Assembly: GCA_964106645.2 (NCBI GenBank)
Contig: OZ067045.1
DNA length: 64,000 nt
Reading direction: 5' to 3' (one strand)
DNA from: Podarcis pityusensis
Lineage: Eukaryota
In this document: piece by piece, positions 1 to 64,000 of the stretch
How positions within the stretch are numbered: position 1 is the first letter of the stretch
Layout of the letters: each line of letters starts with the position of its first letter
The notes under the pieces: generated by a model
Database searches by the model: none
What the model was told of the DNA's origin: nothing
Seen by the model: the letters and a program-made list of their open reading frames with translations, nothing else
Program-made: the position numbers and the translations under genes

Positions 1-439
1 ATTCTGCAGTGGGATCAGGGCTGAACTGGGATCTTTCCTCTCTTTGATGACTAAACTATGCATCTGGCAAGCACCAGATCTACGATTTTTACTGTGGGTC
101 CACCACTGTAAGCCTCAATCTGATAGTTGTTTTTAAGGGACTCCATGTAAAACCGTGCAAATTCAAGAAGATCCGTTTTAAGTCTATTGGACCTCATTTT
201 TACCCAAATACCCCCCCCCCCAGAAAAGCAAAGAAAATCTCTGTTTGGGGAGGAGTAAAAGAATGAGACTCTCACAATTCCAAAACTGCCCACAGCCCCA
301 AATAAGGTTGATGAGCCCTGATTTAGACATAGGACCTAAAAGCCTGTTTTGGAGCAAAGGACACAGCAGACAAAGGACTGCATGCTAACCTCCACTCCCA
401 GACCTCTTCCTCAATCTGATTTTTGAGTAAGACCCTCAC

Positions 440-589
440 CTGCAAGTTGCTGCGCAAGTCGGACAGGAACGTGACTGGAGAACGGGTTTTGAGGTAGGAA
501 TCCAAATCCTTCTTGAACTGAGGTGGCATCACTCCAGTGAAATTGGTGAGTATCCGTGGAGCAATATTAATCTCACTCAACATGTCCAC
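440..589 (-). CDS. CNOT1: CNOT1 exon 45
   Basis: [12 protein letters not shown]...SDLRSNLQ, 150 nt, AG/GT. Confidence 0.95.
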
Positions 590-3500
590 CTGTTGAGCAC
601 ACAGAAGCATCCTAATGTTATTTTCTACCATTCAGCTGTTACCCATCTGAAGTCCACAGGGAAGGCTAAGTATCACTCTTGTATCATCATCATCATCATC
701 ATCATCATCACCACCACCACCACCACCATCATGATCTTAAATGTGACAGTTGCTTTATCTTGCCCAATGCAAACCAAAGCGACTTACAACCAACCAACCA
801 AAAAAAACCACCCCACATCAATATATTAAATATATTAAAACCCGTGGGGAGGACAGACATGGAAAACATCCTGCCCAATTCTAAAAGTCCACTGATAGTT
901 AAGGGCCAAAAGGCTGGTTACAGAGGAAAGGTTTTGTTTGGTGTTTAAATATATGTTATGATGGTGCCAGGCGAGCTTCCCTGGGGAGACCATCCCACAA
1001 GCTGAAAGGCACCGCAGAAAAGGCCCTTTCTCCTGTTAACACCCTCTGGATCTCTCATGGTGGTGGCACTCAAAGGAGGGCCTCAGGTATAGATGTAGCA
1101 TAAGCAAACTGATATGCTGGAACAGATGTCAGAGTTCAAATGCATCTTTACTACTAAGCAATGACTGCCGTGTATGTTCCAGGACGGAATGCTCTTTTCA
1201 AGACCAGGAGTTCACAATGACATTCCCCACCTGGGGTGGTTCAGTGTTATAAACAGCTTCCCGAAGGCTGGGGGTAGCTAATGGGGTGCCCTTCAGATGT
1301 TGATGGACTACAACTCCTGTCATCTTTAAGCACTAGCCTTCTAGTTGGGGCCAACAGGAGTTGGAGTCCAACATCAGGAGGGCATTATATTGGCTACCCT
1401 GTTTCATCAAAGCAGGTCAAGCTGACCCACTAGGGTCTTACTGACATAGTTGTTTATGCAAAAGCATCAACACCATCGCACAATCTCAGGTGCTTCAATA
1501 GATGAGGTCCCATACAAATCAGGCCTTGTACATTACCTTAAGGTTGGGAGTGAAGGGATCTGGAAGCCTCATATTACGTGGGAAGGCACTCAGTATCAGA
1601 TTCCTTAGCTGAATACAGTTTGGAGGAATCACATCGCAGAAACCATAGTGGTAGTCACAGAGGAATTCTGGGAAGTCATGTAACAGGACCAACAACACAC
1701 GCAGAGTACCCTGCAAAAAAACGGGGGGAAAGAGAACTAAGTATCTATGCTAAATCTATGCAAAACATCTCAGCCAACACTATTATCAGAGCTTTCCAAA
1801 TGTTTCATGTTGGTGACACACTTTTTACACACGCAGGTCAATTTCCTCATCCACAATCCCATGGAAAAGGGCTGTATGATTTGAACTTTACTGTGAAGCT
1901 ACAATTGTGCTGGGAAAATAATCCAGACCATCACTGAATTGTAACAAATTCTCTTCTGCTCTATTCTAAATTCTACTTACCTTGTACAGAATTTGCATAG
2001 GTTTGGCAAGTTCCACATTCCTCAGGAAAGGAGCCAAATATTTAAACAGATCTATCAACAGCTGAGCATACATAGGCCACCCCTGGAAAGAGAATTTACA
2101 TGATAAGAGTTATATGATATTTGCTAATATATTTACTATAATGTCTGAATTGGATCCCACTTAACATTGTTGGTAGAACTAACAACTTGCATATTACAAA
2201 GCAGTATAATACATTATTCTTTAATCTGTCAGGGCTACCTGAAATATGAAATCCATAGTGAAACCAGCCAATTATGTATAATAAGGGGCACTGTAGGGGT
2301 TGAATTCTGGACTTAAGGGAAATGGAAGAATGAGTGAGATTTACTGGAAAGACTTGGTCACATCTGCCCCAATGCAGTGCAGCTGTGGACTCTCAGAAGT
2401 TTGATACAACCTACAAGGCTGCAAATGGTTCCTTGCAAGTTATTTCAAACTTCTGTTTAACATCTATGGCTGCTGGAGTAAACTGATTTAAATATTCATT
2501 TTAAATAGAAAATATTTTTAACCTCTCTTTCTCTTACACTGCACAATCCTCCTCCCTTGCCCCTGCCTAGAAACAAAATAAGGAACTTGTCCATTGCAGC
2601 TCATGTAACTTTGCACAATTGTCTTTGTCTGCTCAGAGACAACTAAAGGGCCAAGCATTTTCAGAAGCAAAGGCTGGTAATTAATAGGCAGAACAGTTTA
2701 TTTTCAGAAGATTAAAAAGTATTCTTAAATTGAGAACTGAGATAATCCCACAACTCAGATAAAAAGTACATAAAATATGCACTTTAGTCAAGATCACACA
2801 GGTAGAACTAGTGGAAGGAAGGCCCTCTTAGCAATAATACTGGATCACATCCTAGAGAGACAAGCACTGGATCCCAGTACATGCCATGATATATCGAGCC
2901 TCACTCACCACCACCACTGCAACCACACTATCAAGCTCATAACAATTGTAGCATATAACCATATTTCTCCTACTTCCTTCTCCCACGCAGCTGGGAGGCT
3001 GGCAGGGTATAGTTTTTACTTTTACAAAACTTAAGAGTTATGTGTGAAATAGGAATCTAAGTTTAAAACACTGCTAAGTTTCAAAACAAATCAACTTCAA
3101 GCCACAGGTTATAAAGTTGGCCTGTTTAATTAGCCATGGTTTGCTTTAAAGCACACTCCTGAATCTAGTGTTCCATGCAAAGGCAGCCAGTGTATTTGAC
3201 TGAAGGATGATTCAGTTTTAAGGGTTAAAAGTGAAGGTTTAACAGTCTTGTATTCAGACTGAATTTTACCAGGCTGGGTTTTTTAAGGGATGAGGATTAA
3301 AATCCCATTTTTAATCCGTCCTGCTGAGGTTTCTGGACCTCTTCAGGTAATCAGCTCTTAGCAGCTACGTTGTGGGAATATGGTAAAGACCTTAAAAGCA
3401 GACATCAGAAATTTAAATGGCATAAAGTCATTCTAGTTAAACAAAACCTGCAAACCAAGATGCATCCTTATTCCCTTTGGAAGCTTCGTAAGTTACAGAA

Positions 3501-6500
3501 GATAAACTGCAGCCACACCTTCTGCTGTGGTGTATGTGCCAGCATTCTTGCAATAAATATCCGATGGGAGATCAATTCTAGCCAAGCATAAACAAAACCT
3601 GGAGCTTTTGTAGGTCTCAGGATGTGAAATGTGTTACTGAAATAAAAACATACAACACAAGCTTTGTGTCAAGATTTGTTTAAAGCACTGCCAAGAATCT
3701 GCATTGAACTGAGACCATCTTTGAAGTCTAAATCAGGCAGAGGTGGTTAAACATTTTAAGGACCAAGAACCAGCATTCACTCTTGGCCAACCCTACAGGG
3801 CCAAATGCCAGCAGCAGTGGGCGTTTGTGAACCTCCAGCTGACTCATGCAGATCAGATGAAAAGGGCAGGTTATCAGCTCCTTCCTGCACATCAAATGTT
3901 CAATCTGATGATCGGGGAGGATGTGATTTGTTCTATGGCACTATACTAGGAAATTTCAATCTCCCTGCCCACCCCCAGGGTTACAAGTTTGCCATTTATT
4001 TTAAAAGTGCATCAAATATTTCTCCAAGGAATGATGGTGGCCCCAAACCATCCAATGTAGTAAAAGATGCATAATTAAGATCCAAGACAATAATGTATCA
4101 TATAGGAATCATAGTTTTAATAAACAGATCCACCAAAGTAAAGGAGCGTTTTAGTTGCCATAAATTCCCATAGGTGTCCAGATGGCAGTCTGTACAACTA
4201 GAATAGCACCATCTCCTGAGTGGAACACAGGATCAATGTCCCAACTTGACCAGGGATTGAGTCTGGCTAAAGCTCTAGAATGTTCTAAATCCAGCTCCAC
4301 AGCTGCAGATCCCAATGTGGGACTGCACAGAGATTAAGACAGAACAGTATAAAAACCCTTCCCTCACACCAAGAGGCTGAGAAGCATCGGTTCCTTAGAC
4401 TAGAGAACAGTCCGCGTAGGGAAAGAATCCCACATATGCCCACAAGTTTTCTTAATGTGCAATTATTCCAGTAACCAAAATAGACTCCAAGTGTATCAAC
4501 GTATTTAAAATTACACAAGATTAGTGTTAACTAAAGTGAACTGGTGTAGACTCAATGCAAATCATAGAACTCTAGAGTTTGAAAAGACCCAAAGTGTCCA
4601 ATTAAATGATACCTACCAGAAGGCTGTGAGTGTCTGAAAGTTTATGGTTTCCAGGACATGTTCAGGAGCATTTAATTCTAAAAGCAACATGATGAAAATG
4701 CGGTGGTAGGGAAGCTGCTGGAATTCACTTTGACGAACATCATGATCCTGCAAAAGGACTCCCACAACTATCCCAAGAACCTAGAGGTAAAAAGGGCAAT
4801 GTGCTCAGAATGCAACTTTTATGTATGCTTATAATTACTGCAATGCCAACTGGAATTCATGCACATACTCAGTATTTTTTGAAGACAATACAACAAACTG
4901 GCGATCTTGACTGCAACTTTACAATAATGTTTTCTGCCCTTTCACATGTAAGTGAATGAGAGATATGCACATCTCAAACCCTTATTCAGAATTTATGTAA
5001 TGCTTCTCCTAAGTGCTCCAAGTACATCCTGCATAATACACTGAAATTCTTTACAATGCAGGTAAGGATCCCTTTTACAGAGAAGGCAATTGCCTGCCAA
5101 ACACCATCCATAGATGGATCACGATTTTAAAACATGGAACTCCTAGTCTCCTGTGTTCATAAAAAAACATGCTGCACCAGTTCCCATTCATTTAATAAGG
5201 AAATCTTTGCCAACCTGGCCCCATGGACTACAACTCCCACCAGCCTCAGTCATCACAATTCTAAAATATACTACCCATTCTCACAACCAGCTAAACTCAA
5301 GATAGATGGGTACTGGGGGCAGGGAAGGGTGCTCCCAACCTTGTTGAGCAAGTTGATCTTGGTGACTGTGTTGGTGGCCTCCCCAGAGTGCTTCACCAGC
5401 AGTGCAATGAGGCGCACAAAGGCATCCAGGTTGTGGTAACACTTGGCACGGATCATGGTGGGATTGGCAGCGGGGTTGTGCTGCTGCTCAGCTTGAGCAC
5501 GATAGCTGATCTCAACACACATTTCAGTGCAAAGACGGAAGAATCGTGTGATCAAATCATCGGTTTTCAGGATTCCTTGCTGATGCATCTGTAATGGGGG
5601 AAAAGGTAGACTCAGACCTAAAGAACTCCTCTTTTTTCTAAAATCAAGCTAGTAATGTTCTATCTAGACATGATGGAAAGCAAGTGGGCTAGACTGTAAC
5701 ACTGCAGTTTGGCACAGAAAAGGCTGGTGATGCTTCTTAGGGTCAATTCCTACATTATCAACCATAGTAGCATAAGATCATTTCTATGTAATCAGGTCCT
5801 ACACCACACTGGTAACACCCATGTTGCCTCTGTATGTAGGCATTACTGATGCTGTATGCTATATGCAGAAAGGGACATTTCTTACTGTGAATTCCTGTTC
5901 TGCTTCTCCTGGAGGGCATTCCCAACCAGTGGGATAGCACCTCCACCTGGAGCAACAGACAGGGCCATCATCTTGATCTTCCTAGACTGGACTGGCAGAG
6001 CAAAAATAAACTCTAAATGCCTTAAAAGAACCAACAACCTGCACACAATAACCCAAGCACACATGCAGCAAAAACATGAGGAGCAGCTTCCCATCTGTGC
6101 AGTGAGGCAGAAGCCTCAGAGCAAAGCTTGGCCCACAGGAAACAATGGCAGGTGGAATACCCTCTGGATGACACTGAAAACAGGAATTAAGTGCAACAGA
6201 CAATCTCCTTCTCTCAAGGTTTCTATAGTACAATCCAAAACACTGGAATATGAAGGAGCAATACCATTCCAGAGTAGACTGGAACTATGGAAGCTGTACT
6301 TTATGCAGAATACCACACATCAATTCTGCAGTGTTGAGAGGTCCAACTAGTCATGCTTCTCCTCCAGGGACACACTGCTAGACTAGGATGCAGAAGTGAA
6401 TGGTCCCTTCCACATGAGGGTAGGAGGAAAGTGCTCAGGATAAGTAGTGAAGTGAAATTCTAGGCAGGGAAGCTACATGGTGTAGGAGGGTTAAGACTAC

Positions 6501-9500
6501 CCTCTTAGGAACGTAGGCCCATGAGAATGGATTGCTACTCCTGTCGGTTTCATAAGTAAATTGTCGATAGATATTTCAGTCACTTACAAGATCTGATATC
6601 ACAATTTTTAAAGCAATGGTTATTCAGGATGAAATTCTCATTATGAAAGCATTCAAAACGCTTTTCATAAGCAATAATCTCTAGAATGCAGAGCAACTAA
6701 AGTGGCAAATATGAACAGAAAATTCTGCTACTGAACAACAGGGCTCCATTCATCAGTGATCCATTTACTTTGGCATTTTGCAGGGGTCAGCGTAACACTG
6801 AAGGCAGACCTGATTTTCAGTTTATTCCCTACACATCTTTATTGGTTTTACTTGTGTATTATTTAGGCAAATTATGTTGCATTTCAGAGACACTGCAACT
6901 TTTTCGGGTAGATGTCTAGGGATCTGGGGGCAAAGGCATGTGAAATTTTGCTGTCCTCAATAGTACTGAATAGTTTTCATAGCCACTGTTTTCAAAGTGC
7001 TCCATACACCAATAAGGCAAAACTTTAATGGCAAGTACCACTGTTTCTGCAGTCTTAATAAATACATTTCTATCTGGAAGGAGGACCTGCAATTTACTTT
7101 ATTCACATATGCAAGCAGGCAGTGGAGTGGCTACTTGAAATGCAACTAAAATAAGGCAGCAAAGAAGTTTTGGCACCTCTGAAGGATGACTGTGGTAGCG
7201 GAGTAAAAAACTGGCAAACTACTTGCCATATTCCATGCCTACATATGTAAAGAGATTCTAGCTTTTGCAAACACCTCTCTAACATCTGTAACATAGAGTC
7301 TCCGGGGGCGGGGGGAGAAACTGAGTTAAGGAAACTGCATTAGTGTACAAGCAGTGGCCATACCTGGCTGGTGGCAGTCACCCTCCCCTTCAGGGTGGTT
7401 GACCCAAGGCCACACCCTTAGGGCACAGGGATTCTTCTTGGAGCATATCCCACATGACCTCTACATCTGAATTCAGAAGAGCAGCTGCTTCCTTTGGGCA
7501 CAAAATAAATGAGTGGAAGACCCTCGGGACTGTCAAGAGCTGCACGAAATGCCCACCGGCGGTGGCAGCTGCTGCTCAGGTACGTGCTCTGCCCTAGCTT
7601 CTTAGGTTTCTCTCCTTGGAGCAAGGACACATCCTCCACCCTGAGAAACCCAAAGAGTCTGTGGGGCACTGGGAATCTTTTCCTTGCTGACCACTGCCCC
7701 ATGGCATGCAGTCCCTCTCAGCCAGGTCTTTCTTCATTTAAAGAACACAACCTTCTAGTGGATGCAGTGGAGAGCCCCCAGCATCATGATACTGGCTAGC
7801 ATAAACAAACAAGTATTTACTAACACGTTTCACTACACTGATATGACATGTTGCACGTACTACCATCATGCAAAGTGGAATTTTTAAAAAGGGGAAATCG
7901 ATATTACATAGTACTCTACTTGATCCAAGGGCATCATAACCTACTTATGTTGAATAAAAAGCACCTTTCTTTCCCCAAGCTCTACCTGTCCAACAAATGC
8001 AGAGAATGCTTTGGTGCTGTCACGCCCAGCTGCTGCAGAGTGGTAGAGATTCACCCACTCCCTCAGGAGATATTCTGCCTTCTCCCTCAGGCCAGGGGGA
8101 TCATCATACTCAGAGGCCTGAGAGATCCCAGAATGCATCATGAAATTTGGCCCTCCATGAGCACGGTCAATCATGGCTTCGTAGTTGGACCGTACCACTT
8201 CCATCAGCTGGGGCAACCTATGAGAGATCCAGAATGAACATGCTTGGGTTTAGATTACTTATGCCAGGTGCATAATTTTTTTAAAATACCCCACAATCAA
8301 CAGCATTGTATTTCAAACATTTGCATCACATCCTTTGTCCCACAGAGATAGCATACAAGATGTTATTATATTATTGCAACCAAAACTATGACGTGGTTTA
8401 GGGGCAAGAATTGGGAGCCCAGTTGGCATTTTGGTTCAGCAGACCTTTGAACCAAAGTCACCTAGATTTAAGTCCAACATGCCATCCACTAACCCACAAT
8501 GGCTCCATGACATAAGCTTCAAAGAAACACAGTAAGAATCTGAATGAAATGTGCCCTATTACTGCCAGATAAATTTGGAGATAAAAAGTGAGGTGACCTA
8601 GTCTAGTGCCTGGCATTAGGGAATGGATCTGCTGTAGTTGGGCAAGAACAGAAAAGAATGGCCTCTGTCCTTCAGTCCAAGACATCTAGGAGAGTGGAAT
8701 ACAAGTGCTTCAGAGATGGTGGGTATATTGCTTTTCAAAACCTTTGATCTGTCACTTATTACTACACCCTCAGTGTATTCATCACTACCTTCCAGAATGA
8801 AGATTTGAAGGTGTCACACTAGGGCTTACTTCCACAAAACCATGCCTAATACCGCAGGCCTAAAAAGGCATGTCAGTCCTGCCTGCAGCAAACTTAAGAT
8901 CTGAATTACATATTCTAATCTACCAGATGGCAATTTCAGAAAGTAGATGGGAGAATCCATGTCTGAATGTTCCTCAATACATGCAACTCCCTAAACACTG
9001 GAAAACTGCAAACCAGAGAAAGGGATTCCAGTCTTTTCCCTAAGGTGGCAATTTTTTTATATGTTCACTAAGTTTCTGATGTGGAAGAGCATTCAAATCT
9101 CCCCTGACTACTGTTGCTAAAGTGGCAACAGCCTCAAAAGACATATCACATGGTTTTATTTATTTATTTATTTACGGCTATTAGCCCATAAAGTATGTAC
9201 AAACATAAAAGCACAGACATATCACATGGTACTTCCAAATATGTAGTATGATCCTTAATTGGAAGTAAATGTGCGATGGCCCATAATAAATCAAAGTTGT
9301 GCCTGGATTAAATAGAAAACTAAACAATGGCTAAAGCAAGCTTGTATTTTGTAGATTATACTCTACATAGTTTGTTAAAAATGGAGATTCAGGACTGGGT
9401 GGGGGATGGCACTCTGAAGCACAGTAGATATTACACAGTGATCCCACAAGGTAAAAGGAGTGGACAGGAATGGCAGAGCCTCACTTCATCATCATCATCA

Positions 9501-12500
9501 TCATCATCATCACCACTGCCAAACTTGCACTAGCAGGAAACATTCCTTCACTGGTACTCAACACTCTTAGCATTACCCTTCTGGTGCATTCCCTCTGGAG
9601 TGAGCATTAATTCTCATCAAAGTTTCAATGGTGTGAAACAGATCTGCTTCTGTTATGTGAGCAACACTTCTTTCATCCACCAAGAGGATTTTCACCAGCT
9701 GCATTGCAAATGCCACTGCCATGTAGTTCAAGCCATTCTCCATTGACTGTCAAGAAAAAGGAGGCAAGAATGTGAACAGTTTTCCTTCTAAAGCATAAGC
9801 AGAGATTTAATAACTAACTTGGCGGCAGTATCTCACCTGAGCCAGGTGGAGGTCATACTGCTGCATGTTAACTAGGTGGTTACGGATCAGTAGCTCCACT
9901 GCTTCTACATTGTATTTATATTCATCTCGACATTCTATCAGGCACCTGGAAAAATTAGATGTTTTCTTGTATTAACTTTGTTTTCTCCTCAGTCTCAAGT
10001 TTCAAAACACACAGAAAGGTAGCTTCCTCTCCAATTATTCCACACATTCATTTCAGAAACACCAGCTGACTGTAACTGCCTCATGTTAAGAAAGCCAACA
10101 GACTTTGTAGCTGAAGATGAAGGAGCAGATTAAAGTCCAGCTGCCCCATTCACAAAAGCTTATAACAATGTAAAACCACAAAGTCATAGAATAACTATTT
10201 TAGGAATCTAAAAATATTCATACTGCAAGTTTTAGATCCAAACCAGATGAAACTAGCAGTTGTGTGAATGGCTTTTTTTTTTTTTTTAAGCAAATAGGGT
10301 AGGGATCTGAACTGGGGCCCTAGTACGGCTCATATCCCCTGCACCTGCCACAGTTTAATGAAACTTCCACTGCATGAATGGAAGTTGATCTCTGAATGAA
10401 GGTAGCAGGTGCAGGCTCTCCAATTCAAATAGAAACTGCAATGGGGGGACGGGACACAAATGTTTTAAGCCCCGCCGCCACACCAGACTCTCAATCCAGA
10501 CCAGGGGTCAGTTTTGTTTAAGTTGCATGAATGGTATTTAGTTTGCCTCTTTTATCACCCAACTTAATTCTCACACCAATATCCTATTTCAGGAGAAAGC
10601 CCCAAACCCTTGACTACTGAATGCATATGGCACTTATCATGCAACTCATTATGTAACTTAGTGGGATACAGGGAAGTAACTTACTAGGTGAAATCCTTAT
10701 GTTGGCCAAAATCAGAATATATTTAAATAATTGTATTTAAATAGAGCTTCTACAGCCTTCAAAGCTTTATTCTTTCATCACTGACCTTGTAATCTGCTTG
10801 TTGCACCACGGAGACCCATAAGCACGGCCATCCTGCAGTGCTTTTAAAACAAGCAAGTGACATTCCCGGTAGCGGAGGAGGAGGTCAGCATCTGCACCAC
10901 TGGTGGCATCTAACAAACCTTCAACTGCCTGTAGGAAGAGTAGCAAACACTTAAAAGCAACATCTTACTGAGTCATTTGGAGAGGAATCACACTGTTTTG
11001 CTCTCGAGAGACAATGCATTGTGGCTTTTGCATAGTATGCATGAAGCCCATTATCATCATCATCATCGCAGTTGCTCCTTGTGCTTTTGCCTCCAACAAT
11101 GCTCACCACCAGCACTGAAGCTCTGGAAGAGTAGCCCACAAGGGAATGCGGCAATTGGGCTGTAAAAGGGCTTCTAATGACACACATTCCCAAGCAACTG
11201 TTTTAAAGCCTCCTACACAACAGCCCAGAAAACACAGCAAAAAACAGCAGATGGCAGGAGGAACCACTATATCCACTAAAGAAGGATCCTTCCTCACCAC
11301 TTCGAAGGCAGCTTTTCTTAAACAGTACGTATTTTCCCAGAATAATCTGTATTCAATCCTGACTGTTCTGATCCTGTGCTGAGTTCAAGTAGTTTAATGT
11401 TGTAACTGTGTGCATGTTTCTAGGGTAGAAAGCCTTGGATAAAGTGAGCCTCTCTCCATGGCCCAGGAGTCACAGATATATAATGAAGCAAGTTCATACA
11501 CAAACCTTCTGTAGCAGTCCAAGGGCTGCAATAGCATCACGAGAATTACGAGCTACAACAACAGCCTCCAAGAGGCTTCGTAAGGCTTGAGTCTGTGGAT
11601 TCATAGACAGGGTGTGAGGAATGGACTGAAGGTGCTGCTCCAGTTCTGCCATACATTTATCATAGATCTGTGCTACATCATCTGTTGCCCAGGCTTGCTG
11701 ATTTAAAAGAAATCAAGAATACTTTATTAGTTAAATGAATGAGAATTCTGACCATTTATCATGACAGATTTCTTAATAACTTTTTCATTCCATTACTGCT
11801 TTCACCAGCGATATTGGCTGGTACTTTTACACTTAACATTTAGCTAAAACAGCAAATCATCTGCAGATTTTATTGTGAACAGTTTATAATGAAACAAAGT
11901 ATTAAGTGTTTGATAAATCGTCATGGATTAAAAGGGGGGGGGGATCAGTCAACTGGTTTACGTAATTAGCTCACACAGAGTTCATAATCTAAATTTCTTT
12001 GTGTGGGATTTCATTCTGACTTTCAAATAATACTATTAGACTGTATAGCTTTGAAGAGAAGCCCAAACAATAAGCAACCTCACTATTTTCTGGAAGCCTC
12101 CAATAACTTGTAAAATAAATGGTCACAGTGTAGTTTACTTTAACTTCAGAATCAATTCAACCATCTGAACTGGATTTCTACCTTCATAGGCTGAGCTAGG
12201 ATTCCTGTGGGTTGGGTTGAGTCATTGGTTGGTAAGAAACCAGGAACATTGCGTGCAAATTCTTCATAAACAGCTAGCTGCTTTGGGTCCACTCCACCAA
12301 CCTTAAAAGAAAGTAGGAAAATTTGGATAAGTAGAAGACTCCAACAAGGCCTCCCAACTGATATTGTGGCATTGATCATAACTTTAATTCTCTTAATTTC
12401 GCACCTTCAACCTGATCTGTTCTGGCATCCGTTCAGCCTGATAAGTCAATACTACAGGATCACAGTACCTACGACCCTCTTGCCTGGCATGTTTTCTGAG

Positions 12501-15500
12501 CTCAAATTCCTGGAAAAAAAGAAGAAGAAAAGATGAATGACTTGGTAATCACATGATTTAACTTTTAACTGAAACTCTGCAACATACTTACAGTGGCCAG
12601 CCTCTTGTCCATTTCAGGGCCTGCTTTTTCTACAGCTGTCTTCTGAATGAAGCAGCATGCCAACTCACAGTTATCTTGGGCTAACTGTGCTGCCGCCTGC
12701 TCCATCATCTCCCTCTGCTGTGGTGAGGCTGCCTATTTTAAAAAGCAAGCCATTAAAAAAGGACTATGCCCACAATGGGCAAATACTCATAATGTCAGTT
12801 ACAGATGTTCATAAATATGGCATCGCTTTGCATGGAGTTAGCATAAAGTAAACTATCAAGCAAATTACATGCTTCATTCAAAATCTACATATAAACAAAA
12901 CGGGAAAAATCTGCCAAATAATTAGCATGTGCCCCACATTACATACTTCTAGTGCAATTCTATTTATGTGCTTTTTTCTGAAATAAGTTCCAGGCATAGG
13001 ACTGAACTCACTTATCAATAGGTGCCCTCTAAATGCAGTAATGGGATATTTTCCCTCATTAGTATACACAAATGCAAAAACCAATGTACTGGAACTAATG
13101 GCTTTACTAAACCACAGCAAAAGATCTTTAGTAAAAGATCCTTCAGTAACCGGCTGCTCTTATTTCTTCTTGTTTCTTCTACAAATCAGGAAAAATTATC
13201 TTGATTAATGCTGTCTGACAAATCAACAGAATTCTTATCTGCTAATGGCAAGACTCTCGTAAAGCCATTACTCATACCATTCCTTAGTGCTGCAAGGTTT
13301 TATTCAGCCTCAATATCAAAACGGGCATTCTCATGCTGTTATAATGCCAAGAAAAGTGAACACAAGAAGATTCACTCCATGAAGAACTAGCGCAGTTACA
13401 GCTGCAAGGCTGTGTGTGTTCGTTGTAAACTTCACTTGCTTCCATAGCCTTTATTTGCAAGTTGTTGCTGCATCAACCATGGGCCACATAGCAAGTGTTC
13501 AGGAAATCAAGCAGAATTGTTTCACAGATGAACTAAAGCAAATGCTAAAGTCTACTTATTGGTCACAAGTCTAAACTACAGTTTAACAAAATGTGAATGA
13601 GCCTGCTAGCCGTGCCCTTGTCCCATCACTCCTCCCCTCCTCTTGCATGGCTGAAAAGAAGTGCAAAAGTTTTCACTTCCTTTTTTAGTTGATCACAGGT
13701 TCCTGTTTCATCTGAACCTGGAATTGTGGTTTAACACTAACGATGGTTAGTTTAATAACAAGCCAGCTGCAAAAACAATATCCACTGACAATATCCCTAT
13801 CCACTGTTATTTTATAGAACAATGGATCCCCCCCCCCCCCCGCGTGGGAAAAATACAGCAGAAGTTCTCCACAGCACGTCACTGAAAAAGCAAAGGTAAA
13901 GAACAACAAAGAAGACAACTTGAGACTGGATTTAACAATGGGTTATTAATTTCAATCAATGGGAAATGGTAATGGATGAGACGTGGTCTTCAGAAATCTT
14001 CAATGCACAATTCATAGCTCAGGATGCAAACAACAGCTGCTGAGGGGAGGCAATAATTATCAGGACTGCAGAAGGCAGAAGGTGCGTGCGTGAATCCTTT
14101 CCTTCCCAGCGGACAAAACAATTCTCTTTTAATCCCATTTGCATTTTTAAAAACATGTAGGTTAAATGCAGACACATCTCACTTCAAATCTAGTTTGGTC
14201 CGCACTCTCATCACCTTTCTATACTATTGAATCTGAGCAGGGCATTAAGATACATCATGAAACTAACTCCTACCTGTAGAGAAACAGAGTACTGACAAAT
14301 CTTGCTAGAATGCAATGCCACAAAACATGGGTTTAACTTATTCTGCTTCAAAGAAAAGTCTCTTATAAACTGCAAACATACCCGCAATGCAGTGGCAAAG
14401 CTGTTCTTCAGGTTGGTAGCTATGCTCATCAACAAAGGCTCCCTACAGGTGATCATAGCCATACCAGCAGTCAAATTCCTCATCATGTGATGTGCCGCTA
14501 CACGCATGCGTGACTCTTCTGAATCTAGTGCAAAATCCTTCCTCACTATCTGCTCACACGTAGTCATGGCAATTTTAATGGACCGATCCACCACAGGATG
14601 TACAAGTTCTTGGACTGCACGCTCTATGGCTTGGCGCACACACTGCTTCAACTGTGGATGGGCCTGGAACAATGGAATCTGAGAAGGCAAAGCAACCAAG
14701 AGTCAGTGTCAACTTTTTATACACCATTGAAAGAAAGCATAAAATTATCATTTCCAACCTAAAGGTGGAAAGTGACCAGGTCTAAGAACTTACCGTTGGA
14801 TTGAGCGTAATATGTGGAGCTAGCCCTCCCAGGGAGTAAACATTGATGTCATGGTAACTGTACTGTGGCTGTGGGGGAACAGTAGCTGTGCAAGTGGTGC
14901 TGGTAGCTGGTGTTGTAGAAGCAGCTGAGAAAATACAAGAGCAAAAAAGAGAAAAGTTTTCAGAGTATGTCCTAACATAGATTCAATACCACAAACTTGT
15001 TTTATAGGAAACAAAAGAATTTTGGAAACCAATATGACAGTGTTTGCTCAGGTATACAGTCATGCTGATAAGTCCGACAACGCTATTTTTGAGATCAGAG
15101 ATGTCACTTGAAAAGCAATCTGGAATTAGGTGAACTGCTCAGGTAGAATGAGTACTAGAATTTACTGTAGTATTCCTATTACCAGGACGTGGGAGGGTAT
15201 CTTGTGAAAGGTTACTCTACCCAGGCCTAAACTGAATTCCCTGTCTCCAGGTTTGCTAAAACAGTTGTAGTGGTAATAATATTAAGAGTAAGAGAGAACA
15301 GATAATAGAAAGAAGATTCCTTACTAACTGCCCTGTGAGGTGCAGGCTATATTTGTATGATACAAGGATGACTGTATGAATCATCCTTGACACTTACTAG
15401 TGGTCGTAATTGGTGGAAGCTCTTCTGGTTGTTTTACATCTTTCTTTGGAGCAGACAGCTGTTCATCCAAACTTTTCAATCGATCTTTGTCTTTTAGGAG

Positions 15501-18500
15501 GTTCCCAGGTTTCAGTTCACTGATGTCAAGGGCAAGGTTCTTGCAGAGCACTTCAATTTCAAACTTCAGATTCAGCTGTACAATATTTAATGATTTCAGG
15601 TTTAATAATGTAATTATTAGTTATGTATACCTGCTATATAAATCTTAAGAAGTTCTGAAGAGCTACATGCTTCAAGGCAAATATTTTGAATGAGGTGAAA
15701 ACCATTGGAACATGTGTAATTTTCTGGAAAAAGTCTACTCTCATTAAACTGGCTACAGCTCACTAGCTAAGCTCAAATCTTCAAACAGATGCATTGTAAC
15801 AAGTTGTTCAAAAACAAATGCTGAGGAGCTCAAAGCAGCAAACTGAAACTTACTTTTAAGTCATGTTCCTGGTGCAGCTCTGCTAGTACATTCATAATAG
15901 CCATGGTCCAAGGATTTGGAGGCCGGAAAACCTACAAAAAGAGTGGAATGATAAAGTTAACAGTCCTGTTTCAAAAAGGGGGCTAGAACATCATTTAAAT
16001 GGTGTTAGCAAAACAATGGAAACACGAGGCTGTAAACTTTAAGCCAAGGAGGAGAACCCAGTGGCCCCCAGATGCCGATGGCTGCCAGCTATCATCAACA
16101 CTAACCACAGGGTCCCACCTCTGCTTTGAACTAACACACATGACACAAAATATATGCAAGAGTCTGGAAGTGTCATCACCTCTGTCCACCTACTTCCCTG
16201 CCCATGCCTGCCAGTCAAGAAGTAGCAAAAACAAAAACCCCTGTCCCCAGTACTAAACTAAGATTCATCTGAAAGTCCAGTTGTATTCTCTCTGTTCAAA
16301 GGGAGGAGCACTGTCCTGTGCTTTGGCTTAGGCTGCCAAGGGTCTTGGACTAATCCCATCTACTTGTTTGTCACAGGACACTGTACATCATACTTACCAC
16401 ACTTCTCACACTGGATTCCAAAACTTTGGCAACAAATGGCACGACATACAGAAGTTCTTGCTGTCCCTTAACATAAGCCTCCAGCAGTAAGGATTTCACA
16501 TCCAAGTCCTAAAATAAAAGGAGTATAAATTAAACCCAGCAGTGGGCAGTGTCACACCCACAAATCAGATTCCTTTCTTTTGTAAATTTTCTACATAGCT
16601 TTCCCCCCTAATTATAAAAAGGCACCAAAAATTGAGCTGATATAAGCATGCACTAAAGTTTCTAGCCTTAAAGCCAGTTTATGTTTTTCTCCTCCACCCA
16701 GTCTCACCGTGTGCAAGATGGGTTTGTTTTTAGCCAGTGTGATCATCCCCAGCCAGTGACCCAGGTTCTTCAGCAAGGACCGGTCTGAAAAGTTGGCAGC
16801 AGCTTTATCTGATGTGAGTAGCACCTGAAGGATTTTTGTTCCAGAGAGATGAAATCATAGTTAACAGGAAACCATGGTAAATCCATGAAAGTGCATTAAC
16901 CATCTTCTTATAGAATTAGACTGTTATTTCAAACAACAAATTTTAAATGGTCAACCAAATACAGCCTATAGCTATAAAGCAGGAAAAGAGAAGGAAAGAA
17001 GTAAATAAACAATCTCAGAAATATATTAAAACATATGTGATAAAATGCTTATAATATAGCATGTATATGTTATTATTAAATTAGTTTATAGACTGCTTCA
17101 AGGCATAAAGTCATCAAAGCAGTACACAAGGTAAAAACAGAATAAAACAAAACATGAACTCTAAAAGCAGAAAAATCAATTTAACCAACTGAAAACAGCA
17201 AAATGATGTGGAGTACTTTCCTCTCTGTGATCTTGCTCAGGAGATCACTTCTCCTAGAAAGGCAATCTCCTTATTTGGGAGCTAATTGTTTGGGTCCCTG
17301 AAGGACAACTGGAAACAATGCTCCAGGGCCCATCTGTAGCACAGAAACAGCAATCAAGGTAGTCCACCAACACATTACTTTGATGATCAAGTTCAATTAA
17401 TTTTCAAAATAGCAGCATCTAGCTCTGTTCATTGTTTTATTGCAGCAGCATAATCTTATGAAGGTGGTGGTTCATAAGTTGTTTTTTTGTTTTTTTGTGT
17501 TTTTGTTTTTTTGCTTTGCGGTGCCTCCCTGAAAGCAAATATTTTTCAGTTGCAAAAAAAAGCAACTGGGAACACTCACCTTGATATTTCTGTAGGTTTC
17601 GTTGAGAACCATTTTGTTGAATTCTGGATTCTTAAGTGTGTCAAGGAAATTTGAATAAAGGCTGTGGAAGTTTGGCTCAATACTAACTCTCTTCATCACA
17701 AGGTACTGTGAAACCCAAGGCATGAACTCCTCTTTCACCGTTTCTTTCAGTTCCTCAACCTGGCTCCATAAACACGTTAAAGGGAAATGGATCAATGAAA
17801 CATAATGTTTGTGAAACTTACAGGCATTCGTTCCAGTGAAAACATTCAGTTACCAAGACTTGGAAACTAACTAGCACCACATCACTAATTGATTCGCTTA
17901 CTTCAATTAACCATTTATTTCCTACTGTAAAGCCATTTATTTCTTCCTCTCCTGCTAACTCATCATGAACAATGCTATGTGGACTCTGAGCTAGAAATAT
18001 TATAAGCCAAGAAAATCAGAATTCAGAGATCTCTAGAAATCATGCAAATAAAATAGATTTGCATAATACTTCTCTTGATAAATAATAATGATTTTATTAT
18101 TTATATCCCACCCATCTGGTTGGGTTTCCCCAGCTACTCTGGGCGGCTTACAGCATATATTAAAATATTGTAAGGAGTGCCAAAGCGTTATTTTGCTAGG
18201 CTTCTTCCACGGTTGGAAGCCATAAATGAAAAGAAACTTACATCAAGTAAAAAATGATTAAGGTAAGCAGAGTCTGGCACCCAACATCACTTTTTATGTT
18301 CAGTTAGGAGTATGGAGAGCCAATTATGCAATACAGAGACCTGATAGAATAAATGTGTGCACAATGCCTCTTTCCCGTTAAGTGGTATCAGTTGCAGATG
18401 ATAAAATGTCCATGCAGAAATCTGGCAGCAGATAAGGTTTAAAGTTTTTGACCTTTTGGTAGACAAATCTGATCACATTTTCCCAATATATGAGCAGCTA

Positions 18501-21500
18501 AAGGACTACCAAAGGCACAAAAGACTATCCCAAAATAATTTTAGATTTTACTTATTATATGTTAATGCATTATATTTATTTTATGTTTACAATTCTAAAA
18601 TTTTGGAAGGCTGCTAAATAAAAGAACCTTTGGCATGCATACATAGGCATAATTCTAGTTAGTTCTCTACATGTACAAGAATCACTCAAGGAACATAAAT
18701 TATCAGGACTAAAATGTTGTGCGACACTTGCCTTCTGAGTCATGTTGGATTGCGACAGGTTGTTGAAGATAAAAGCAATCTTTTCCTGCACGTTTTCAGG
18801 GGGTTCAACAATTCTCTCTGTTTGATCTGTGGCTACTAACAGGGTGTCAATGTTGGTTGTATTAATAGAAGGCTGCAGAACAAGAAAAATGATTTGAGGA
18901 AGTGAGTTGATTAATTTAATGATACAACAGACCATCATGGAGTTATGCTATAGCATAAACAATATTTCACAATACAGTTACAAAAGGGAGACAACATTGT
19001 ACATGCAAAAAGGAGTGTACATTTAGTTTATTTGTTAGTGAATGATAGGAGTTAACTTAAGCTTGGGAATCTATAAGACACGAGGAGTAAGATTTTTGCT
19101 CACATGGGCAACAGAATAGTGAAAGAAAAAATGACTTCATTAAACAGAGTGGAAATTCATGGTACAAGAAACAACAGCCAGAAACGGAAACCCAAAAGGA
19201 TTCCTTAGTTGAAACTGGCCCATTGAGAACAGTTTGGAAGAACTAAAAGTGAGAACAGAAAGCAGGAGAAGCAGCTAACACCAACACAGGGAAGGAAACA
19301 ACTGCTTGATATTTAATAGCAAAACAACAGTAAAAACAAAAATGGCTAGGTAATTATCCAGACTAAACATACAAGAAAAACAAATCCTTTTTATGAGAGT
19401 GTAACTGTGGTTAAAGTATCAGAGGTTTTGCATGTGATATGTGTATGCTATGAACATTAGATGGGGTTTATCTTCTTTGTTTTACTCCTAAGAACTGATG
19501 CATGCGTAATCTCAGTCTACTTCCCGTAAAATGGCTCGTGTACTTACTGGCACATCCTTCTTGAAGCTGACTCGACCCACTGGAGTGATTGTAGTCTTTG
19601 CCACAGTAGTAGTGGTAGTAGAGGTGGTGACTATAGTGCTAACTTGACCAGCAAGAGGAGTTTTTGCCGGAACCTGAGCCTGGGCCTGGGCCTGGGCAAG
19701 TGCAATACTTCCAGGGGTGGTGATTGACCCCTGCATCTTCACAGGAGGATCTCTAGACTGCTGTCCATATTCAATGTACTATAACAGACAAGAAGTATAT
19801 AGCTCTTAAAACTCACATACAACCACAGGTATGTAACAAATCTTACAACTGCCTTCTAGAACTACTCCCCAAACTCTTGGCCTTGAAGTTTGTGGCACAA
19901 ATGAAACTCCATAAATGGCCTGAAATCAGCAACAAAAGACGTTTTACATATTTTAGAAGTTTCCTTTTTGTCTTGGATCAATTAGCAATTCCAATGTTAA
20001 CCCTGGATTTTCCACTCCATCCTATTTCTCCTATTCTGTGGGAGCAGAAGTAGCAGGAACTAGATCCAAGATGTGCCCTGATTCTGCAAGGGAGGGTAAG
20101 CCTTCCTTGCAGACTTCAATGAGAGCAAAAAGTAGTAAACAGTGAAGTAATCCAGGGGTAGAAATATTCCAAATCCTATAGTCTAGATAAGGACAACAAA
20201 TTTCCTGCAACCACTGATGAAGCCCATTTCCACAGATGACACACGATGTTACAACTAAGAGACTAATGCTGTCTTTTCTGAAGCAAAGGTGTAAGAACTA
20301 CAATTGGTAAGACTTTCAGTGTTATTAATCACATGTAAATACTCAATACTGCATATAAAATATAGAAATCCCCACTGATTGGTGTGTTACTAACGGAGAG
20401 ATCCTAAACCAACATTGCTTTTAGTGTTTGGACTACAGCCTTTGGATCAGACCTTCAGAATCCTAATTCCACTGTCCCTGGTTTTGTTTGCTTTCAGAAG
20501 GTCTGGGCAGACAGACTGCTGTGCCTAGCGGTATGGATTTATTTGCTAGGAAAGACCATGCACAACCCAACCATATAAGAAGCTGCTTGGCAAGGATTAA
20601 AGTAATTGTCAAATGAACACTTCCAGTGGCAAAGGGCTACAGGTCTCCTTGAAAGGAGGTGTACAAAAAAGCGGACATGCATTAAGATTAACCTGTTTCT
20701 CTCCTCTCAGATGCACGGGCTACTCACACTCAAGTTTTCCAGATCCTTTTGTACCTTTTACTGAATGGACCCTGAAGCATGAAACTAATGGAACGCTGAG
20801 GTTTTTCAATATACAAATACACCTAACTCAATTCAGATGTCCTCCCCCACCCGTCACTGTCCATGCCTTTAACACTCACCTCCTGCAGGTGATGAGGGAA
20901 CTGTATAAAGTGACTAATAGAAGCCAAGTGCTGACAATACTGGGGATAGTCCTTCAATCTGTCAACAGTAAAACTATCCATTAGTAGGAGAAAACAAATG
21001 GCCTGATCAATACATTAATAGTTAAATCTTTGGCTTAACTGATACTGGATCTGCAGTGAAGATTTCTGGTTCTACCAGTTGCAAACTAGTTAGCAAAAGT
21101 ATGAATGCTATTGATGCAGCCAGTGATTCCAATTATATGCTGCCAAGGCATAAGCACAAGGACACAAGAAGAACCTGCTGAATTAGGACAAAGGCCCATC
21201 TAGTCAAGAACTCTTGTTTTCATAGTGACCATCTAGATGCCCATGGGAAGCCCACAAGCAATACCTGAGAACAACAGCACTCACTCCACATGCAGTTCCC
21301 AGCAACTTGTATTCAGAGGCACACTGTCTCCAAAAATGGAGGCAGAACATAGCCATCGTGGTACCTAGGAGCTATTGGTGGCTTTCTCCTCCAAGAATAC
21401 TGCATATTGCAAAGGGGCCAACCTACCAAACAGTAAGACTTAGATCCATATTTATGGGCCACCCCCACAGATTGGGTTTTTAGAAAAGGGTAGCTAAGAG

Positions 21501-24500
21501 CACAATCAATTTGTCAATATAGCTCTCATAGTTCCCAATAACATCTTTGGAAGAACCACAGCAGTCTTCTCAAGTGACATATGGCAGACAAATGCCTCTT
21601 TACTACATACACAGCTTGTTGTTGCTCCCCTCTAACCCCCTCTAGAATTCCCTACCCTGTTGACCCTCTTTCTTCTGCAGCTCTCCCCACAACATTCTCA
21701 ATGCAGAAACAGTTTTTAATGCAGAACATTCTGCAATTTAAGGCTAACATAGGTACAGAATCCAATTTGCAAAATTCAGCCATAAAAATGATTTGATAAC
21801 TAAATAAGTCAAGAAATCTCAGTCTTGCTTGTTAAATACATGAAGGCTAACTTCAATTTCAGAACTAGATGTTTGTTAGAACACCTGTCTGCTTAAATGT
21901 ACTTTAAAGATAGGAATCCTTATGCTCTCTCATTTTATCAGCTAGATAGCTGTAAAACTATGACAGCTCTTTGAATGAAAATTTCTATTGAACAAGAAAC
22001 CAATTCAAATATACAGCACTGAAAGGAAGAACAGTACAGAGCAATAATGGATAAAAATTACAAAGTTTCTCAGTAGGGATATTAAACAAAACCCCAAGTT
22101 GCACTGATGTTCCAAAGATGTACTAAAGTTCTGCGAATCTCAAGCTTTCATTAAAAACTTGTAGTAGTTATGGTTTCAGAAATTATCCTGAACATGACAA
22201 GTTTTCCCAAAGGGGTATGAAGCTATGTATCTTGCTCCAAAGATGCAGGAGATAAGGAACAATATGCAAACTCTCTGAAACAGATAGAAGGGTGCAGAAT
22301 CACAGAGTGCTTGCCACAGGATTCACAGGGGTGGCATGGAGGAGTACACAGAGGTAGTGTGAAAGGAAGAGGAGAGGAAACTGACTACTGGGATGTGGAA
22401 TGGTCACACTGCTGTGGGGGGAGGAGAAATGGACTGAGACTGGTTTCTACTGTGCAACAAAGAAGTAGCTACTTACCAGCACTTTTGACATGTTGGCATC
22501 TGGTAAGTGAGGCCCCCACTAGTTGTTTCTAGAGGGCCATGAATACTGCCTTGCAAAATGGATGAAAGTTAAGCTTTCCATCGTAACAAATCTTGGGAAA
22601 GTGACCTTGCATGACCCAGATGTATAAAGTACAATCCAGTCAAAGTTATTTCAGTGGGAAAGAGGCTCCTCCCATTAATACCAATGAGACAAAAATGGGC
22701 TCGACTTTAGCTGGATTGCTCCTAGTTTTTGTAAGTCTACAAGGCAGCTTCACTTCCAGTAACACTGATTTGCTTTCTCCTCCCCCCCCCCATAGCAATA
22801 TTAATATATATGCCACCTGATACTTTCAAAGCCATTTTAAGGCAATTTCTATTCAGATTCAGACTATAAGTAATTTACTTCCTTTTCATTTATTTTAAAT
22901 CTGCATTCCCTTTATTAGCCAAAGGTTCTATTTAATTTATGCCTCTACTGTGAGACATGTTCAATAACTGCAATATACTGTCAACCTTGTATTGGAAAGC
23001 TAAATATATTGCTGAAGTAGGCATATAGTTATGAGATTCCCCCATGCATTTTGGAAATATTATAAAAACACACTCACCTATTTTTAAATCTATCTAGTGC
23101 AGCAATACCAAAATAGTACATTTTGGATGTAAAAGGCTTTCGTAAGGCTTCAAGAACATAGCGCAAGGCCAGGCCCAGCGCCATATATGTAACCAGTCCT
23201 TTCTCTATTATCCCACCAAAGAGGCAGGCTGTTATGTGCAGCTCTTTATCGGGGTACTGGGGGAAAAACCGATATTCCTCAAACAAGTTCCTCAGCATAC
23301 AGTTAAATACTTCGCGTTCTCGTTTAATGTTGGAGTCCTTAAACCTCTGTAGCATTTCTAACACCTGTAAAGAAATCAGAATGTTATGAAGAGACTCAAT
23401 TTATTATGCTTAGCCCTTGGAGCACCTACACAAAGTAAAGTTCGCTGAGAAAACCAGGAAAAATTTTGCTAGGGAAAATCTCACATGTATTATTTATTTC
23501 TATTCTGCTTACTTGCCAAAAGGGTTTCTCCAGTTAACATGCTTGAATCAGAACGCTAAGAACAAATAATACTTGCTACATGCAGCTGGCCTCATTCACT
23601 GAAGTTTATGTCATTATGCTGGGTTTTGCACGTTTATATTTTGATGACTGTAACACCGTAAGCACAAAACATTAAATAGTGTGTCCTAATATTGCCTAAA
23701 ATGTGGTCAGAAACACATTCTAAAAGGGGAGACTCTAATTTAATCCAATTTAGTGGGCTGGGTCACCCAGACATTTAAGGCTCAGCAACTGCAGCTTTCT
23801 TTGCTAAGTAGCACTTTGTTGATTTAGGAACAACCCCCTCCCCCTCAGGAGAAGTGTTCACCCAACAGATGCACAAATCAAAGTGAAGTATAACTTTTCC
23901 CCACTGTGACATATAACAAGCAGACAAAACTTACAGAATAGTTATCTTTCCACTGGACCCAACTTAAAACATCCAATTTCACTTGCACAAAAGTTGTCTG
24001 CAACTGTATGGACATACATTTTGGAATTTTACAATTTAAATTTCCCTTAAACTGCAACCAAACAAAAAGCAATGTTGCAAGTACCTACTTTCTCAAATTT
24101 TCCATAAGACTGAAAAGAAAGTCTACAGTAAGGAAGAAGGGCAAGTTGAGAGAGATGCCATTACTACCCACAGCTCACCTCGTCTACAGACATAGTTGGA
24201 TGCGGTGGATGATTATAAATACGCTGAAAATAGCTGTTGGCTTCATCATCAATCTCTTTGCTAAAGTGCTGATTTGCCTCTGGCCATACCTGAGATAAGT
24301 CAGCTGTTGAAAAAAGTAGATACTAATTAAATAAATACACAAAATGGAGGGGAAATATATTAATTTCATAATCACAGATCCAAGGGAACAGAAGCAGTTT
24401 GGAATATTTCAGTAGATTTCATGATGATGCAGTCTCACTCATATTATGAGCTCAAAGAGGTTGCTTTCCTGTCACTGTAGTTCTTTGAGCGGTCCTCCCT

Positions 24501-27500
24501 TCAGTTACATGTATGGATTTGTGTGCCTTTGCAAACCAAACTTGTAGAGATAAGACACGGAAAGGTTTTGGCAAGATGCCCTGTCTCAGCTACCAAGGTG
24601 CTTGCCAGCAGGATGTGGCTGCCCAAAGGAGACCAAAGAAGAGCAACACCAGCAGAGGGAGAAAGAAGTGAGCTGTGTGATTGCACAGATGACCACTCAA
24701 AGAGCTACAGTTACAGATAAGCAACCCATCTTTCTTCTTCATGATCAGCGTGTGGTCCCACATATGGAGACTAGCAAGCTGTCTTACCTCAGGGTGGGAA
24801 AGGTACTGTCAGGAAAACAATATGTTATAAGTACAGTCCTTTCAATGACAGCATCCACTCAAACTTGCACATCAAAGGGGTAATCATTTCACAGAAAGCA
24901 AGGTCGCAAGGCTGTGAATGTAGTTACTTCCCATGTCAAATGTGAACAGATTACTGACAGGGACAGCAAGCAAGCTACTTTATGGAAAATCTGATAGTCA
25001 TGCAGACCTAGTAAGAAAGTTGTTGAGTTGGGATTTGGGTACAATATAAAAAGAACTAAGTTCCAGTTAAGATGAAACACCAAGACCACCTTCAGCAGGC
25101 AGGACAGATCAGATCAAGCTGTATCACAACAAAGGATCAAGTGCACATAATCTTGATCACTCTGACTGGAGTTGGAGAAAGAACTTGGGGGGGGGGAGAG
25201 TATTGGCAAGAGCAAGGCAGAAAGCATAGTAAGTTGGGCACAGCCACCCCAATAAGGAAAGAAAGAAGTTCCACGATGGGAGACTGCTGCATTGCAGAGA
25301 GGGTTATTGCCATGAATTCATGACAACTTGGGCAACAGTCAACAGCATGTTGATCCCCCAGGGACATTTCCTCCATCTATAGATAAAATATTAAACCCAT
25401 CTTCCCAGCATTTCTTGAAGAATGCTTGCTGTGCTATAGGTGTGAGAGGAGAAGAAACTGTGAGACAACTTAAAAAGAGGATACACTAGGAGAGAAGAAG
25501 AAAATAAAGCTGAAGCTTGGCAAAGCAAGGAAAAATAGGGCCAAGTTGTGGTATAAATGGGAGGAAGCAAGCTCCAAAAGCTGCTGCAGCAGTCAAAAAG
25601 GCACTGAGCAGGAAAGAACGAGGTCTGTGTCACCAAAATGTGGCACAGCTCTAAAGGGTTCTGAATGGTGTTTAGCTCAGGCATGTAACACATATGTGGG
25701 ACTGCATATAGACCAAGAATTTTAGTTGGAAAGGGCTGGTTTAGTTATGAGAACACATTTGTTCTTCATTAGCGATTATTCTGGAAGCCAGGAAAGCAAA
25801 TCTGAATGACTGCAGAATTAAAGTATCATTCATCCCTAGATTAGCGTATTGGACAGGATGCAACAAGCACTCACAGCATGCTGAATATTAATGTGCAGGT
25901 ACACTTTCAAACTTCAGGCAAAGCAAGAGATTAGAGATCATCTCTGTTCCACAGGCTCACAGTAAGGTGTTTGCAGGTAGCTATGATTATCAAAACATAA
26001 TGGCCTTGCAAACTGTAGACGTACGTTCTCGCTACTTAAGTCTTCCCTGCCCAGAAGAGTCCTTTTATCTATTCCTGACACCAAACACCAAGCATTCCAC
26101 ATTCAACTGGCCACCTAACCCCTTGTTGACCCTCTAAAAACCACCACCCTAATACCAATGCTAGCATATTTCTACATCTTTCTCCTATTTTCTGGCCATT
26201 GCCTCAGTTTGGTTTACTGAGAAATATTCAGCAGCAAGATTTGAAAGATGCTGCCTATTGCATGTGTCATCTTCATGATTCAAAGTAGTTTCTCAACCCC
26301 CACAACCCAGACACCCATAAGCTGAAAAAAATCACCAAAGGACACGAAAGGTACACTTTGAGTGAACGAGGGCTAACAGACAAATACAAGTAGCATAGAC
26401 TCAATGAGCTGGACAAAATCAATTTCTGGGCAAGATTTCAATGTCACTAAAAAGTGGCAGAGACTATGTACACAATGCCACTTTCCCATCAAACTGAGGG
26501 ACCCTTTCCTAGTCTAATATCACAAGCTTGGTCTTGAGGACAATTGTGAATAATTCTATGAAGTACTCACATGAAAGCTGTTCGTTCATGCAGCCTGATA
26601 AACCACTTGATCTGTGTTGGTTTAAACCTGAAATTACTTGGAACCTACAACTGTACAAGGTTAAGCTTTTGGCATCAGTAGCTGGGAGCACGATTAGCAT
26701 GGTAAAGCCAAGCAGGTTTTAATTTAGTCACCACAAGAATGGGAGACTGCCTGGAAGCCCAACATAAGCTGCTCCAAGATTCCTGGGAGAAAGGCTAGAT
26801 ATTGGGGAGGGCAAAGAAGGATCCTAAGAGACCGCTGCCAGCCCCCACCCTAGAGGGAAAACTCACATTTACCACACATTCACAGTCACACTTCACAATC
26901 AGACAACATTACCACTTACAAGGTTTCATCTTACTCTGCTGGAATGTAGGCTGGTTCAGTCCTGATGTACTCAGTTTTCTTGGCACAAATGGGTCATTAT
27001 TCACTGCAGGGAGGCCAAGGGCCCCAGTTCCTATGCCCAGACTACCTGTTGTAAGACCACCTACTGAGGAAAATAAAATTATCATTTCAGTTATGTTTAC
27101 AAATGCTGACAGACATTATAACTTGTTTGCTATTCCCACCCTGAATAGTGTCAACATGGTACTTCCATTCGGCCCACTGAAATTAATTCACAGAACTAAT
27201 ATCACGTCCACTGGTTTCAATGGGTTTACACTGAGTATACTAAGTTGGATACAATTTGAAGTGCTTGCCCCCAGCTGGAATTATAGGAAAAGCAGCCACA
27301 TTCCTCCCATGAGTACCAGCCCCTTTACACAAAAGTACCTGGAAGCTGTGAAGAGAGTCCGCCAATCCCACTAAAAGGTGTATTCTGGTTTTGTGTGGAA
27401 AGCGGTGGAAATGCTTTTGCTGGTGACTGTGGAGTACTAAAAGCAGAACTCAAGTTTGGAGGAAAACCTGGCATACTCTGTGTGTGTGGAACTGCTGAAC

Positions 27501-30500
27501 CACCTAGGCTGAGAGATGCCATCCCAGCAGCAAGTGGATCAATCTGAGGATAAAATCAATATTCAAAGAGACAAGGGGTTATTTTCTATATCAATCAATA
27601 TTCATTCAGATCAGCCTTGCCAAAATCAGTTAAGACCACACATCAACTCCTTACACTTTGGGTCTACTCTTACAAACCCGTTAGGCATCCTCCACCTTCA
27701 AAATGCATGAAATGCAAGGTATTTCTGTATAACCTTTTAAAACTAAACATCATATTGTGGTTTTGGGGGTTGGGCGGCACAGAAATAGTTTGTTCTGGAG
27801 CCCAAACAACCACTTAGCTTTAAGAGCTAACTTTTACAAAAAGCTCTGTGAAACTTATAGAAGAAAGCTTAGAATCCTCACTGTTTGCTTGTTAGTATCA
27901 CACACTTTCTTTTCATTAATGAAAAGCTGCTCAATTTATCTTTAGTCTGCAGAATGGTGCCAAATTAAATCTTTAGAAAGTAAATCATGAAAGGTTATTA
28001 TATCTACCACTGAATATAGTTACTAGAACCAGGTCTTCCTCCCTATTAAACCTGGAAGCAGAAGTGACAGTGTGTGGTGTCTAATATGTACTAATATGTA
28101 CCTTGTTTTTAAAAGAGCAGCTCAGCTGAGAACTGAGGAGCCCCAGTTATAACAAGTCTTTATAATCTAGCACCATTGCTTGACCCAAGAAGCCATGAAA
28201 AAGACATGTCAGGTTCAAAGATGGTGCTAAAACTGCAAGGTTTCAATTAATATGTTTGAATTACATTTGATTATGAATAAAAAACTAAGTTTAGAGACAT
28301 ATAAAAAGGCACCTCCTCCCATTATTATGCTACTTTAGCTTCTTTCAGCATCCACATACCTGTACAGGAGAGATGGCATCTAGGCTACTAGCACTTGGTG
28401 GACGTCCTTTGGGCATAACTCCAGGTGGTGGCTGCCTGGCTTTGTTCATGACATTGCTGCAGTTGGCTACCATGGTTAGAATAGTTTCTGACAGCTCTTG
28501 AGACACACTTCTAATGGGAGAAGAAATGATTTTTACTTGCCAATAAAACTCCCCCTTTTATCTAGGTGCTAAGAGAGCTGTCTTTAGAACTAGGATAGCA
28601 CTAGCACTGCCTGGAACACAATGTCCCAACTAGACCAGAGGAAAGAGCTCCCCAACCTCCCAAGACCAGAAAAACTATCACCTGGCTTGTTTCAACTGAT
28701 CAGCCAATATATATATATTGACCCCTTATTTAACTGAAGGACAAACTTGCCAACCAACTAACAAGGTATTACAAACTCCAGAGACAAGTGACAAATAGCC
28801 CTGCGGGGTTATCTCCAACTCTTCTACATATGCTTTTAAGTACAACCTAAACATACAAAATCCTACCCATTACACAGCACTGCACCTTGGCAAAGGCAAA
28901 ACTCTCTGTCCAAAGGCTGCATTTGCCAAAGCCCAGACTTTATACTTCCTAATAATGGCCCCAATGTAACTAAAATGACTTACACAGGATTTATTTAGTA
29001 CTTTTCCAAAATGCTCAAAGCACTTCCCAAACAGACACAGCAGAAACTTTACACCAACCTTGTCAGATAGGCCAGTGCTACAGAGGATCTGGAGGATGAG
29101 AAGGTGGCTGAGAAATGGCAGCTCACAAAGGCCACCTAGTGAGCTCATAGCCAAGTTCCCAGTTTGTAAATTCACCTTCTTAACCACTATTTATGAGACT
29201 GACACCCTATCCCAGAAGATATTATATGCTTACCCAGCACAAGCCTGCAGGCAAGCCAGCATAGTTGCCAGTGTCTCTGGAGGAAGTTGAGCACTTTTGG
29301 GCTGGTCTTTCTCTGGGGCAAGGCCACCTAAGATAGAGGGGCACCTTCTCTTTAGGAAAGTCATACAGGCTTGGATGAAAGGCTCCTAGGGAAGGAAAAG
29401 TGCAAATTTCAGTGGGACACACACACTTAACAATAGTTCAAGAATGTTAACAAAATTATGATATAGAAAATACTGGGCATTAGTTCAACATTATCACTCA
29501 AGAGTGCATGCTGAAAGCAATTTTTATAAACTGCAGGGAAACATTTTTTTAAAAAAGAAGTGACTGTTACCACCAAAAAAGTTGCAAAAATAATTAAGAA
29601 AATCCTGCTTTACCCCATGCTCCCGAATTTTATCTGTGAGCCATTTGTCTAGTTTGAGGTATTCCCGTCGAGAGGCAAGTGCAGCAAGGTCAATAACAAA
29701 GGCAAATGGAGTACCATTTAGCAGCATTGACAACGCCTAAAGAAAGAGAGTTAGAAAACTGCTAGTCAAAGTATCAGGCTACGCTTCCCTCAGATTTAGC
29801 CTACACACATACACCCTCCCCCACCATATCTATATATTATTCAGTTCCCAACATTTTTTTCTGTCACACAGAACATGACAGAGACGGCAGCCAGCAAAGC
29901 AGCTTCCAAGGTGGGAATTCCTCTTCCTGGGAGAAGAATACACTGGACACATTGCTTTTCCCTCCAACCTAAGAATTTGAGGGGGGGGGGTGTGGAAGAC
30001 CACAGGCAAGGCAAAGCCACTGAGGGTGGAAGGCTTCACAGCAAAGTGACATAAGTAATTCTTCTCTCCCTATTTTCTGATCTATAGGTGGCAGGCACCC
30101 TGTTGATAGTAATCCTCACCACCCTCATGGCCATTAAAGCTGGGTGGGCTGTGCGCATTATCCACAAGTGGGACTGCTCACTCTTCCCTCCTTCAGCAGT
30201 TATGGCTCTTTCTATGTTTGGGTGGAACAGGCCTAGAAACTGCCTGTGCAAGACTGGAGGAAGACCGGAGAACCAACCCCTACCTCACCACCTGGCTGCT
30301 TGGGGGAGCAGCTTTTATGGGTGGTTTGAGCTCCTATCACTGCTGGAAACCCAACATTATCCTGCCCATTAAATTTCAGAGGAATATACACTATACATGA
30401 CTTCTACTCATTTCAATTGCAAGGGCTCTTGTACAAACTCCAAGGAAAAAGAGGTTGCATACCCATGGAGCTTGAGGCAATACACTGATACCTTCTGGTG

Positions 30501-33500
30501 ACAATACACCTTGCTTGAAATAAGCAAGTAATTATGGGCCTTCAGTAGTGCTGAACCAAACTTAACCAGATTGCCACCCTGGGCTCCTTTGGGAGAGTTA
30601 TAACATGAATGCTGACCCAGTAGTGTCTAGTAAAAGCTATAGAGTTATGATATTCAATGCCACCAAAATCTCGCATACTTTCTTGATGAAGAGGAAAGAC
30701 AAACATACAACAGCAGTGACACTTTGCAAGTTTTTAAGAGTCTCTGGAGTTGCTCTAATGCAAGATCGTAAAAACAAAAAAGAAAACTACAGCTCAGGAT
30801 CTTAGTAACTCTGCAGATGGAAAAAATTACTTTAGCAAGTCACAAATTTAGCAACACAGCTTCATATTAAGTGAAGAGATGAGTGTCTCTTCCTACACAT
30901 AACCTCTTCCTGTCCTTAGGATAAACATGTCCTCTGATGTGATACTTATTTTCCTCCACTCCCAAACCCTGCATCTCACACAACCCCAACACTAAAGTCA
31001 AAGCACTTTCCACAGAATTAAAATATAGAATCAAACTCACCTTCAAGTCTTGGGCCACGTCTAGAATACGTGATAATTTTGCTTGGTCGTACTGTTCCCC
31101 TCGCATGTACCATTCTGCCATAGCATGCATGATGAGCTGGCGAATTGAAGGAGACTGGCCCTAAGGAAACATCGGCTGAATTTCAGATTACTACATAAAT
31201 TATCTAGCTGTTAAAGAGCAATTAAACCGGCACATGGCAAGTCCCTTGCTGCTCTGGAACACTGAAATCACAGGTTCCAATTCAATGAAAACAAAAGTAG
31301 CAGGTGGAAGAGGGTTTCAGCTTATTTCTCCCCCCCCCCCTTTCTAGGTACCTTGCTCCTCCAACCCTTTAGCCTCCACAACTTGCCCCTACCATACAGC
31401 CAGATTGGCCCCTGTGCTTTGCTCCACCAGCAAATGTGATGGAGCCTTATTACAATAACAAATCAAAACACCAAGCCATTTTCCTCTTTACTGACTTAAC
31501 TTTCAGGAATAACAACGGAGATGCCAAAGATTGGCTCCACTTTTAACACATTTATGCTCCATCTCTCCATAAAGGCACAAAAGAACAATTAAGTGGCTGA
31601 TGCATAATAGCATAGCAATTTATTTCCATGGTCAGGTAGGCAAGGTATATTATTTCCTGAGGTTATAGAACTGCAGCAGGTCATACTGCATATAAATGCA
31701 GGGTCTGTAACAATTAAACTTGGCAGGGGGAAAAAGGCAATAGCACATGTGTGCTGTCTCTCCAAGACAGAATGCATATGCAACTGCTGCATGAAGCAAC
31801 TTTTAACTAGGGAAAGGAGAGGGACAGGGACAGGGGGTTGCTACTGCCAGTCTCTACCTCAGTGTGTTTATTCCAATCCAGCTGTGTTACAGGCCACCCA
31901 AACACTAATATAGGACTGACCCCTCTCTGTTCCTGGGGCATATTAAAATGAGGGATATCTGGAAGTCATAAGTATATTCATACTGAGGTCAAGCTGTCTG
32001 GATAGCTTCACAGTTGAAAAATAGTACAGGTACATAACAAAAATCACCTCACACCCAGGACAACTCTCATGGAGCAAAGAACAATCAAATTTCTATCCCA
32101 CCCTTCTTTCAGGAGCATAACACAGTGGCAAGTTTAAACTCTGTTGTCAAAACAAAACCATTGTAATGCCCTTACCTGCCCATGCCATGCATAATGCAGG
32201 ATGATGGCAGAGTTGGGATGGTTGCCAAGAAAAATGGGCATAAGTGTGGAGATGAGTTCATGCCGCAAAGTATGCCAGGAAGTGTTGATCTGTAGTAATG
32301 CCAATACCAACATATCTGGACAGTGCTTGATAGGGAAGCTGAAGAGCTGCTTAACTTGCTCATACTGGCCAACCTCTGCCAACCGCAACAGGGACTCAAT
32401 CAAGTCCAGGCTCTTCCTAACAAATAAGGGGGGGAAATGCAATATTGTGAATCAGTTGACAGGATTCTGGCTTGATGTCTGTTACACCAAGCTAACATGG
32501 GTATCAAATGATGTAATTCTAAATTCTGTTACGCTCGACAATATTTGAAATAACCAAACTTGGGGAAATAGATATCAAAGTCAACTTCCATCAAGAAGCA
32601 TGCAGAGTGGTCAGAACAGTCCAAAGGCCTGCCTAGAAATCAAGATCCAACCTTCACAAACCAGACCACAGCAAAAATATAATCAGTGTTTAGTTCATAG
32701 CAGCTTAATACACATGGTTAATTTAACATGTTGCTCTCATTATCTATGCAACTATTTACAGACTAGCAAATGCAGCCAGTGTCTGGGGGAGACCCCTCTG
32801 CTGAACTAATGGGCCATCCCTGTTGCACACACATCCTCTCAAGATTGAAGCACTTAGTGACTCAAAACCTTCTTACCAAAAGGCTGTCAGAAAAGCAAGA
32901 AAGGGATATCAACCATGAATACTCTGGCTCATCATTTCAGAATGCTGAAGCAGCTGTATTCCCAAGAAAAATAATACTGTTTACCATGTGGCAATTTCTC
33001 GATTGTCATCCTCGGGAGGGGCTTTCAAAATATCCGTGGCAACAGTATGACAGGGGTAGTCAGCAAAACAGAAGATCTCTGGATTAATGAGGGAATGCTG
33101 GATGAATGAGAGCTGCAACAAAATTACATCACTGTAAGAGTCATTTCATATCTACATTCATGTTACACTGTCTTGATGCACTTCCTCCTAAGCAATCACC
33201 ACCCTTCCCTCTCACACTTATGCTATTATGATTGCTTTTCCAAATAACTTTCTGAAAGTTCTAAGATTCAGTCTTCTATAGTCTGATCGCTACCTGTTAC
33301 AGTAATTGCAGTGTATTAAAGGATGTATCACATCTTGATAGCAACTGTTGTCTTAGTGAGCCCCAAAGCCAAAATTCAACAAAAAACTGAAAGAACATTT
33401 TTTAAGGTTCTATGGTAATTATGAGCTCCCGTTGCTCGGTCCCTGCTCCTGCGAACCTAGCAGTTTGAAAGCACGAAGTGCAAGTAAATAAATAGGTAAC

Positions 33501-36500
33501 ACTCTGGCGGGAAGGTAAATGGTGTTTCTGTGTGCTGCTCTGGTACACCAGAAGCGGCTTAGTCATGCTGGCTACATGACCCGGAAGCTGTATGCCAGCT
33601 CCCTTGGCCAGCAAAGCGAGATGAGCACCGCAACCCCAGTCGTCCACGACTGGACCTAATGGTCAGGGGTCCCTCTACCTTTTTAACCAAAGTGGCGGTA
33701 GTGAGTGAGAAAGAAAGCATGAAAAAAAACTTCTCCTTGATTTTTACCTGTCCTTCTGCATGTTTCCAAGGTCTGTATATGAGATCAACTGGGAAGACGT
33801 CTAGCCCTAGCCCTCTCTGGACACCATACACCACAATCTGTAAGCCTTTGCTATCACGAATTTGAAATCCAGGGTGGTCAAGTTCATAGGTTACTTCCTT
33901 GAAGTTCAAATTTGGGTTCTGCAAAGAGTAAAACAAATAGTGGTGCAACTTATGGAGGCAAAAATAAAGAGGATGCTTTCACATTTCTCCTTATACAACT
34001 TAGAAACAATTCGTAAGATATGAAGCAGGCCATTAGCTCATCTAGCTCTAGCTCATATATTGACTGCTACTTTTGACAACAGCTCAACCACAGAGGGGAA
34101 ATGGGGTGTTCCTGATTCCCTTTACCCATTTTTAAAGCAAAGTTGCCAATGATTGAATCTCAGGCTTCCAACATGCAAAACATGAACTCTAGCACATTCC
34201 CCATAGTAAGTCTGTGAATATAACTCTGCAGTTAATTTTTCCTTTAATATGGTTCATGTGAATTGTCAAAATGATGAATAGTCATTATATATTTTAAGTC
34301 AGTCATTAAAAAAATTAGTAATCATGTAAAAATTGGTCCCACAAGCATTCAAGAGTCCTTATACGCATTATGCAGAATGAGGTGTTTATATTTTCCCCCA
34401 CACAGAAATGTCTATCAATCTTTCTAGTCCCTATGCACCACTCAGAGCAGTTTACAGCATTTTAAAAACAGGGTACTACATAGAAAATATATTTTAAAAA
34501 CACTAAATACAACAGAGGATAAGTGTCTCTTAAATGAACTAAAACACTGCTAAATACTTGCTAAGGATTTGTCACCAGTAAAGAACAAATAAAGGTGTGC
34601 TTTAATGATACCATATCTCTAATCAGCACCACTTGCAAAGTCCTGATCAAAGCAGAATAAATCTTACATCATTTGCAATGTAAGCATGGAGCCAAACAAG
34701 GGGACACTGCACTAATGCTAATCATGCATAGGAATAGCTGTTCAGAATACACCTGCTATGTCATTCTCAGTTGACCTTTGAGAAAATAGTGACTTGCCAG
34801 TTCATCAGGTACCTAGTTACAGTGATGACAATCTAGTACCAAATGAACCTCTCTCTGGTTATAATCATCTCTCGTTAAAATCATGTTTGCTTGTCTTCTC
34901 CAATAGCCACACATACAGTATACAGAGCTTGCCTGTTAATACTGTTGATCAGTTTTTCTAAGTTTAACCTACATGTTTTACAACCAAATGCAGCAGAACC
35001 CACCATTCAGCATTTCCAGCTATACACACATGGCAAAATATACACATGCTCAAACATAACCAAACATATGCAGTTTCTTTCACAGAAGTGACATCCTTAC
35101 AGGAAATCTATCATACATGAAACAGCCCTTAAGTTTCTGGCATTCAGTTTTTCCTCAAAAGGTCAGATTGTGATCAACATACCAGCTCTTTAAGCACGTC
35201 AATCAGAACCTCCACATTCCAGGTATGGGACTGTGTTCCATCATTTTTATCTCTTCCATCACTCCAAATTCCACTTCCAGGAGCAGAGATGGACTGTAAA
35301 TTAAGCATGTAGGTTTAGAATTCCTGTGACGTCGGTTGTGTAGATGGATTTAGTAGATCAAGAAATAAGATCAAGTGACAGAGTGGAGTTTGAATTTTAC
35401 GATTGCAACACATTTATTACTGCAGATCAGCAATACTTAAACTGTCTTCTATAATGCACTGTCAGCATGTCCCTTAACAATAAAATAGAGGGAAAGGCTT
35501 TATGAGCAAACAGTAATAAACAGAATTAAAAACAAAACCCCTTTTTTGTGAACATTGGACAAAAAGCAGGAGCATGGAGTACTATTATGATTGTCTCTCC
35601 TGAGGAACGGAGCAACCAGGCAGGGGCACATGTTAAGGGAGACTTAGATAATCTGACCCAAGTTCTTCCACAATCCCTTAAACTTGGCTCAGTAGTATAC
35701 CAGAAGCCAGTGCAGTCCTTTCAGCAACGGTGTTGTCAAAATTATTCTCCCTCCTGCAACCTTGTTACAGCATTCTGCACCAGCTGCAACTTCCAGACAT
35801 GCCTTAAGAAAAGCCACAAGCAGGGCACACTGCAGCAATCCAATTGGCTGGTGTATGAACTATCATAGTCAATCTATCATAATCCAGGAACGACCACAAC
35901 TGTCATATCAAAAGAAGCTGGCAGAAGGCACTCCTATCCACTGAAGCCTCTTGAGCCTTGAGTAACAATGGATTTAGTGCAGCCCCACCCTACTAACCTA
36001 TTTCCTGCCCACCCGGAGAACCTCCATCTTTCAAGTTCAGTTTATTGGCCACCCTCTAGCCCATCACTGCACCCAGGCACCAGTTCATTTGCACAGCCAC
36101 ACTGAATTAAGATGGTACAGGGAAACAGAGCTGGATATTATGACACAGCACTTCCACCACCAGCAGGTTACACAGAGCTGTTAAACAGCATTTGGCATAA
36201 AATGCTGAAGTGCTGGAAGTCATTGAACCTTTCAGTCATGCTTGTTGCTCAAGATCATAGGAATTAAGCGGCTCCAAAATCTTCTGTGTAAACACCATTC
36301 AGTAGTTCTGTTTAAGTTATATTCAGTTACAACACCTCTCAACACAGAGGACACTCACCTGCAAAGGAATGCCGTCTGCCAATCCTGAGTGTGTTCGAGC
36401 CATCATTCCCAAAACCCTGGCAACCTGGGCAGCAGTGACCTCTCCCACACCAAACTGTGTGATGATGTTGCGACATTCCTCCACACTAAAAAGGTAAGTC

Positions 36501-39500
36501 ACAATGACCTCCACAAAACTTAGTATATAATTGTTTTCTATCAAGTATGTCTATTTTAAGGAGTATTACTGATACTCAAGTCAGTACATTAAGCTGGACT
36601 AGGGTGGAATCTATGTGCATATAAAAACCATTCTGAAAATACTTTTTAAAAAAGCTTTTTAAAAAATACATAGAATTTTCCATAAGCCTCACCATCGCCG
36701 CCTAGTGTGACATGGTATATTGCACTTAAAACACACTAAACGTTTTACTTGCAGCTGTATAGCTGTCCTGCAACCTCCAACAGCCTTCTCAACTGACATA
36801 ACTTGCCCTTTCATTTCAATGGGGCTATTCAAAGTATGACTTAAGAGTCAGGACATCAACTCCAAATTTCAGTTAATTTATCTACGTACCTTGTACAAAA
36901 GCCATAGCCAACTTCCTGCATGAAGTCTGCAAGAGAGCTCTCCATCATTGTTTTTGCTATCCCTCCAGAATCAGGCAGGATCCTGTCCATTAGAATGTCC
37001 CGTTTTTCAGGGTATAGGAGTGGTGCAAGCACCACAGGGCAACGTTCCTGGGGAAAATCTGAGATCCCAGAGTATTTTAGCATTTCAGAAGGACCAATGA
37101 CCAACACAGAACCCCAATAATCATTTGTTTCATATTGTGAAAATCATGTTATGACCAAAGAAGTTTTGAATAAAAAGGTGTTTATGATCACTGTCTTGGA
37201 ATTCAGAGACACAGAAAGCAATTTATTTTATACCCCAACTTTTGGCCTACTTACTGTCTTACTTTGACATTACAGCTATTTAGATACTATATGACCTTAG
37301 TTGCATACCATGGTAAGTCATACTTAATGCTTTACCATGAACATGTCTCGCTTGGCCCCTCTGCTCCTTCCCACACATGCTGGGAGGAAGCAAACAATTA
37401 TCCCAGGGCTTAATATTATGACCAAACCAGCAATTATGGTTCACTTTGCTCTCAACAAGTCATGATTATAGCCCATTAAGGTGTGTGCACAGTAAACTGC
37501 GGTTTACTATGTTGTGCAAACTGGGCCTCACAGTACTGCCTCCATTACATCCTCTGGATTGTCACAGCAACATTCCAAAGCACCTTGAAACTGCCACAAG
37601 TTTAGACAGGAAAGGGAAGGGGAAGGCTAAGATAGTAGGGCCAGAGAAGCCCAGGCCAAAATTTCAGAGGGGTGGAAAGCATCACTTTATATCCAAGCCC
37701 CATCCCATTTCTAAATGGAGTGGCAACAATAATACCCTTGGTGGTTCTAAAGTTGTGATAGCCAAACTTCTACCAATTATAGTATCTGAAAGACATACTG
37801 TGCAGACAATCCTATAAGGATCTGCATTAAGATAATCGTTTCAGGATCCTCATTTCTTTTCTAGATTACCACCCAAATGTTTACCCCCCACAAAAATTTA
37901 TTCCTTTTAGAAATGGGTTTCAAATAGATGTATCAAATACAATACTTGCCTCTACGTAATGTTTTGAGAAAAGCGTCAATCTGTTCCTGTCCAACCCCAA
38001 AGGCTCCCTTCTGTCCAAAAAGAAGATGGGATAGGAGGAGGTGCAAGACCTCTATTGCAATATCTTGGAAGCCACCTTCTTGATTTCCACTGACGTCTGC
38101 GTCAATGTATGAACGCAGAAGATCAGGAAGTTTCTGTTTAATAAACTGAGCAGCTTTTAAAGAGAGAGAGAGAGAGAAACCGAAAGCAGTTAACTAAATT
38201 GCTTTTTTAAAAAGTTTATGCATATGCTCTTCTGGTTTATCAACAGCACTTGCCAACTGCTCTGATCGTCACACAATAAGTGTGACAGTATATAGACAGT
38301 TGCATACTAGAACAACCAGTCAGAATAACTCAGCGCCACCCTGCCTTGGAATGCAACCTCACTTGATGCCACCTTGCATTTCCTTACACTGTTTGGTACA
38401 AGCACAAGAAAGCAGGAGTGGAAGCTGGTACTTCTCCGGGCATACATGCTTGGCTTTTTCACCAATTTCACTTTTTCCTGCTTAGGTTGCACCTAAAACC
38501 TGCCCGCCCTATCATGACTCTACTCAAATTCTAATGGTGACCCAGCTATAACTTCTATTACACCCTAAGAATTTTTACTTCCAAATATACTTCAAACGGG
38601 ACTAACAAGTGGTTCTAGGAAACTCAGATTAATGGAAAAATTGTTGCCTGTAGTTACCTCATTTAATTAAGAAAGAAGGGAATATTTTGGATCAGTGACC
38701 CGCAGATCAACTCCTTTCAGAGTCCAGGTCGATAGAACTGACATAAGGAAGCAGATTTCATATTTCTTAATTACCTCTTAAGATTTTTTGGGTGGGTGTG
38801 TTGTATTAGATTTATATTGTGAGCTCAGAGCAGTTTACATATGGTTCCCATGTTGTCTTCCCTTTCTGGAAGGGCTCAAGGAGAGCTGTATCTTATGTCT
38901 TCAGAACACTCTATTAGCCACAAAGATCAGGCAAGATTTTCAAGATCTGGGGTGTTTCCCCCCTCCCTCCAAACATCAGCGGAGGCAACTACAAGGATGA
39001 TCCTTGAATGAGTTAACTGGACCTTGCGCTGTGGTCCCTTCTGGCCCTTGGATTCTACAACTTAAGCAACTAGATCCAGGAGAAGGATGAAAACTAAAGT
39101 CTCTTATAGACAACTCAGGAAACAGATTATACTAAAAATGAAGTAAAATCTGGTATGTGTGTCTATAATACTATACAAATTTATCTTACCAAAACCTCGT
39201 AGATCTGGGTTGAAGGAGTTTAGCAAAGCAAGGCCAAAAATAACCTACAAATAGAAGAAAGAACTGCATTATCACCTATCACATACATAGTCCAGCTGTC
39301 TGGCAACTAGACTGGCAAAGACAAACACCAGGGCTGAACTCTACTTTCCTCCCCACAACTTTCCTCATCCCACTGAGAGTTAAAAAAACCCCCACCAAGG
39401 ATGCCCATGAGGTGGATTAGGATTTGGAGGGTGACGTTGCTGTCAGTGCTGCTACTCTAAAGCAAGATGGACAGGAAATCATTGTGACTAATGCCCCACC

Positions 39501-42500
39501 TTATTTAATATGGTTGGAACATTTCCAAGAGCACTACCAGCTGTTAACCTTCCTCAGATTCTGTCAGGATGTCAGTCCCTCCATAGGATTCCTATTGGGG
39601 CCAGTGCTTTTAATTTGTTTATAAATGATCTACCGTATTTTTTGCCCTATAGGGCGCACCGGCCCATAGGGCGCACCTAGGTTTTTTTGGGGGGGGTAAA
39701 GGAAAAAAAATTATTTCCCCCCCCCAGGTGTGGGGCTGCGGCGGGGAAAGCCCGACCTTCCCCCGACCCCAGAACAGGCTGCTATCCACAAGACTTAGGA
39801 GCCAGGCGGAAACTCCCGCTGGGCTCCCCAGGCTTGCGGATAGCTTCCTGAAGCCTGGAGAGCGAGAGGGGGACCACACCGACCCCTTTCACTCTCCAGG
39901 CTTCAGCGAAAGCCTGCATTCGCCCCACAGGACGCACACACATTTCCCCTTCATTTTTTGGAGGGGAAAAAGTGCGTCCTTGACGGTATATTTAGGTAAG
40001 CCAAGTTCAGAGCCAACATCAAATTATTCAAGGCATTAAAACAAAATGGTGCTCCAAAAGGTCTTCTCCAAACTGGGTGACTGGACATTTTAAAAGGAAA
40101 TGCAGTTCAGCATAAAACAAGTGAAAAGTGATAAACAAAAGCCTAAAAAAACCACTGATGAGATCCGAACTGAGAGTGACCAGGAAAAAGATCTTGGGAG
40201 TTGTGATGGACAGTTTCATGAAAATACTGGTGTAGAGTGCAGCTGTTCTGAAAACAGCAGATTATAAAAGTGTTAATGTTTTATGCTTTTGTTTATCTTC
40301 TGTTATTGTTTCTGCTTGTTTTTGTTTGTTTTTTATGAATAATAATTGTTGAAGTTACAAATTATAAAATAAAAAATTATTTATAAAAAAATGAAAACAG
40401 CAGATTTCATTGGTACAATTAGAAAGGAAATAAAAATTAAAACTGTCACTATCATAGTGCCTTTACACAAATCTATGATTTGCCTGTGTTCAGAGTAGCA
40501 TGTAGAATTCTGTTCACCACACCTCAAAAAGCATATTGTAGAGCTACAAAAAGTGCAGAAAAGGGCAAGTAGCATGATCAACTGAAGGAACCCCCCAGTG
40601 AGAAAGAGTTTCAATGACTGGGGCTAGTTGGGGGGGTGAGGTGGTGGTAAGGACATGATAGAGGTCTATAAAATTATGCATGCTGTTGAAAAAGTCACTG
40701 GACAAATATTCACTTCTCATTCATAATACCAGAACTCAGAGTCAGACAATGAAGCTGAATGTTGGGATATTCAGGTTGGACAAAAGGAGGCATTTCTTCA
40801 TAGAACACACATAAAAAGCATGCAACGATGGCCAACATTTTTAATGGTCAGACTAAAATGGGATCAGACTACTTCATGGAAGATAAATCTATGGACTTAA
40901 CCCACCTCTTGAACCTTGCTTAATTTGATAACTTTGCTCAGCTGAGTGAATAGATGGGGTGATGGCTTAAGACTCTGAAAGAAAAAAGTTATATATGAGA
41001 TGCTTATGTTTACAGTTTAACAGAATACTGTACCAAGACTAAGATTCTCTGTGTCATAAGTTCCTCTACAGAAAAAATAAATTCAACTTCTGCTCATTAG
41101 TGGTACTTCCCAACTTCTCTGAAGATAATATCATTTGTTGCCAAACTACCAGTATTCTCCAATTCCAGCATACAAAGTTCTGTAAATTGCTACAGAAGCC
41201 CCAATGAGGAGTGGGTGTTGCAGAGCAAAGAAATGTAAAGTAAGTCAATTACCAGGATATTTTACGAGTACAGAATTTACATGATGTAAATATTAAAAAC
41301 ACCTTTGTAATAATGAACATAGGTGTACATTTTGTAAAATTAGCTCACTGACACCTGAATAGGTTTTTCTTTAACATTTTTGTTAACAGCACTTTAAAAC
41401 TGCATACAAACCTTTTGATAATGCAATGGATTTTCAATAGCATAGGACAGCGTCGAAATAAAATTTGGCTTTGTAATCAATGATGCACACTCCTGGATCA
41501 GAAACTGCGTCTGAAAAGAAAGGAGACAGCTGTAGCAAAAGTTTTGGTTTGGTTTGGGGGAGGCACCTATTATCTAGTTACCAGATATTACCAGGATTTT
41601 ATTTCTGTAAACATAATATATATGTCCATGAAAGTACTTCAAACTGTCTTCTTACTATAGGATACGTTTGACAAATATTTTGAAATCATAAAGATGAGAT
41701 GCCAGATTAAACTATTTTGGTTAGTCTTTCAAGAAGATGAACGCAATTCACAATTCTTAGTCATTATTGAGTATGCCCAGTACAACAAACATCATCTGAA
41801 AACTGTATCCATAGTAACAAAATAGAAGCTAATATTAAGAAATATTTTACAGAGACAAGCCAAACAAGTAACTTGACTTGACTTGTGATTAAACTTGTGA
41901 CTAAAATTCAAGTTATTGAACTCAGTTACTAAGTCATTCAAAGCTTGAGAAAAATGAAGTTCCATCACACAAGACCTTAGGAACAGCAGTATTCAAAAGT
42001 AGCTCAACTCTTCTATTTTAACATTTCCTGAAGTTCACAAATCTAAAATGTGTTGGGATTATTTACATTTACAAGCCACCTTAGAAGTACTCAGGGATAC
42101 AGTTATTTCAATTTATGAATAGCTTCCTATGAAGCCTCCTGAAGCAATTAATAATACCAACAATTAACACGTATATGAAACAGTTCAAATACAACACATA
42201 CACAGACTTGGCATTCAGATATGGCACTTCTATGCAACTTTTGTACTCATAAGTGGGCTAAGCCAATCTGAAAAAAAGTACAGGTGTTCTCTGGAGTAGA
42301 GCCTCTTTTAAACTCTCCCAGAAATATGTGCTTACCTGACTCCCTTCCAGATTTCTACAGGGTAACAAAAACAATGCTTTAGGAGGTTTTTGAACTCACT
42401 GCTGGGCAGAAAATCAAGCTATATTTTAAAACTTAGGAACACAGGAAACTGTCTTATACAGAGTCAAGCCACTGGTGCATCTAACTCATTTTTATAGACT

Positions 42501-42932
42501 GACTGGCAGGCACCTTTGTAGGGTTTCAGGCAGGAGTGCATGGCATACCTGCCTGGAGATGCCTCTGGAGCATTTTATATGAAAAGCATGTGCTCTATCA
42601 ATTAGCTATGGGACTTATAAAAGTAGTGTTCTGTTGTAAATGTGCTGCCTGTTTGAAATGTATCCATACATATATTTTAGTAGTAGTTTCAGTGCTGCTT
42701 TTACTGTATGTATTTTCATAATGGATTTTGTAAGTCACTACAAGATGGAAGCATTGTAGAATAAAAAAATGTAAAAATTAAAAATCAAGAAACTAATTGG
42801 AAATTCTTTAAGGACAAAATTTACCTGATGGAAATCTTTACCGCTACTTTTACCATCGCCACTGAAATCCACATGCGAGAATAGACAGCGTAGTAAATGC
42901 CTGTCTGCCTCAGGGCCGTGCCGATTCACAAT
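440..42932 (-). CDS. CNOT1: CCR4-NOT transcription complex subunit 1, multi-exon CDS (exons 3-45 visible; start codon in gap, 3' exons outside window)
   Basis: 43 exons with AG/GT(GC) boundaries splice in one frame (6501 nt) and translate to recognisable CNOT1, from [18 protein letters not shown] to [10 protein letters not shown]. Confidence 0.98.
684..732. repeat. Compound (CAT)n(CAC)n microsatellite
   Basis: Direct read of the sequence; intronic. Confidence 0.95.
880..1090 (-). mobile_element. Degraded LINE 3' fragment (L2-like)
   Basis: Resembles related relics near 43880-44100 and 56030-56185; boundaries approximate. Confidence 0.5.
1270..1401. mobile_element. Palindromic hAT-type MITE
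   Basis: Core gactacaactcc...ggagttggagtcc with inverted ends; same family as 46332 and 49450. Confidence 0.7.
1537..1710 (-). CDS. CNOT1: CNOT1 exon 44
   Basis: [20 protein letters not shown]...PFTPNLK, 174 nt. Confidence 0.95.
1981..2082 (-). CDS. CNOT1: CNOT1 exon 43
   Basis: [34 protein letters not shown], 102 nt. Confidence 0.95.
3519..3636 (-). CDS. CNOT1: CNOT1 exon 42
   Basis: [25 protein letters not shown]...PQQK, 118 nt. Confidence 0.95.
4617..4780 (-). CDS. CNOT1: CNOT1 exon 41
   Basis: [27 protein letters not shown]...TLTAF, 164 nt. Confidence 0.95.
5340..5588 (-). CDS. CNOT1: CNOT1 exon 40
   Basis: [18 protein letters not shown]...NLLNK, 249 nt. Confidence 0.95.
7986..8217 (-). 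CDS. CNOT1: CNOT1 exon 39
   Basis: [12 protein letters not shown]...AFSAFVGQ, 232 nt. Confidence 0.95.
9139..9230 (-). mobile_element. 60-bp 5'-truncated LINE 3' end with 16-bp target-site duplication
   Basis: agacatatcacatggt at 9139-9154 and 9215-9230 flanks an insert with a (TAAA)n tail on the minus strand. Confidence 0.8.
9486..9511. repeat. (TCA)n microsatellite
   Basis: Direct read. Confidence 0.9.
9577..9746 (-). CDS. CNOT1: CNOT1 exon 38
   Basis: [19 protein letters not shown]...GNAPEG, 170 nt. Confidence 0.95.
9837..9945 (-). CDS. CNOT1: CNOT1 exon 37
   Basis: [21 protein letters not shown]...LHLAQ, 109 nt. Confidence 0.95.
10786..10928 (-). CDS. CNOT1: CNOT1 exon 36
   Basis: [21 protein letters not shown]...KQITR, 143 nt. 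Confidence 0.95.
11506..11697 (-). CDS. CNOT1: CNOT1 exon 35
   Basis: [15 protein letters not shown]...LGLLQK, 192 nt. Confidence 0.95.
12182..12301 (-). CDS. CNOT1: CNOT1 exon 34
   Basis: [22 protein letters not shown]...QPMK, 120 nt. Confidence 0.95.
12405..12509 (-). CDS. CNOT1: CNOT1 exon 33
   Basis: [18 protein letters not shown]...EQIRLK, 105 nt. Confidence 0.95.
12592..12732 (-). CDS. CNOT1: CNOT1 exon 32
   Basis: [26 protein letters not shown]...KRLAT, 141 nt. Confidence 0.95.
14382..14678 (-). CDS. CNOT1: CNOT1 exon 31
   Basis: [15 protein letters not shown]...NSFATALR, 297 nt. Confidence 0.95.
14794..14924 (-). CDS. CNOT1: CNOT1 exon 30
   Basis: [26 protein letters not shown]...LNPT, 131 nt. 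Confidence 0.95.
15398..15575 (-). CDS. CNOT1: CNOT1 exon 29
   Basis: [14 protein letters not shown]...PPITTT, 178 nt. Confidence 0.95.
15854..15931 (-). CDS. CNOT1: CNOT1 exon 28
   Basis: [26 protein letters not shown], 78 nt. Confidence 0.95.
16398..16508 (-). CDS. CNOT1: CNOT1 exon 27
   Basis: [25 protein letters not shown]...SVRSV, 111 nt. Confidence 0.95.
16708..16824 (-). CDS. CNOT1: CNOT1 exon 26
   Basis: [26 protein letters not shown]...PILHT, 117 nt. Confidence 0.95.
17204..17324 (-). ncRNA. Candidate box H/ACA-like intronic RNA, family unassigned
   Basis: Hairpin (GGAGC...GCTCC), AAATAA H box, hairpin (GGAG...CTCC), ACA plus 3 nt, in sense within intron 25. Confidence 0.4.
17580..17759 (-). 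CDS. CNOT1: CNOT1 exon 25
   Basis: [15 protein letters not shown]...YRNIK, 180 nt. Confidence 0.95.
18732..18872 (-). CDS. CNOT1: CNOT1 exon 24 (GC donor)
   Basis: [12 protein letters not shown]...SNMTQK, 141 nt, donor AAG|GCAAGT. Confidence 0.95.
19548..19778 (-). CDS. CNOT1: CNOT1 exon 23
   Basis: [18 protein letters not shown]...FKKDVP, 231 nt. Confidence 0.95.
20880..20958 (-). CDS. CNOT1: CNOT1 exon 22
   Basis: [26 protein letters not shown], 79 nt. Confidence 0.95.
21150..21400 (-). mobile_element. CR1-type LINE 3' end relic
   Basis: acaagaagaacctgctg...aaaggcccatctagtc motif typical of reverse CR1 tails; boundaries approximate. Confidence 0.55.
23078..23364 (-). CDS. CNOT1: CNOT1 exon 21
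   Basis: [10 protein letters not shown]...LDRFKNR, 287 nt. Confidence 0.95.
24179..24303 (-). CDS. CNOT1: CNOT1 exon 20
   Basis: [27 protein letters not shown]...MSVDE, 125 nt. Confidence 0.95.
26920..27063 (-). CDS. CNOT1: CNOT1 exon 19 (longest form; alternative acceptor 27060, alternative donor 26935)
   Basis: [26 protein letters not shown]...FQQSKMKP, 144 nt. Confidence 0.92.
27339..27543 (-). CDS. CNOT1: CNOT1 exon 18
   Basis: [16 protein letters not shown]...LSSQLP, 205 nt. Confidence 0.95.
28094..28229 (-). ncRNA. SNORA50: Box H/ACA snoRNA SNORA50 (ACA50)
   Basis: Two hairpins, H box AGATTA, ACA plus 3 nt. Pocket 1 (ATCTTTGA/CAAGCA) pairs with 18S UGCUUG-U34-C-UCAAAGAU; pocket 2 (ATAACT/TTTAA) pairs with 18S UUAAA-U105-C-AGUUAU. 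Human SNORA50A is CNOT1-hosted. Confidence 0.93.
28360..28510 (-). CDS. CNOT1: CNOT1 exon 17
   Basis: [20 protein letters not shown]...ISPVQ, 151 nt. Confidence 0.95.
29234..29385 (-). CDS. CNOT1: CNOT1 exon 16
   Basis: [16 protein letters not shown]...LQACAG, 152 nt. Confidence 0.95.
29614..29736 (-). CDS. CNOT1: CNOT1 exon 15
   Basis: [27 protein letters not shown]...IREHG, 123 nt. Confidence 0.95.
31041..31160 (-). CDS. CNOT1: CNOT1 exon 14
   Basis: [18 protein letters not shown]...VAQDLK, 120 nt. Confidence 0.95.
32176..32416 (-). CDS. CNOT1: CNOT1 exon 13
   Basis: [16 protein letters not shown]...YAWHGQ, 241 nt. Confidence 0.95.
32985..33112 (-). CDS. CNOT1: CNOT1 exon 12
   Basis: [21 protein letters not shown]...REIATW, 128 nt. 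Confidence 0.95.
33422..33683 (+). mobile_element. 5'-truncated Sauria SINE
   Basis: Reverse-complement similarity to the 45726-46078 copy; lacks the tRNA head; ends ggtcaggggtccctctacctttt. Confidence 0.88.
33748..33918 (-). CDS. CNOT1: CNOT1 exon 11
   Basis: [18 protein letters not shown]...WKHAEGQ, 171 nt. Confidence 0.95.
35183..35293 (-). CDS. CNOT1: CNOT1 exon 10
   Basis: [13 protein letters not shown]...LIDVLKEL, 111 nt. Confidence 0.95.
36359..36485 (-). CDS. CNOT1: CNOT1 exon 9
   Basis: [13 protein letters not shown]...DGIPLQ, 127 nt. Confidence 0.95.
36890..37058 (-). CDS. CNOT1: CNOT1 exon 8
   Basis: [16 protein letters not shown]...GYGFCT, 169 nt. Confidence 0.95.
37950..38153 (-). 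CDS. CNOT1: CNOT1 exon 7 (GC donor)
   Basis: [15 protein letters not shown]...FLKTLRR, 204 nt, donor GAG|GCAAGT. Confidence 0.95.
39190..39244 (-). CDS. CNOT1: CNOT1 exon 6
   Basis: [18 protein letters not shown], 55 nt. Confidence 0.93.
39633..39986. mobile_element. Tc1/mariner-superfamily non-autonomous element
   Basis: TA|CCGTATTTTT...GGCGCAC left end; GTGCGTCC...ACGG|TA right end (internally deleted TIR); CpG-rich interior. Confidence 0.7.
40090..40890 (+). mobile_element. Degraded CR1 LINE 3' region
   Basis: CR1 ORF2 C-terminal-like motifs (gagctacaaaaagtgcagaaaagggcaa; gacatgatagaggtctataaaattatg); boundaries approximate. Confidence 0.7.
40906..40974 (-). CDS. CNOT1: CNOT1 exon 5
   Basis: [23 protein letters not shown], 69 nt. 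Confidence 0.93.
41412..41510 (-). CDS. CNOT1: CNOT1 exon 4
   Basis: [33 protein letters not shown], 99 nt. Confidence 0.95.
42825..42932 (-). CDS. CNOT1: CNOT1 exon 3
   Basis: [36 protein letters not shown], 108 nt. Confidence 0.95.
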
Positions 42933-42987
42933 CTAGTTACAAGAAAAACAAAAGAGCTGAAGCGAGGTACCATAGCATTTGTAACTA

Positions 42988-43128
42988 CATAGAATCACAG
43001 AACTGTAGAATTGGAAGGGACCCTGAGGATCATCTAGTCCAACCCCCTGCAACACAGGAATATGCAGCTGTTCCTTATGGGGATTGACCTTCAACCTTGG
43101 TGTTTATCAGCACCATGTTCTAACTGAG
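42988..43128 (-). mobile_element. Short tRNA-derived SINE with CR1-like tail
   Basis: catagaatcacagaactgtagaattggaagggaccc...tctagtccaacccc tail plus degenerate tRNA-like head. Confidence 0.6.
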
Positions 43129-43729
43129 TGTTTCTACCACCTTCAGCTGCACTCTTAAGGAGCAGGAGCCACACAGCTTTCTGGCAGGGTCCATGCTAGT
43201 AGCAAAAAGGAGAAAATAAGGGAAAGTCACAGAGTGTCCAGGTCACATTAAACTACAGTTTAAACAAGTTTTGGTTTAACATGACTGAACAGTGTGGTGG
43301 TAAACACTGCTCAAATGCCACAGCGTCTGACTTCTGATGTCACCCGAACCTGGGCTCTTAGTTGGTTTCCCAAAAAAAGAACTAAAGTGGCAAGCCAAAA
43401 ATGAACTTTGTTTAATGCTCGTGGTTTGTCAGGCAACATGACAAGCCAGACTGAAGGGGGAAGCAAGTACAGCAGCAAGTGACCCTAGCAGTCTTTCAGA
43501 GGTTCAAATGGGCTAATGACCCAGAAAAATAGGGAGGGCTGAGAACCACTTTGTAAAAATGAAAAGGGATATAATTTAAATTACTCTTTAATAAACAGAA
43601 AATCTGCTTGCTTTTAAAGTAGAGCATGTTAGCACTAAGCAAAAGAAAATAAAAAAGCAACCTAAATATATTGCATAGTATGCATATAATTGAGGTAATT
43701 CCTGTTGAGTCCAGAATCGAAGATTTGTC

Positions 43730-45425
43730 ATTTATTTATTAGATAACAAATTTATCTGGGTTACTTATATTAAATATAAAAGCTATTTTAATACAAAGTA
43801 AGTTCTACAACCAAAAGCAGCATAAATATAACAAGAAGGCAACTGCACAGCAACCCCAAAATTAAAAAATATTTTAAAAATTGAGAGGCCCAAACCACAC
43901 CACTCTTTCAGAAGGCCTGAGTGAAACAAAAGATTTTACCTGGTGGCCAAAAGACCACATGAATGGGATAATACAAGCCTCCCAGAGATGGCTGTCTCAT
44001 AATCTGGGTATCACAACTGAAAGATTACCGCCCTCACTTATTTTGGTGGGGGCACCAGGAGCAGGGCCTCCAAAAGATCTTAAGGTTCAGGTAGGTACAC
44101 AGCTTGCCATTTATAAACCAGCACTTTTAAATTAGCCCCGGAAACAGATGGAGAACCAGCACAGCTGAACAAAACACAGGCATAGTATGATCAAACTGCA
44201 CAGTCTTAGTTAAAACCTTTGAACTCCTGTTCTGAACCAACCACAGTTATTGGACCATTTTTATAGGCAGTCCCACATACAATGCAGTGCAATAGTCTAA
44301 ACGGGAAGTCAACAGAGGATGGGCAATTGTGGCCAAGGTATCACCGCTCAGGCAAGGTCAAAGCTGGTGTATCCACCAAAGCTGAGAATAGGTAATTTGA
44401 GTTGTGAGATCATTTGAGCCTCCAGTGCTGGATCAATAAGCACCCCCAGTTGGACACCTGATCCTTTAGGGAGAGTAGAACACCATCTAGAACAGGCTGA
44501 ATACTATTCACCTGGATAGATAAACCAAGCAAACAGGGCAGCCCAACTTTTCATACTAAGTGGGCTGCAATAGTAATTTGACACAGAGCCCATGGGCTGC
44601 ACACTGCCTTGTTGCACACATGGGAGCATGGCCAAAATTTGATGCTGCCCCCCACCCTGCCACCTTCACACTGCCTTTGTAAAGCTGCCTAAGTGAGGCA
44701 CCAGGCTTTGGAAAGGAGGCATGAAGCTCCATTAGGGTCCTACAGTTCTGCCACCTCCTTCCCAAAGCCTTGTTAGCTCTTTCCCAGCTTCGGGAAAGAG
44801 GTGGGAGGACTCTTAAGACATGGTTACAGCCCTCAGTCTTCCTTCCCAAAGCCCAGCTCCTCACTTAACCAGCTTCGGGAAGACAGTGTGAGGAATGGGG
44901 TGGGTCTGTGTCAAATGTTGCAGAGGCTGCCAAAAAAAGCCTCAAGGGCCACATGTGGCCCTTAGGTCACGCAATGGACCACAGTGAACCAATCAATACC
45001 TCTAATCTTCTGTGACTATGGGCAAGAGGGTTTCCACTTGCACAGCAGGGCTTTCCTTGCTCTCCTCCTTCCACTACCCCCAAAATTGGCTGCAAGGGGA
45101 GGTCAGAAGAATCCCCAAAACAATGCACAGGAAGAAGAGGGAGGATCATTCCATCTGGCAAGCTGCACTGCTTGTACTAATAGGGACTTTCATCATAGTG
45201 TGATGTTCAATTCCACCCTGAACCTCTGTTTTTCAGAGTTCAGCCAGTTCATTGCCATGCCCAAGCAGTGTGCACAGCCTCACTTGCATGTGATGAGCAA
45301 TAAATATAAAGCTGAGTATCATCTTCATTCCGGTGACACCTTCAACCAAATCTTCAGATGCTCTTTCTCAATGGTTTCATCAAGATGTTAAACAGTGTGG
45401 GCAGATGAATAGAACTCTGCAGAAC
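43730..45425 (-). mobile_element. Degraded L2 LINE (reverse-transcriptase remnants), interrupted by a younger insertion at about 44535-44968
   Basis: Minus strand reads SRLDYCTALYVGLP near 44265-44310 and PTLFNI..MKPL...EDDTQLY near 45300-45420; boundaries approximate. Confidence 0.7.
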
Positions 45426-45725
45426 AAGCATCAAGCAGTACCTCCCAAACTTAAACCAGACAGCTGAACTGAAAGGACATTATTATTAATGGCACTGAAC
45501 ACTACTGAGAGGTCCAGGAGAATCAACAAGGTTCCATTTCCCATCTGCCAGCAAAGATAAGCCTACAGGATGACCAGAGTAATTTTTGGCTCCAAACCAG
45601 GTTAGAAGCCTAACAGAAATGGATCTGGGTTAGGAACCTTTGGCCTTCCTGATGTTGTTGAATCACAACTCCTATTATACTGTGGAACCATAAGAGGGAC
45701 AGACAATTCAAAACTAATCTGATAA

Positions 45726-46078
45726 GGTAAAGGTAAAGGGACCCCTGACCATTAGGTCCAGTCGTGGCCGACTCTGGGGTTGCAGCGCTCATCTCGCTTT
45801 ATTGGCTGAAGGAGCCGGCATACAGCTTCTGGGTCATGTGGCCAGCATGACTAAGACGCTTCTGGCGAACTAGAGCAGCACACAGAAACGCCGTTTACCT
45901 TCCCGCCAGAGCGGTACCTATTTATCTACTTGCACTTTTACGTGCTTTTGAACTGCTAGGTTAGCAGGTGCAGGGACCAAACAAAGGGAGCTCACCCCGT
46001 TGCAGGGATTCGAACCGCCGACCTTCTGATCAGCAAGTCCTAGGCTCTGTGGTTTAATCCACAGCGCCACCCGCGTCC
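45726..46078 (-). mobile_element. Full-length Sauria SINE
   Basis: A box TGGCGCTGTGG, B box GGTTCGAATCC, (ACCTTT)n tail, TSD aatctgataa at 45716-45725 and 46083-46092. Confidence 0.93.
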
Positions 46079-46331
46079 ATACAATCTGATAAAGCACCTC
46101 TCAAATAATTTTTCCCTGCCTAAAGCTTCGTAAAGGACACTGGAAGCTTATTACTGAGCAGCGGAAGAAGAGAAAGCAGCTTTTTGCCAGTGCTGTCTTT
46201 TGATAATGTGTGTGCAATGAATCACATATTGGCTGTGTTTGCACATAAACTGTGGTTAATGTTATTTAACAGACCATGACTCACCTCACAGACAAGCAAA
46301 CAACTCACAGCTTGTTTACTTCGTATCAGAG

Positions 46332-46473
46332 CAGGTGCGGGGAACTGTGGCGCTCCAGATGTTGCTGAACTACAACTCCCATCATCCCTGACCCTGGCCA
46401 CTAGCCATGCTTACTGAGACTGATGGGAGTTGTAGTTCAGCAGCATCTGGAGGGTCAGAGGTTTCCGACCCTG
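46332..46473. mobile_element. Palindromic hAT-type MITE
   Basis: tgaactacaactcccatca...tgatgggagttgtagttca inverted arms. Confidence 0.85.
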
Positions 46474-46828
46474 TTCTAGATAATCAGATTCATCTAAGAA
46501 TAATTAGAATGAGCAGATCCCTACTCTCTTGACCACCTTGGGAGGGAGGATTTATTTACAATTTTCTATTTTAAAAAATACTTACAGCCCCACACATCAC
46601 CAAATGGACATGGAAATTTTATACAAAATATCAGTTGAAAACAATATATAGCTCATTAAAATCCTAAGCTAAATTCAGAAAACTAAACAAAATCACAAGA
46701 GCAACAAAACAGGAGTGCAGCAATACAGCAGAAGGGAAAGCATCCACTTGCCTGAAAGGCTTGGTAAAGAAGCATGTCTTAACTTGACACTGAAAATGTT
46801 ACAATGACACACCCCAGAAGGGAAATAA

Positions 46829-46856
46829 ATAATAATAATAATAATAATAATAATAA
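46829..46856. repeat. (AAT)n tract, tail of a short retroposon end also seen near 18090-18150
   Basis: Followed by cccacccatctggctgggcttctccagccactctgggcgg, repeated near 18106-18147. Confidence 0.75.
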
Positions 46857-48651
46857 TTTATTACTTATACCCCACCCATCTGGCTGGGCTTCTCCAGCCA
46901 CTCTGGGCGGCAGCCCTCTCATTTGTCACTAGTATTCAGTTGTTTGGCGCTTTTTATATTAACATCTTAGATTGGGCTCAGCAGCAAATTGGCAACCAGC
47001 ACAAAATCTTTCAGGACCAGCATAAGGTGAGCCCTAACAGAAATACCCAGCAGTAACCTAGCTAGCTCCTGTATTATGTACCAGTTGCAGCTTCCAAACC
47101 ATCTTCAAGGGGAACCCCATAGAGTGCACTGCAATAAACTGATAAGCAAACATTAGCCACTGGCCTATAGTTAATATTATCTGGATCCAGGCTGGGCCGA
47201 CTTGTAGCTTCTTTTAAAGAAGATGCAACAGCTCATTTTGTCAATGAAGAAAGAGCAAGTGTGAGTTTAAGCACAGGGGGTTTCCTTATATCTTCTGCTG
47301 TGAATTCATTCAGCTTCTCTGCATTCACCTTTTCTTCCTTTAGACAGCTTTTGACTCCTTTACTGTTCAAAGGTCCAGCTGTCTCCCTAGATGGTCTCCA
47401 ACTACTGAAGTATTTTGTGGTTGTTGATTTTTGTTTTTAGCAGCTGTCATCCTCAAATTCTTTTTTTGCATTGCTTATTGTCTGCTTGCAATATTAAAGT
47501 CTTATTTCCCCCTTCTACATGCATATTTTATAGTTTTGTTTTTCATGTTTTAATTTTGGTCTTTTATAATTGTTCTCCATATTATATACACTATAAAATG
47601 AAAATTTAAAACTTTACAAAAGAATCAGTTATTTAAAGACCTTAAACACAAAAGTTAAAAAGTATTTGAAAGTTGGATGTAAACAAGGATCAAAGTAGTA
47701 TACTTCTAAGTAGTACTGAGTATAAGACCTTTCAAGTGAAGACCAGAACACACCGTTAACCAAAAACCCTCTGCCAGCTTCAAAAGTTTGCAGGAAAACT
47801 AGGGCAGCAACAACGTGGGCATATGGTGCCACAAAGATGTTGCCCTGAAGTAACTGTTCTTCAGGTCACTATATTTCATGCTACACTTCTTCCACATTCA
47901 CTTTTTCACATCTCATGCAGGTTGAGAATTAAATGACATTACTAGCCACACTGGGCAGGGAACTGAAAATCTGAAGGTTCACTTCACTGTTTTCACCATC
48001 ATTTCCACCACCAGTACCAGCCTCAATTCTTTTTTTCCCTTTTTTAAAAATCTAACCATTCAAAAAAGGAATGCAAAAAAAGAAAGAGGCAACTACTTTT
48101 GTAACTATGAAAAACACAAGCCAGAATGAACAATTTTCATTTAATAAGGAAAACAGACAGTAATAACACTTGCAATAAATTCACCCTAGAATGAACTAAG
48201 TATTGCCAATTTAATTTTGCATTAAACTACTATAAGACATTGCAAGAAGGTCAGAACAGGCTGATTTTAAATACTCAAAAGAACTCTGTTATAAACATGG
48301 AAATGAGCAATAACTCTACAGGACCACTGAGTAATTAAAGCCAATGTCGTAAATCAATTCAGGTACAAACAAACAAAAAAAGATGAAATAACAGGATAAA
48401 TAAGATATGAAACAATTGTCAACTCCCAGCAAGCAAAATATAGTAAGATCTTAGTGGCCTGTGGTGTTTTGCACTACAAATCACATCAACCAGTTAACAT
48501 GGTCAGTGGTCAGAGCTGTAATCCACAACATCTGGAGATTACCAGATTGGGGAAGGTTGTTCTAGCAACTAAACCAATCAAGCAGTGAGAAGTAGGAATA
48601 TAAACAATACAAACTAAGTTGTGGATACCCTTTTCATTTATTTTTTTTAAT

Positions 48652-48855
48652 NNNNNNNNNNNNNNNNNNNNNNNNNNNNNNNNNNNNNNNNNNNNNNNNN
48701 NNNNNNNNNNNNNNNNNNNNNNNNNNNNNNNNNNNNNNNNNNNNNNNNNNNNNNNNNNNNNNNNNNNNNNNNNNNNNNNNNNNNNNNNNNNNNNNNNNNN
48801 NNNNNNNNNNNNNNNNNNNNNNNNNNNNNNNNNNNNNNNNNNNNNNNNNNNNNNN
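48652..48855. other. Assembly gap (204 N)
   Basis: Run of N. Confidence 1.
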
Positions 48856-48944
48856 TTTTTTTCCAGTTAGCCTATATAATCAATTTATGCTGTATGTTCA
48901 GCTCTTCTTTCCCAGTATTCTCACTCTGTTCTGAACCATGGCAC
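48856..48944 (-). other. CNOT1: CNOT1 exon 2, visible 5'UTR portion
   Basis: Acceptor TTTTGTCTTGCAG|GTGCCATGG; resembles the mammalian CNOT1 exon 2 UTR as recalled; runs into the gap. Confidence 0.85.
48898..48939 (-). promoter_or_regulatory. Upstream ORF MVQNRVRILGKKS* in the CNOT1 5'UTR
   Basis: GCCATGG Kozak context, 13 codons then TGA. Confidence 0.7.
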
Positions 48945-49449
48945 CTGCAAGACAAAACAGCAATGATTATACATAATCTATTTGCTAGTGACTGGTCATG
49001 TATAACTAAACAATCGTAAATGTAATGATGGTACAGGCCAGAGTTTTATGGGAAAGCACTTGCTTTGCAAGCAAAAGGTTGCAGATTTGATAAGGCTGTT
49101 AAAGGCAGTTTGAACTATAGTTTATTTCAGGGGTCAGGAACTAGATCCGGCCCCGAGGGCTGAATCCAAAACTGCCACACCATCTGTGAACCACCTTCAA
49201 CTGAAGAATCAAAGAGCACTCAAAGTACACTCTGGATACTTTCCAGCCCCAAATTTAATTAAAATTGGGACTGCAGAGGAAGTTTATTCCGCAGAAGAAT
49301 ATTCTGCCACTTACCCTTCCAAAAGGAGGGCTTGTATTTGACATTGAATTTCAATTCAGCAATGAAAGAGAGTCAAGGATCATCTGCATTTGGGAGCTAA
49401 AAGGAACAAGTGGCAGATCACGGTAATGCTCCCAATTGTTTCTCTAGAG

Positions 49450-49587
49450 CAGCGGTTCTCAACCTGTGGGTCTCCAGATGTTGTTGGACTACAACTCCCA
49501 TCACCCCTAAGCTCTGGCCTTGCTAGCTAGGAGTGATGGGAGTTGTAGTTCAACAACATTTGGGGATGCACAGGTTGAGAAAGGCCG
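49450..49587. mobile_element. Palindromic hAT-type MITE with 8-bp TSD
   Basis: TIR ttctcaacctgtg/cacaggttgagaa; flanks ctctagag (49442-49449) and ttctagag (49588-49595). Confidence 0.88.
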
Positions 49588-50534
49588 TTCTAGAGCCACA
49601 GCAGTACCTGCCCCACACCTGAAGTCATAGGTGAGTGTGGCATGGGAGAAAATGGTATTGAAAGTCAATCTGGGGCTACAGGTAGGCTTGTGGTTATTCA
49701 AAGCCAGCATCATAAGCCACAGTCTGAAGTTGCCCTATTCAGACAAACCAACCAGAGTTAAAACTAACCACATTTGGCCCTAGTTTGGGCATAACAAGCC
49801 ACTCCAAGGTGGAATAAAAAACAAGTGCTTTCGACTTCCTCCTCTAGGTTGCACTGGAAGAGGGAAGTAGTGCACAAGCCAAAGAACACTAAAATCCCTG
49901 TTTAGTGTATTGTCCAAATACAGTCAATGAGTCCAATAGGAGCAAAAGACTATTTTATTCAGATCTATAGAATTATGAAGAGTCTTCACTTGTTAATGAG
50001 AACACAGGAGTTTATTTACACTTTCAACAGCATGAAGTGTCATGTATAAGATGTGTACCCAAGTGCCAAATCCCAATTATTGTTTTAAGCAAATATACAA
50101 TTTTTAAAAATAATTTTAAATGATCTGTTCATTGGCATTTGCCTCTCTTGACGGAAGCTTATCATCAGGATTGTAGATTTCTTAATAGGTTATTGTCCTG
50201 CCAATATAGATTCCAAACTTATGAAATGATAAAATTGCTTCATGTTTACAAGGCAATCTTGAAATCTTCACAAGTTTTGCTTTCAGATTTTACAGGCCAT
50301 TTCCAAGACCAATGCGGAAAAGATTGCAAGGCCTGAAATTCTGCTGAAGAAAGATGATCATTCTGTAATATATGGAGAGAAGTGGCATTGATTTGTGGAT
50401 GGACTGAATATGGGACAAAAGCAAAAAAAAAAGTCAGAGAAACAAAGATTTCATCCTGATGAAGTGGGCAATAGAGGAAGTGTAAATGAGATTGGTAGAC
50501 GGGAGGAAAGATGAGACGTTTGGCTGTGTATGTA

Positions 50535-50767
50535 CAGTGGTCCCTCCAGATACGAACTTAATTCATTCCAGGGGTCCATACGTACCCCAAAATGTCTGTA
50601 TCTAGTTTCTGTGCGCACTGCACACACAAAGTTTCTGCACACACACGCGGCGTGACAAAACACTTCTGCGCATGCAGTGAAACCTGGAAGTATACACTTG
50701 CGGGTTTGCTGCATTTGCAACCCAAAAGTTACGTTACCCAAAGGTAACGTAACCTGAGGGTCCACTG
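50535..50767. mobile_element. Tc1/mariner (Tigger-like) MITE
   Basis: TA|CAGTGGTCCCTC...GAGGGTCCACTG|TA. Confidence 0.85.
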
Positions 50768-51460
50768 TACTGGCAACAATGACACATCCCAGTGGAAATA
50801 TCAGAGAAGTGATGTGGGATTGGAGGGAAATAAATATTTTTTGGGGGTACAGCTGTACAGCATTAGCATACAAGTGGTAGCAAAGCCACAGTATGTGATG
50901 AGGTTACCCAAAAAGAATGTACCAAGGGAAATAGCAGAGGGCCAAAAACAGAACCCTAAGGGATCCCTACAAACTGAGAAAGCAGAGGAAGACATTCCTC
51001 TTGTGTGTTAGAAGTCTGACTGGCCTCAACTAGAAGCCAGTCATTTGGTGTCACTGGTGTCCCATGCTGTGGAACACTTTTGCAGCAGTGATTTGGCAGG
51101 CACCCTTACTTTTGACTGTCAAGCATCTCTTAAAGACTTTTTAATGCCTATGCAATTGCTTAGCATTTTCTTGAGCAGCCAGTCATTTTAATGATTGTTC
51201 TGTACTGCTTTTAAAGGATTGCTATAATGTTGATGTATAAAACCCCAATGTTTTCTGAGAGCAACATATATATACTTTTCTAAATAAATAATGATTAGCC
51301 AGTTAGGAAGAGAATCAACTGAGGACAGAATCAAGGACCTAGGGCTTAAAGGGAATCACAACTTAATTGTGATCAGCTGTATCAAGGGGTGGCAGAGAGA
51401 TCAAGGAAGATGAGAACTGAACAGAAACCTTTCCACTTGCCAAATAAATTATTTTCATGA

Positions 51461-51560
51461 AACAAACTATTTTCTGAAGAAGTGTGCATGCACACAAAAG
51501 CTCATACCAGTAACTAACTTAGTTGGTCTCTAAGGTGCTACTGGAAGGGATTTTTTAATT
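51461..51560. mobile_element. Short Penelope-like retroelement fragment
   Basis: ctgaagaagtgtgcatgcacacaaaagctcatacc...gttggtctctaaggtgctactgga between 12-bp direct repeats ttattttcatga (51449-51460, 51561-51572). Confidence 0.6.
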
Positions 51561-52628
51561 TTATTTTCATGAGAGTAGCCAATATTGGTGAAATACATAG
51601 TGGGTAGTCAAAGTCTATCAAGGTTAGCCCAAATTCAGCTAGAGAACTTTTAGCATTTAAGCAAGGTTTAAGACAAAGGAATCGGCTAGCTACACTACAA
51701 TTTAGATTACAACAAAACTGCTTTCAGCAACTTAAGCATTAGCCACTCTGCACAGATACTAACCAACTGGTAGGACTACCACTCAAACCACACTGTGACA
51801 CACAGGGGCACAAAGCCACCTTAAATAAATATATAAATCTAATTATCTAAAAGGCAGAATGGAGTAGCTTAGTATTCTCAAAAACTAACAGCATATTAAA
51901 ATAAAAAATCATGATGTGTAAGATAAAACAAATTTAAATGTTTCAAAAGGGGGAGGGGGAGGAAGGGTGAAAGGAAGAGCTTCTTGAAAAATGAGAGCAA
52001 GATGAGAATTGCACACAAGTGGGAAACAAAACATGAGTAGCCAACATAAACTGATTGAAATGTCTAAATGAGCATGCAGCAGCTTCTGCCCCACCCATAT
52101 TAGTTTATTGCCTCACACGCAGTATCAAGGGTAAAGGTTAGTAGTACCTGTTGTGTACGTTGAACAAATGGAACTACGTACAATGTTGACGGATGTTAAA
52201 TGCTTTAACCTGTATGAGTTAAATATGGAACATCCTGAATACAGCTCGAAAATCACATAACTTAGCACTAAAGTTTGCCACCTACCAAGGATTACAAGGT
52301 AGAGCTAACTACAATTGTGCTGGAAAGGAAGCCAATACTTTTGCTGAATTTGATTGGGATCCTAAAGCTGAAAGAGCTGTTCCTCAAGATGGTCTAGCTA
52401 ATTCATGGTAAAGTGAGATTTGAACCAGCAACTTCCTAATTCATCGGTCTGCTAAATCCACTCCTTTACACAAGAATTAGGCCTAAGTTGTTGGATCCAT
52501 TATTGCCTCTAACTTGAGCCAAACCACAGCTATCATGGCCAGTAGCCACTGAAAGCCATTCAAATGGGTTGCCATTAGTCTCCTGTAGGAGCAGGTTTCA
52601 GTTTAACTATGGACTGTGTTAAGAATTA

Positions 52629-52854
52629 CAGTGGTACCTCTGGTTGTGAACGGAATCTGTTCCAGAGGCCTGTTCGCAACATGAAAAGCCCACAACCTGA
52701 AAGTGCCGTATCTGCGCAGGTTCACGGTGTGATTTGGCACTTGTGCACATGCGCAAGCGGCGAAACCCAGAAGTAACCCTTTCCGGTACTTCCGGTTCGC
52801 CGCGGGACGCAGCATGAAAAAACATAACATGAAACGTAACATGAGGTATGACTG
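52629..52854. mobile_element. Tc1/mariner (Tigger-like) MITE
   Basis: TA|CAGTGGTACCTC...GAGGTATGACTG|TA; related to 50535-50767. Confidence 0.85.
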
Positions 52855-52889
52855 TACTTCCTTTTGCCAATCCTGAATCTTCCAACACT

Positions 52890-53650
52890 AAGTTTCACTG
52901 CATGTTCATGAGTTCTAGTGCTATGACACAGAGAAAAACTTTTCTCTTCCCACTTTATCCATGCTGTGAATAATTTTATAAACTTCCGTCATATCATACC
53001 ATATATTTGTATAATGGCGCTATGATACTGAAAGTTTTATTTTAATTTTTCTGCCCTAGTATGCCTTTTCCACAGCTGCTGCACACTGGGGTAGACATCC
53101 TCATTGAGTTACCTACTATGACCCCAATGGCTCATTCCTGGTCAGTCACTGCCAGTTCAGACTCCATGAGCATAGATGCATTATTATTTTTTGCATGCAT
53201 CTCCTCACACTTCCTACACACTGAATTGCATTTGCCATTTTACAGTCCATTCACTCAGTTTAGAGAATATTTTTTGAAGCTCTTGAAAATCTTTTGGGCA
53301 CCTCATTGCTCACCCCTATCTCTAGATCCTCTATGAACAAGTTAAAAGGCACAGTATCAATCCTTGGAAAACTCCACTTTCTACAGCTCTCCATTCAGAC
53401 AACCTTCCGTTTATTCCTACTGTTTGCTTCCTATTAACCAATTCCTCTTATACCATAACTGCTAAGCTTACTGGGGAATCTTTGGTGGGGCAACTTGTCA
53501 TAAGCTTTTTGAAATGCAAGTACTGTAAGCAGATCACCTCTAACTATGTTTATTGACATTCTCAAAGAACTCTTAATAGCTTCATAAGACAAGAGTTGTC
53601 TTTGCAGAAGCTATGCAGGCTCTACTTCAGTAAGTCTTGTTCTACCATAT
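52890..53650 (-). mobile_element. Degraded CR1 LINE
   Basis: Reverse-complement similarity to CR1 motifs at 40090-40890; ttgtcataagctttttgaaatgcaagta reads YL.FQKA.DK; boundaries approximate. Confidence 0.65.
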
Positions 53651-54039
53651 GCTTAGTTATTTTCTTATTAACAACACTTTAGATCACTTTTTTTTGGCAC
53701 AAGAAAAGTCCAAGCCCATATAGGTGAAACCATGTGGTTCACATGAAAAGATAATGGTTTCAGTTCTGTAATATGAAGACAAACAAATCATTCTTCAAGT
53801 TACCAGAAAGCATTATTCCAGTGCCTGTCTCACCTGCCAAAAGAAGCCCGGCCAAACTGGCACCAGACCACAGACTTTTGCCAGAAATAAGATCCCACTA
53901 CCTCCCCGCCTATCCCCGGTAAAGTAACGATGTTTATAGGACGTTTGAAACAGATATAGCTCCTATAAGCAGATTCAAGTCCGTCGTGGATCAGAGATAG
54001 GAGGAAAAAACGGGAATTAAGCTCTTTCTCCGCCTGTAT

Positions 54040-55640
54040 TGTAGCAGCCTCTGACGGGTATCCTACAAGACGATTCGGGAGCGGCTGAGGAAGCCCGAGG
54101 GCGGCGCACACCTGGGGCTGGCGGGCTCCTCGACATGGATTAACTAAAGCCTCTGAACAAGCAACAACGCTTCCCGACCCGCCTCGTTCGCTCCCACAAG
54201 TAGTGGCCCAAGTCACTTCCGGCTTCGGAGGGCGGGCAGGGCAGGCCAACGGAGCGGACGGGGCCCCTCACCATTTCTCGGCGGCCCAATTGGGACGGTC
54301 TCCTGGGGGCAGGCAGGAGCCCGCCGTTGCCGCGAGCGACCCTCGGCTTTTATTTATTCCGCGGCCGGACTCGCCTTCGGGGCGCAAGAGGGGAAGGAGG
54401 GAGAGAGGGGTAGGGGGTTTCCGGGAGGCCTCCTCGCCCCACCACAGGGGACAACACGTGCAGGGACAGGCGAGCTACGGGCAGGCCCAGCTCACCACTC
54501 CTTTGCTTAGCGCTTCAGCGCCGGCTACGCCGGGAGAAACGCGGGACGCAGGCCGCCCACCGCTACCTCCAATACCGCTCGGCCTCCCGGTGGCTTCCGC
54601 CAGCGCCGGCCTTGCCGCCTGGAGCGAACGGCGCGGTTCTCACCTGGGGCGGGCCGGGGGCGAGGGTCTCGGGGCCGGGGCGGGCGCCTGGCTGAGCCGC
54701 TCGCGCTTCTCTAGCTACCTCCTCCGCTGGTTCCCAAACAAAATGGCGCCGGGAGTCGCGCGCTCACGTCGCGGCCCTTCTCTTCCCGTCTTCCCCTGCG
54801 ACGGACGAAAGGCCAGGGGGCGGGGGCTCCTCGATCTCGCTTAGCTCGCCCGCGCGAGAAAGCCCTGGCCCAATCGCAGGCTGTGTCCAGCTCCGCGCTC
54901 GAACCCGCCTCCTTGCTTTCGTCCAATCCCCACCTCGAGGGGCAGCGCGATATTATTTTTTCCCCTTTGCGTCTGCGTAGGGACGAAGGCCAGGTTACCC
55001 AATCCGTGTTCGGAAGTGGTTGCTGGAAGGCGGCGCAAAGCGGAGGAGATAGCTAGGGGGCGCTGCAGAACTATCGGCCGACAAGGATTGGCTAAAGGCA
55101 ATATTGAGCTCAGCTTGGCCAATCATAACGTGGCGCCACGAAGGGAGCGTGTCAGCTACGACCAATAACAGTCGGGCGCGGTTGCTGTGGCCGAGGAGCC
55201 AGGCGTGAGGCGCGATTCCTTGGGAAGTGTAACGGGGCATCTAGGAGGTCGACGAGCACTCCACCCTGGAAGGAAGCGCATGCGCACGGGCTTCCCGGAG
55301 AGCAGGGGTGCGCCTGAGGCGGTTGTGCAGCTGCTAAGCGGGTCTTCGCAGCCTCCCTTCGGAGCCGCTCCCGGCGCCTGGCTTGAGGGGGTCCTCTCGG
55401 AAGGCCGCTTCCCTGGGACTTCTCCGCGGGACCGGAGTAGACGGGGGACCAAAGCGTTGGAGAAGCAGCATCCGGGGGGGGGGGCGAACCACGTGCCATT
55501 GGTGTCTGTTTCCTTCATGAAAATAAAAAGGGCAACTGAGAGCGGACGTGAAAGAGGTGCTTAAAACCACGGCGGTGCGGTGGAGAAAGTGGGCAAAGAA
55601 GCCCCCCCTCGTAACGTTGGACCCCCGCCAGTGAAGCTGA
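54040..55640. promoter_or_regulatory. CpG-island promoter of CNOT1
   Basis: GC- and CpG-rich. YY1 CAAAATGGCGCC 54739-54750; CCAAT at 54870, 54923, 54999, 55119, 55162 and ATTGG at 55087; ETS CGGAAGTG at 55011 and CACTTCCGG at 54214; NRF1 GCGCATGCGC 55276-55285. Confidence 0.92.
54644..54760 (-). other. CNOT1: CNOT1 non-coding exon 1 (5' end approximate)
   Basis: Consensus donor CAG|GTGAGA at 54644/54643 just downstream of the YY1 site; TSS inferred. Confidence 0.6.
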
Positions 55641-57869
55641 ATGTTGCAAGATTCAGGCCCGACCAACTCGCTGCTACTTCCTCCTCGCCTAATTAAAGTC
55701 TGTTGCGAGGCCCACAACTCTGAGGGCTTAAACAAATCTGTTTAGGCAGATTCGTGGAGAAGAAGAATAGATACTAGCCAGGGCAGCTGTGTACAGTACT
55801 GCCAGTAGTGAAGGCTGAGAGGCCTCCAAGTAGGTGTTCTGGCAGGCATTGGATTGGCCACTCTGAAAATAGGTTGTTGGACCAGGTTGATGGCCTGGTC
55901 AAGCAGTGCTCTTCCAATTTATTTAATTTGTATACCACCCATAGATCTCGGCAGTCCACAACATAAAATCACAATGTACAAAACACAAAATATGTAATAA
56001 AAATAAAATCAAAAACAACCCAATAATATCCCCTTCCACAGCACGTTTTAAAAGGGCATTGGATGTCAGTTGACCAAAGGCCTGGTTAAAGAGGACCATT
56101 CCACAAATGGGAAGCCATTGCAGAAAAGGACCATTCTCATGTTGCCACTCCGAACCTCTTGTGGAGGGGCCTTCCAATGATCTTAAGAAGTCTCTTCTTA
56201 AACTTCTGATATGTAACAAGAATGGGTGTTGGTATTAATCTTCCCCTGCTGCCATTTTCCCAGCAAAAATTACCTGGGGTAGGGTATCCTTGCACAGACC
56301 AGAGTTTTAATTCTAGGAAATAGGTTGTTTTAAATCCCAGAACCCCAATCCTGATCTTTCTCCCCCTTCCCCAAAGTGAGTTGCAAAAAGGCATCATTGC
56401 ATATGGTTTGGCTCTGCAGAGTAGGACATACTGGGTTTTTTGACTACGTGCCATTCTGTGTAGCTTCACACAGTCAATTAAGAGTTGGCTGAAAGCCAAG
56501 GATGGCTGAGCAGAGAGGCGTTATTCTGCCTGGAGATATGAGACCTTGGATACTGCTCTGCCATTGGTTGAGGTCTCACACAGGCATGATGACTTATGAC
56601 CTTACTGACTGGATAGTTTGTTGATCAGTGTGGTGTTCTGAGAGTCATTTGGAGTTTGTTATGAGAGAGCTAGTTAAGATCTGTTTCTGTTCTTGTATAT
56701 AGTAACTTGTAGAGTCTGCTGTAAATAATAAACACCTCTAAGTAACCAAATTACTGGTAGCAGCGTCTTGTTCCTGCTTCGTCCATCCTGCCTGCAACTG
56801 ATTGCTTTCCGGAACTCTGCGTATGCTCTGCTAAGGTCTGGCTAAGGTCCTGCAACAGGTCAATGTTGCGAAACACCAATAGGACACTGGTAGTTTCCCC
56901 TGTAACTGTCTTGCTGTTTGTGGCTTTGCTCTTCAAGGGCTCCAGCCAAGTAGGCAGGACTTTGTAAAATCTGTTTTGGCAGCTTGTGAGCCTTGTAGAC
57001 CTCAGGTTGGAGTGGAGGAGGATTTTCTGTCATAGCATGAAAAGCTGGGTAGAGTTGAGACAATCCCTGCCCCCTCCCTCTGCCCCTATGGCAATCGGAT
57101 GACCAGCCTGGTCCTACCCAGTGACAGAGCAGCCTCAGAGACCTTGCTCCTTTCCCACAACAACAAAAAAAACACTTCCAACTGCCTGTTACTCTTTGGC
57201 AAGGGAAGAGCAAGCCATTCTGGCCCTATGTCACCAACCAGACGATGAAGAGCCAGTTGCATACTTGCACCACTTTTATGTGAGGAAAGGAGCATAACCT
57301 CAGCTGGATGTGGAGGCTTTTGTACAACTTATGCTCTGTTCTCACAACATTAGGCTGATCCCCCCTGTTTCCCTTGCTTTCTTTTAGTTGGTAAGTCAAA
57401 GGGAAGGGCCTGTTACTTTTTTTATGTAAGCTGCTTTGCGAAACAATATTCTTCTGAAAGCAGTATATAAATATAATAAATATAGTCAGGTAGGGTTGCC
57501 ATATTTCAAAAAGTAAAAACCAGGACACCCCAAAAGTTGTTGAGCTTTTTTTTTAATACAAAAGCATGATGTATGGCAGCCCTAGAAACAGGTCATGTTA
57601 TAGGTTCTCTACCACGGGGGGGGGGGCATTTCTGTGTGATGCCCCCACAAAAGTGCCATAGAAGTATCTGTTCTCCCTGCCCTGCCAAGAATGACCACAC
57701 ACCCAAGAGATTACATGATTTAATAAGCTTTTGCAACTATTCAATCATAAGAAGATAAGCATGTACATAGCTTCAGTTATGTTACTATGTTACAAAGTAT
57801 TGTGTACTATGTGGAATACTATTTCCCCACAACTTTTCAGTGACATTTACTATTTTAAAAGGCATTAGA

Positions 57870-57956
57870 TCAGATGTAGCTGGCTTTGGAGAGGAAGCAT
57901 TCAAACATCTTCTGAGCTTGTCCAGGCTTATACTGTGGAACCATGTGACCAGCACC
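57870..57956 (-). CDS. Cathepsin A-like last coding exon
   Basis: GAGHMVPQYKPGQAQKMFECFLSKASYI*. Confidence 0.92.
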   Translation of the reverse strand, partial: GAGHMVPQYKPGQAQKMFECFLSKASYI

Positions 57957-60900
57957 CTATATATGAGAGGGAAGATGCTTTAGAAAAGAGCTGATAAAGT
58001 ACATCTGAAATAATTCCCCCCTGCCCAAAACATTGTGAAGGATACTGGAAGCTTATATTGAACAGAGCAAGAAGAGGCAACATCTGTGTGAAGGAGAGAA
58101 AGCAACTTTTCGCCAGTGCTGTCTTGATAATGTGCGTGCAATTAATCACATATTGGCTGTGTTTTCACATAAACTGGGGTTAATGTTATTTAACAAACAA
58201 GCCATGTATTGTTTATTTAGAGCAGTTGTTGCTGAACTACAACTCCCATCATCATTAGCCATGCTTGCTGGGACTGATGGGAGTGGTGGTTCAGCAACAG
58301 CCGTCAAACCAAAGGTTCCCCACACCTGCTTAGATCTTATTTTGTTTTCTAGCTACTCTTGCGTCATGCCTTCCCAGCTTGAGGAGCATCTTGGGTAACA
58401 GGTAGGGAAAACAAGCATAGTTAAGCAGGGTTGTTAGGTTCATAAGTAATGTTAAACCATAGTTAGAATAAGCCACGATTTTTAAGCCAATACCAAGCCA
58501 TGGCTTCACATTGTCATTTGCTGATAGAAAATAAACAGGCTAGTTTGCTGATATGTTTTCACATGTTCAGACAAACCACAGTTACGCTAAACAAACCATA
58601 GTTTAATGTTACATGAGAACCAGGTCTTTGTTACAGGGCCCAGGATTACACCTAAGCCCTTTTAATAATGGGTCTCTCCAGCTTGAGAAGCTATTGCCTC
58701 CAACGTGTTTTCTGTTGGCTGCTTATGCTCTAGCTCTGACCAGCATTTTTTATGGGACACTGCACACACACACATATGTCATAGGTGAGGGACTGGCTGC
58801 TTCTGTAGGGTACATGGAACAGGTGGCAGGTCCTGTTTAACCGTGTACTAAAATCATAGTTGTCGCTTGATGGGGAGGTGATCTAGCAAGCAATAGCATT
58901 TCCCAGGCTAGAAGTAGTGTAAACTCAATCAAGCCATGAGTGCCAAACCCCACCACCACCATGTATTGGGGGCAACATTTTATTTGCTCTGTCTCTGATT
59001 GGTAGTCAGTGCAGCAGTTTCCCCCAGGCTTTTTCTTAAAGGTTTATCCTGGGAGCAAAAAGCCTAATTTTTAAGGGCAGAAGATTCCCAATGTAAAGCT
59101 GTTACCCAGATCAGCACTTTTGCCTGCTAGGACCCATTTTGGCAAATAAATAAAAGGTGCTTCCTCCTCCTAGAACCTGAAGGAAAAGCTGGAAAAGTAG
59201 AAGTAGCAATCTTTTATAACCCAATGCTTTATATATTGGCTTTATTTACTGTTGGAAGAGGGGTCAACCTTTTTTTGTGGCTGTGTTGGGATGAAATCTG
59301 TAAAGCAGTTACTGGGCCCATCACAAACCTCTATCTTGAGAGCCATGTCATGCTTAAAAAATAACTGAGCCCATATAATGTGCTTTCTAAACAAGGTTTT
59401 GGCTCTGCTCCTGCTTTAAAGTATTGGCTGTTAGTGTTGCTCTTCCTGTTTTTGTGTTATCCTGCTGTTTATAAACTTGTTATTTTGTCTTTTAATTATT
59501 AGCTTGTTGCTGATTTTTACTGCTTTGAGTAACACTGTTGTACAGGGGAGAAGCAGGGCATAAATCTTTTAAATAATGAAAAGTATAATGCCCACTGGCT
59601 CCGATTAAATCACTGACCTTTACGGTGAGAAATGTGATCTTCTCATACTCCTTGAAAAATCCTGCAATCTGATCATTGAAATACCAGGGCTGGTAATCAT
59701 TTAGCACCTGTGGAATTAATGAAAAAGAAGGTCACAACCTGGAAATGGACAGCAGACCGAATTTTAGTGTACATACTAGTCTATCACGGATGCTCCAAAA
59801 CTGGCTCTTAATAGACTTATTACTCCAGATCATGTTTTGCTAACTTTCTCTTCATCTCTGCCCATCCATTCTAACTTCTTTTCTAAATGACAGCTTGGTT
59901 ATGTCTTTAACAACAACTGTACATCTGTCAGTGTTGGAAACCTGGGTCTAAAAGGCAGGTTCAGCTGTGTCTTCCCACATAAATTAAGGAGCAATAGGTT
60001 TTCAATACAGTACAACACTTAAGCTATGCAAAGTTCAAAGGAGTTACTTACAGTCTGATTTAAAGACTCAACAAACTTTTCAGCCCCCAAGAAGTTGCAG
60101 GCCATGTCCACGTCTCCATTATAAACCAATGCTCGTAGGTCCTGAGCCAGCAGATACTTGTAGAAGGGAGTCATGTCTCTGTACACCCTTTGGTAATGAG
60201 AGCTAACCTGTGTACTGCATGGAGAAGAGAAATGCATGGGGGTGGGGTTCAAGGAGCTTGGGCCCCTCATCCCTTCTCCCCTTTGTTTCACCAGTAAGAT
60301 CAACCAAGGGTGCCCTTTTGATTTTGTCACCAAGATGCAAATCCAAGCTGCCAAGAGAATGCAAGTTGGGGTTCTCATTGACTGCCAACAGCCACAGAAT
60401 TCCTTTCCTGCCCCTGCAGGCCTATCAGAATATGAGCATGAGCCAAGGCCATCCACCACCAAGTGGTTTCAAGAGGAAATGATGCTGAATATACAAACCC
60501 ATACCTATACTCTATACCTTGCCCCAGAGGAAGAATAATAAATCAGCTGGGGAGAAATAAATGTTCCCAACCTTAGCGGTCCACAATTGAGACAAATATC
60601 CTTTATAATTTAATCCAGTGATGTCTGGAAGGCAGTTTGTTTTACAACTGTTTTCAGAATTCTCATACAATTGAGATCCAACTTATTAGTTCCAGCCAAA
60701 ACCTCTTAATGCCCAGTAGTAGCAGTTAGTTGTTGTATTCATTGTCTCTTTTAAGGAAAACCATCTAAGCCACAATAAGACATTTTAATGGGAAATGGTG
60801 GTAAGCATCAGTACTTAGAATACAGAAAAATGCACAACTATGCTAGGTGTGAATGAACGTGAGGATTAGCCATGTGGAAAACCTTACCCTTGGAGGAGTT

Positions 60901-63284
60901 ATTTTTTGCAAATAAATTTCCTGAACATGTAACGCCAATTTTCAGTGAGACTGAAATACCCAAATAAATAATGATAAGGTTTTGCACACCCCTGCAAATG
61001 CCCAACAAAAATACCACAGAAGACTATCGATGACTGCATGTCAGTAAGATGAGCAAGGAGAAGAAAGGTCCATTTGTCACCTGAAAAAGTTCTACCAGAT
61101 GACTCACTATGCATGCAACCCCAACAGAGAAGTGGGGGAAAGATTTCTTCAATATCATAAAGGACTTATGCCACATCTTACAAGATGACTGTAACATGAT
61201 TGTTGTTCTCCCCGGACTATCGGTATTGGAGATCTTCTGTCAGCTCACCCAAGGGGTCTTGAAGAAGCAAGGTAGTCAGTACATCAATAAAATCTTCAGT
61301 TCCCTTCACTTGATTACATATTGTACATCCATACAAAAATTGGAAGTATATGGGACAGAATTATCTGGGAAAGGATACTACCTCCCCAGCTTCCAGGTTT
61401 AGGGCAATAAAGTATGGGCAGAGTGAAACAGGTGCTTCACATTAGAGGGTTGTCAAAACAAAGATGGGGAAGCTGTTTTTGTTGCAGTCTGCATTTTCAT
61501 TTGATCTCAGTCCTAGTACATACCCATATGTTATCAAGCTCTGGCAACCTGCAGTGCATCAGTTCTATACCAGCAGAGAAACACCACTTTTCCAGAAAGC
61601 CTTGCCAGGCCACTGCCCTTCATTACCATTCCATTACCAAACAACTTTTTCATGCTTCTGAAGGGCAGAAACATTTGATGGGAGTCACCTGCAGAGCTCC
61701 CAGTCTGGGAGAGTGCTGGGGATGTGGAGAGCCTGCCGGACTTCATCCTGGTTCAGCCACACATACATAGCGGTGGCATTTATACAATGTGGCACTCCTG
61801 GGATGGAGCCAATTTTCTGAAAGTGAAAGCAAGAAGAAGGCAAGATGAGGTTGAATTCTTCTGGGGAAAGCTGGTGCAAGATACCAGCACCTTGCTTTGC
61901 CATACCTAAGCCTGATTCAGCAAGTGGCCCATAGTTCATTTATAAATGGATGAATCATGCCTTCCCAGCATAAACTTTTGGGAATAAATTTCCATACTGA
62001 ATATTAATGCTTAAGAAAATGGGTTTTTTTGTGTTTTTTTTAAGTTTGCCAAATTCACAGAATCGCTAGAGCCACCTGAGTGATGTAAATTTGATGAAGA
62101 TAGCCGAGCAACTCACTGGCACTGGAACATCAAACTGGTAGTGGTGGAAGAGGCTCGACAGATCGGCTTCATAACGCTCCTGGTAGTGTGCTCCTCCCCA
62201 GCAAGATGCGTAGAGGTTGTACACGTTGAGGCCAATTCCATAAAGAATTCCATAGGCTTGTGATATCTTGAGGATGGAAACAGGGAAGAAGAGGATAGAA
62301 GAGTTAGCTACGCTCTGGGTTTATGTGCAGAAAGAGGAGAAAGGAAACAGATGTGTGGAATTCGGTAATATTTATAGCCTTCGAGGGTCATCAGTTTATT
62401 TTTATGGGTTTATTATCAAATTTATATCTTGCTCTTCTGCCCAAAGGAGCCCAGGGCAGCTAACAACAAAGCGATAAAACATATTCCAAAATCTTAAAAA
62501 CAATTCCAATACAGATGCAGACTGGGGTGAAGATAGCCACTGAAAAGACAAGAGATTGCAGCTGTGTAATATTCAAGGGGAGGGGATTCCCAAGGGTAGG
62601 TGCCCCAACACTAAGGACCTGATTACTACATTGTACAGAATAGACCTCGTTATAAGATGGTACTTGCAGGCAGCCTTCACCTACAGAGCACTGTGATCAA
62701 CTGAATATATAAGGGATGGGATTATCAGGAATCCTAGTTCCAAGGTGCATAGGGATTTATGCACCAAAACCAGCACATTGAACTTAACCCAGTAACTGAT
62801 TAGCACCCATTGCAATTATTTCAACGGTGTGGTAACATGTTGGCAATATCCTAATGCTGTTCAGAGAATTTGGTGTAGTAGGTGCTATGGGCACAAAATA
62901 GGGCAAAGACATTTCCAGAAGACTTTACTAAACCCATAATCTACCAGTTCAGGCCAAAACACATTATTGCATAACAGTTAGAACATTCTAGTTTGTGGCC
63001 AGGTGCAAATGGAGTTTGCAAAGTGCACACTACATGAGTTAGTATCAAGGATTTTCAGACCAGCCACTCACTGCTGTGATACAATCACTGTTCATGTTGC
63101 TGGAGAAGTTGCAAGTTCCTTCATCACAGCAGTTTTCGTTCAAGGAGGCCCACAAGCTGTAAGGCAGGAGAGAAGGAGGTGGAGTGTCAGGTAGAGGGAA
63201 GCTTATTCATTTTTATTCAATCATTAAATTTGTATACCACCCTTCACTCCAAGATCACAGGGTGGTTCACAACTTAGAAGCACA

Positions 63285-63328
<44 letters not shown>

Positions 63329-63916
63329 ACGCACACACACCGGCTCCCCTGCCCAACAAAGGAGAACAGATTGTTCAAACAACGTTGACAGGTATCTGTC
63401 CTGTGTTCCTTGGAGATGTCAACAACCTCCCTGACTATTCTGCCTACAGTTTGTGCAAGTTAAGCTTTCCTTTCTGTCCTCTCTTCAGTGGAGATAATTG
63501 CTAATTTTATTCACTGAAGGAAGGACAGGAAACAATGGCTTCCCCTTATTTAGCACACCTTTGACTCACTTGCCGTCCAACCACCTTGCTTGCCAGTTTC
63601 TTGTTTCTGATGTACTCAGTGATACATAATAAGGGCAAGACACTTTACTACAGTCTGCACTCTCCTTTTTTGCTTCTGATTTGATCTGGCAAATAGAGAA
63701 GGCGGGGACAATTCTTTTAGAGGCCAGGTGTGAACTTGGAGCTACCAGTTGTTGACTTGTATGGTGGGAGATTTACCTGTGGCCACTTGCTGACCTAACT
63801 CCCCTTGTCCTCTTCTGTACTCACTCATCTCCAAACACTCCATGGTAGTAGGCAAATTCCATCAGTGTCTCGTCATTGAGGAAATAGCTCAGCATGCCAT
63901 TGCCAACTCCAAATCC
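57870..63916 (-). CDS. Cathepsin A-like (lysosomal protective protein-like) S10 serine carboxypeptidase, 3' seven exons; 5' exons beyond window
   Basis: Exons splice in frame; motifs [25 protein letters not shown] (catalytic Asp), GAGHMVP (catalytic His), then TGA. Confidence 0.93.
59618..59707 (-). CDS. Cathepsin A-like exon
   Basis: VLNDYQPWYFNDQIAGFFKEYEKITFLTVK, 90 nt. Confidence 0.92.
60052..60214 (-). CDS. Cathepsin A-like exon
   Basis: TQVSSHYQRVYRDM...[24 protein letters not shown], 163 nt. Confidence 0.92.
61689..61816 (-). CDS. Cathepsin A-like exon
   Basis: KIGSIPGVPHCINATAMYVWLNQDEVRQALHIPSTLPDWELC, 128 nt. Confidence 0.92.
62117..62266 (-). CDS. Cathepsin A-like exon
   Basis: [25 protein letters not shown]...QFDVPVP, 150 nt. 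Confidence 0.92.
63072..63156 (-). CDS. Cathepsin A-like exon
   Basis: LWASLNENCCDEGTCNFSSNMNSDCITA, 85 nt. Confidence 0.92.
63287..63326. repeat. (GT)n microsatellite
   Basis: Direct read. Confidence 0.95.
63825..63916 (-). CDS. Cathepsin A-like exon
   Basis: GFGVGNGMLSYFLNDETLMEFAYYHGVFGD, 92 nt. Confidence 0.92.
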
Positions 63917-64000
63917 CTGAGGAATCAGATAACAAAAGATCATGCCAAGAAAGGAGGAGTTGTATGAAATTGGACGATGGGATAGTTAGTTGAAAGGCTA

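Follow-up and report, generated by a model that had tools for sequence, protein, structure and literature searches.

Results

CNOT1 and its cathepsin A-like neighbour

The window analyzed here is a stretch of 64,000 nucleotides (C8:37510001-37574000) of the 1.5-Gb genome of Podarcis pityusensis. It holds the CNOT1 gene, which is encoded on the minus strand and runs leftwards from a GC-rich island at 54-56 kb. The CNOT1 exons were matched one by one with CNOT1 proteins, residue 35 being at position 42932 and the following exons onwards from there. CNOT1 residues 1-34 were not found in the readable sequence by protein mapping, and a strong splice acceptor (13.4 bits) was present at 48944, about 90 bp before a stretch of N. 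The intron studied here had been called CNOT1 intron 2 in an earlier sequence-only reading of this DNA. That it is an early CNOT1 intron is upheld, whereas the number 2 is tentative because of the missing first 34 residues and the acceptor at 48944.

Upstream of CNOT1, on the same strand, lies a gene of the S10 carboxypeptidase type, referred to here as the cathepsin A-like gene. Its best protein match is a lacertid "lysosomal protective protein-like" protein (98%), and all of the residues of that protein (488/488) map to exons at 68010-57873 without a stop, so the gene is intact. The gene belongs to the "lysosomal protective protein-like" group, with matches in lizards, alligator, marsupials, elephant and fish. 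Only about 2-3 kb separate its 3' end from the CNOT1 CpG island. The coordinates of the features at the locus are given in Table 1.

Table 1. Features of the copied tract, its donor and the host intron (window coordinates).
Feature	Position	Strand	Basis or remark
CNOT1 exon that begins with residue 35 and bounds the host intron on its downstream side	42825..42932	-	protein mapping
Lone left MITE arm, family positions 1-55, 14-nt end type	45625..45678	+	family alignment
Left junction TTAT (microhomology)	45675..45678	+	identical to donor 57928-57931; 3/4 match to MITE positions 52-55
Copied piece of the last exon (MVPQY codons), followed by the 20-bp deletion	45675..45691	-	alignment; 17/17 identical to 57928-57944
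Copied intron, first part	45692..45725	-	alignment; last 10 bases are the left TSD of the SINE
Sauria-type SINE	45726..46082	-	(ACCTTT)n tail, TSD starting with T
Copied intron, second part	46083..46331	-	alignment; includes the low-mismatch stretch 46186-46299
Full-length inner MITE, likely a hybrid (donor MITE: left arm and center; resident MITE: right end)	46332..46473	+	
8-bp right flank, hAT target type	46474..46481	+	4/8 match to the flank of the lone arm
Last exon (with GAGH motif) of the intact S10 carboxypeptidase gene, lysosomal protective protein-like	57870..57956	-	Pfam S10; acceptor AG at 57958-57957
Donor stretch (partial last exon, beginning of the last intron, donor MITE)	57928..58328	-	alignment

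A 401-bp tract of the cathepsin A-like gene has a single decayed copy in CNOT1

The 401-bp donor tract has one decayed copy, at 45675-46473 in the early CNOT1 intron. Copy and donor are on the same chromosome and in the same orientation, 12,253 bp (12.3 kb) apart. An alignment of 46086-46274 with 57991-58198 gave 78% identity (E 1e-43). With the SINE removed, a self-comparison that the sequence-only reading had proposed, 45675-46331 aligned end to end with 57928-58222, and 213 of the 252 columns outside the MITEs were identical (84.5%, K2P 0.176); the MITE parts of copy and donor matched at 95/115 bases. The alignment confirmed the collinear, same-orientation relationship with the region 57928-58335 that had been described from the sequence. 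All three exact matches quoted in that description were present where it had placed them, and the MITE that it saw at the same position in both copies is accounted for, the inner MITE and the donor MITE both belonging to the copied tract. No homology was found beyond either junction, where the flank scores were reached by 136/300 and 107/300 shuffles.

When the whole genome was searched with either the copy or the donor, each query returned two places, namely the copy and the donor themselves, both counts being lower bounds. The 17-mer of the last exon was found at exactly two places in the window and beat 300/300 shuffles. A dispersed high-copy repeat combined with a chance 17-mer match, the outcome that would have undone the sequence-only reading, is ruled out by these two results. 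No other two-copy duplication of non-repeat DNA turned up in 264 kb around the window. Two further candidates were rejected. An assembly artefact is ruled out, because the copies differ by about 16% and one of them carries a SINE with its own TSD. As for the remnant of a paralogous tandem gene, the upstream exon had no second genome-wide match, homology did not extend past the junctions, and the 488-residue cathepsin A-like protein mapped once in the 264 kb.

The direction of copying is clear, from the cathepsin A-like gene into the CNOT1 intron, because one copy consists of a working exon and intron and the other is broken. The inclusion of intron in the copy supports the proposal that the copying took place at the DNA level.

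The copy lost 20 bp and later received a SINE

The copy lacks 20 bp that are present in the donor (57945-57964) and that hold the GAGH codons and the splice acceptor. The loss of both, already apparent from the sequence, is thus a 20-bp deletion. An ATG repeat flanks the deletion at both edges, and no selection is needed to explain it.

The SINE is bounded by a 10-bp TSD (45716-45725 and 46083-46092), which starts with T on the SINE's own strand. An (ACCTTT)n tail together with a TSD beginning with T is described as the signature of Sauria SINEs (PMC13295347), and our assignment rests on this signature rather than on an alignment to a named consensus. The SINE differed at 20/352 bases from the majority of its 11 best matches. 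Because this value is below the approximately 9% per lineage accumulated since copying, and because the SINE sits inside the copied tract, it was inserted after copying, as the sequence-only reading had held.

The copied tract lies between two outer ends of one MITE family

We defined a 138-bp MITE with 8-bp TSDs from the 29 best genomic matches. Its arms form a near-perfect palindrome through position 54, with the first loop mismatch at position 55. The 8-bp TSDs were seen in family members such as L027, L040 and L052, and 11/40 members matched at 6-7 of the 8 bases, compared with 2% of unrelated pairs. We provisionally take the family to be of the hAT type from the TSD length.

The lone arm (45625-45678) and the right end at 46473 both belong to this family. 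The lone arm stops precisely where the stem of the family palindrome meets the loop. The four bases with which it closes, TTAT, also open the donor tract. The left junction had been described as adjoining a lone MITE left arm, and it does so, the arm ending at 45678. With 87 MITE-like loci in 664 kb, it is unlikely that an arm would adjoin the junction by coincidence, and we infer that the lone arm is the left half of a resident MITE. The fold of the inner MITE is a single long hairpin (-48 kcal/mol), and the element differs from the family majority at 12/136 bases. Taken together, the two outer ends of a hAT MITE enclose a 401-bp piece of the cathepsin A-like gene, and the observation is real, old and single-copy.

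The donor MITE (58223-58328) is without about 25 bp of its left arm, which were lost between two CAG triplets after copying, and it carries a block of clustered changes at family positions 110-118. Elsewhere in the genome, two pairs of near-identical MITE loci with shared flanks were found, L035/L036 (C15:5788398 and 5762903, 25 kb apart) and L040/L046 (C13:32121165 and 32102176, 19 kb apart), which suggests that segments were duplicated locally. Variant sites often differ between the arms of a single MITE (L102-L161), but in some MITEs (L112, L115, L137) both arms carry the same variants, hinting at occasional arm-to-arm conversion in the family. A second palindromic MITE of a related subfamily, with other terminal letters and a near-perfect 8-bp TSD, is present at 49442-49595. 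Within the same CNOT1 intron, 44666-44891 is an imperfect inverted repeat of 226 bp (68% self-complementary) and is probably another decayed palindromic element.

The inner MITE is likely a hybrid

The inner MITE and the donor MITE share their left flank and two rare central changes, A67 and A83, which occur together in 1 of 44 scorable members (60 fetched). Because the left flank and these changes are common to both, the inner MITE was copied along with the tract. The sharing did not extend to the right side. Of the changes in the donor MITE, the inner MITE has 2/3 to the left of position 85 and 0/10 to the right, a difference with a Fisher p of 0.04 when counted by site and 0.14 when clustered changes were counted as single events.

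The lone arm and the right tip of the inner MITE both have a 14-nt end, whereas the right tip of the donor MITE has the usual 15-nt end. A pattern for the 14-nt end, which was designed from the two outer ends after seeing them, matched exactly at these two ends only and at one mismatch at 6 other places; the pattern for the 15-nt end had 538 matches. Among the decayed far ends of family members, 2/40 had a clean 14-nt form and 9/40 fitted the 14-nt form better, the 20/60 members that could not be scored having been dropped. A subfamily of MITEs with 14-nt ends was considered and rejected: the strict pattern matched this locus only, and the 6 looser ends had no clear 14-nt partner.

The outer TSD of the composite matches at 4/8 bases, confirming the earlier observation that no clean 8-bp TSD surrounds it. 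True family TSDs score 4 in 7/40 members and unrelated pairs do so in 17%, so that the outer TSD is uninformative on the pairing of the outer ends. The right flank of the donor also ends in TAGAT, as does that of the copy, with a 5/8 match at a one-base shift. From the shared and unshared changes and the end types, the inner MITE is likely a hybrid of the donor and resident MITEs. It is only likely because the 14-nt pattern was made post hoc, some other ends are 14-nt-like, the TSD matches at 4/8 and the p value by event is 0.14.

Discussion

Repair synthesis between two MITEs as the probable origin of the copy

We think it probable that a break in the resident MITE was mended by repair synthesis and that, in this single step, the 401-bp piece was copied between the ends of the element. 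The resident palindromic MITE would have been broken at the tip of its hairpin. The end with the right arm would then have invaded the MITE 12 kb away, which was very similar at that time. The two MITEs were still much alike when copying occurred and thus made a good homology pad, because the 12/136 divergence of the inner MITE is about that expected since copying. Leftward synthesis would have proceeded through the donor MITE and the intron into the last exon, taking along about 300 bp of host DNA, and the new strand would have rejoined the left arm through microhomology, leaving an orphan arm and a hybrid MITE. Neutral decay would account for the later SINE and for the 20-bp deletion, which may have come from slippage at the ATG repeats while the tract was being copied or afterwards. 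The sequence-only reading had named MITE-templated repair as one of two routes, and the stem-loop junction, the microhomology and the shared MITE changes all support it.

The same final sequence is reached by duplication followed by deletion. Unequal crossing-over between the two MITEs could have duplicated 12.3 kb that hold the promoter and first exons of CNOT1 as well as the 3' end of the cathepsin A-like gene. All but 0.4 kb could later have been lost in a deletion that began in the middle of the resident MITE and reached as far as the last exon. These two steps predict the same orphan arm, direct orientation and hybrid MITE, and close direct duplicates of MITE-bearing loci do exist elsewhere in the genome (the pairs L035/L036 and L040/L046). 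However, the second event would have to place its left end exactly at the stem-loop boundary of the MITE, and neither another remnant nor another two-copy stretch was found in the 264 kb. We consider this course of events unlikely.

It is also unlikely that one-step repair copied the whole donor MITE together with its right flank, in which case the lone arm would be the sole remnant of the resident MITE and there would be no hybrid. None of the 10 changes in the right arm of the donor MITE is shared, and the donor's right end has the 15-nt form, whereas that of the copy has the 14-nt form of the lone arm. Such copying does agree with the two right flanks, which both end in TAGAT and match at 5/8 with the one-base shift, and with the non-significant result of the hybrid test by event (p 0.14).

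The sequence-only reading had offered Pack-hAT-like capture as another possibility. Here template switching or end bypass would have produced the composite close to the donor, and a hAT transposase would then have cut it out and pasted it 12 kb away. TIRs are present at both outer ends, and the burst of the MITE family and the copying are close in age, the 12/136 of the inner MITE being similar to the per-lineage divergence since copying; a transposase may therefore have been active. Against transposition, the composite is single-copy, no further copies with distinct TSDs having been found genome-wide (lower-bound counts), and no clean outer TSD was found (4/8). At the left junction the donor has coding sequence and not a TIR-like arm, and the right end of the donor differs from that of the copy. 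Moreover, the multicopy Pack-TIRs described as transposed were all distant from their donors (PMC8277862). Capture followed by transposition thus fares poorly with a single copy, no clean outer TSD and no left arm at the donor junction, and we regard it as very improbable.

Insertion templated by unspliced cathepsin A-like pre-mRNA would fit the sense orientation of the copy to both genes, and intron content alone would be compatible with such a template, but neither poly(A) nor a TSD is present at the junctions, one of them falls within homology between the MITEs and the donor is only 12 kb away, which leaves this route scarcely credible.

Relation to known repair-mediated duplications

One-sided invasion, or ectopic SDSA, between dispersed repeats is known from experimental breaks, one end being extended by homology-primed synthesis and the other being joined. 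The present locus resembles this process in having one homology-primed and one end-joined side, which here we infer from an old germline product.

Tan et al. (2021) reported 370 Pack-TIRs in 100 animal genomes, mostly single-copy and in cis, 208 of them with hAT elements; microhomology and internal breakpoints were described, and these Pack-TIRs were attributed to gap filling without transposition (PMC8277862). Our locus likewise has non-TE DNA between two ends of one TIR family and a unique parental copy. Like the single-copy Pack-TIRs, it holds host DNA, part exon and part intron, between hAT ends in a single copy, with a cis donor closer than 15 kb (160/281 of theirs), microhomology and a breakpoint inside the element, and its size is near their 224-bp median (PMC8277862). 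Unlike in those cases, a same-family MITE lies at the breakpoint in the donor and within the copied tract, the identity of 84% is under the 90% cut-off, and one junction consists of long homology rather than microhomology (PMC8277862). According to the filters described for that survey, parents with a TE within 100 bp were excluded, as a guard against segmental duplication, and at least 90% identity was demanded, which favors young cases; this locus would drop out of the survey because of both filters (PMC8277862). The survey's table gives 0 cases for the one lizard genome scanned (PMC8277862). Pack-MULEs and multicopy Pack-TIRs, for which the FoSTeST model was put forward, also hold gene fragments between TIRs, but they are transposed, often multicopy, far from the donor and flanked by distinct TSDs, none of which is observed here (PMC8277862).

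Pace et al. (2009) described 824 repair-mediated duplications within 5 kb in human and left out duplications that include part of a repeat (PMC2671141). As in their SDSA duplications, a TE is interrupted, the insert is found at one other place, the donor is intrachromosomal and there is no poly(A); the insert is within their size range (minimum 50 bp, up to 619 bp), and partial exon/intron donors occur there as well (PMC2671141). The distance of 12,253 bp, however, exceeds the 5 kb of their confident proximal class, and none of the genomes that we found named there is a squamate (PMC2671141).

The locus works like the repair-mediated duplications and the single-copy Pack-TIRs. We call it a variant because it works like both classes yet falls outside some of their operational criteria. 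In a literature search that covered few subscription papers, nothing turned up about this locus, about squamate Pack-TIRs or about any named MITE of this type from lacertids. The copy can be read as the well-preserved fossil of an event in which repair, primed by homology, copied DNA between two short palindromic transposons, in a lineage very rich in such elements. The designs described for both vertebrate surveys exclude this variant (PMC8277862, PMC2671141). Its anatomy of orphan arm and hybrid MITE is instructive for repair-mediated local duplication. If many such composites exist genome-wide, they would add a measurable route by which exons and regulatory DNA are shuffled locally in squamates.

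Splicing and possible function of the intronic copy

The sequence-only reading had proposed that loss of the sense-oriented acceptor protects CNOT1 from exon trapping. Acceptors were scored with a crude matrix built from 33 acceptors of the two genes, on which true sites scored from -0.1 to 17.1 in leave-one-out scoring. The lost acceptor scored 7.1 bits, and 14/368 AG sites at 42960-48600 scored higher. The 20-bp deletion itself lifted the AG at 45679 to 8.3 bits, from 4.6 in its donor homolog, and the AG at 45718, at the SINE tail, scored 9.3 bits; both are among the 14. No poly(A) signal was found in the 400 bp that follow, where 8 GTR sites are present, none of them a good fit to the donor consensus by eye. 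Protection from exon trapping is therefore unsupported, because the deletion made an acceptor-like site that scores above the lost one, 14 AGs score higher and there is no poly(A) signal. The same reading had the fragment "jump the CNOT1 promoter", a phrase that is accurate for the geometry of donor and copy only.

The intronic copy is most likely neutral, and such local copies are a known kind of event that is probably harmless. As a single decayed copy in an intron, it changes little.

One part of the copied intron is better preserved than the rest. Between 46186-46299 and 58112-58196 there were 4 mismatches in 85 columns, against about 30% at 45706-46133, and a CCAAT motif is kept in both copies (46228 and 58152). 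The permutation p value was 0.007 with an 85-column window, a size chosen after looking, and 0.16 and 0.09 with windows of 50 and 70. The low mismatch could stem from later gene conversion, from chance or from constraint on a shared element that bears the CCAAT motif. The donor intron is about 3 kb upstream of the CNOT1 CpG island. It is a long shot that hairpin MITEs of lacertids act in pairs to copy host DNA, one breaking at its loop and the other serving as template or landing pad, and that a regulatory element copied in this manner was kept here as a second, intronic enhancer of CNOT1.
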